Below are positions 1 through 64,000 of a stretch of DNA of 64,000 bases, in pieces. The stretch lies in contig JBNZDD010013510.1 of NCBI GenBank assembly GCA_050575255.1, positions 421,636 to 485,635 on the forward strand. The letters are read 5' to 3'. How positions within the stretch are numbered: the first letter of the stretch is position 1; every line of letters starts with the position of its first letter. The notes below the pieces were generated by a model. It saw nothing but the letters and a program-made list of their open reading frames with translations. It did no database searches and was not told the DNA's origin. This DNA is from Harriotta raleighana. Taxonomy: Eukaryota. The position numbers and the translations under genes are program-made.

Positions 1-26
1 TGGTCTGATTCAGGCACTAACTGAAN

Positions 27-158
27 CACGTGGGAGTGAAGCTTGGCAATGAAAAGGAGAGAGATGCAATTGAATCACAAGATGGTCTGATTCAGGCACT
101 AACTGAAATTTCAATGGAGAATGAGGAAGAAGTGAGAGTAGAAAATAATAAAATCTAA
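27..158 (+). CDS. Probable 3' coding end of a convergent neighbouring gene (HVGVKLGNEKERDAIESQDGLIQALTEISMENEEEVRVENNKI*)
   Basis: Stop-free, Glu-rich frame from the N at 26 to TAA 156-158, followed by AATAAA (158-163) and AT-rich UTR-like sequence. Identity not recognised; PLEKHG3 is the tail-to-tail neighbour of human SPTB (synteny inference only). Confidence 0.45.
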   Translation, partial: HVGVKLGNEKERDAIESQDGLIQALTEISMENEEEVRVENNKI

Positions 159-3100
159 TAAACTTGCATATATATGTATAGTTATATATATATGTATAGA
201 ATATATATTTTATATAGTTTTAAGTGATTGGACGTTATACATTTGTGAATTCTTTTCATATAGATCATTTCTTGAAAAAGTACTCGATGCCTCCATGCAT
301 TGTCATTTCATTTGTGGAAAAAAAGGCTTGACCTCTATTATAGTAACACTGACATAATTAAAAAAAAACATGGATTCAATTAATATTAAAAGATTCCTTG
401 CAAAGCTATCCCTTGCCAGATTTGTTTTTAAAAAATGCATTGCAACTCCATCTGAGAGGGATTTCCTCTGCAATTAGGCTGATTATGAATCAGTTGTATT
501 AAAATGAAACGAAGACCAACAGAGGTAGCAATTTAGGAACAACTTTTTTTTTCCTTTGATATTCCGAGAAGGACTAATTGAGCAAAGGCCTGTTGCAATT
601 GTGGGTCATAATGGGATGCAGGCTGATCAACACTCTGTCCCCTACCACCCCCATCGTAGGAGTCTTGTGAACTTGCTGCTTTGTATCTTAAATGCCACAC
701 AAACTTGTATTAAAGTGAAATGCAGAAGGTTTGGCTTTATTGCTATTAACCCATATCCAGGGCAGGATTGGCAAGATAGTTAAAATCCATTGGATTTGGA
801 CAATGTTTGGACAATGTGATCAATCCCTTAGTATTATGTAACTATTAGCCCTAGAACGTAAAGACAGAACTAATGTTATTGAACAAAGGTTTATGAATGA
901 TAATCAAAGTCTGGCTTGATTATCTAACCTCAGTATCTTACCTTGGTGAATTATTCACATGTGACATGAACAAAAGATAAAAAGATTTAGCTGCATTGAC
1001 TTTGCACTCCACTCAAAATGGGGAAATGGATATCAATAACATCAAAGGTTCTTCCTGACTAAAGTCTTACATGGCACTTACAAAGGTAGATTCTCTTTAT
1101 TATATTATCATGTGGAATGGATAAAAGGCAGTTGAGATGAAGAAAGCTCTTCAACACTGCAGCCTTCACATTACAATAGCAAAGTTTTTCTAAATGTGTT
1201 CACTGTTCAGGTCTCACTCACCCTTCCTGATAACTCATTCCAGATATTGATGCCTCTCGTTGTAAAAAAAAAACTTGTTCAGCTTCCCTCAATGGTCTTG
1301 TCTTGTGTCTAAAACCACAAAATCATTGCAGACCAGGAAGTGGCTGGATTGATTGCTGGTTTATCTTGAGTTAACTGATTTCAGGATGTGGCACTAAAAT
1401 TGGTCACAGAAGACCTGGGTTAGGTAGGGAAAATCAGCCAGTGTTCATGCTCCTGGTTGCTAGACAACAACTTGCATTTATATGGCAGCTTTCACACAGG
1501 AGAACATCTCGCAACACTTCATAAATGTGGATATGGTGACTCGGGGCTTGGTTTCAGGGGATCTTAATTGAACTTGTTGGATACAGTGAACAATTTACTC
1601 AAATAACAGCCCCCAATCTATAACATCCCTGGAGTATAATATGTATTGCCACTGGCAATATACTCTACCTTATATTTGTCTGGATGGATGTATTATATAT
1701 TTACGAATCAGTAAACAGTCCAGAAGATTGGTCAGGGAGTTATCACATTTCTAAAGCTATGACAACTGTCATTTATTAGGCCATTTTCACTCTACCATTT
1801 TATTTTGGATAATTGCATTAGTTTTGTAAGTGCACCTGCAAGTACTTATCAGGATTGACTGCCATTGATCATGAATATGGAAACTGTACTTTATTGCCAT
1901 TGACTGTGGATGTTAGATCACTTTGATTAATGTAAATTATTGCAAGTCTATTCTGGCTAGTGAGTCACTGTTATGTTTTCCTTATAATATAGGAGCTAAT
2001 TTAAAATAATGCCCAGTTCCAGAATTGCATATAACTGCACACATGGATTTCAAGTGCTTATATCCAGTGGAAAATTAATTAATTTTGACACCGGATTTTT
2101 CACTTGATTATTTTTTGACATTCCATATAAACCCACACAAAAATATTGCTTGCAACTCTTTCCTGAATCTGTAAGGAACATAGAAAGACCAAACTAATCA
2201 TTCAAAAATCTGTTCTATAAATACACAAGAATATCAGAGAGGAGAATTTTTTTCATTGAGATTTTAACTACAGCAGTGTTACTATAATCTAGAAAACAGA
2301 TGCAAGAATGGTCATTTGTAACTTAATTATGTAAACAAGGTCAAAGGTGTTCGTATTCCAAGCAAAAAAAATCACAGCAGCTTCACTGATAATCAGTAAC
2401 GATTCCAAATGTACCCTCATAGCTTTTTTCTTTTAGAAGGAAACCAGTTTGAGCTGGTTAAACTCCAGCAGTAACCCCAACCCGCACTCTGGTGTCGCCA
2501 AGCCTTGGCTCTTGCCAAACTGCGCCTAATACTTTCCGCAATTAGGGCAAGCAGGATGCGTACCTCCATTCCAACAACCTACCTCTGGGATTTCCACGCG
2601 TAGGTGGGATGAGTGGAAATCTCAGCTTGGTTGGGACATTCGAAAGCACAGTGATGGGTTTCCGCAAATGTCAAACACCCAGCTGACCAATAGAAAAAAT
2701 TAACTCAGATTTCATTGCACGATCAGTTCTAGAAACTTACTTCCAACAAAATCTCGGACAAGCACGTTGAATTGTGCTCCAGTTCACATAAAAGGTACTG
2801 TACACGCAAAGGAAACGAAACAGACGAAGTATGAGTCATTGTTTTTCCAAGGGTTACATTTACAAAGCAGTGTTGGTTTGTGACTTACACCTGCATGTGC
2901 TCAGTGAATAGAAGCTCACTAAAAAATATTCAACACTGGTAATTTTCTCCGAACCACAACCAAGGCGAATGCACAAAACAAAAAAAGATAAAAAGGAGTA
3001 AGGATGAGAGATGAAACTTATATATAAAAAAAAAGAGTGGATCAATAAAAGCATAAGCTGCTCTACCTTTGAGGGTAACTGCTGTGAAACCTGCATCTCT

Positions 3101-6100
3101 TCCCAGAAAAAAGGATCCAAATTCAAAAAATAGTTTCCTAAACGAACGGAAGGATTTACACGCGATCTATCTAGTTTGATTCCAACAGCACTGAGCAATA
3201 GTGTATCTAGGATTGTATCAAAACCAGGATGGGAATTTTAAAGCAATCATGTCGAGGAAAAACAAATTTGCCTTTCTGACTTCAAAGAGTTCACACATCT
3301 GTGCTCAATCTTTAGTTATTGACTGGTTGGAACATGATTTGATGAGGATTATTGTCACATCAAATGTTGCATTTTGTACCCCTTGGGGTGTGTTATGATT
3401 ACAACTGTAGAATAACATGTTGAAATCAGGACTGTGATGACTATTCCTGTACATCAATGATTTAATTGGATGAGGAGAACCATATTAAGCTCAAAATGCA
3501 CCAGGATTTCAATGGATTCAAGTTTCCAGGATTACAACAGGCTTCAACGCTCAATAAGTATAAAAGTGGAATCGTTTAAAATTGATTTAAGTTTCAAATA
3601 AGATTTTAAATGAATTTTTAGCTTCCAAGTTGTTTCTTTAATGTGTATTTATCAACTATGATCTCAGTCAATTCATTACTTCTTAGCGTTAATATCAATT
3701 GAACAGAATTAAAACCAGATTCTATGTCAAAAATAATTATATTTAATTATTTAGTCTGGAAAGGTTATTACTGTGATGTTTCCTATTTGGTGGTTTGCCC
3801 ACACACCCCCTACCTGGAGAGGACAGCCTCTGTTTTTTATGCTTGGAGAATGTAGATGTTTGTCATTAAGGTATAAGGAAACCTAAAGTGCCAAATTGGA
3901 ATCTCAGAAGCTATCACCACACACCATCAAACTATTGGTGACTTCTATCTAATACATGTCCAGCCAGGAACACTATCTAATCGGATACCAGATTATAGAT
4001 TTATCAAGTGCAAAGTAGAAAAAATCATCGCTTTCAGCAGCACATCCTTCCTCTCCAAGAATCATTGATGAACCTACTAGGATGGACAATCTCAGAGATA
4101 CACAGTACTACTCAAGTCAGGGATCAGTTCACAGAGTTTTTCCAAGGAAAGTTGATTTGGCTTCACTTTTTCTTCATCGGACACAACGATTCTCAAGCGA
4201 TCAGACTTACCTCCATCCCCAAGTAAGATAGTCACAAGTTAGTCACAACTGTCTTTAGCTCTTGCTTGGTACATATCAATTCCTAGGAATTGTGGCATGA
4301 TGATACTCACTGTAAAATATGGTATATATTGGCACCATTCTCCCAAATACAGCAATAACCCACAGTTGGAAGTATGAGACTTCCTCAGCTGTTATTTANA
4401 GCTCTTGCTTGGTACATATCAATTCCTAGGAATTGTGGCATGATGAACACCACTCACTGTAAAATATGGTATATATTGGCACCATTCTCCCAAATACAGC
4501 AATAACCCACAGTTGGAAGTATGAGACTTCCTCAGCTGTTATTTAGACAATTATTTTTGCTTGAATTGTTTCGAGAAACTTTATCTTTATTGTAGTTCCA
4601 GGAAATTGCTTCCGGTCTCAAATTGATACCCACTCCTAGATACCAATACAATTCAACAACAGGATCTGGCACCTTTGCGTTTTCTACTCTGTAATCTGTG
4701 GCACTTGGGACACATTCACTGCCGCACGTTACCAGTTGTCCCATTGTCCTGAGTCCGTACAAAGTCTTCCAACAAGACACCAGCAGCTACAAGCAGTCCC
4801 ACAATTCCGTCAGACTCATCTGTAACTAACCGCCCTTTTTTTGTACCCACTCAAAAACGAGTGACAAAGACATCAAGTAAAATGGGTAATCAGCAGCAAT
4901 CTCGGATCACTCTTCTTTTGAGGATAATAACAACAACAACAACTTGCAATTATATACTGTCCCTTAGGCAGGGTAGCGTCCCGGAGTGCTTGCTGAGGAT
5001 TTGATGATTTACAAGGATCTTGAGACTGCAGTGCACAACTAATTGAAATCCAGGATTCAATCATGCATCCAGCTTCTTTTCAAGGGTTGCGTGAGGGTTT
5101 GAATCAAAGGACTTCCAGAAGTAAATGAGCAAAATGTATGGGAGTTTACCCAAACCTCATTGCATCTTACAATCATGTAGAATGTACAACTTGCCCCATG
5201 CATTGCTTACTGGAACAGAAGAAGCCAGCTAAGACATTCTGATCAGCCAAGGATTTAAAGTGCCCCTTATTGGTATGTACAACGATTACTGGGGGGGGGG
5301 GGAAAAATCACCTTCAGACCCTAAATAAGAAAAAAAAATGCTTGGTAGATGTTAATCTCTCTTGTGGATAGAAGCCACAAATACACTCTGGGCTACAGAG
5401 GGGTGACTATTTCCAAAAGAATCATTCGCCAAACTCAAGAGAGCAGCTGGAAGGCAAGTTGGCAATTCATGGCACTTGCAATAATTTGCTTGAAAATGTG
5501 TTAGGAGAAAACCCACACATTTACTAAACTTAAGTATTTTCTTGCTTTCCCTCATTTGGCATCCTATATATTTGAAGGTTTGATTTTATGGAAGATTGGT
5601 TTGGACAATCGTCCGTGACTCATTTGTGGCTTTTAGAGAATCCAAGCAATTAAATCGAGTCAGAATTCAGCTTCCTTTCATTTGTAGGACGCGTTCTCTT
5701 TCATCGCTCGGCCTTTGGTAACATATGAGCAGACTATAAAAGGTGTTTCTTCTGCTTCTTGCAAGAGTCCTTGACAAAGAGCTGAGATGCTCGCTTGTTT
5801 GTTTGTTATATCAGTCAAGGACATGTAACTCAACACTATATAGACCTTCAAGTGGTTAGAAACTCAATCCGATTCTGAGTGGGCGGAGGTTAACAAGAGT
5901 AAATCAGCAAAATGACCTTTTAATGAGAATAAGTAGTATTGGAAATATAAACATTGAAGGTGCCTGAATGACACAGAGAGTTACGTATACTTCACCTTCC
6001 TTGGATTCAAATCCATGTGAAAAAAGTCCCAATTCTTTCGTTGGTGACTGTCAGTAAGACTGTCTGTCTAAACGAGATCCGATAATGCAAAGGTACTCAT

Positions 6101-6863
6101 GTGTGGACATTGGAGTTAAGATGCAATCTTGAGACAGAGAACTGAGGACTCTTGCTAGTTTGGACTGTAACTACAAATACAACTAGACACCGCAAAGACC
6201 AGTGGTGACGAGCAAAATAAATTTTCTTAATTAAATATTTCTCAATTTATGGTATGAATCTATGCTACTTTGTTATTTCTATGATTATTGTTTAGGCCAT
6301 CCAAAATAGTTAAACTAACTAATGACATAGATCTTTAAATAGTTTACAGATCATTTGTTTCTTATGTTATTCCATTCATCTCACTCATCCTCCGTTGATG
6401 ATAACTGATCATTTACTGGTTATCAAAGTGCAAATTCATTTCAGGAATATCCAAGAAGAGTAACAGGAGATCAAATTCAACTCTCTCAGATATCCAGGCA
6501 TAGCTATATAGGTACCTGTATGTATAGATTTTATCAAATAAGTTGTAATTGTTGCATCTCAAATAGTCATTGAAGATCCAGTTATACCTAATTATTAACA
6601 AACTCCATTATCACAAGGCTTCCCTCCATAACTAACCTTTTTCCCTTAGTCCTGGCTGAAACTCTACAGGCTGAACCTGCCCATAGTTTCAATCTAATGG
6701 CAGATTCAACAATACATTGAGTCAGACGTAAACCTGCCTGAGGCTCCACCCATCCATATAGACTGAAGGCAGTCCTAAATGTGCTAGTTCTGGACTGAGT
6801 CTGATAATGATGAGGTATGAAAAAATACTTTAAAAAGTATAAATCTAGAATTTGTTGTAAAAC

Positions 6864-6955
6864 TTTATTATCTAAAGAAATCCTCATTAGGATTTGTAAT
6901 TTGATAGGGAGGGGAAAGGGGCAATGCATAGATTTTGGCAATTTAATGTTTTATT
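6864..6955 (-). terminator. Candidate polyadenylation signals of the long sptb isoform
   Basis: Minus-strand AATAAA at 6950-6955 and 6864-6869 and ATTAAA at 6942-6947, about 1.2 kb past the stop codon. Confidence 0.4.
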
Positions 6956-8176
6956 AACACCCCCCAGCGCCCTCCCCCACAAATTAAACATTAAACTTTA
7001 AAAGCACAATAGCTTGCCACATTTCCCTGCCATTCATTTAGACCAGAAACTGTCAAATGAAAATATTCAAACAGGTTGAAAAGATAACAGAAAGGAGCAT
7101 TATGATTGAAACAAAAATAGAAAAAAAGTTTTTTGGGGGTATGTATGTGAATTTAAAATGAACACAAAGAAATGTCAGATTCTACAGGTTGCTAGTTATG
7201 ACTTCTGATTCAATTAAAATACTGAGAACATCCGAAACACTTATATTCCAAGAGCACCAGGTTGAAAATATTGTTTAATATCTTGGAAACAAATGTGTTG
7301 TTTAATGCAATGTTGTGTATTATATAAAAGAGCCCTTTGTGTATAAGCATCAGCCCAATAAGACTGAATTAAAATAACTCAAATAAACTTGTGTAGGCAG
7401 TTTGTCTCGAGACAAAACTTATACAAAGTGCAATAAAAAAATTCTCAATTTGATAATCTCATAAAACAATCTATGGAAACACTGTAGCTGCAAGAAAACA
7501 CATGCCAAAACATGTACAGAGTATACGCATTCAGCTTTAGGGGTTTACAGTACAAACGTGGCACTCTTAACCATTTCCAAGATGCATCTGTCATGTAATT
7601 TATCAATTTCACACTGTTATCTATCCTGTTGTTTTATGGTTTGAAAATTTAGGCTTCTGCTTAGAATTCGTATACTTCTTTTTTTTTAAACTATAACTTT
7701 TAACATTCTTTGGTAGCAACAATTTAATTAAATTATGGTTTTGTAGCCTTACTAGAGTCCCACTGTTTGAGCAACCAGCCTTGTAGAAAATAATCGTACT
7801 GTAACATGCGATGGCTGAATAATAAACAGAGAATGTGTTTGAGTACCTGCTGTGATTTTTAAAGCTCCATTTTCAAAGTTCAATTTGAGCTAAATCTATG
7901 TTTCTCAGCCAGTAACCAGGACCATAAGAACCTACATTGGAAAGTATATGTCTAAAACTGAAAATCACCTCAAAAATATTCAATCATATTTTTTGTATGG
8001 GTTGAAATGGGCACATTTTGAGTAAATTTAAAAAGTTACTTTCCCATCACACCATAACGGCGAAATGTATATTTACATTTACAATAACTGGTTTTCCCCT
8101 GTTTGGTGCACTTTAAGAGATGCCACCAATTTTAAATTAGGCACTGAGACATTTTTCTCCCCACATTTTTTCCATT

Positions 8177-8368
8177 TCATTTCTTTTTTGCAAAAAGGCT
8201 GAATCTTTTCTCCTTGTCCTTTTTGCCAGGACTTGTTTCAGGAGCAATGGCGGGTGGGAGTGGGAGGGTATGTGCCCTGACTTCCCCTTGTCTGGCGCTT
8301 TGGAGCTGTGGTTCGTCATTCTCCGCGATGGCTGCGGTCAGATTCTGGATCCAGTTATTCATCTCCTC
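8177..8368 (-). CDS. sptb: Terminal coding exon of long isoform (EEMNNWIQ...[15 protein letters not shown])
   Basis: AG acceptor 8369-8370; 192 nt; PH C-terminal helix and basic beta-spectrin tail. Confidence 0.95.
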   Translation of the reverse strand, partial: EEMNNWIQNLTAAIAENDEPQLQSARQGEVRAHTLPLPPAIAPETSPGKKDKEKRFSLFAKKK

Positions 8369-11300
8369 CTAGAAGAACAAAAGAGACATTCAAAATACAA
8401 AATGTGCCCTGGTTATATTCCCAGTAGATCTGTAGTGAGGGACTTCAATATCTTTCATTTGATTTATACCACTCTGACAACAAATGCAAATGATTCACAA
8501 GGGGAAAAAAAGCATTCCATAGCTTCCTCACAAGCAAAACAAATCTGAGGTGTGCAACTCACTCGCATTTTATACATGCGATTTTTAAAAAAAAGACATA
8601 GGAATAACAAAGTTACTCACCTCATCCTTGCCGTGGAACAGGTATTCACTCCCACTGCTCAATCTGTAATACAAGACCAAGCATTATTATTTCACAAAAA
8701 TACACGCAGCTTGTGAAAAATAATCTGAAACTGGGTATAAAAATTCTAATTTCAGTGACATATTTAACAGCAGTTATAATGGGGACTAGTCTCTGTTGCT
8801 TCCAATCATCTAACCATCATCTTTCTCCCTCAACACTGTTTTCCCATTTTTTCCAGCACAGTAAAGCCTGACTTGCAAACTCGTACACAAATCAATTACA
8901 GTCAAATGTTTGTCCAAAATCACCACAAAAAAAGTTAAAACTATGCAACAATAATAGCATCCGTACGGATGGAACTATTCCATTATTTAACCAAAAAAAC
9001 TTGCATTTTGCATCGCTCAACTTCAAGTGAATATCTCAAGCACAATCTATTATAAATTTTTTATCTGGTAATCTCAAAACGTGTATGCCATGGACTAAAT
9101 AATGTATAGGGATAGAACTCACAGAATAGATGACGATTTTCACTCTATTGACAATCTCTGATATACCGCACAGTTATCACAGATCAATAGCGTCAACAGA
9201 AATTGAATTCCCGATTGATTTTACAACACTATTGTCCTTATGGCTCAAATTGTGAATTGTATGAATGAAACACAAATGTAGCACAGACTGTTGAGTAAGT
9301 TTAAAAGTACTTGATTATGCTACTGCTTCTGGACTTGTGACATACAACCTAATTCAGAAATGTCCATAAGAGGTGTCATTGCAGGAAATTTGTGACATCC
9401 TCCCAATGTGAAAGGTGCTTTACAAGTGTAAATTCTACTGCAGTGGGTTGAACGTTCCAATTGGATCTGTCTTGCAAATACTCACCGGAGTTTAAATACA
9501 TGTTTCTTCTTCTTGTAGTCAGCAGCCACCTCACAGCTTGCAGCTTTCAGATTCAGAGGTTCCTCTCCGTGGTACGTTACAACTGCGCTACAGTTCTTTG
9601 GGTCCTTATAGAAGCTAAATTCTCCTTTCTTCAGGGCACAATATAAAGTAGTCCAGGATCTGGGTTTTTGATACAGAAAACACGAGACGATAGGATCAAA
9701 AAGGGATTTTTTAAAAAAAATACAAATCAGAACTAATTGAATCAGAATGAAATTGCTTTTTAACATTTTTTTTTTACTCTTCATTAACAGAGACTGATTG
9801 TTAGGGTATGGGCCATCCTATGCTATAGGCCGTCCAAGAATGAATACGAGATTAACCAAACTCATTTCACACGGGCTTCGAGAGCACATGGCAGAGAGGA
9901 CATTTGCATGCCCCGAGATGAGCACAATTAGAAAGCAGAAATTCACCTGTTGGATGCCTTCTTATTTGGTCCATCTAGTTCATGCTTGCGTCCCAGGTAT
10001 CCCTCCAGTTGGGCAGTGTGGTCTCTAGGTGTTAGCACTGGCAGTGTAGATGCAAATCTAGATGTCTCAGGTCCCTGTTCTGTCAATATCAAGGGTGGAG
10101 GCTTCATGGCCTTTTCACGAGGTTTTTCTTCAATTTCTGATTTATCTTCAGTCTCCAATGTCTTTTCTTCTGGACTGTCAGTGCCATTTACGAGGACGGA
10201 AAGAGTTTCTGACGTCGTTACCTGATGGAAAAATTGTAGAACAAGATCAATAATCCCCAATGATGAGAATTTAGCGGACACCAGCAACTTGTGTTACTTA
10301 TAAGTTACTTCTCGGAGTCATGCACCTTAATGATGAATCAAACAGATTTGTGTTATTAAGGAGAGTGTACAAAGTGCTGAATACCCAACAGAATCAATAT
10401 CTTGTCAGAGCATTGTTAGCTTCTATTTAGTCATGCTGCATGCTAAGTAATGGAAGGTGAATAAGAAAAGCACAGTAAAAGGAACATTTGCAGATCAGTT
10501 TCTAGAAGTAATGTTAGCCTCCATGTTTTCATCTAATCTCCTTCCCCTTTTAGTATCTCTCCTAGGTTGTGTACCTCCCCATTGCCAAGAGGGCAGACTG
10601 TTCTCAGGATATATACCTTCCTATTCTGGATATACAATTGCGCACAAATTGTGTCTTCCCTTTTGGTTTTCTCTCCTACCCCCCCCCCCCACACCACCTT
10701 GGGAAAGCATGCAACATCTCTCTTCTCCTGCCAGCTGCCTAATGAGATCAAGTTCTCAGAGGAGAGGGAAATTGTACCCAAGTTCCATTGCCCCACACCA
10801 ATTGAACAAAAATCCTAGAGAGGGAACACTGACCCACTCGCCAAACGCACTACACACCAGGTAAAAGCCAACAACTCGTTCGCATCAGGTACCATATGAG
10901 CTGGTAAATGTGAGTTTACAACTTGGGTGATTGGGCAACTTATTGGAACCAAGGAGAAAGTTTAGAAAGGAAGACAAGCTATATAATGCTGAGGTAGGGG
11001 CTGACGTGGCATCTCAAAGTTGATGTGTACGAGTTGCCCATGCAAATGGCATGTGTCTTCTGCACAAGAGGTACATAGGTCCTGGTACAATGGTACAAAT
11101 ATACCAGTGTCAGCTTTTACTCAGTGTGTACTGCACATGATTAGTCCCAGCAGAGTCCTGTTTGTGGAGCAACTAAACAGCTCACCTTCGCCCACCTCGC
11201 ACTTGCTGTTTTTGTTTCACATCCTGTGGATCACTGGATAATATTGTAATTCTTCAAAAAACAAGGGTCATTAAATTGCACGACCAGAAGCAGCTGCAGA

Positions 11301-13649
11301 ACAGGTAACTTTAATTTTACTTTTTTTTTTAAAAGAGAGAAATGCTGAAAGGTAGCTTCCTGACAACATTAAGGTGAAATTTAAGAATGTGCCCTAATTC
11401 TGCCCACTCTTCGTTCGAAGACTTCACATTTGATGCTTGTGCAGGTTAAGTCTCGATGGACTTTGCAGTTTCGCATTGTATTGTCTTTTAAATGATATGG
11501 ATTGCAATCAAAGCTTTTTCCTCAAAAGCTTATTATTTCAGCAAGTGCTCTTAATGGTGTCTAAATGACCAATTGAAAATGTGATAGTTTGGAAGTAAAG
11601 TCTTTGGAGTGCAATCATGTAAATATATGTGAATAGCTTTCAACTGTGGGAAGTGTATTTCCAGAAACACTTTGCAATCATTTCTTTCAAATTAGAGCTT
11701 AGAAGAGTGATATACATCTGGCTATGTCTGGGCAAGAGGAGTCCTGATGAGAGCACTAATGGAAAGCATCTGCTGAAATCAAGAATCATTAAGAACATCT
11801 TTAAAGCCAAATGGCTGGAGCCCCAAATAAATAACCAAATGGAAGTCCAGGGCACAAAGCACGACAGAATTGCCAATTAAAACCAACACGTCGAAAATCA
11901 AAATCTAGATACTGCTGCATAATTCCTTTCACAAAGCCCACACCTTTGCTTCGGCTTTGAAATGTTCCCAGTTAAGGAATGTGATTCATTTGTCCAGTCT
12001 GACCTGTCTGTTTGTGTCCTGCCACGTGGCTAGCTTTCAAAGCTATCTTCGTGAGTGTTCTTCAGTCATCACTGTTCCTCTTCATTCATACTCAAATGCC
12101 TCATCCACTCCCACCAGCAATTTACTTTCTCCCACTCCCTTCTGCCTCCGCCCTCTCAAATGATCCTCAGAACTTCTTTGTCCACAGACCGTACTAACTC
12201 CCCTTCTATCCTATGAAGCACTTTGGGACATCGTCCTGGCATGAATGGATGCTATCCCAAATAAAAGGATTATTATTATCAATATATTCTCCTATAGTTA
12301 CAGACCCAGAGCTTGGAATTGGAATAGCTGATCAATTGAGACAGGAAACAAAGTAGAGGTTTGAAGGAAGAAAAAGGTAAGAAATTGAAGGAAATATGAT
12401 ATATTTGATGTTTAAATAATATTGTACATCATGGAAAAAAATACAAATTCATAACGTAGAAATATCATACTTTAAAATAGGAAAAAAGAGGGTATCATAC
12501 ACCAGGGTGAACTAATAAACCCACGATGGTTTGTGGGACAGTGCTGTGCTCAATTAACTGCCAAGTTTCACCCAGAAAATACACAGTCAATCCACTTTAC
12601 AATATATTCTGTAAATTCTCCGAGTCGTCTCAATGACATGTTAAAGCGCGATCAAATGCAAGTATTATTAAAATCATTATTATTAACATGGACAGTTGGA
12701 TCTATTATGGCCTTGTACATAATTGCCCAACAATTCCCTGCTCAAAGCAATCAAGCGAAATAACCTGCTTTACTCGAGGGTCACTGTTGATGCCAACAGA
12801 TGTGACTCCTGGCAGCACAAGCTCAATTTCCCGACAGCTCGAATGTCAGAAAGTTCAAAAACTACGATTGTTAGCAAAAATACATAAAAGCCACATAATT
12901 AACCCGCTTCCATTATATTTAACCTACGCAAAATCATTCCCTTTAATATTCTCGCTGCTGCAATAACGAGCGAATGAAGCCAGTAAAAGCCAGTCCAAAG
13001 GGAAATGTGGCATGTCATCACAATATTTATTATAGAAATTATAACATAGGTGGAGACCATTTGGCCTATTGACATTATGCTAGTGCTAACGTCTCCATAG
13101 GGGCTAGCTCCTCTGGTCCCAATTCCCTGTTCTTTCCCTGTAATTATTTGCTCCTCCACATGTGTAAGATGTTTGCAAGGCAAAAGATTGAAGTGGATGA
13201 AGAGAACACCAGTTGCTCCATTAACAGAGCAAATAACAATCAGTAATTTAATCCTGTTCTTTCAGTGCTAACAGGTGTGAAAATATTTCTTTTCATCATT
13301 ACTTTCATGATCAAAGTCATGATGTTTCGTAATGTCCATCACTAAGACAGGTTAATGTTTCAAGTGAGGCTATTCAACAGAGCTGGGTCATTCCTGAAGT
13401 TTTATCCCAACATGTTCTATTTTTAACGAAGCTTTCCAACATTCTGGTGTTTTCTTTTCATTTACAAAACTGCTTAGAATGACACATTAAATTGTCAGTC
13501 TTCAATTAAGGTGGATGCCTAACTGGTCAGAGATAGGAATGTCAAACGGGTATAGTAGAGGAGGCCAGATGAAGGCAAATTGCTCAGCCGGAAGGTGCTA
13601 TACTCTGCCAATGTGATTTTACTTTACTGTTTATATGCAGGAATGTATT

Positions 13650-13680
<31 letters not shown>

Positions 13681-26300: not shown

Positions 26301-29300
26301 CTGCAATAACTTATTCCTATAGAGTGAGAATGTTTCTAACATTAATTAGAGACTGGTTGCTCTCTCCAGTTTGCTCTTTGGTCTAATAATTGGCTCTGAT
26401 GAATGTTGTTGATTGTATGTTCGTAATGCTGATGCTTCCTTGCAGCCATGGACTGTTACTTTTCTGCTACTCACCCCTCAGGGTGCTCTTCAGCAAAAAG
26501 CCTTTGAGCTCTGTCTGCGAGCATTTGGATCATCTGCCCATAATCTGTCACAGCCTGCTGCAAGGCCAAATGCTTCTTCAGCATTGAAGTGGCACCGTCT
26601 TCATCCTGCAAAAGCCAAGTCAGAGTTACGAACACATACATACCTGCAAAGCAAAGTCACCGATGCAACACGTTTGTCCAAGCTCTATCCCCACCTTCCT
26701 AACTTGAATGTTGCTGCCCAACTCAGACCGAAAACACACCTTATAGCTGAGCCAAATACAATATATTCTGAGTACGTCTGGAATACGGAGCAAAGGTAAA
26801 CACACATACATGCACACTCAGAACAGGATTCCTCTTGGCAATGGGATATCTTTGTGGAAAGGAAATACTCTCCAGTTTTCTCCAATTGAATCTTGCCAGT
26901 TGATCACCAAATAGCAGGTGTAACACTAGCGCAAAAACCAACAGCACAGATAATCACACTCGCTACCTTTTGAAGGTTAGATGCAAGGATAAAGTACAAG
27001 GACAAAGGTGGGGAGAATACTTTGTTTTAAATCTTCTTATATGAATTCAGCACCTTGGGTCCCAACATGAAAGGTGCTCTATAAATGGAATTTTGTTGTT
27101 GTTGAGTTAAAATTACTGAATCACAGAGCATCTGACTACCCATGAGCCTTAAACCACTATAGCTCCTGCCGTTGGCGAATAAATTTGCTTCAGTATTTAG
27201 CTCCACTTTGATGTCGTACCAGTTGTTCGCTTGAGAATATTCATCAAGTTTTCCAAATGACAGTCAAGTTAATATCAAGGGAAACTTGCCATCAGAGCCA
27301 AAAGCGAGAAGCGAAACATTCAACATTGAGAGAGCACGTCGCAAATGTCAGCCTATCCTTCTGTTATACCAAGGATATCTGTGCAACTGTAACTGGAAAA
27401 TTTTGAGCAACAGATATTTCGTTCCAAAATCAAGAAGAATCTAATTTCAACTGATACTAATACAACGGATAATAGGAGAAATAATAATATTGGAAGCTAA
27501 GTGACAATAAAAACAGAAAAGCAACTGAAAAAAAGGCATTTAACCTGGTCCCATAACTAAGTGAAACATCAGAAGATACTATTAATGATGTACCTTTGCT
27601 TTGTCATCAACAATCATGTACAGTTCCTGCTCACTCATCCAAGATTCAGCCTCAGCCGCATCCAGATAATACTGTGCGGCTTCATTTGCACCAGCCAGTC
27701 GATTCTGTCTGTCTTCAGTCTCTTCCTTTAACTTGTCCCACAATCCATTCAACTCTCCCAATTGCTCCTTAATATCATCCAGGTCAGGGCTTTGTTCAAT
27801 CATAATTTTTTCTCTTTCCAAAATGTCGTCAATGCGTGGCTGATGGCCTTCGATCTCCCTTTGTAGAGTCTATGGAACCAGAGAAAAGCTTGCATCATTG
27901 GCAAGAGTTTATCAAACAAATCATCTTTAGAGCTAAGTGCAAGTAACTCTTGCACTGGTAAGCATACATACCATTATCTTTCCATAGGGAACAAAAGTCA
28001 TACTCAGTAATTTAAAGCTGGAAGATTTTGCATGATATATATATAGTTTTTTTTTACAAGTGCCCAGTAGTACGAATGGTGACGGCTGTATTGAGAACTA
28101 CAGCAATAATCTATCGACCAGAGGGATTGAGAAATGGTAGATCTTTACAAAGTGTTCACTGGTATTACATACTTTGTTCTTCTTCGTAAGGAGCTGCACT
28201 GTCTGAAGGTTGTGGCCATGGTCAGTTGAGGTTGCAATGGGCATCCGTTCCTGAACCCAGAGCTGTAAGAAAACACACCAAAGTTTAACTTCCCATAAAG
28301 CAAAACATCTGCAGACTCTGTGTAAATAACTATTTACGGAAACCTATCAGTGTATTATTATTATCGCACGAGGAAAATATAATTTCTTACGGTTTCATCT
28401 TCCAGGTCGCGATAGAACTGAAAAACAGCCTTGGACGCAACGAGCTTCTGCCGTCGATCCTTCAGAGGCTGTGCAAATTGGTTGGCTATATTCTCCTCTT
28501 CCACATCCATCTCCTTCTGTGATTCTGGCGATGGCAACCTGTATACCAATTGAAGTTCTTCCACCTCCTTCTGTTTGATTTCCACCTGCTGTTCCATCAC
28601 CTATCCAAGTGAAAACAATAGTTTTAGCATCTGTTTCTCAATTCTTCATTAAAAATCACAAGAACATAAGAATTAGATGAAAGAAGACCCAGGTCCATCC
28701 AGCTTTCCTTCCATCATACTGGCACGTTGCCAAACTGCATCCTGTATCTCACAATATTATTTCCTAAACAAAATCTGTTTAACTCGCTTTAAAGACGTTT
28801 CATCTGAGATGTGATTCTACTTCACTCGGGTTACTTTGGAGTGTCTTTGGAAGTGCCAAACAGATTTGTAACATTTGTCCTTATTGCGGTAATGATTTCA
28901 TGTCACAATTTTGATTTGAAAGTCCTTAGATTTCGAGGCAATTGCACAAGATCCTTATAGGTGCAGCCATGGGCCATGTAGTTGCAAAGGGCCAGGAATT
29001 CAAACCCTAGGTTACGATGGAATGTTTCCCCTACTCCCATATAAGGCATTCACGATACACTATTGGACAAGTGTAGAAAATTGAATTCCAATTATAAGCA
29101 CCTAAACTAAGCTTAGCTGCGTTCAAATTATATTCGGAAAATAAACCGCATGGTTCGACTGCTAAAACTATTAGGGTAATCAGACTAGAGGGGATTAGAG
29201 AGATGGCCCACACAACTCATCGAGCGAAACATTTAATGTGAAGCATTTTCCCTCAGTGACTAGCGTTGTGTTATGCCTTCCCGTTACCTCCAATTTTTTC

Positions 29301-32300
29301 AGGAGGATGTTGACACCCGTCAAGTCCTTTCCAGTGTCTTCTGATGCAAACTGCGCCTTCAGCTCAACCATCCATTTGTTTAGGTCAACACGGCTCTGGG
29401 CATACAGCTCTGACTGGTTCGCATTGAACAAGCGCTGCGCTTTGGCTCTGGTGGTGGATTCCAGCTCTTCCCACAGTTGATGCAGTTCATCCAGTTTCTC
29501 GGAGATGACTGGTTTAAACTCCGGCTTCTCCTGCATCAGCAGCTGCCCTTCCTGCCATCAGGGAGAAACCATCAGACAACAGACACACTAACCCTGACGT
29601 CACTTTCAAAACAGCAATCAACTACAGTACAGTATTAGTTATATAACTGATTTTCAGGATTCCACTCATCGCCTTAATGCTGATTCACAGAAAATGAAGC
29701 AGTCATCACTGATTGGCAACAACAGAAGTTTTATACTATCAAGCTTTCAGAAATATTGTGTGTGGTTTTTTTCCCCAAATAAAGTACAAAACTGTTAAAA
29801 CGCATATAGCAAGATTGTATCTGCATTCTGTATTGATTCCTGTGACAGCATGCACCACAATACTACACCGTAAAGGACATATTATTTGTCTAAGGTTAAT
29901 CGCTTAGACTTAAACCTTTAACTGTCAATTCATAATCATTGCTAAGTCCAGTACTATGTTGTATAACTATATACTGACAAACTGTAATTATATCAAAGTG
30001 TGTTAATCTCAAAATAGAATATACCCTTTACATCAATTTTCATATTGATACTTGCATATGTCAATAGATATATTAACATTGATTAATAAGCTATTTCCAA
30101 TTAAATAACTCTTTTGGAACCCAACAGTTTTAAAATTCAGATTTCAGATTCTAATCTAATCTCTCAACCATTTCATTGGCTTTCCTCTCCTACTTGTCCG
30201 TCAAATTCATCCACAGCGATGTCAAAGTTTTCCACTGTATTGCTATTCAATTTGCTGTAAAGAAGACCGCAATGTTAAAAGCTCGCAGAACTTGAGTCTA
30301 ATTCCTAAGCACAGTTTCACCTTGTCAATTTTCTTCAGCCATTCCTTGTGTGATGCCAGCTCAGCCATAAAAGCTTGGTGTTTTTGCCACTTGGTGTGAA
30401 GGTTGCGAGCCTCATCATAAGATGTGTCTTGGGCTGTCAGCATCTTCTCATTGATCCAGAAAGTAAGCTGCAACCAAAAATCACTGAGCAATGACCACAG
30501 AGCCTCTCTGGAACTCAAAAGATCAGTTGAAAATGTGCCACTAAAAGACCAATTTTATCTTGCAACAATTCTAATATAAAAGCGACAATTGCGGTTCGAG
30601 CATTAACATGACGTATCTCAGTTGCATAAATTGTCCGTATTCACGGCTGGGTTAAATCCGCAGAGTGTCACAAACCTCTTGGCAATTCTGCAAGAAATGC
30701 TGAAGATCATGGTTGTCTTTTAGATGCGCTGCCACCTCCTTTGCCTTCATTTTGTTCTCTTTGTATCTAGAATAGTAGCGCATTTACAATTAGAGCAGGT
30801 AAAAGCAGGGGGAATCCGCTCTTTTAAGCACGCATTCTCCCCCAGCCCATCAGAGACAATAATGCAGCTCACCTTTCATCAATAGATTTGATCTTGTCGC
30901 TCACTTTGTCAGCAAAACTGTTTCCGTCACCGATAAGTTTCTCTCCTTCCTCAATTGTCCCGATGACCTTGTCTTCGTTGGCATCCATTGTCGCCATGAA
31001 GTCCTCGTGCTTCTTCATGGCTCCTGCAGCTGATTGCAGCGTGCTTGGCATTTCCACATGTACTAACGTATATTCCTAAAGGAAATCACAAGACAGTTTA
31101 TCCAAACCATTTTCCATCCTCCCAATTTACGGATATATTGCGTTTGTAATGTTGATCAACTTCAACTTGATCAACAGCGTTTGCAGGTTCTCAGAGTGCA
31201 ACATAAAAGCTGTGGTATGTAGAAAATGGGCTTTTGAAGTGTGAGGAGATATGAATTTGGGGTAAGGTTACTCTGGTTTACCCCAGGTGGTCCAAATGTT
31301 GAGGCTCAGTGGTTAGATATCTTTAGAGTATGGGATGTTATAGTTTGTTAAAGTTACATTGATATAATATTTTCAATGTGTTATATAAGGATTGTGTGCA
31401 TGCTTACGTGAAATACTCCAAATGCGGGAATATATAATATATATTAAATATATATAGAAGCCTATGGGATTGAATAAATGAAGAGTATTTTACTAATCAC
31501 CAAGTTGGTTATTGTTACTTCAATTTCCATCATGATGCTAAATCATGCTGACGCACAGTAAATCCAGTTACTTGTAAACTCCAGCAATTCTGANTTTATT
31601 GTTACTTCAATTTCCATCATGATGCTAAACCCAATGACATGCTGACGCACAGTAAATCCAGTTACTTGTAAACTCCAGCAATTCTGATCCACAGAAACAG
31701 GTTTACAGAAACAGGTTTGCCCTAATGCGTTCTCGCCTGTACAGAAAAGCACTTACAATGAGACTATTTCAGTGAGTCAGTTTTCCTTTTCAAATCACTC
31801 GCCAACATAACAGAAGACTAGCAATGACACCCACCCCATCAGAGTGTTCTCTACTTTGGGACTGTTAAAGTGCATCAAAGTTTGTCTTCCCACAGCCTTC
31901 TTTTGAGCCTACAAAATTATAACCCCGCACCTACTTTTGTTCTGTGTTTTATAGGAACCATTGAATACCTGGTTGTTGAGGATGTGGTCTGATTGCTTGC
32001 TATCTCTGAGAAACTGCTGGTAGCCATGCGACTGAGCAAGGAGATCCTTCCTGTTCTCCCACATCTGATGGAGCTCATTCCAACCAGTGTCCAGCTCTTT
32101 CAGGCTCTCCTCCAGTATTTGAAATTGTGGGTCAGTTTCTTCCTGCGTTATCATCTTGCCGGTGTCTCGGACCTTCTGATAATCTTCCTCGTAGTGGTTG
32201 ATTTCGTTTTTGATGGCACTGTGCTGCCGGAGGAGGGCTTCGGCTTCCGGCAGCGAGTTTGGCATATCTTCGGAAGCGATGGCTTTTTGGGATTTTGACA

Positions 32301-35300
32301 ACCACGTCTGAAAGTCGTCTAATTCTTGTAGGAACTTCTGTAACTTGCTGGCTTCTCCCAGCGACTCCTCGCGGCCTTGCAGAGTTTGTCTCAGTTCTTC
32401 CCAGACGTCATTGATTTCCTTAAGCCGCTTCAGGATATCCACAGCGTGTTCGGGGTGCTCGGAAGCCAGTTTGTGGGCCTCTGTTTGCAGCTCTGGAAGC
32501 CTTGATTCGATGGCTGCAAGATCCCTCTCGATTCCACAAAGCTTCCTTTGAATGGCCATGACACCAGTTAAGTCATTTCCTAATTCTTGGGTCGATTCAA
32601 TGAGTTTGGTTTTCTCACAGATCCAGACTTTGGTCTCATCGCACTCGAGGCAGTAATTCTGAAGACTTAATGCGGAGTCCACACTCTTCTTTTTCTGCTC
32701 AACCAGCTTCTGGATAAGCATCCACCTGCAAGGAGCATTTGAGAATGTTTATTCATGAAAAGGCCATGTGAATATTCTTCCAACGGACAAATTGTGTCAG
32801 AAAAATAGCAGCAGAAATCTCACCAGTTAAAGAAAAAAAACTCTTTTGAAATTGAAACCTTTAAACCTATGCTGGATCACTTTAAAAAAAACGTATTGAT
32901 AAATATTTTTGTCATTGGGAATTATGGTAAACAATTGAATGATTTTATATGATTTCATCTCGTATTTTCTGATCATGAGAAAATATCTAACCAGAAATAT
33001 CCAGCAGTAATTATTCAAGTTTCCAAAATGCTGTACCATGGAAATAGAGAAGATTAAATTCCACTCATTATGCCTTACTTGATATGTTCCTGATGGTGAC
33101 TACTGTATATCATTGTATAACTTATATTAACACACAGTTTCAGCCGTGAATAATCCCATTAATTTTTCATTCCATTTTACAGTAAAAATATACCTGGGTA
33201 CACTCAGCCCATTAACAGCATATAAATAATGCAACATTTTCACTACTTAAAGCATTAAAGTTTACATGAACAATAAATCTATACAAGAGAGGCCATGGCA
33301 ATTCATTATTTATAACTATGCCTGTGCACCTTTTCTCCTAGTTTTGCGATGTTTAATGGAAAATACGAATAAAGACCTATAATATAGGGTGTAGTGGTTT
33401 GTTGTATATCCAGAACATCATTTGTTAGATACCTTAACTAGAGGTAAAATAAGCATTAACACAGAAGACATTTAAAACAGCATTTAAGGATCTTCACATC
33501 GGCTTAAAAGCCAATCTGCAGTATTTGTCCAAAGCTTAAACTCTTTATAACTTAAGCCCGATGTATTTTTGTAACATATTTGATTGGTTAGTTACAGCAA
33601 AGAATTATATCCATCGAGGGACCTCACTGTTCCTCCAGCACCTGTTTTGCAATATTCCTGCATACAGTTAAATTGGTACCGTAGACATCAGAATATAAAT
33701 AGCCTATGGTTGCTAAGCTACAGGGAGAAATCTCCAAGGGAAAAGATAACGGAGGCAGCCAAGCCAATGCTGAAAGCAACCCTTCACTGCTGATCACAAT
33801 TGTTGCCAACCAGGTCTTGGGAGGCTGTCCTTTCCCTCACACACTTTGGGATTGCCATTTCAGCAATCCAAATCTTAACTCTGCTCATTGTAACGCAAAA
33901 TGAGTTGCAATGGTAACCTTAATCTTTTACCCAGACGGCAGATCACAGAGTTGTTTACCTATGGTTCAGACGCTCTTGACATTCTTGAACTTCCTGGGTG
34001 CTTGGGTGACCCGTCTCCACCAGATGATTGGCTGCATTATTTACATCCGCGATTCGAGACCCCAAATTGTTCACTTCCTGCTCCAAGGTTTCAAATCTAT
34101 TGAAAGGTGTTAAGAAGTAACAGATCACATCATGCCTTTAAACATAGGTTGAAGAATAAATCCTCAATCAACGGATTTGTCCATTTACATAACACAGCAC
34201 CGCTGATATTCACAAGTAATTCTTAGTGATTTAAAAAATATACACATATATATATATATATATAAATTGAATGTAATCATTTATCCTTGAGCTGAACATT
34301 GACAAATATCCTACAGCCTATTGGAAGTAATAAGGATAGAAATAGTTAAGATGTGTGATAAAATTTTGTGGGTTTCGCCAGTTCACATTACATTCTGTGA
34401 AGCGCTTTGAGACATCTTGAAGGCTCGATAACGCACTATATCAAATGCAAGGATTACTATTATCTACCTGTGCTGCACAACTTCCAGATCCTCCAGTTTC
34501 TTTGGTACCTCCAAACCCTCCAGCCACTTTTCTTTCTCAATCATCCACAGCTCACAGGCATCAGCTTCACTGAACATTCTGTAGAGAGCAAGAGCATCCA
34601 GCAAACACTGTTTCCGTACATCTGACAGAGCCACTAGGTCGCCATATATCTCTCTCATCTCATTCTGTTGGTCTCGTATCTCTGGCAGTTTCCTGAATTC
34701 ATCTGGGAGCCTCTGTGCCTGCTTGTTCAGAGCATCAATAGTTTGCCCACACTTCATGATTTCACCCGTCAAGTCTTTATGCTTCTTCACCAGTGTTTGT
34801 GTCGAAAATTCATCGTGGCCAACATCATCGGTGGACATGATGCGATAAATGTCCTGCAGCCAAGCCTTGAGATCGTCTGCATCGACCTGGTACTGGAAAA
34901 AGTTCCAAGCGTCCTGCAGATTTTGCTTACAGAAGGCAGCCAATTCTTCCAAATCCTTCCACTTAGCGAGAACTTCGTCGATTCGTTCCTTAATCTTGGG
35001 CGAGGCAAAGTGTTTCTCCGCAATCATCTCCTTGCCGTCTTTTACCGTTTGCTGCACGTGAGATCTGAAACCCCCCAGTTCGTCCTCCACCGCCTTGTGT
35101 TTGTTTTGCAGGATGACGATGCTGGTAATATCTTTCCCATAATCTTGCGAAGAGAAGATCTGCTCTCTTTCGCTGATCCAGCTCTCGGTTTCAGCCATCT
35201 CCCAGAAGAACCGCCACAGTTGACGAGACTGCTCAAGCTGGGCTCTGCGTTCAGCCGCCAACGCGCAAAGGTCTTTATAACATAGCTCTAGGTGATTAAC

Positions 35301-38300
35301 ACGATCCTTGATCACATTAGGATCACACGGTGTGTATCCTGGGAGCAGAATCACAAATAAACAGTAGTTTCAAATGACGTGGTATTTTGACGTAAATCGA
35401 TCTGAAAACCTGCCATAGTCTGGGAAAAAGCCTCGCAAAACAATTTGATATTTGATATTAATCGGACTTTCAAGTTTTTCTAATTCTATAGCTGTTGCAC
35501 TCTCTGTGTATTTCTTACTTTAATTTAATTTCTCCATCATTAGGGAAATAGATTTGCTTTCATTGCGGGATGAAAAAGCTCTCAATAACTCTGTCTTCTA
35601 ACTTTGTTTCTGACACGCGCATATTGCTTCCACAATACACAACCACACAATCCTGAAAACTCAGAAGTAGGTGGAGTGATGAAAACATTAAATCGATGTC
35701 TGTGTCTGGTTCGAAGATGGGCTGATGTGTTTTCTCACCCGACCTGATCATAAACAATTTAAACAGTTCAGGATTTGAAATAAAGGCTTGTGGTAGACAT
35801 ATCAACATGTACCTTCGCCTTCAGTGAACTTGAGAGCCCCCTTATTGACTAACTTCACTCTGTCAGCCTGGACTGCAATGTCAGCTTCCACCAAAGCATG
35901 TTTCTGCAATAGATCCTCTACACCCATCAGATGTTTGCCAAGGTCCTGGGAGAGCAATCGTACCTAAAATAGTCAAGGAATAAGGATGTGAATCAAGCAT
36001 AATAAAATACATTACATCTGCAAGACAGTATTGTAATGATTGATTACTTTAATAGAGATTTTGACCTTTGAGGATGTTTTGGGACATCCTCCTTGTGTGA
36101 AAGACTCTATTTCAAATGCAAGGATTACTGTTATTATCATACGGTACAGCAAGAGGAATCTGAATTGATACTAATGACTTAATCTGATGTCTCCAGGGTA
36201 ATGAGAATATCTCTTCTGGTGTGAATTTTATTTCCCTTGCACTGTCTGCAATTTCTACGAGCCATTTCTCCTAACTACGTCACTGGAGCTCATTCTCTGA
36301 ATAGAAACTAGAATTCAATTCGAAATTAAAAATCTGGAAAAAAAAAGCAAAAACGGGTTGACAAGCAATTAAAAATAAGGTTATTAGCAGTGAGGCTCTG
36401 GGCATTCTCACAGCAGATTACAGCTAGTCAAGTATTCCTTGTGTTCCACTGGAACCAACGAAGCAAAACATGAATTCCCCTTTTTGCTTGCATTAAAATC
36501 GCCACGTACTTTCATTTCATCCATCCAGTCAATGATGTGCAGCATCTCCTGGAAGATCTTTTGAAGGTACACGTTCATTTCGAGCCTTGCCCGTCGAGCG
36601 TTGAGCAACTCCAACAGGTACTCCCAGAGTCGCATGATGTTGTCCTTTCTGGCATTAATGCGCTTGATGTCGTGGTAATTCTCGGCCTCCAGCTCTTTCG
36701 ACACATCCACCAGGGCCTGTACTCGCTCCTCATAAGCTGCGATGTCTGTCTCGATGGCCTCATGTTTCTTCATGGCAGCTTCCACAGCAGATAGGTCATA
36801 GCCAAAGTTATCCTGTGGGCCAAACGAATAAAGGAAACAATAAATACATGCAAGAGGCTAAAATCTCTCACCAATGAGATGCAGCACAGCTACTTGCTCT
36901 GGCACAAATGAAAAGCAGGCTCAGCCATTGAACATTGCTAGCTTCAATTGAAAGAAAAAGGACTGTTGGACGTCAAACTATTTTTTTTTTAAAAAGCATG
37001 CTTAGCTTTGCAGCAGAGCAACAGGCCACTGGGGAAACTATTTTTCTTATGGTATGGTAACATGCAGAGCGTTATGTTAGTCATAAGTACCAGCAAATTC
37101 ACACAGCCACTGGAGCAGCTTAAATGGGTCAGAAAATAATTTGTCATGAAGGAAAATGAACTAGCCGATCACAAAAACATTCGAAGAATAAAGCTACAGA
37201 AATACACATTTTGTTCTCGGACTGAACTATATGCATTCACCAGTTGATCCGCTGAAGTACAACAAAAGAGTAGGAAAAACAAAAGGAACAAGCGCCTTTA
37301 TTTTGACTATAAAAGTCCGAACAAACAGGTTCAAATAAAATAGGAGAGAATCAGGTGAGCTGATTAAAGCACAAGGCAATGCCAAATGGTTTCACCAGCT
37401 TAAACGCCCACATTCCAGAATAGAGCCTGTACATTCAGCCAATATAGCCACTAGTAGATAGTTGCATTAGAGTGTGTGGTGCTCGAAGGGAATTTGAATC
37501 GTTCCGGGAGGCGAATAACTTCTGCTATTAAAAACACGAAGGCTGCAGAATGCAGGACACTTATTTAGGAAACGTGCCCACTTGCCCAGCCAATTGCTCA
37601 GATTGCTGGATTCTAATGAACTATCTACTGGAATAAAGAAAAAAAAAATAGCACTGAAGTAAAACTGACAAAAAAAAGTTATTAATACTTTGCCTTCACC
37701 ATCCTGATTTGCTGCTACGTAAAACAATTTTTTTTGTGAAGAAAAACAATTACTTGGTGAGGACGCAGAGTTAAAGAGACAATACGAGAGATTTTCAATC
37801 ATTGCATCAAATTAAATATCAGTGTTGGAGAAATGATTACATGTTATTCAGTAACTTTCTGTTCATATACAGTACTTACATTTTCCAAACAAAATGAGCA
37901 CCCATGTTTCAATCATTATTTTTAAATAATTCATTATATCCATCCTACCCATTAAAAATTAAATGTCATTTACACTATAAATAACCTGTTGTATAATATC
38001 TACCTCCAATGCATTTATATAGTATTCCTAGATGTTGAAATTCACTAAGTACTTTGCAAAGAAAGACTAACATGGGAATATACTTTCTTGGTGCTGAAAT
38101 GCTGAACACATTTAAGGTTTCTAGGACCTATTAATACACTGTGGTAAATATTTCATGGTTGTTACTCACGCAAGGCTGCTCAGTCTATACGTGCAAAGAC
38201 ACATGCTTGCATCAACACTCATTAAAATTGCACTGTTCCTTCCCAATGGGAAAAGTCAGGGAAAGTCTGATCAGGTTCAAACATCAAATATAAAATGATT

Positions 38301-41300
38301 TCACAAACGTGAGTGCGTATTATTCTAATTCTCATTGCAGACCATCAATTACATGGAAGGAATGGAATATTCAATAAAGCCGCTCCTTTCACTAGCACTG
38401 TGAAGATGGCTATATTTGTACTATCGTTCTTCATTATTATCTGAGTTGAAAGATCCCAGAACGGATGGGGTTTGGGGCAAAGCAAAATCGATCTCGATTT
38501 GCAAATGAATATTATGCCTGAACGTCACTATCTCTATAAAATCTTTAACCTTGGGACATCCTCTCGACGTGAAAGGCGTTCTATAAATTTCGTTGTTTTG
38601 TTATTGTTACCCTAGATTAGGTGAATTTAATTGCATGTAATCTTCCAGATCGATCTGATCAATGATCAAAACACCTAGCAGTGATATCTGGCAATAATGC
38701 AACCCATTTTGTGTTGCAATCTATCCCACTGCTGTTGCAATCTGGTACCTTTTATTGATCTTTCCAAATCAATTTATCCACAATACCTGCATCTTCTAGG
38801 TCTCTTTCCTGATCTGCATGATGTACACTGTTCCTTTCAACATCCATTCCCCTTTTATCTCCTTCTGGTTCTAGCTCTCATGGTATCCAAAAGGGGAGGG
38901 GAAAAGAATCAACAACATCATCCCAAACTCTGCACACCTCTAAATAATCTGTTGCACAACACAATTGGGAGAAGCCATTGAATGGCTTCTTGGCCCCAAT
39001 CAAACCCTCCACCTCTCCCCCTACTCCCCTACAACACTGTTTATGGAGAGAAAGAAACAAGGAGAAATTATATACAGCCAACATCATGTACAATTTTTAT
39101 ATATTGTATACAAAAAAAAGTACTCCAAACACAATTATTCAATTCAACTGATTAGAATTCATTAGAAATTTGAAAGACATTATTTGCGCAACTGGCAAAT
39201 TAATAAGGGCTTTCAGTGGTCAGCTCTTATTAATGATCTGAAACATGGCAATATTCCTGATTAGTTTAGTGTGTGTATGTGTGCGATTTTCTTTACCTGT
39301 GAAACAAGCCGCTGATTTTCACACAACCAGGTTTCCCTCATGAACGCCTTGCGGTCAAAACGGCGGGATAGCTGCTCCAGCTTCTCTTGTCTGATCAGCT
39401 CATTTCTAAGGGCCAGTTCGCGCTCGTGCTCTGCCTTCTCCAGTCGTTCCCAACCCTATTGATGAACGCAACACGCAGGCAACATAAATCATACAGGATT
39501 CTCCTCGCAACCAACTCACATCCTTAAAGAAGCTTGATTCTCATAAGATTGCAGACTCTGACAAAGGCTCACTGAATTCAATCGAGGTATGGGTTCTTCT
39601 AGAGATTGTAAAACAGAATTGTTGGATTTCAGTTCAAGTATACTGGTTCAAGTATATTTGCTGTGCTTCAATTCATGTGCTACAGACCTGTATTATAGGT
39701 TTCTGAGCATTTTCTTTTTAAAATTCTAGAAATTATTAAGAATGCCTTCTCTCACAGGCTTATTCTGGACTGGAATCCATTATTATACTGAAACACAGCA
39801 ATAGTATAGCATATTAAAATGCATAACAACAAAAGGATCGAAAGGTGAAAGAATCTGTCACCTGGAAGTTGCAACTGAAGCTATTGCCCAATTCCAAGTA
39901 ACTGAAATAGAGATCAATTCACTTATCTGTGGCTTGAGAGTAGAAAACACCATTTACATCTTCTTAACAACTAGAATCTGCACTGAGCATTTGCTTTAAT
40001 GGATACTGAAATCCAGATGCTCTACTCATGCAGTCACACATTTCCTGTACCAACAAACCTACCAGAATAGGAAACGGTGTCTCACTAGCCCAGCCCTGAT
40101 TTTAGCAGAGGGTTTAAACCAACTATTTTAAAACTTGTGGGTTTAGAAATCACAAAATGACATTTGTACAGCGACAATTTTCTCTCTTATTTTTACCAAA
40201 CTGGTCATTGGAACCACTGAATGGACAAAGATCCTACCCTGTTAATGTCCGAAATGAGTTTGCCTTCGTGCGGTGTGTACACCTTCTGGTTATTCGCTCT
40301 CATCTTGCTCTGGATGGAGAACAGCAACACCTCGAGATTACCTTTCTCTTGGAACCTGTGAGAGGATGGCAGCTCGTCACGCTTCAGTTACAATTTGAAA
40401 GCAAACCTCTGGGTAAACAGAGCCAAAATGTAAAGGCAGATGAACTGGACAATAATCTTGTAAATATCAATAGGCTGGCCAGGTTAAACAGCACAGTATT
40501 CCACAATGATTTGTAACAGTGTCCCATTAATCCACTCTGAAGAATGCCACAAAAGTAAGCAAAAGCATTCAAGCCTTGTTCAATTTAGTGCTGTTACTGT
40601 TCACAGCTATTTTTATGAACCAAATTGATTCAGCCTTTGACTCTAGTCATGGCTTCCCGTCTTTTAAATCTTAGGTGTTCCACGAAACCTAAGAGCATTT
40701 AAAGCTTCGAAGCCGGTTGAAAAAAATAAATGCCGCATTTCTAACTGCTTTATGTGCAAAAGAGCAAACGTGTGATACCAACCTATTCGTGATCTCATCT
40801 GGTTTGATACAAATTCTCAAAGATACTGCAGATACAGATTAGAACTAATGATAATATTTATAGAGTGTAGATGAGTGGAGCTCATCACGATGATGGATGT
40901 CAGTGAGAAAAGGAACACTTTTTAAGACTTCCCTATGCCTTGTAATGACATTGAGTGTTCCCCGGGAACATTTAGCACAGGTCAGAAGCAGTGCAATACT
41001 CCTTTTGATTTTGCCCCCCAAAAAGTCACCCCTGGAACAGCCTTAACCAATAATAACCCTCGCATTTGACTGATGCGAGTTCTTGTTTTTTCCATTGCCC
41101 AAGCCAGCCATCCTGTGGCCTCCCTGTGAGACTGGCATTGGGACAACGTTTTGTTCAAGTCTGTGCTGTAAAACTTGTTGAACTAAGCATCAGATTCGAT
41201 CTCAATTTCAGGTTTTATTTCTCTTGCCAAAGACAGAAACCCAACTAAATTCATCCAAGGCTAGGTTCAAACCCATGACCCTGACATGAAACAGCTGTGC

Positions 41301-44300
41301 ATCCATCAGCAATTGGTTCTTTCAAAGTTATTGAAGTTTGCATAACCACCTTATTAATCACATTTAAGCTCAGTCTCTTGAAATATCTTGGGCTGTCCAC
41401 TGGAAAAATCGCAATATAAATTCAGAGCAAACAGTGGGCCTCTGTCAGTCCTGCAGGAGTTCTTATCCTGATACGATAGCGCGGTTATAACAAATGGGAA
41501 GCTTAGAGGAAACGGCATCAGTGGTGACCTTATAGCCTGGAAGTCGGGCAGTTTTAGCACTGGAAGCAACTAGCTCATGGGGACTGAACCAGCCAACTGT
41601 GGGACTGCACAGGTTGGAATTTAATGATTCTCAACTACTGTAATAGAAGGCTCCAATTTTTGGATCAATGAAATGTTAATGAAAAACAATTGAAACTTAT
41701 ATTGTTGTCACAAACATCCCCCAGGGTTGTCTTCTCAGTACTGCTCAACTTTCGGAACAATGTCACATGGGATTAAACTGTAATGGAAACATCCCGAGGT
41801 GCTCCAAAATAAGAAACTTGGAGGAGTATTTACACTAAGACCTAAAACGTACCTCAGCCTTACTTGCGTAACTTACTTAGAAGGTTTCTCCACTGTCCGG
41901 TAGGTGTTGAAGGCCTGGAGTTGTTGTTGCACTCCAGTCAGAGAGTTGGCAAACTTCCGGCTGTTGAGGATGATGATAGTCTGTTCGATCCAGGTCAGCA
42001 GGTCAGAGGCCAGTTGTTCATATTTGTCGATCATTTTCTGGGTTTCAATTGCATTATCCAATACCTGAGTGAAGATGGGGGAGAGCTCAAGTCTGGTGAT
42101 TAGCAAAACAGTTTAATTAGCAGTATGGCAGATCCATTATAGTTCAAGTTGTACTGTATGATCTTACTCGAGAATACTGAATGCAAAGTGAAGATTATTT
42201 ATATCTAAACAGCAGTCATTCACCAAACAAACCTTTCCGATTCTCTTTCCCTCCACTGCTAATGCCTTCATCTTGGAGAAATAATGATAAAACGCCACTA
42301 CATAGGTGATTATTGATTTTTCATCTGGATTCTCTGTAAAAACATCTGTAAGAAAAAGATAAATGCAATTTGTTTGTGTGATTTTATAAAACAGGCTTTA
42401 TAATCAAGCAGATTATAAATTGTTATTTGTGTCAGAACTCTGTCAAGTGCAAATAACACCAAGAAGCATATTAATCCAAACAATAATTTGCAATTTTCCA
42501 ATGCGTTATGTCAAAATGTCTCAAAGCATGAAATTTGTCATGCCTGTGAAGTGCAAGTTCAGGGTGGAAACCAGGAAGTACATCTATATCAAGAGCATGA
42601 TTAATGACTGGAACAGGTTACAGAAAGAGTATTGATAGGGAGGCCGGAATGCTGGATTTGTTTTAATGAAAAGCTTAACACTGTGATGGGGTGGATATTG
42701 TGGAAGGATTGAGCGAGATCATGGCGATCATTCGGTCCAAATGGCCTTTTTCATGTCCAAAAGAACTTAACTCCAGTTTTCACATTCATTCTTAAGAGAA
42801 AAATGTATTTGTTTAACGTCATTTCGCTTAAAAAGTCGCACTTTGCAAGAACCAAACAACGGCATTAAGCAGGGTCTACCTGTATTGGGATCAATTGAAA
42901 TTTACATAACGTCCAAATGAAACCTACCTTCGGGGTCAAGGAGTTTGGTCACACCCAGCTTCTGTTCTGCAACATTGAAGGCCTGCTGCAGGTTGTGGGT
43001 AGCGTTCGATTTTTTCAGTTTCTTGAAATCAATCACATCGGGCCTGAAGAAGCAAAGACATGTTTCATGATGGGATCTGGTTTGTGTGTGCGTATGTATG
43101 CATGTGGTCCATTTAAAACATTAATGAATTGCAATGGATAATGCTTTCCCTAGAATCACAGACTTTAGGAATGTTACCCAGAATGGACAAGAGACAATTG
43201 TAGGTCATTTTAAACAGACGTGGTTGGATGGGATTGTAGCAGGCAGCTTTACCTTAACCAATCACAAAACCCAGCTCCTGAAAGTGACAGCCACACATCC
43301 TACTGGCAATCGATAAAAAAAATAATCATTTGTTAACAGATTTGAAAAAAAAACTACGTTTAATATAAGCTAAACAGAGGTACTGTACTTCCGAACATAA
43401 ACAAGTTACGGATCTGGATAAGATCGTAAGGAGCAAAAAAAGAGGCAAAGGGAAATTATTCTGAAACGAGAGACGGCGACGGTCTGAGTTATGCACATTT
43501 CATTGCAAGCCACATTTGATGGCCATTGCCTCCCTCCCTCCCTCACTCACTCCCTCACTCTACCTGTGCTTGTGGATAAGAGCATTGAATGCCATGCCAT
43601 CCTTCCAGCTTGACGTGAAGTTTGTGATGTTCACATTGGGATACCTAGGCACAAAAATAAAGTGTTTGTTCAGCCACGTGTCTTCCACCCCCAGAGACAG
43701 CAAAGCGTTCAGCACCACGTGCTTTGTGGGCCGAGATTAAAGGACGATCTTTGCACTTACCCTGCTGTCTTCATCTGGCACCAAAGGAGGAGGGCATCCT
43801 TCGCTGACCGAGTCTCACGGTTGTCATGTGTCTCTACAGTGATGTCCTGGATCTGAAATAACAGGCGACATTTGTAGGGAATAACGTTCAGCGACGAGTG
43901 ATTAAAAGCTGACAATCCCATGGGAGCTGCTCGGGTGAAGCCATAAACCATAACACCAGACATGTTTACCTGAACACAAAGCGTGTTTTAGCTCTGGATT
44001 CACACCAGGATATGTGTTTTTTTTAAAAACTAGACAGACTTTGGTGTTTGTAGAGTAATTTAACTCATCTTAAGCCTTTTATTTCTGTTGTCACCTCACT
44101 TCACAGCAGATGCTGATACTGCTGTCAATGAGACCTGTACAAAAGGATTCACGATTGCACCATAACCATAGCAGGTTTAATGAATGAGCAGCAGGTGATA
44201 AATTCATCAGTAAACACTTGGTTTAACATTGAGTTCAGATACACTGAGGGAGTGAAACCACCCGAAAGATTATTTCCATCCTGTATTAATTGTGGTTCTT

Positions 44301-47300
44301 CTACACCAACATCTGATCATCTGTAGAAGAGAAATTTCACATCTCATGCCACATATCCAATCACACGTTCAACACGCAGACCAAACAGAGGAATAGCAAT
44401 AGTCGATCGGACCAAATGCTTGGGCTTAGTGAGATAATGTTCCATTTGATAGAGAACTTCAGTTAGTCGTAATTTGAAAGGGATTTACAGAATAAAAAAC
44501 CCTGTGTCATTTATTTGAACAGCCCTACATTTTTTTTCACAAGCAGCAGTAGTTATGCAACAGCCATGACTGCTACGGTGCATTTGGTCAGTGGTTAGGG
44601 CAGATTCTTGAAGACTGGGATAACAGAATGACTGTTTGATGTACACCATACAATAAGGCTGCCAGCAGCAGTTTGAACATCTTAAGTGGTTGTCAATGTA
44701 CAGCAGTATTTGATTTCCCCTTCAAGTCTTGTATCTGGCAGATAATGTTACGTTAGGCCAAAATATGGGTCTAAGGAAAGACCAACAGAAGCAGAGCACA
44801 AGAACGCATTGATTCTTTCGCAATACCTCACCATGACATTTCCACACATTCAGGAATGTCTTTCGTTCTCCTGATTGACCAAGCCAGAGGTCAAAGAGTG
44901 AACTTTAACAAATAGTGAATAATTAACTCATTCAAAGTCTCAGCATCGACTCCCAATTGGCAACTATCTAAATGAATCAAGCTTGTGATCAGAACAATTA
45001 ATGGCATACTGTATTTATCTTTCAGTCAGAATTCAACAAGTTCGCTCCACCCACACTGATAATAATAATAATAATCCTTGCATTTGATATAGCGCTTTTC
45101 ACATCTTATCAACGTCCCAAAGCGCTTCACAGAGTATACTGTAAAGTGAATTGACTGTATATTTGTGGGCGAAACGCGGCAGCCAATTGCGCACAACAGT
45201 GTCCCACAAACAGTCATGGATTGAAATGACCAATTTTATTATTGTAGTTTTTTTTTTGGAGGGATTATTATTAGGCATGTGGAGTAAGGAAACTTGCCCA
45301 AGGTTTCGCCCTGATCTGCCTGGATTCGAACACAGGCCTCATGCTTGTAAGGCATGTAAGGCGAGTGCTCTAACCACTGAGCCACAGGAGCTCCACAAAT
45401 GATGCGAGATGGGGCAAATAAGATCATATATTAGATCTTTAGATCACACTTTCATCAAGTAAGTGCTGATGAGAGAAGCATTCTCATCACATACAAAGGG
45501 ACAAAGCTGACTTTTAAGATAAGGAATTCTATTTTAGTGCCAACAGTACATGGAATCTGGCGATTTTTTCCACTTCCCCAGTCAAGAAATGGGAGAGAGC
45601 ACTTGGGAAATGGGAAGGAACTCCATTTCAAATGCTATTGAACAAATCCACACAAAATTGGGAATAAACTAGTCGAAGTCTGATCAACTACTTTTCCTCT
45701 GGCTTCATTTATAGACGCTCTCGCAGATTGTATCCGAACAGTTCACCAGAAAGGATGGAGGATGTGGGACAATGGATTTACTTCAGAAATAGCTTGATGC
45801 TTTAATGGGAAGAGGGTCGGTGGGTAATCTGAGGGTATGAGACCAAAAAGACCAAAGAGATGTCATCATCAATACAGCTCCATTGGATCTCGCTCAATCT
45901 CACTCTGTACAATTTTTGCGATCTTGTTAGTTTCGAAATTGAATCTCCTTTCTCGGAATGTTTCTGAAACAGCTGTCAAAGTCAGAAGTTTCCCTCAGTG
46001 TTGTTGGAAGGTGATAAAAACACATCTGTTTCATGTTTCCACCCACCTGAAAGCGCAGGATGATGGTCCAGATGAGACCCAGTGTTAGCCTGTGGCTTCC
46101 ATCAACGATGTCGTGTGACCCCATGTTTTCAAGGTGCACTTTTTGCTCTTTCAGGAACTGTAGGGCCTTGTCTACATTTTCCAAACAATGAATACGCATC
46201 CGGCCCTTGGTTGGCTTTGGCTGAATGGGAAGAATAATGTTGACGTGCATCAGGTCAAAAGGAAATGCAATAGAAAATGAGCAACAACTTCACATTCATG
46301 CAATGTGCTCTCGTGTAAAGCAAACATCTAAAAAGCACCTCACGGAATGAGATTTGCTAGAAATGTAGTGAACATTATGAAGGGGAAGGAACAGTGACCA
46401 GTGATGTGCTGCAAACCACAAGGTGAGCAGCAAATTCATTGTAATTTGTGGAGAGAATTTGAGTAGAGGGAGAACATAAGACAGGGTGGTGAAAACTCCA
46501 CTTTATTTTCAAACAGTGTCAGGGAAGGCAGTATCTCTTCATGTTCGTCTGAATCAAAGCAGATTGGGATCTCAGGTGATGAATCAGCCAACAAAAACAT
46601 AATGGTCTGGAATATGCAAACATCTCCCCTTTAACAGAGGGACCTTTCAACCCTTTAAACTCTTTCAGCTTTGGGAACCTGCCTTCTTGGCCAGACCATG
46701 AGCTGAACTGAGCATTGTTGAGTGTTGAGGTCCTGCATGTGAATTTGAGGCCTGTGAATAATAGTAATCCTTGCCAGAATTCCCAATAATTAATCACAGA
46801 ATTCAACAAAATTTAGCACAAAAGGGCAAGCTCACTCTGAAAGCCTATGATTGGTTTGGGGCCAAATGGAAGAAACAAAATTGCTTCTTTTTTTGAGATT
46901 AGAATTAAGACACATTGTTGGGGGCAAAGTTTTCTTTTCATCTGGCTCACAATACACACTTCACCTGTTTATTGCGGAGATTATCAGGTATCAAGTGAGG
47001 AAAGGAAGTAATATTTCCACTCTCCAGCACTGTTATCCCCCTCACAAATACAGAAATAAGAAAATGCAGCGAGACATAGACGTAAACATTGGCAAACTCG
47101 ACAAAATAAACATTACAAAACACCCAAACCATTTTGCAGTTCAGAATGCTTCAGCGCACGCGAAGTTAATCACATCTGTGCATTTCATTTCTTCTTAAAT
47201 AATAGTGCACAGTAAATAGTGCATCGATTTCAAAGATGCTCTTGTGTAGGTCGTAAATGTCCATTGCAACTTTCTCAAGGCCTTGAATTATTCTGTTGTT

Positions 47301-50300
47301 GCAATCGACCACTGATGAATCAAAAAACAAAACAGTGACGCTGAAATGACACCCGATCCAAAAAACATACCAGTTGTTCTCCTGAAAGCACTTCCAGCAG
47401 TTTAATAAGCATACGGCCATCCCGCAGGTCTGTATACAGATCAGTAATCCGACAGGTTACACGTGCCAGGTGAGAGTTCACCCATTTTGTAAAAGTCTTC
47501 TTCTGTACAGCTTCTCGCTCGTCTGAAAAACAATTGTAGAATTTACTTTGTGGAATCAGGAGCTATCTCTCGATATTTGCACTCTATTGTGAAATGGTAG
47601 TAGTTTGCAACCATCATGAATCGATACATCAAGAGAAAGCTTGTAGGATTAACATAAAACCCAGGTAATGAACAAAGGTCATTTACAGGATCTCTACATA
47701 ATGTAGACTGATGGACACAGAAAACCGTTTGGGTAGGGCACCACTGACAGATTTAATGATGGGATGTAAATGTAATAACAACAACATAAAAGAAATCTAG
47801 TAGCAGTATAAATAGTTGCTCATTACATTTCAATGGAATAAAAACCTCAATAAGGTTTATAAATAATACCAAGTATTTATCTATTTCAATCTGATATCTT
47901 TATTAATTATATGGGCAAAGTCAAATCCTCCGTGTTTGCTGATATTTATGCATGTTTGCTGGTGTACTAAACAATGTTAACATGGAGGAAGGCTGATTTA
48001 AAGGTAGAGGGAAAGGCTCTGAAAACAGGCACGGATGAAGGAAGAAACTTATAAAGGACGCAATGTGAATGCAGGAAGGAAAAGATAGTGCTCAGCACAA
48101 AGGTAAAATTAAAAAAGAAAAGGAATGGTTGAAAGGATTGTGGGAGGTGGGAGAAGGAGACAGCTGGCAAAGCATAGTTCTGCCCTGCTTGTTGGAACAC
48201 AACCATAAAAATTATACAAGCAGATTAGACTCGCTTCACTCAATGTGCATTCCCAATTCTGTTCTCAAGCTCCTTAGCTTGGTGGTATTTTTGTTCCCAT
48301 CTTCAATGATTCACCAAATTGCAAAAGGGAGCAATGTACAGTAAATGCAAGTTGTTGTCGTTCATTTCAGGTCTTCAGTAAAGTACAAACAAACAAAGAG
48401 GTATAATGTGGGAACCCAGCTACAGCTGTATCTGGACTGGTATCGTGAGCAATTTCACACAGGTTGTGAAAGGTGACGTTTCAGCTCTGATAGGTGTCTC
48501 GACCCGAGTTCAGATGGGCTAAAATTACTGGCAGCAGATTACTTTAGACCCTGAAGCTCTCCAAAGACATTTTAGACATTTGCACCCAAACCAATTGGCT
48601 TTCCTGCACAGCATTCAAACCAGTTTTTTCTGCCATCGTTGTGTATGGCTTTAGGCCCTGTGTAATGAAAAGCCTGCACAATGGCAACAGCAAGACTTGT
48701 GTCAAATAAATTGCTCAAAAAGTACACTTATTTATTGGGGCTTCGAAGTTTACTTTGGGATGCAATAAGATGCGCACACACTTGGGGGGGGGGGAAATGA
48801 AAGCGGTCCCTTTCATAGATAAATCAACTGCTCACCTTTAGTGTTAACATAAATAACGTTTTCAGCCTCATTCAATGCAGATGAATAGCATGTAGAATTG
48901 CTTGCAGGATGGCCTGAATGAACAACTTCATTCGGTCAAGTTCAAGAACAGCTTGTGCTAATAATAATCCTTGCGTTTGATATAGTGTTGGGAGAATGTC
49001 GCAAAGCGCTTCACAGAATTCACTGTAAAGTATAATGTAGTGTGTGTTTCTGTAGATAAACTGAACTTAGAAATTGAAAAAAAAAATTGGGAAAGTTGGA
49101 TTATCCAGCCTTATCTACACTGGTGCTAACTACTCTAGCTACAAAGAGAATCAACGAGTCCAATACCAAAGAGAATCTTTGTTAAACTAACCCTACTCTG
49201 CATTTAATTCATGCTATACCTGAGGCAGGAGCGTTCGATCTGACACCTTGATGAACATAACAATGTAAAATTTCTCAAAAGCATTTGATGTGAATGAAAA
49301 AGTTGGTACTGTATTATGAAGTGTCCAAAAGATTCAGCAATAAAACAGGGAGGAGGGAGGTGATATGCACAGTGATTATTCATTTCAGACAAATATTCAA
49401 TGTGCATATCACCTCCCTCAATGATTAACAAGGAAATAAATACACAGCCATTTCCTTAATTAACAGTATCTTTTGCTTTTTTTTGAACTGAATTTCAGTT
49501 TCTATGTAAATATGTGTGTGTGAGGGGTTGGCGAGGGAGAATCCATTCCCCAATAATAACTGAGGTACAGGGAGCCAGATGCACTATACAGCGAGCACTC
49601 AATGTTACTGCTTCGAGTGATTTAAAATGGATGAAAAGTGCAAAAAGAGACAGTTCAGTGATAGTGACAGAGGCATAGCTTGGGGAGGAGGAAGGGGGGG
49701 AAAGCAATGAGAAAGATTATCTGATTGCAGCAAATTCATCAATGTGAAGTTCAGCTGCATCCTAGGCATTCGTTTCTTTGATGCCTTTATGCCATAATAA
49801 TAATAATCCTTGTATTTGATATAGCACCTTATCTGAAGTATATAAAGTATTTATCCCACCTTTTCAATTTCAGGTTGTATTTGAGATAAAAACTAACACA
49901 AGAAGAAATTCCACTTGCGTCTAGATTTATTCATAGCAGTTTAGAATATTTCATGTAATTTAACATCTCAATGAGTTTAATTCGTACCTTTGAAGTTGGT
50001 CTTCTGTCATTTTTAATAGAATTTTAGAGAAATCCTCCCAACATTAAGCTGTACTTAAGAACCTCTAGACTTTCCAAGAAGGCTACGTGAAAAGAGTTCA
50101 ATTCGTGGAATTTCTCTTCAGCAGTTTAACAATCTATGGATGAGGTGTGGACACAAAAAGTGCACATTAGTGCAGCCCTTGAAAATAAACTGGGTACGTG
50201 AGAAAGCACTTAATCTAATTCATGTGACACCAGCACTTCTGACATCTGAGGAATCACTAAAACACAGAGAATGGCAACATGATTCTTGGGACACTGAAAA

Positions 50301-53300
50301 ATAAATTCCCAATAACTCTCAGAATCTTGGGACATCTGTATAGGGCTGTGGTGAGATCGCACCTAGAGTATTGTGGGCAGTTTTGGTCTCCTTATTTAAA
50401 AAAGGACATACTTGCCTTAGAGGGGGTGCAGCGTGGATTCACTAGGTTAGTTCCTGGGATGAGGGGACTGACCTTTGAGGATAGGTTGAATAAACTAGGG
50501 CTGTATTCTCTGGAGTACAGAAGAATTATTGGGGATCTTATTGAAACATAAGATTCTTAAAGGGCTGGATAAAGTAGGGACTGAGGGACTGTTTCCCCTG
50601 GTAGGAGAATCTATAACCAGGGGTCACAGTCTGAAAATGAAGGGTCAGCCTTTTAGAACAGAGTTGAGGAAACATTTCTTTACTCAGAGGATAGTGAATT
50701 TATAGGATTCACTACCCAGAAGGCTGTAGATACTCAATCCTTGAACATTTTCAAGGCTGAGACTGATAGATTTTTTAAAAATAGAGGGATTAGGGGATAT
50801 GGGGATAGGACAGGTAATTAGAGTTAGGTCAGAAGATCAGCCATGAACTTATTGAATGACGGGGCAGGCTTGAAGGGCCGAATGGCCTACTCCTGCTCCT
50901 AATTCTTATGTTCTGATGTTCTTATCCTCCCGATGTGAAGGGCACTCTATAAAGACAATTTTGTCGTTGTTGTTGATGATGATGAATGAGCCAGTGCCTG
51001 TACCATCTCTGCGTACATCATGCTGGCTAAGTATAAACCGCGCTGTGCTGTTTACAAGACCCTAACCCGTGTGAAGGGCGCTATATAGATGCAAGTTACT
51101 GTTCTTGCTCAGGAGGAAGCAAGTGCGACAGCAAGCTGCAAAAAAACAAAGTGAAATTCTGCACCATCCAGCAATTTTCTTCCAGCTCTTTGCAACATAT
51201 TCTAATACTTCGCAAAACCGCAGCAGCACAGATCAACCACCATTCACACACAGTCGGCCAACGGACTCTGCAGGGTCATTGTGCTTGCGATGACACACCC
51301 CATCGTTAAACAAATTCAACCACGCCAGCCAGTGCTTCATGGTTCCTGAGCAAAGAGCTGTGGGGTCTGAGCAAAAATGTTTGACGTAGCGCTTTTCATG
51401 TTTTCTAGACGTCTCAAAGCGCCTCACGGAATATACTGGAAAGTTAATTGCCTGGATATTTGTGGGCGAAACCCTGCAGCCAATTGTGCACAGCAGTGTC
51501 CCACACACGGTTGTGGATTGAAATGACCAATTTCTTTTGAGGGATTATTATCGGGCGTGTGAAGTAAGGAAACTTGCCCAAGGTTTCAGCCGGCCTGGAA
51601 TTGAACCCAGGTCTCTTGCTTGTAAAGTGAGTGCTCTAACCACTGCTCTAACAAATGTACTGTGTGAACAGTTATTTTAAATTTTAAAACCGCACGTAAC
51701 TACATGCGCCATCTCCCAATATAATCATTTGATGGACAATGTAAATAAATAATTAATGTTCTAGAGTTCCTGAATTAAACACAGAAACAGAATAACCTCA
51801 ACAGCACATTAGCTGCATCTCTGGAGATTTTTTGTTCCCAATTTGGAGGCAGAATCTCAATCTCCATTGATACCTGCAACGAGCTTTCTCCTGCAGCACA
51901 CACAGTTGTCGGTCCAGGGCAGGTTGTCAATTGGAATTGGAAAGAAATGAGAAAAGACTGAAAAACAGAGAAGTTTTCTCTCCCTAAACTGCCAGGAACA
52001 TCTCAAGGTAGGTCAAGCAAGTCTACACACCACATTGGGTGATTGACAACATTCCACGACCTAATCCAAGAGGAATGGGTGAACATGTACAAGCTAAAAG
52101 CTTGGGACAGCTGAGTAAATTAACAATGGATATACGAGAAAGAGAGACATTAGAATGATTCATTTTCCTCTGGAAAATGCAGTGTGGAAAGAGTTAATGT
52201 GTACATATTGTTTTCAATGGCGAAAGGTGCTGGGCTGAGTGATCAGGCAAAAAGCATTGGGCAAACAGTGACTGGGGCATGCATTCAGTTTGGAGCTGAG
52301 TTTTAAAAGCAGATCTGGATTTCTGTAAAGGTTTTCATTCCAATTTAATTGTTAAAAAAAAACAGTTAGAATCACCTGCAGGCACACTTTGACAGTGCTC
52401 TCTGGTGCATAACAGCATATAATGCACAGTTCAAAGTGCTTCCAGTTTCTTTTCAGCAGCCTCGACACATGACTGCCTGACGGGTCTTTTATTTAATGAT
52501 TTATGCACTCGTTGTTTCCACTTCACCTGCTTGAAACACAGTCACAAGACCTTTTTGCTACCAGTAACTGGGTGCCCAGTACCCGTAGCTCTGGTGGAGA
52601 CTTGTAGCTCAGTGGTTAGAGCACTCGCCTCACAAGTGAGAAACCTGGCAGGGTGAAATCTTGGGCAAGTTTCCTTACTCCACACGCCCGATAATAATCT
52701 CTCAAAAAAAAAAACGATAATAAATTGGTCATTTCGAACTACAACTGTACGTGGGAAACTGCTGGGTGTAATTGGCCGCCGCGTTTCACCCACAAATATA
52801 CAGTCAATTCACTTTCCAGTATATTCTGTGAAGCGCTTTGAGACATCTCGAAGACGTTAAAAGCGCTATATCAAATGCAAGGATTGTTATTATTATTATT
52901 CTCACTTCCGCTTGTATCCCCCTACTCCCCAGTTCTGACTTTTATGCACATTCACTGGACCTTTCAATACATGTATTAGTCTTGCAATAGTCTTACACTG
53001 TGCAATAGTCTTACACCTTCAGTCTGGAAGCTATACCTATGGTCAATAAACACACTGATGGTTGGTTTCAAAGAAACATAAATGATTAACAAGAACACAA
53101 CCAAACGTTCTAAGTACTTGTTTTGGCTCCTGTCCCAAGAACCCACCCCATCCCTAAAAAAGACTCGCAATTAAAATTGACTTGATCTCTCTGAATTAGT
53201 TACATGCAAACAAGCTTTTATATACACATCACATACCTAGACAGCAAAGGTCTCATTTCTACCGTTTTATTCTAAGTTAAAGTGGGATATGGCTTGTGTT

Positions 53301-53413
53301 TAAATCAAAGATAAAAATGTACCTTGTAACTGTTTGAAACGCCCATCCATGATATTGTAAGAGGTCTGATGTGAAGGATTGCAACCTGGGCACATCCCTG
53401 CCATGGCAGACAT
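8177..53413 (-). CDS. sptb: Beta-I (erythrocytic) spectrin gene model: 35 coding exons, 7029 nt / 2342 aa long isoform using the alternative first exon
   Basis: CH1-CH2, spectrin repeats, partial terminal repeat and PH domain in order; phases join without frameshift. SPTB-like segments: [76 protein letters not shown]. Confidence 0.9.
8621..8663 (-). CDS. sptb: PH-domain exon ([14 protein letters not shown])
   Basis: 43 nt, AG/GT flanks, phase fits neighbours. Confidence 0.93.
9486..9659 (-). CDS. sptb: PH-domain exon ([19 protein letters not shown]...[12 protein letters not shown])
   Basis: 174 nt, AG/GT, spectrin PH motif. Confidence 0.95.
9947..10221 (-). CDS. sptb: Linker plus PH start exon (VTTSETL...[22 protein letters not shown])
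   Basis: 275 nt; phase-0 acceptor matches the internal donor at 18972-18973. Confidence 0.9.
12530..12685 (+). mobile_element. 5'-truncated SINE (body plus L2-like tail)
   Basis: Matches the 3' half of the full copies at 45060-45395 and 52594-52900; ends aaatgcaag(tat)n. Confidence 0.75.
14872..15008 (+). mobile_element. 5'-truncated SINE
   Basis: cagtcaattcacttcac...gtgaaaagcgctat...(ATT)n. Confidence 0.75.
17247..17351 (+). mobile_element. SINE 3' tail
   Basis: Family tail ending in (TAT)n. Confidence 0.8.
17398..17701 (-). mobile_element. Near full-length tRNA-derived SINE (N at 17643)
   Basis: Head ctcctgtagctcagttgttaagag; body and tail shared with 45060-45395. Confidence 0.85.
18920..18973 (-). 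CDS. sptb: Read-through tail of short erythroid-type isoform ([17 protein letters not shown])
   Basis: In-frame continuation past the GTCAGT donor to TAG 18920-18922; same layout as the human erythroid tail (VSLWSRLSSSW...). Confidence 0.65.
   Translation of the reverse strand, partial: VSYQSKFCHSSQRFKAL
18974..19052 (-). CDS. sptb: Bifunctional exon, shared part ([26 protein letters not shown])
   Basis: Acceptor ttatcttttag, donor CTG|GTCAGT; 79 nt bridges phase 2 to phase 0 exactly. Confidence 0.88.
19927..20030 (-). CDS. sptb: Exon after the partial last repeat ([14 protein letters not shown]...IQQEK)
   Basis: 104 nt, AG/GTGAGT. Confidence 0.92.
20590..20980 (-). mobile_element. Decayed L2-clade LINE ORF2 3' fragment
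   Basis: Reads [23 protein letters not shown], resembling the L2 motif LxxLHWLPVxxRIxFKIL. Confidence 0.6.
21608..21804 (-). CDS. sptb: Partial last spectrin repeat, tetramerisation site ([11 protein letters not shown]...LERLTT)
   Basis: 197 nt, AG/GTAAGT. Confidence 0.96.
22581..22665 (-). CDS. sptb: Spectrin-repeat exon ([28 protein letters not shown])
   Basis: 85 nt, AG/GTAAGT. Confidence 0.93.
23021..23159 (-). CDS. sptb: Spectrin-repeat exon ([15 protein letters not shown]...HASEE)
   Basis: 139 nt, AG/GT. Confidence 0.96.
23483..23727 (-). CDS. sptb: Spectrin-repeat exon ([17 protein letters not shown]...EEKPR)
   Basis: 245 nt, AG/GT. Confidence 0.96.
24361..24735 (-). CDS. sptb: Repeat 14-15 ankyrin-binding region exon ([14 protein letters not shown]...HALGIQ)
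   Basis: 375 nt, AG/GT. Confidence 0.96.
25480..25684 (-). CDS. sptb: Spectrin-repeat exon ([17 protein letters not shown]...GQDFDQVI)
   Basis: 205 nt, AG/GTGAGT. Confidence 0.96.
25725..25920 (-). mobile_element. Diverged truncated SINE
   Basis: aataataat...ttgatatagcgc...tgtgggtgaaac...gaccaa body. Confidence 0.65.
26475..26605 (-). CDS. sptb: Spectrin-repeat exon ([15 protein letters not shown]...EEHPEG)
   Basis: 131 nt, AG/GTGAGT. Confidence 0.94.
27594..27869 (-). CDS. sptb: Spectrin-repeat exon ([14 protein letters not shown]...VDDKAK)
   Basis: 276 nt, AG/GT. Confidence 0.95.
28173..28262 (-). CDS. sptb: Spectrin-repeat exon ([30 protein letters not shown])
   Basis: 90 nt, AG/GT. 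Confidence 0.95.
28391..28600 (-). CDS. sptb: Spectrin-repeat exon ([16 protein letters not shown]...RDLEDET)
   Basis: 210 nt, AG/GTAAGA. Confidence 0.94.
29288..29551 (-). CDS. sptb: Spectrin-repeat exon ([12 protein letters not shown]...ILLKKLE)
   Basis: 264 nt, AG/GT. Confidence 0.95.
30321..30467 (-). CDS. sptb: Spectrin-repeat exon ([14 protein letters not shown]...KKIDK)
   Basis: 147 nt, AG/GT. Confidence 0.96.
30676..30766 (-). CDS. sptb: Spectrin-repeat exon ([30 protein letters not shown])
   Basis: 91 nt, AG/GT. Confidence 0.94.
30873..31075 (-). CDS. sptb: Spectrin-repeat exon ([10 protein letters not shown]...KSIDER)
   Basis: 203 nt, AG/GT. Confidence 0.95.
31969..32725 (-). 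CDS. sptb: Large spectrin-repeat exon ([12 protein letters not shown]...HILNNQ)
   Basis: 757 nt open frame, AG/GT. Confidence 0.97.
33959..34096 (-). CDS. sptb: Spectrin-repeat exon ([15 protein letters not shown]...ERLNHR)
   Basis: 138 nt, AG/GT. Confidence 0.95.
34380..34463 (+). mobile_element. SINE tail next to an exon donor
   Basis: ttctgtgaagcgctttgagacatc...aaatgcaaggattactattat. Confidence 0.75.
34468..35338 (-). CDS. sptb: Largest exon ([13 protein letters not shown]...LEVVQHR)
   Basis: 871 nt open frame, AG/GT. Confidence 0.97.
35813..35963 (-). CDS. sptb: Spectrin-repeat exon ([22 protein letters not shown]...FTEGE)
   Basis: 151 nt, AG/GT. Confidence 0.95.
36510..36812 (-). CDS. 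sptb: Repeat 2 exon ([13 protein letters not shown]...WMDEMK)
   Basis: 303 nt, AG/GT. Confidence 0.96.
39297..39455 (-). CDS. sptb: Repeat 1-2 exon ([17 protein letters not shown]...RLVSQ)
   Basis: 159 nt, AG/GT. Confidence 0.96.
40238..40355 (-). CDS. sptb: Repeat 1 exon ([24 protein letters not shown]...SDINR)
   Basis: 118 nt, AG/GT. Confidence 0.96.
41877..42064 (-). CDS. sptb: Repeat 1 exon ([12 protein letters not shown]...VEKPSK)
   Basis: 188 nt, AG/GTAAGT. Confidence 0.96.
42233..42345 (-). CDS. sptb: CH2 end exon ([26 protein letters not shown]...RIGK)
   Basis: 113 nt, AG/GT. Confidence 0.96.
42928..43043 (-). CDS. sptb: CH2 exon ([18 protein letters not shown]...LLDPE)
   Basis: 116 nt, AG/GT. 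Confidence 0.96.
43564..43644 (-). CDS. sptb: CH2 exon ([27 protein letters not shown])
   Basis: 81 nt, AG/GT. Confidence 0.96.
43761..43852 (-). CDS. sptb: CH1-CH2 exon (IQDITVET...[10 protein letters not shown])
   Basis: 92 nt, AG/GTAAGT. Confidence 0.96.
45060..45395 (-). mobile_element. Full-length tRNA-derived SINE with L2-like tail
   Basis: A box TGGCTCAGTGG and B box GTTCGAATCC on the minus strand, family body, (ATT)n tail. Confidence 0.9.
46047..46220 (-). CDS. sptb: CH1 exon ([20 protein letters not shown]...IILRFQ)
   Basis: 174 nt, AG/GT. Confidence 0.97.
47371..47522 (-). CDS. sptb: CH1 start exon ((D)[18 protein letters not shown]...LSGEQL)
   Basis: 152 nt; phase-1 acceptor tttttcag|AC GAG CGA. 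Confidence 0.97.
50336..50925 (+). mobile_element. 5'-truncated CR1-clade LINE (ORF2 C-terminus plus 3' UTR)
   Basis: [19 protein letters not shown]...[17 protein letters not shown] then an in-frame stop; ends ggcctactcctgctcctaattcttatgttctgatgttcttat. Confidence 0.92.
51380..51648 (-). mobile_element. tRNA-derived SINE, both ends eroded
   Basis: cagtggttagagcactcac head, GGTTCAATTCC B-box-like motif, family body. Confidence 0.85.
52594..52900 (+). mobile_element. tRNA-derived SINE (B-box region deleted)
   Basis: tgtagctcagtggttagagcactcgcc head, body, (ATT)n tail. Confidence 0.87.
53323..53413 (-). CDS. sptb: Alternative first coding exon ([30 protein letters not shown])
   Basis: Phase-1 donor CAAG|GTACAT joins to DEREAVQKK; the second ATG sits in GCCATGG; resembles the SPTBN1 alternative N-terminus ...YNYNQLEGRFKQLQ. 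Confidence 0.8.
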
Positions 53414-53654
53414 GAGTAGAGAGGTTGAGGCACGAGTGGGCGAGAGCTTTAGCAGGTGGTTCTGCACAGCTGCAATGCCACAAGCACTTTCAGAATCCAC
53501 TGGAAGGTGGAGCCCGCAAGTTGACAGTTAATTTCCCTTTTCCACGTTAGCAGTGCTCCAGCTCTGCCGGAGAGAGTTTCTGAGTAGATAACATGACTCT
53601 CGTCTGACAGTTCAATGCCAAGCCTCGACTCACAACCCTGCTCTCCCTGTCTCG

Positions 53655-53664
53655 CACACACCAC

Positions 53665-53695
<31 letters not shown>
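53655..53695. repeat. (CA)n/(CG)n alternating purine-pyrimidine microsatellite
   Basis: cacacaccacacacacacgcgcgcgcacacacacacacaca. Confidence 0.9.
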
Positions 53696-54135
53696 GAAGA
53701 TTTGCATATGAATTGGCTTCTATTTGAACACGTCCCTATCACAATAATCAGACTGAGTGATGTCACTTTTAATGTGCCCTCAAAGAGGTGTGGGAATAAA
53801 ACAAGAAAGACTCCAACAACAGGAGAGACCAGACCGGATATCACAGTGCAAATATTAGCAGTGTACTCAAAGTCTCCCTGAAGTCTGCCTGACTATAAGC
53901 CGAGTATAACTACAGTACACAGAACTTGGGTTTAGAAGCAGTGATAACATTAATACCTATATGACAGCAAATTAATGAAACATATTTAATAAATACTGGT
54001 TTAATAAATACTACATAACAAAATCGATAATGCTTCAATGACTAATAGATAACATAGATCACACCTCTGTTATATTGCTGGTTTGTGTGGTATCAATGCA
54101 AACTATGTTGTGTAATAGATTATATAAATTGATTC

Positions 54136-54251
54136 ATTTCGCCCACAAATATAGTCAATTCACTTTACAGCATATTCTGTGGAGTGCTTTGAGACGCCTG
54201 GGGGATGTGAAAAGTGCTATATCAAATCCAAGGATTATTATTATTATTATT
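54136..54251 (+). mobile_element. 5'-truncated SINE
   Basis: Family 3' half with (ATT)n tail. Confidence 0.8.
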
Positions 54252-56751
54252 CTACACAGCAGCAGCAAGTTGCGTAATGCCTTCATGTAGAGTGACATCT
54301 CGTAATGCTTTACAGAGATGGTACAGCAAGTAAGGAAGATGATAGTGGGATAGTGGGCTGGAAAGGGACAACCGTGGGAAGCGTTTCTGGAGACAAATAC
54401 GCAGGGGCAAAACAGAGGGATGGGGGCATAATGGCCGAAGGTAGGGCAGAGGTGGGTAGGCAAAAGGCAGGAGTTTTCAGAGCAGAATGGGCGCACAGAA
54501 GAGCGAAGCTGGAGCGACATTTCACAGCACATTATATTCTGTGAAAATGATATGTTCGTGTAAAATGCAGGCCGCACAGCCTCACTTATTTGCGCAACGC
54601 AAGCGCACAAGAATGTACATTTTGCATTCGGCAATATTTACACTGCCATCAAATAGGATTGGCAGCCCTGGGCGAAAATTTCCAATCTCAATTTTTAGGC
54701 AACAACAACTTGCATTTATATGGCGCCCTTCATGGCAGACGGCCTCTCGGGAGCTCTTGTATAACGCCTTTCACATTGTGAGGACGTCCAAAGCGAGGGA
54801 ATTGGACCCGACCTGTGGCTTAGGATAAGGAAGGATGGAGGGCAGGGAGGGTAGGGGTAGAAGCACGAAGGGACCTTACAGCAAACAGAAAGAGCAGCAT
54901 TAGTTCAAGCTGCATTCAAGCACAAACTCAATCATTCACCACCCAGCTTTTCTGCCCTCCATGTTAGCACATTTATTGATGCATTGATTTAAGAACATAA
55001 GAAATAGGAGCAGCAGTAGGCCATTCGGCCTTTCGAGCCTGCCCCGGTTCACAGAGAGATTTTTCTGTGATTTATTCGATTCACAGAAAGATTTTTGTTT
55101 TGTCAGCAGCAGGTGAAACAACAGACGGTAGCAGATAAAGCCTCTTGCCACAGTCATGCAATTAAAACTAGAGTGATACTAGGCTTCAATTCAGTGCATT
55201 TAACAAGGCCACGTGATTCTCTGCATTTGTGATCAGGGATTAAAATTTTAAGAAGCGTCAAAAAGCAGAATGGGAGGACGCAAGGAAGAGGGATTTTACC
55301 AGATGGTCGCTGAGAGTCAGGGGAAGAGAAAACAACTAAATCTAAGGCAGACAAACCATCAGGTGTGGTGACTATTTAAAGGCAGACACAGGAGCCACTC
55401 TGTGTAATCTAGGACATTAGCAGATGATGGCAGACAACGGCAGATGAAGCACAACAAGAGTTTTTCAGCAGTGNCCTGGGGGATGTGAAAAGTGCTATAT
55501 CAAATCCAAGGATTATTATTATTATTATTCTACACAGCAGCAGCAAGTTGCGTAATGCCTTCATGTAGAGTGACATCTCGTAATGCTTTACAGAGATGGT
55601 ACAGCAAGTAAGGAAGATGATAGTGGGATAGTGGGCTGGAAAGGGACAACCGTGGGAAGCGTTTCTGGAGACAAATACGCAGGGGCAAAACAGAGGGATG
55701 GGGGCATAATGGCCGAAGGTAGGGCAGAGGTGGGTAGGCAAAAGGCAGGAGTTTTCAGAGCAGAATGGGCGCACAGAAGAGCGAAGCTGGAGCGACATTT
55801 CACAGCACATTATATTCTGTGAAAATGATATGTTCGTGTAAAATGCAGGCCGCACAGCCTCACTTATTTGCGCAACGCAAGCGCACAAGAATGTACATTT
55901 TGCATTCGGCAATATTTACACTGCCATCAAATAGGATTGGCAGCCCTGGGCGAAAATTTCCAATCTCAATTTTTAGGCAACAACAACTTGCATTTATATG
56001 GCGCCCTTCATGGCAGACGGCCTCTCGGGAGCTCTTGTATAACGCCTTTCACATTGTGAGGACGTCCAAAGCGAGGGAATTGGACCCGACCTGTGGCTTA
56101 GGATAAGGAAGGATGGAGGGCAGGGAGGGTAGGGGTAGAAGCACGAAGGGACCTTACAGCAAACAGAAAGAGCAGCATTAGTTCAAGCTGCATTCAAGCA
56201 CAAACTCAATCATTCACCACCCAGCTTTTCTGCCCTCCATGTTAGCACATTTATTGATGCATTGATTTAAGAACATAAGAAATAGGAGCAGCAGTAGGCC
56301 ATTCGGCCTTTCGAGCCTGCCCCGGTTCACAGAGAGATTTTTCTGTGATTTATTCGATTCACAGAAAGATTTTTGTTTTGTCAGCAGCAGGTGAAACAAC
56401 AGACGGTAGCAGATAAAGCCTCTTGCCACAGTCATGCAATTAAAACTAGAGTGATACTAGGCTTCAATTCAGTGCATTTAACAAGGCCACGTGATTCTCT
56501 GCATTTGTGATCAGGGATTAAAATTTTAAGAAGCGTCAAAAAGCAGAATGGGAGGACGCAAGGAAGAGGGATTTTACCAGATGGTCGCTGAGAGTCAGGG
56601 GAAGAGAAAACAACTAAATCTAAGGCAGACAAACCATCAGGTGTGGTGACTATTTAAAGGCAGACACAGGAGCCACTCTGTGTAATCTAGGACATTAGCA
56701 GATGATGGCAGACAACGGCAGATGAAGCACAACAAGAGTTTTTCAGCAGTG
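54197..56751. repeat. 1277-bp direct duplication around a single N (54197-55473 / 55475-56751)
   Basis: Copies appear identical, ORF track repeats at offset 1278, N at 55474; probable assembly overlap. Confidence 0.9.
54990..55047 (-). mobile_element. CR1 3'-end fragment (second copy 56268-56325)
   Basis: Reverse complement resembles the CR1 tail at 50860-50925. Confidence 0.7.
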
Positions 56752-57289
56752 CTGATGGTCGCACACTGCACAGTTGCTTCCGTCGGTGAAAGGATGCCCA
56801 GAAACATCTCATCAGCATCGCTGTCGCTGTCTATTTCCTCCATGGGCTTGGATTGTAAATCTTTTGTTGGCAAATGCTCAGCATTGTCCGGACTGGGTGA
56901 CAATTCACTGCATTTGTTTGCCATTTCCACCTCGTTGTGCAGTTTTATGTCCTGGATTCCTGAAGATTTGCTGCGAACACCCATGGAGCGTTTTGACAAA
57001 CAGCATCAAGAGTTTTGTTTGATGTCGTCTGCTCTTTTATCATTACCTTCAGGCTTGTAAGCCAAGACGGCAAAAACACAAGGAACGGGTCAAAAATTTG
57101 GTGAAAGCTTTTCATATTTTAATAACAGCAACGTTTGAATGCCTGGAGTAGCTAAGACATTTCCTTTTTTTAAATACTGTACAATGATGCCACATGCGAG
57201 CTGAACTTCAAAGCTTCCACAACGTAATTAAAGGCTTTTGACAAGAGTTGAAATATTGTGTGAAAGTACTTGGCAAGCAAACCAACCAA

Positions 57290-57700
57290 CCAACAACCAA
57301 TGTACTATTTACACAGAGTAGCATCCCAAAGTGCTTCACTGTGCTGGTGTGAGGCAATGAGCCAGGGGTAGAGGGAGAGGGAGGGTAACTAAAAGCATGA
57401 TATATAAATGAAAGTCTCTGGATGGGCTTCCAAGGCGGGGAAGGATGGGGCAATGCAGAGGGATTGAGGGAGAGAGAGTTCGAGAGTTTTACGGCGAATA
57501 GAGAGGGGTGCGTTGGAGGAAGTTCCAAAGTTACTGAAGACTCAGCCAATGAAGGTAGGCATTTGGATGCGAAATTCAGGCATGCATTTGCTGAAGGGGA
57601 GCAAGCAGACAAATGGGGTGAGAAGAAAATCACAGCGTTCACAGGGAGGAGGAGGCAAGGGTACAAAGTAAATTTGAATTGAGGACGAGAACCTTTGAAA
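57290..57700 (-). mobile_element. Decayed L2-like LINE 3' end
   Basis: Pyrimidine-rich coding-like remnant ending in gtgaagcactttgggatgct, an L2-type tail. Confidence 0.5.
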
Positions 57701-58320
57701 TGGGATTCAGAGTTGAAAGAATTTCCCATTGTTAATGCAGACCAACTGAGGACATAGCTCAGTGGCTCATTTGCACCAGAAATTTAACATCAGAAAAAAG
57801 AAAATCACATTCGACGTGAAATTTAATCAGAAGCAGCTCTGATGTTTACAGAAATCTGCGTGAGGAGTCAAATTCTAGAACACAATATTCATCGAAGCAT
57901 CCAGCAGAATATTCTCTTAAAAATTCCGTGGAAACTGACAAGATCAGTTCGCAATTTGAAATCAAAGTTTTACGGATTCCCTGTTGCCATTAGCCACATT
58001 CCCAGAGCAGTTATTAATGTTCCATCACATTTACAGTCAAGCTGGTGATAAATCTAGGGCAGCTTTGGAAGTCAAACAGCTCAGTCCTTCAAAGCTTCAA
58101 CATCATAGAGCAGCAAACAGATGCACTTGCTCTCATCCTCATTTCAAATAATAATTACCATAATTCCACGTGAATATTCAAAACGGAAACGCAACAACAA
58201 AGCCAGGGAAAAAAAACATATAGAAATTAAAGTCATCAATTATTAACAGATTGCTTCATTTTTGCACAATGGAATTTCAAATCTGCTACTGGAAATAAAG
58301 AGAATCCTAGTAAAAAAAAA

Positions 58321-58430
58321 TCCTTGCATTTGATTTAGCGGCTTATCAGATCATTTAGACGTCTCAAATCGCTTCACAGAATATATTGTAAAGTGAATTG
58401 ACTCTATATTTTGTGGGTGAACGTGGTAAC
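58321..58430 (-). mobile_element. Truncated SINE
   Basis: tccttgcatttg...cttcacagaatatattgtaaagtgaattgac. Confidence 0.75.
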
Positions 58431-59211
58431 AAGGTGAAAAAAGCAGAAATTCATCCTCAGTTGTTCCAACACAATTACGAGAGGAAAAGAACACCCAGAA
58501 TGACAAAGAATGATTTATTTAAGCTCTTTGATGCAATCTGATTTCAACTTGGATGTGCTGCGCCCACGGAGAGGCCACTTTCTGTAGACAAGGCCACACA
58601 AACACAGGGAGAAATATTTGTTTGCCTCACTCTTCTGGAAGGAAGCGATGAGTAAGCATAACCCTTCAAAACAAAGGGAATCGGCTCAGTCGAAATCAAG
58701 CCACAAAATTAAAGTCCGTTCTCTTGCAAGGGGTGAGTGAGAGAAGTGAAGCGGATAGTTTTTGCCAAGTGAACAGGACTTTGAGCTCAGCGGCAGAGTT
58801 GCAAAGGAGTGCTCTCGCTATGGCAACCCAACCGAGAGACTGAGGCCAATTTGGGAGAAACATGGGAGTAATTAAGTGAGAAAGAATCGAGGGTTACACA
58901 CACCCCTTGTGTAACTAGAGCAGGACGCACACAACAGCAAACATTTGCTTTTAATAGCACATCCATTGGTAACAAAGCTGCACAGAGCTTTTATTGATTC
59001 AATCTCAAATTCATGTGCACTACTACAGTATATACTCCTTCGAATTCCACTATCAAGAAATGCTCGTTTTGCTTCAGCTGAAAAGACACCAACACAGAAC
59101 TGCTGATGGTTAAATACATTGCTTGAAATACACAGCATGCAAATCCTCTAGCCCAAGTCACCTAAACTGTTCCAAAATGGTTGTGGCTCCTTCAGGTCAC
59201 TGAATAGCATC

Positions 59212-59390
59212 AATCAAAATCAAAATCAAAATTTTATTTATAAAGCGCCTTTCACGTCGGGAGGACGTCCCAAAGCGCTGTACAGCCAAATAGGGGGGGA
59301 GGGTTCAGGGAAAGGAGTAGGAAAAATTGACTGTATATTTGTGGGAGAAACGCGGCAGCAAATTGCGCACAGCAGTGTCCCACAAACACA
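59212..59390 (-). mobile_element. SINE subfamily 3' half with (ATTTTG)n-like tail
   Basis: Shares the body with the main family but has a different tail; inverted partner at 60192-60357. Confidence 0.75.
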
Positions 59391-59399
59391 CACAGAAAT

Positions 59400-59652
59400 G
59401 GGGGGAAAAAATGGCAAGGGGGAGAAATGGAGGGAAAAGCGGGGTGGGGTAAAATCAGGGAAGAAAAGGGGGGGGGGAGAAAGGGGGACAAGGGGGAAAT
59501 CAGGGAGGGCAAAGAGGGAGAAATGTTGGCAAGTGGGAAGAGGGAGGGAAGGATGGGTAGGAGGCAAAACCAGAAAGAAAGGGGGGTAAGGGGGAAGAGG
59601 GAGGAAAGGGAGAGAGGGAAGGAGAAGAACAAAAAGGGGGAAAATCAGGGGG
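59400..59652. repeat. Polypurine G/A-rich low-complexity tract
   Basis: Many G3-G10 runs separated by A-rich spacers. Confidence 0.85.
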
Positions 59653-60191
59653 CATCCTTTGTAACATTAGATCCGGTGACCGGCGACCACAACTGCTATC
59701 ATGCAATTGGCTTGAATTCAAATCTGCGACGAAAACAAAACCCAGACTCCACCTACCAGATTGAACACTTCAATATCCATCATTGGACAGTCCAATATCT
59801 AGCTTGCGCAGTGTGGGATTTTGTTAATGTTTAATCGGACTCTGACATGCTATTTTTTGCAAAGTTCCAATTGGCTGGAATCTCTCCAATATAAAAGGTC
59901 ACGCGTCGGATTCAGATGGAGATTTAGTGTGGAGGAAAGCCATACAATAGCAATCTTTGGTCCAACTAGTTTTTGTCCCGATCCATTTTCTTTAAATTTA
60001 ACACAACCTGGCGACTTGAAATTGGTACCACACCAATTCTATGCTAATGCAAGTGCAGCAGATTGCCAACAGCAACAATCAACAGGAAAGATATTACACT
60101 CTAATTTGTTGTCTTAAATTGTTCCTCCAACTTAACAGAATTGTTCTAAATTGTCATTATCACATACAAATCCAATCTCACACTCTCCTCT

Positions 60192-60357
60192 TTCACCCAC
60201 AAATATACAGTCAATTTTTTCCTACTTTCCTTCCCCCGACACCCCCCCACCACCCCCCCCACCCCCGCGCTCTGATCCCTATTTGACTGTACAGCGCCTT
60301 GGGACGTCCTCCCGACGTGAAAGGCGTTATATAAATGTAATATTGATTGATTGATTG
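60192..60357 (+). mobile_element. SINE subfamily 3' half with (TTGA)n tail
   Basis: gggacgtcctcccgacgtgaaaggcgttatataaatg tail. Confidence 0.75.
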
Positions 60358-63028
60358 TATTCTGTGAATATTTGCTGTCTCCCTGCAGTTCTCTTGTATA
60401 TTTCGCATTCTGATGATGATATAGAAGGTCTGATGATGTACAACAAGCTCAGATAATGTGTCCGTCCCACAAAGGTCTCAGCGCACTGTAGATTGGTGAA
60501 ATTGGCTGCCAAGCATGGAAGTAGTAAGACGAGGTAGGTCTTCAGGTGGATTTGACGAAAGATAAAGGGTGTGGTGGGGGCGATGTGGAGGCATTGAAGC
60601 TTGGCAGTTCTGGTGATCATGTTCATCTGGAGTAATCTGATTCCTGAAGTGGACATTTTGAACGTATGAAATGACAGAGCGAGTATCAGCAACCTGAATG
60701 ACCATCAGGTGAGGAGAGGACATCCACAGACATCCGTATATAGGCACTCTCCAGCAGAGGTGAGTAATAGATGGCAGAGTGAGGAAACATTTTAAATAGA
60801 AAGCAAGCTCCATTTTTATAGTACCTTATCAGAAGTCCTCCAAGCACTGCACTGTAATTATGAGCATAGCAACAGTCTATTTGTCACGAAACAGCTGCCA
60901 ATGCTAGAATTTTATTGCAATTTATATTTTGTTAAAAGTGAGTTACACTCACTTTAATTAACTTCAACGATCTGAAGTACAATCATTTGCCACAGCAGTA
61001 TTCTACAAATGATCGCATTACTGTACAGTTTAGCACGTAATTCAGGAAAAAGCGTTTCAAAGGAACTTGTGGAAAGGGCAATGGCATGCTGAACAGAACA
61101 GCGTTAATTTGACTTTTAAAAATGTGACTTGAGGTGAAGTGAAAAATCACTCTTCTAAACCCAAAACAATAAGTTAGGATGCACCAAGACAGTAGCAGGT
61201 GAAGACATGAGTCTAGAGAGTTTCCATTGGCATTTTCAGTGTTAACAAGAGGAAGTATTCTTTACGCTGAGGGTAATTAACAATTGGAACTGGTTTCCAG
61301 AAACGGTTGTTAAACCTCGGACAGTGCCAGATGCTATGATGAGATATGGTAAAAAGCTGAGATCAAATCAGCCCCCAAAAAACTTTCTTCATCCCCCTCT
61401 CATGATCTAGTGTACAAGTGCCCACAAAGACTTGCCACTTCACTCCAGGTACTCGTCTGAAATCACACAATCACAACAGAAACCCTGCCAAATCTCACCA
61501 GGCATAGTAAAGTGGCCAAAAGCTCCCCCACAAATCTATCCTTCAATTTTAAACTGAAGGTTAAATTTAATCTTCAATCAAGCTGAACTACTTATAAAGA
61601 TTGTAAAAGGTCCAAGACCGGAACATTTCGAAACAAGGTCAGCACATTTTTACAATTCCCTGTTATTTATTTGTAAATGGAAAGTAGGTTATTGGTAATT
61701 GGCAGAGTTTTATAATTTTCTCTTACGGTCATTAATTTAAATTACAAATGAACCATGTGATAGACACAGCTACTGCCTTACCGAAGAGGGAAAGGTCAGC
61801 GAAAGTAAAGACTGAACTTGTAGTATTAGGTTTTCTGCCGTTTCATAAGCCTATTGAGTGAGAAAGATTCAACTGAGTAAATAAGTCGTTATTTTTAAAC
61901 AGATTCCACGTTACCCAAGTTATGTGATTAAAAAAATCAACTGTTAATAAACACTGCTTTTTCTTTAGGAATGTATTGCACAGGATGTTTTGTTGAATTT
62001 TCTGTGGTTTGGGCATTATTTAATCCAGGTTAGAAAATTGGAAAATCAAATCAATTGAATGGATAAAACCAATTGTTATGAGTTATTGTTTTTTTGGGAG
62101 GGGAATAAAAAGGATAGGCTGCATTGACTGGTGTCTAAAACATTGCAATCCAACCTGGGCTGAAGACAACCTTGATTTAACAGGCGCCTGGTGCGCTCTG
62201 GTTAAACTGACACTAAGATTAAGCATCTGCAGTTACGAGTGAGCATTTACAGGTTGCACTGGAATGTCGACAGCTAAATGTTGTGACCATTATTGCACAG
62301 CAGAGGTCATCCCAAGAATCCAAGGACAAATCTGTTAGCATTTAATGCTGCAAAACAAGTTTCAATCCAAGCAACTGGAGAGATCCAACAATGGACTGTT
62401 AAAGTGGGAGTCTTAACATCGATCCCCAGTCCTGACTGATATTCCTGTACGTGTTCAAAGAGTTTTCAGCAGTTGCTGCCGTGGCTGCTGAAGGGAAAAT
62501 CTTTCATCTGAGGGTGGAAGGTTAACAGAAGACAATCAAATGGAGGTTGGAAATCCCATCTAGTCTTAGACTGTGAAGCACTTTTCTTAAACTTTTAGAT
62601 GGGGCAGAATTGTGGAAGATTCCTAAATTAAATTCAATTTGGAAGCCGGTTCCTGTTTTTTTGGTGAAGAATTTTCCACAGTTCCACCCCATCTTTGAAG
62701 GGCTCTGAGACTCTACCCTACAAAAAGGGCTTCATATGAATGCAAGTTGTTGTTGCAGTATCTTAACTTGGAAGCCAATTGATCTTACAGGCCAAGCTAA
62801 GGCCATCTTGGATTTCAGGGCCTCTGCTCTTCATTCAGACTGTCCTGTCAGCTCTCCTGACATAAACAGAGCCTGTGGCTGAGAATGCATCAGTGAAGTG
62901 ACTCAAAATGTCTGGAGAGGTAAAAAGAAAATGGTATTTACAAATCAGAATGCAAGAAATCCAGTTTGTGAATCCTGGAGAATAATAATTCCAGTAATAA
63001 TTCCAATATGATCACTCAATCCACAACA

Positions 63029-63180
63029 TTTTTGTGAGACAATGCTGTGTGCAATTGGCTGCTGCGTTTCACCTACAAAACACCATCAATGCACTTAACA
63101 GTCTATTCTGTGAAGCACTTTGATATTCTCAAATACCGTGATAAAGCACTAAATCATATGCAATTATTATTATTATTACT
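63029..63180 (+). mobile_element. Diverged truncated SINE
   Basis: Family body and (ATT)n tail. Confidence 0.7.
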
Positions 63181-64000
63181 GCATTTTCAGCTGCATTGAC
63201 AGTGAATTCCAGCCACTCTCTCCGGTACGGACAAGTGGAACAGGCTGTTGTGTTGGCAGCCATGTCACGTACGCGATCCACTCAAGCAAGACCCCACACT
63301 TCTGTAAGAATTTAAGCTATGCTGTACTTAAGACTGAGCAGACAGCTGACTCACACAAGCAGGTACATACATTGCAAAAGATAGAAATTGCAGGTCATAG
63401 TTTAGACTAAGTACCATGTGGCATTCATCTCCCGAATCAACAAGGGGTCATTGAACACCAGAGCAGCAAAGTTTCTCGCCCAACATGCTCGTCTGTTATC
63501 TGTGGTCATACAGTAAAGAGTTGATCCTTCAACATTGACACGTCATAAATTTGTTGTGTTATTTATTATAAATATCCCCTTCGATCCATTCAGTACTGCA
63601 TTGAGCAGATTTTAGAGAGAGAGAGAGAGAGCCTGGTATAATGTTGCACAATATTTACACATTGTAGGAGGAGCTTGAATAGTCTATAATGATTCAACGC
63701 TGCTCAAAACATGCAGTATTGTCAATTTTGATATGCGTGACGTTATTTTTAGGAACTCAAAACAGAATATCTGGCTCGGATTTGGGCTCATCTATAATTG
63801 ATTTCCAGTATTCCTATTGGAAAGATTGTTTTCAGTCTCAATCACACAAACATACCCCTGAACAGACATTGGGAAAAGGAATCTTTCCAGGCCTCATTAA
63901 AAGAAAGTCTTTGAAGACAGACTGTATTGTAGCTTGACAAATACCAAACTTCCTGTCTGAACTGTCCTGTGACTATATTGGATTCACCAGGAAGCAAACA

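Follow-up and report, generated by a model that had tools for sequence, protein, structure and literature searches.

An intact exon for a likely alternative head of SPTB in Harriotta raleighana belongs to a head type common to three beta-spectrin paralogues

Among beta-spectrins, one of the closest known counterparts of the exon considered here is the alternative N-terminal exon of SPTBN1, which we take to be that of the ELF, or short, isoform; this short isoform was reportedly described in older papers. For beta-III spectrin, the available text of PMC8810934 places the first residue of CH1 at D53, has residues S37-A52 form a helix that touches actin and runs on into helix A, and reports the head to be essential in flies, while the available portions of a second paper indicate that deletion of residues 1-51 abolishes actin binding (PMC5676748). 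In the accessible parts of both papers, the canonical head is required for SCA5 toxicity in fly models and the beta-spectrin head is treated as single (PMC5676748, PMC8810934); the words 'splic' and 'alternative' are absent from PMC8810934. For plectin, the head region is described as turning helical and binding calmodulin in competition with actin (PMC5676748, in its available portions). The available sections of three reviews mention C-terminal or beta-IV variants and make no mention of an alternative head exon (PMC7757025, PMC3249148, PMC6546920), nor do those of a preprint concerned with another partner (10.1101/2024.07.23.604764). No title or abstract opening in the literature searched, which left most subscription papers and supplements outside, describes such an exon in SPTB or SPTBN2, and peptide strings of the head gave 0 literature matches.

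The stretch of DNA analysed here, referred to as the window, comprises 64,000 nucleotides of the Harriotta raleighana genome and holds most of a beta-spectrin gene, all features of which lie on the minus strand. A coding exon proposed at 53323..53413 by the first-pass annotation stands as described, its translation giving the same 30 residues in an intact reading frame (30 codons plus 1 base, phase 1, ending GRFKQLQ). It is followed by the splice donor GTACAT (53317..53322; AAG/GTACAT), assigned from sequence and matrix score, by an intron of 5,800 bases (47523..53322) and by the shared CH1 exon (47371..47522). The exact join to DEREAVQKK that had been claimed is likewise reproduced: CAA G/GTACAT and ttttcAG/AC at 47522 together give Asp, completed by the first codon of the CH1 exon and followed in frame by EREAVQKK, and this Asp is the equivalent of D53 of beta-III spectrin. 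Scored with a matrix of 25 approximate donors of sptb itself, the donor exceeds 99.9% of the 911 upstream GT sites, and its AAG/GTACAT 9-mer is identical at two other donors of the gene.

The exon carries the core [LM][ED]GRF[KR]QLQ ending in a phase-1 donor, and when all 68,404 12-mers from the six frames of the window are scored against five homologous heads, no other does as well as its last 12 residues. Conservation is lacking in the first 18 residues. Searched as a 40-residue query against database proteins of 71-2000 aa, the exon returned 1 candidate and none at E<=10. Since the ATG at 53413 stands in a weak context (CTC ATG T) and an in-frame ATG at 53404 in a strong one (GCC ATG G), the predicted head may comprise 27 instead of 30 residues. 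The presumed 5' UTR or putative promoter region (53414..53800) contains a (GT)n/(CG)n tract. Upstream of it, an intron (53801..64000) runs to the end of the window towards the canonical SPTB-type coding head exon. That head is absent from the window itself; a pattern search of the genome matched it at C13510:485944-485972, within an exon of 50 codons in phase 1 that ends RIKALA (C13510:485942-486092, minus strand, about 300 bases past the window end). The order in sptb is thus canonical head exon, alternative exon, CH1 exon.

Several further features were noted around and between the two head exons. The 11-mer CACTGCTAACG (window ~53545-53555) precedes the alternative ATG by 142 bases in sptb and by 172 bases in sptbn2, and is followed by TAACTG in both; as a conserved promoter element it was rejected, its alignment score being reached in 8 of 500 shuffles and some common 11-mer appearing in 13% of 2,000 shuffles. 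A tandem duplication at 54197-56753, with a spacing of 1,278 bases, exact over the compared stretch and joined at one N (55474), is probably an assembly overlap artefact, in which case the true distance between the head exons is shorter. The same intron holds a single-copy ORF of 114 codons rich in S, E, D and P (56984-56643, minus strand), which was set aside as an upstream coding exon, since it lacks a good phase-1 donor, matches nothing in Pfam or Atlas and is unlike the long teleost head; it may be due to chance.

Regarding the identity of the gene, collinear beta-spectrin sequence stretches between 47532 and the final exon, near 8180 (tblastn, bird and seal SPTBN1 queries), and the canonical head is SPTB-like, its INARW...DELDNDNSSAR matching human and bird SPTB rows. 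In a quick IQ-TREE run of 21 rows, with both head types removed, a midpoint root and an octopus row as outgroup, the window gene is sister to teleost and amniote SPTB (SH-aLRT 100) and does not group with SPTBN1 or SPTBN2, which supports the SPTB orthology that the first-pass annotation had put up for checking; the row labelled 'OUT_P0260' proved to be Salminus sptb. From this position, we infer that the source fits a cartilaginous-fish-like lineage. A Churchill gene lies at C13510:512983-514925, separated from the canonical head exon by 27 kb, and is followed by a glutathione peroxidase gene whose best PDB match is GPX2; both (C13510:513-522 kb) are on the minus strand, as is sptb. An alpha-actinin gene lies about 290 kb from sptb, with a CH exon at C13510:180890. 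Human SPTB is presumably flanked by CHURC1 and GPX2. The tree, the Churchill neighbour and the GPX2-like neighbour are the grounds on which the gene is assigned to SPTB.

The exon also has homologous copies within the same genome. A degenerate pattern for GRFKQLQ followed by G/GT has 3 matches in the 1.1-Gb genome, all inside beta-spectrin genes, against 0.036 expected and 0 matches for the reversed control pattern; the window match is there by construction, and the other two are independent. The canonical-head pattern occurs on the same 3 contigs, upstream of the alternative exon each time and with G/GT donors on both exons, and in the quick tree with heads removed the two remaining loci are placed in the SPTBN1 (SH-aLRT 98) and SPTBN2 (SH-aLRT 100) clades. 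The order of canonical head exon, alternative exon and CH1 exon is the same at all three loci, the join in sptbn2 being a predicted one, as its CH1 exon sits on a separate 1.5-kb contig. Over the last 12 codons, 8-10 residues are common between paralogues, and 3-6 of those codons differ silently in each pair, which at the sequence level is the pattern of protein-level constraint. A fourth canonical or alternative exon, that of SPTBN4, was not found in this assembly, which is fragmentary at the 1.3-kb contig bearing an sptbn4-like CH1 exon.

Because homologous exons sit in the same order in sptbn1 and sptbn2, the exon is older than the split of the paralogues, in agreement with the origin before the beta-spectrin duplications that had been proposed from the window, and the simple reading of these sequences would be that the two-head layout was inherited from a single ancestral gene before the vertebrate duplications. 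The label 'SPTBN1-type' given to the exon at the outset holds as to homology with the SPTBN1 exon and proves too narrow otherwise, the exon being common to beta-I, beta-II and beta-III.

Beyond Harriotta, homologues were drawn from the best 120 of 994 and the best 120 of 965 matches and from cluster look-ups, the three homologue searches covering proteins of up to 2000 aa, with full-length isoforms above that length outside their range; most of the supporting records are automated models. Among the matches listed, spliced SPTBN1 forms with the alternative head occur in mammals (including mouse and primate), birds, sturgeon and teleosts, and SPTBN2-type proteins with it in gar, a salmonid and a goby. 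The human SPTBN2 predicted isoforms X3 and X4 (XP_011543518.1, XP_011543519.1) carry the paralogous head. These isoforms are among the mammalian SPTBN2 entries with this head in rows P0204-P0208, P0132, P0242 and P0244, which also include unnamed assembly-derived proteins. Within SPTB itself, teleost models with the alternative head are those of Salminus (XP_072545676.1), Astyanax (UniRef A0A8B9K1W9) and Mugilogobius (KAK7904445.1); both heads are present in Salminus and Astyanax sptb, and an Asp before GRF is common to the Harriotta exon and the teleost sptb heads. When rows were classed by signature and not by tree, the alternative head was found in 5 of 9 teleost sptb rows and, among proteins of up to 2000 aa, in none of 37 SPTB-type rows of tetrapods (none of 26 in the best 120 of 965 matches), which weakly suggests its absence from tetrapod SPTB. 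The caveat that the exon might already be annotated widely in SPTB orthologues, and so be of lower novelty, is partly borne out by the three teleost sptb models. In two of the teleost sptb records the head is 177-181 residues long (P0362, P0245), and its first 100 residues are conserved between characiform and goby.

Outside the vertebrates, the beta-spectrin models X1 and X2 of Branchiostoma belcheri (XP_019630687.1, P0068) represent one gene with two heads before the same CH1 exon. With BLOSUM62, the non-canonical head of this gene scores 15-21 when compared with the alternative heads of vertebrates and 3-7 when compared with canonical heads; of the 68,404 12-mers of the window, 6 score as high. 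A chordate origin of the second head is thereby made likely at the sequence level, on the basis of one automated amphioxus model; the filtered rows from the 150 best representatives added no further invertebrate alternative head.

At the other end of the gene, the 3' switch invoked by the first-pass annotation is present in the sequence: in the 3' switch exon (18920..19052), the donor after 18974 would either splice to the PH-bearing exons, the next of which starts at 10221, or be read through to a stop at 18920, giving a 17-residue tail. With two heads and two tails, four end combinations of sptb are possible on paper. Database models combine the alternative head with the PH tail in Salminus sptb X1 and seabass sptbn1 X9, and with a short tail in rabbit SPTBN1. 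The read-through tail of sptb starts VSYQS and resembles the VSYRS of the rabbit SPTBN1 short tail (P0122); the 3' switch, too, may be older than the paralogue split. Stretches encoding GVAYS[GD]RK... were also seen at 19125-19050 and 14690-14620 (minus strand), the first just upstream of the 3' switch exon; they may represent additional short terminal exons, or else a repeat.

Taken together, the sequence data make it quite probable that this is an intact coding exon of SPTB that is transcribed from an internal promoter as an alternative first exon and places a different head before the actin-binding domain. The mechanism proposed has five steps. Transcription would begin at the internal promoter, with a start a few hundred bases upstream of the exon in the intron; translation would start at 53404 or 53413; the alternative exon would be spliced to 47522, whereby the canonical head would be excluded; the last 9-12 residues would extend helix A of CH1 onto actin, in the manner of the canonical S37-A52 helix of beta-III; and an acidic head of 50 residues would be exchanged for a short, near-neutral one. 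Since the junction coincides with the CH1 start given in the literature, a switch between the two exons would affect the structural head in its entirety, the actin-contacting helix included, and leave the rest of the protein as it is. Residues 46-52 of PDB 6ANU can be aligned gap-free with GRFKQLQ, K and L do not vary among 22 aligned rows in which both head types are represented, and, counted back from the junction, R, K and L are retained at residues 6, 4 and 2; a Glu stands one residue nearer the junction in the alternative head than in the canonical one. The canonical head has 11 D/E and 5 K/R in 50 residues, the alternative head 1 D and 2 K/R in 30, and from this change of an acidic for a near-neutral head it follows that actin binding would probably be kept, with its strength or regulation differing by tissue. 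Such tuning by head swap, suggested by analogy with the canonical helix, is held with less assurance than the use of the exon as a first exon, and the papers searched yielded no assay of an alternative head. Two further lines were dropped: for two database proteins that carry the paralogous head (P0020, run on the 22-row alignment, and P0099 alone), AlphaFold2 gave one helix across the junction, with mean pLDDT of 41.0 and 48.7, too poor to serve as support, and palmitoylation of two head cysteines was discarded, as these cysteines are not kept in teleost heads.

Three other readings have to be weighed against use as an alternative first exon that alters actin binding. The exon could be internal, entered through an acceptor from the canonical or an unseen upstream exon so that a longer or tandem head results; upstream of it there is no strong acceptor and one weak in-frame candidate, a phase-1 AG at 53499, 86 bases above the ATG, from which the frame is open to the ATG and just upstream of which stand branch-like CTAAC/TTAAC motifs. 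Teleost sptb models with heads of 177-181 residues fit such an arrangement, as do four automated models in which both heads are chained (P0098, P0101, P0135, P0138), although the linkers of the latter are inconsistent. The 53499 candidate scores 5.1, at the 92nd percentile and at the bottom of the real acceptors of sptb, the reading frame of the sptbn1 copy is closed by a stop some 20 codons before its ATG, and an upstream exon resembling the long teleost head is found in none of 2,939 ORFs (best HMM E-value 1.4), all of which makes an internal exon improbable. Less probable still is a decaying, unexpressed relic in the Harriotta lineage, on its way to a loss that tetrapod SPTB may already have undergone: the more divergent upstream part, the weak first ATG, the lack of a match among database proteins of 71-2000 aa and the 0 of 37 tetrapod SPTB-type rows would suit it, yet the frame is open, the second ATG strong and the donor top-ranked, the differences in the core are silent rather than replacements, and the Asp before GRF is as in teleost sptb.

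A more serious contender, to which we nevertheless give a clear minority of the weight, is that the head is a neutral by-product of a second promoter, its peptide restoring the helix and leaving actin binding and partners unchanged. It coincides with the main reading in the first four steps and differs from it solely at the change in actin binding, the fifth. The R, K and L of the helix, kept in both heads, and the remainder of the alternative head, which varies freely in length and sequence, agree with neutrality, whereas the core [LM][ED]GRF[KR]QLQ is fixed in three paralogues in a form unlike the equally fixed canonical core and is shifted in register by one residue. With the use as an alternative first exon retained as the preferred reading, a broader scenario can be put forward tentatively, as one that may well not hold in full: a two-head switch that arose before the vertebrates, and whose second head takes the place of just the actin-contacting helix and confers another actin affinity, would have been kept in fish beta-I, beta-II and beta-III and lost in tetrapod SPTB, and would persist, unstudied, in human SPTBN2.

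With fish sptb models already containing the orthologous exon, the gain for the Harriotta genome alone is one of annotation. A head-swapping exon that is kept in three paralogues, and in SPTB on the deepest of the branches sampled, raises the question of whether the two heads bind actin differently, and the alternative head of human SPTBN2 bears on SCA5 work on the beta-III N-terminus; if the broader scenario is true, a second head in SPTBN2 could alter the behaviour of the SCA5 variant L253P, whose toxicity needs the canonical head.

Among known systems, the alternative N-terminal exon of SPTBN1 (the beta-II 'isoform X2'-type, mouse Q9Z2V0) agrees with the exon in position, phase, GRFKQLQ core and join to CH1, and its copy in Harriotta is identical to the sptb exon at 9 of the last 12 residues; the sptb exon differs in belonging to another paralogue, in having D rather than E before GRF and in an upstream part that is unrelated except for a CP/SP-like stretch. 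The teleost sptb heads are its direct orthologues, within the SPTB clade and with the canonical head alongside, and have the core ILDGRFRQLQ; they differ in being 28 or 177-181 residues long and in a conserved basic, Ser-rich part without a match in Harriotta. In human SPTBN2 X3/X4, the paralogous exon ends VLEGRFKQLQ before CH1, the difference lying in a head of 59 residues and in the beta-III paralogue. The X1 head of B. belcheri closes with MEHKYKALQ, which stands in register with the alternative heads of vertebrates, with just 2-4 identities in the last 9 residues of a single automated model known as protein. Plectin, in which, according to the available portion of PMC7408014, interchangeable first exons are spliced to a common exon 2, with which the actin-binding domain begins, and so place their heads directly before a tandem-CH domain, resembles sptb in layout, with 12 first exons against the two coding heads found in sptb. 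Set among these systems, the exon is real, ancient and ordinary in kind, and it belongs to the beta-spectrin alternative heads already held in databases for SPTBN1, SPTBN2 and teleost sptb.
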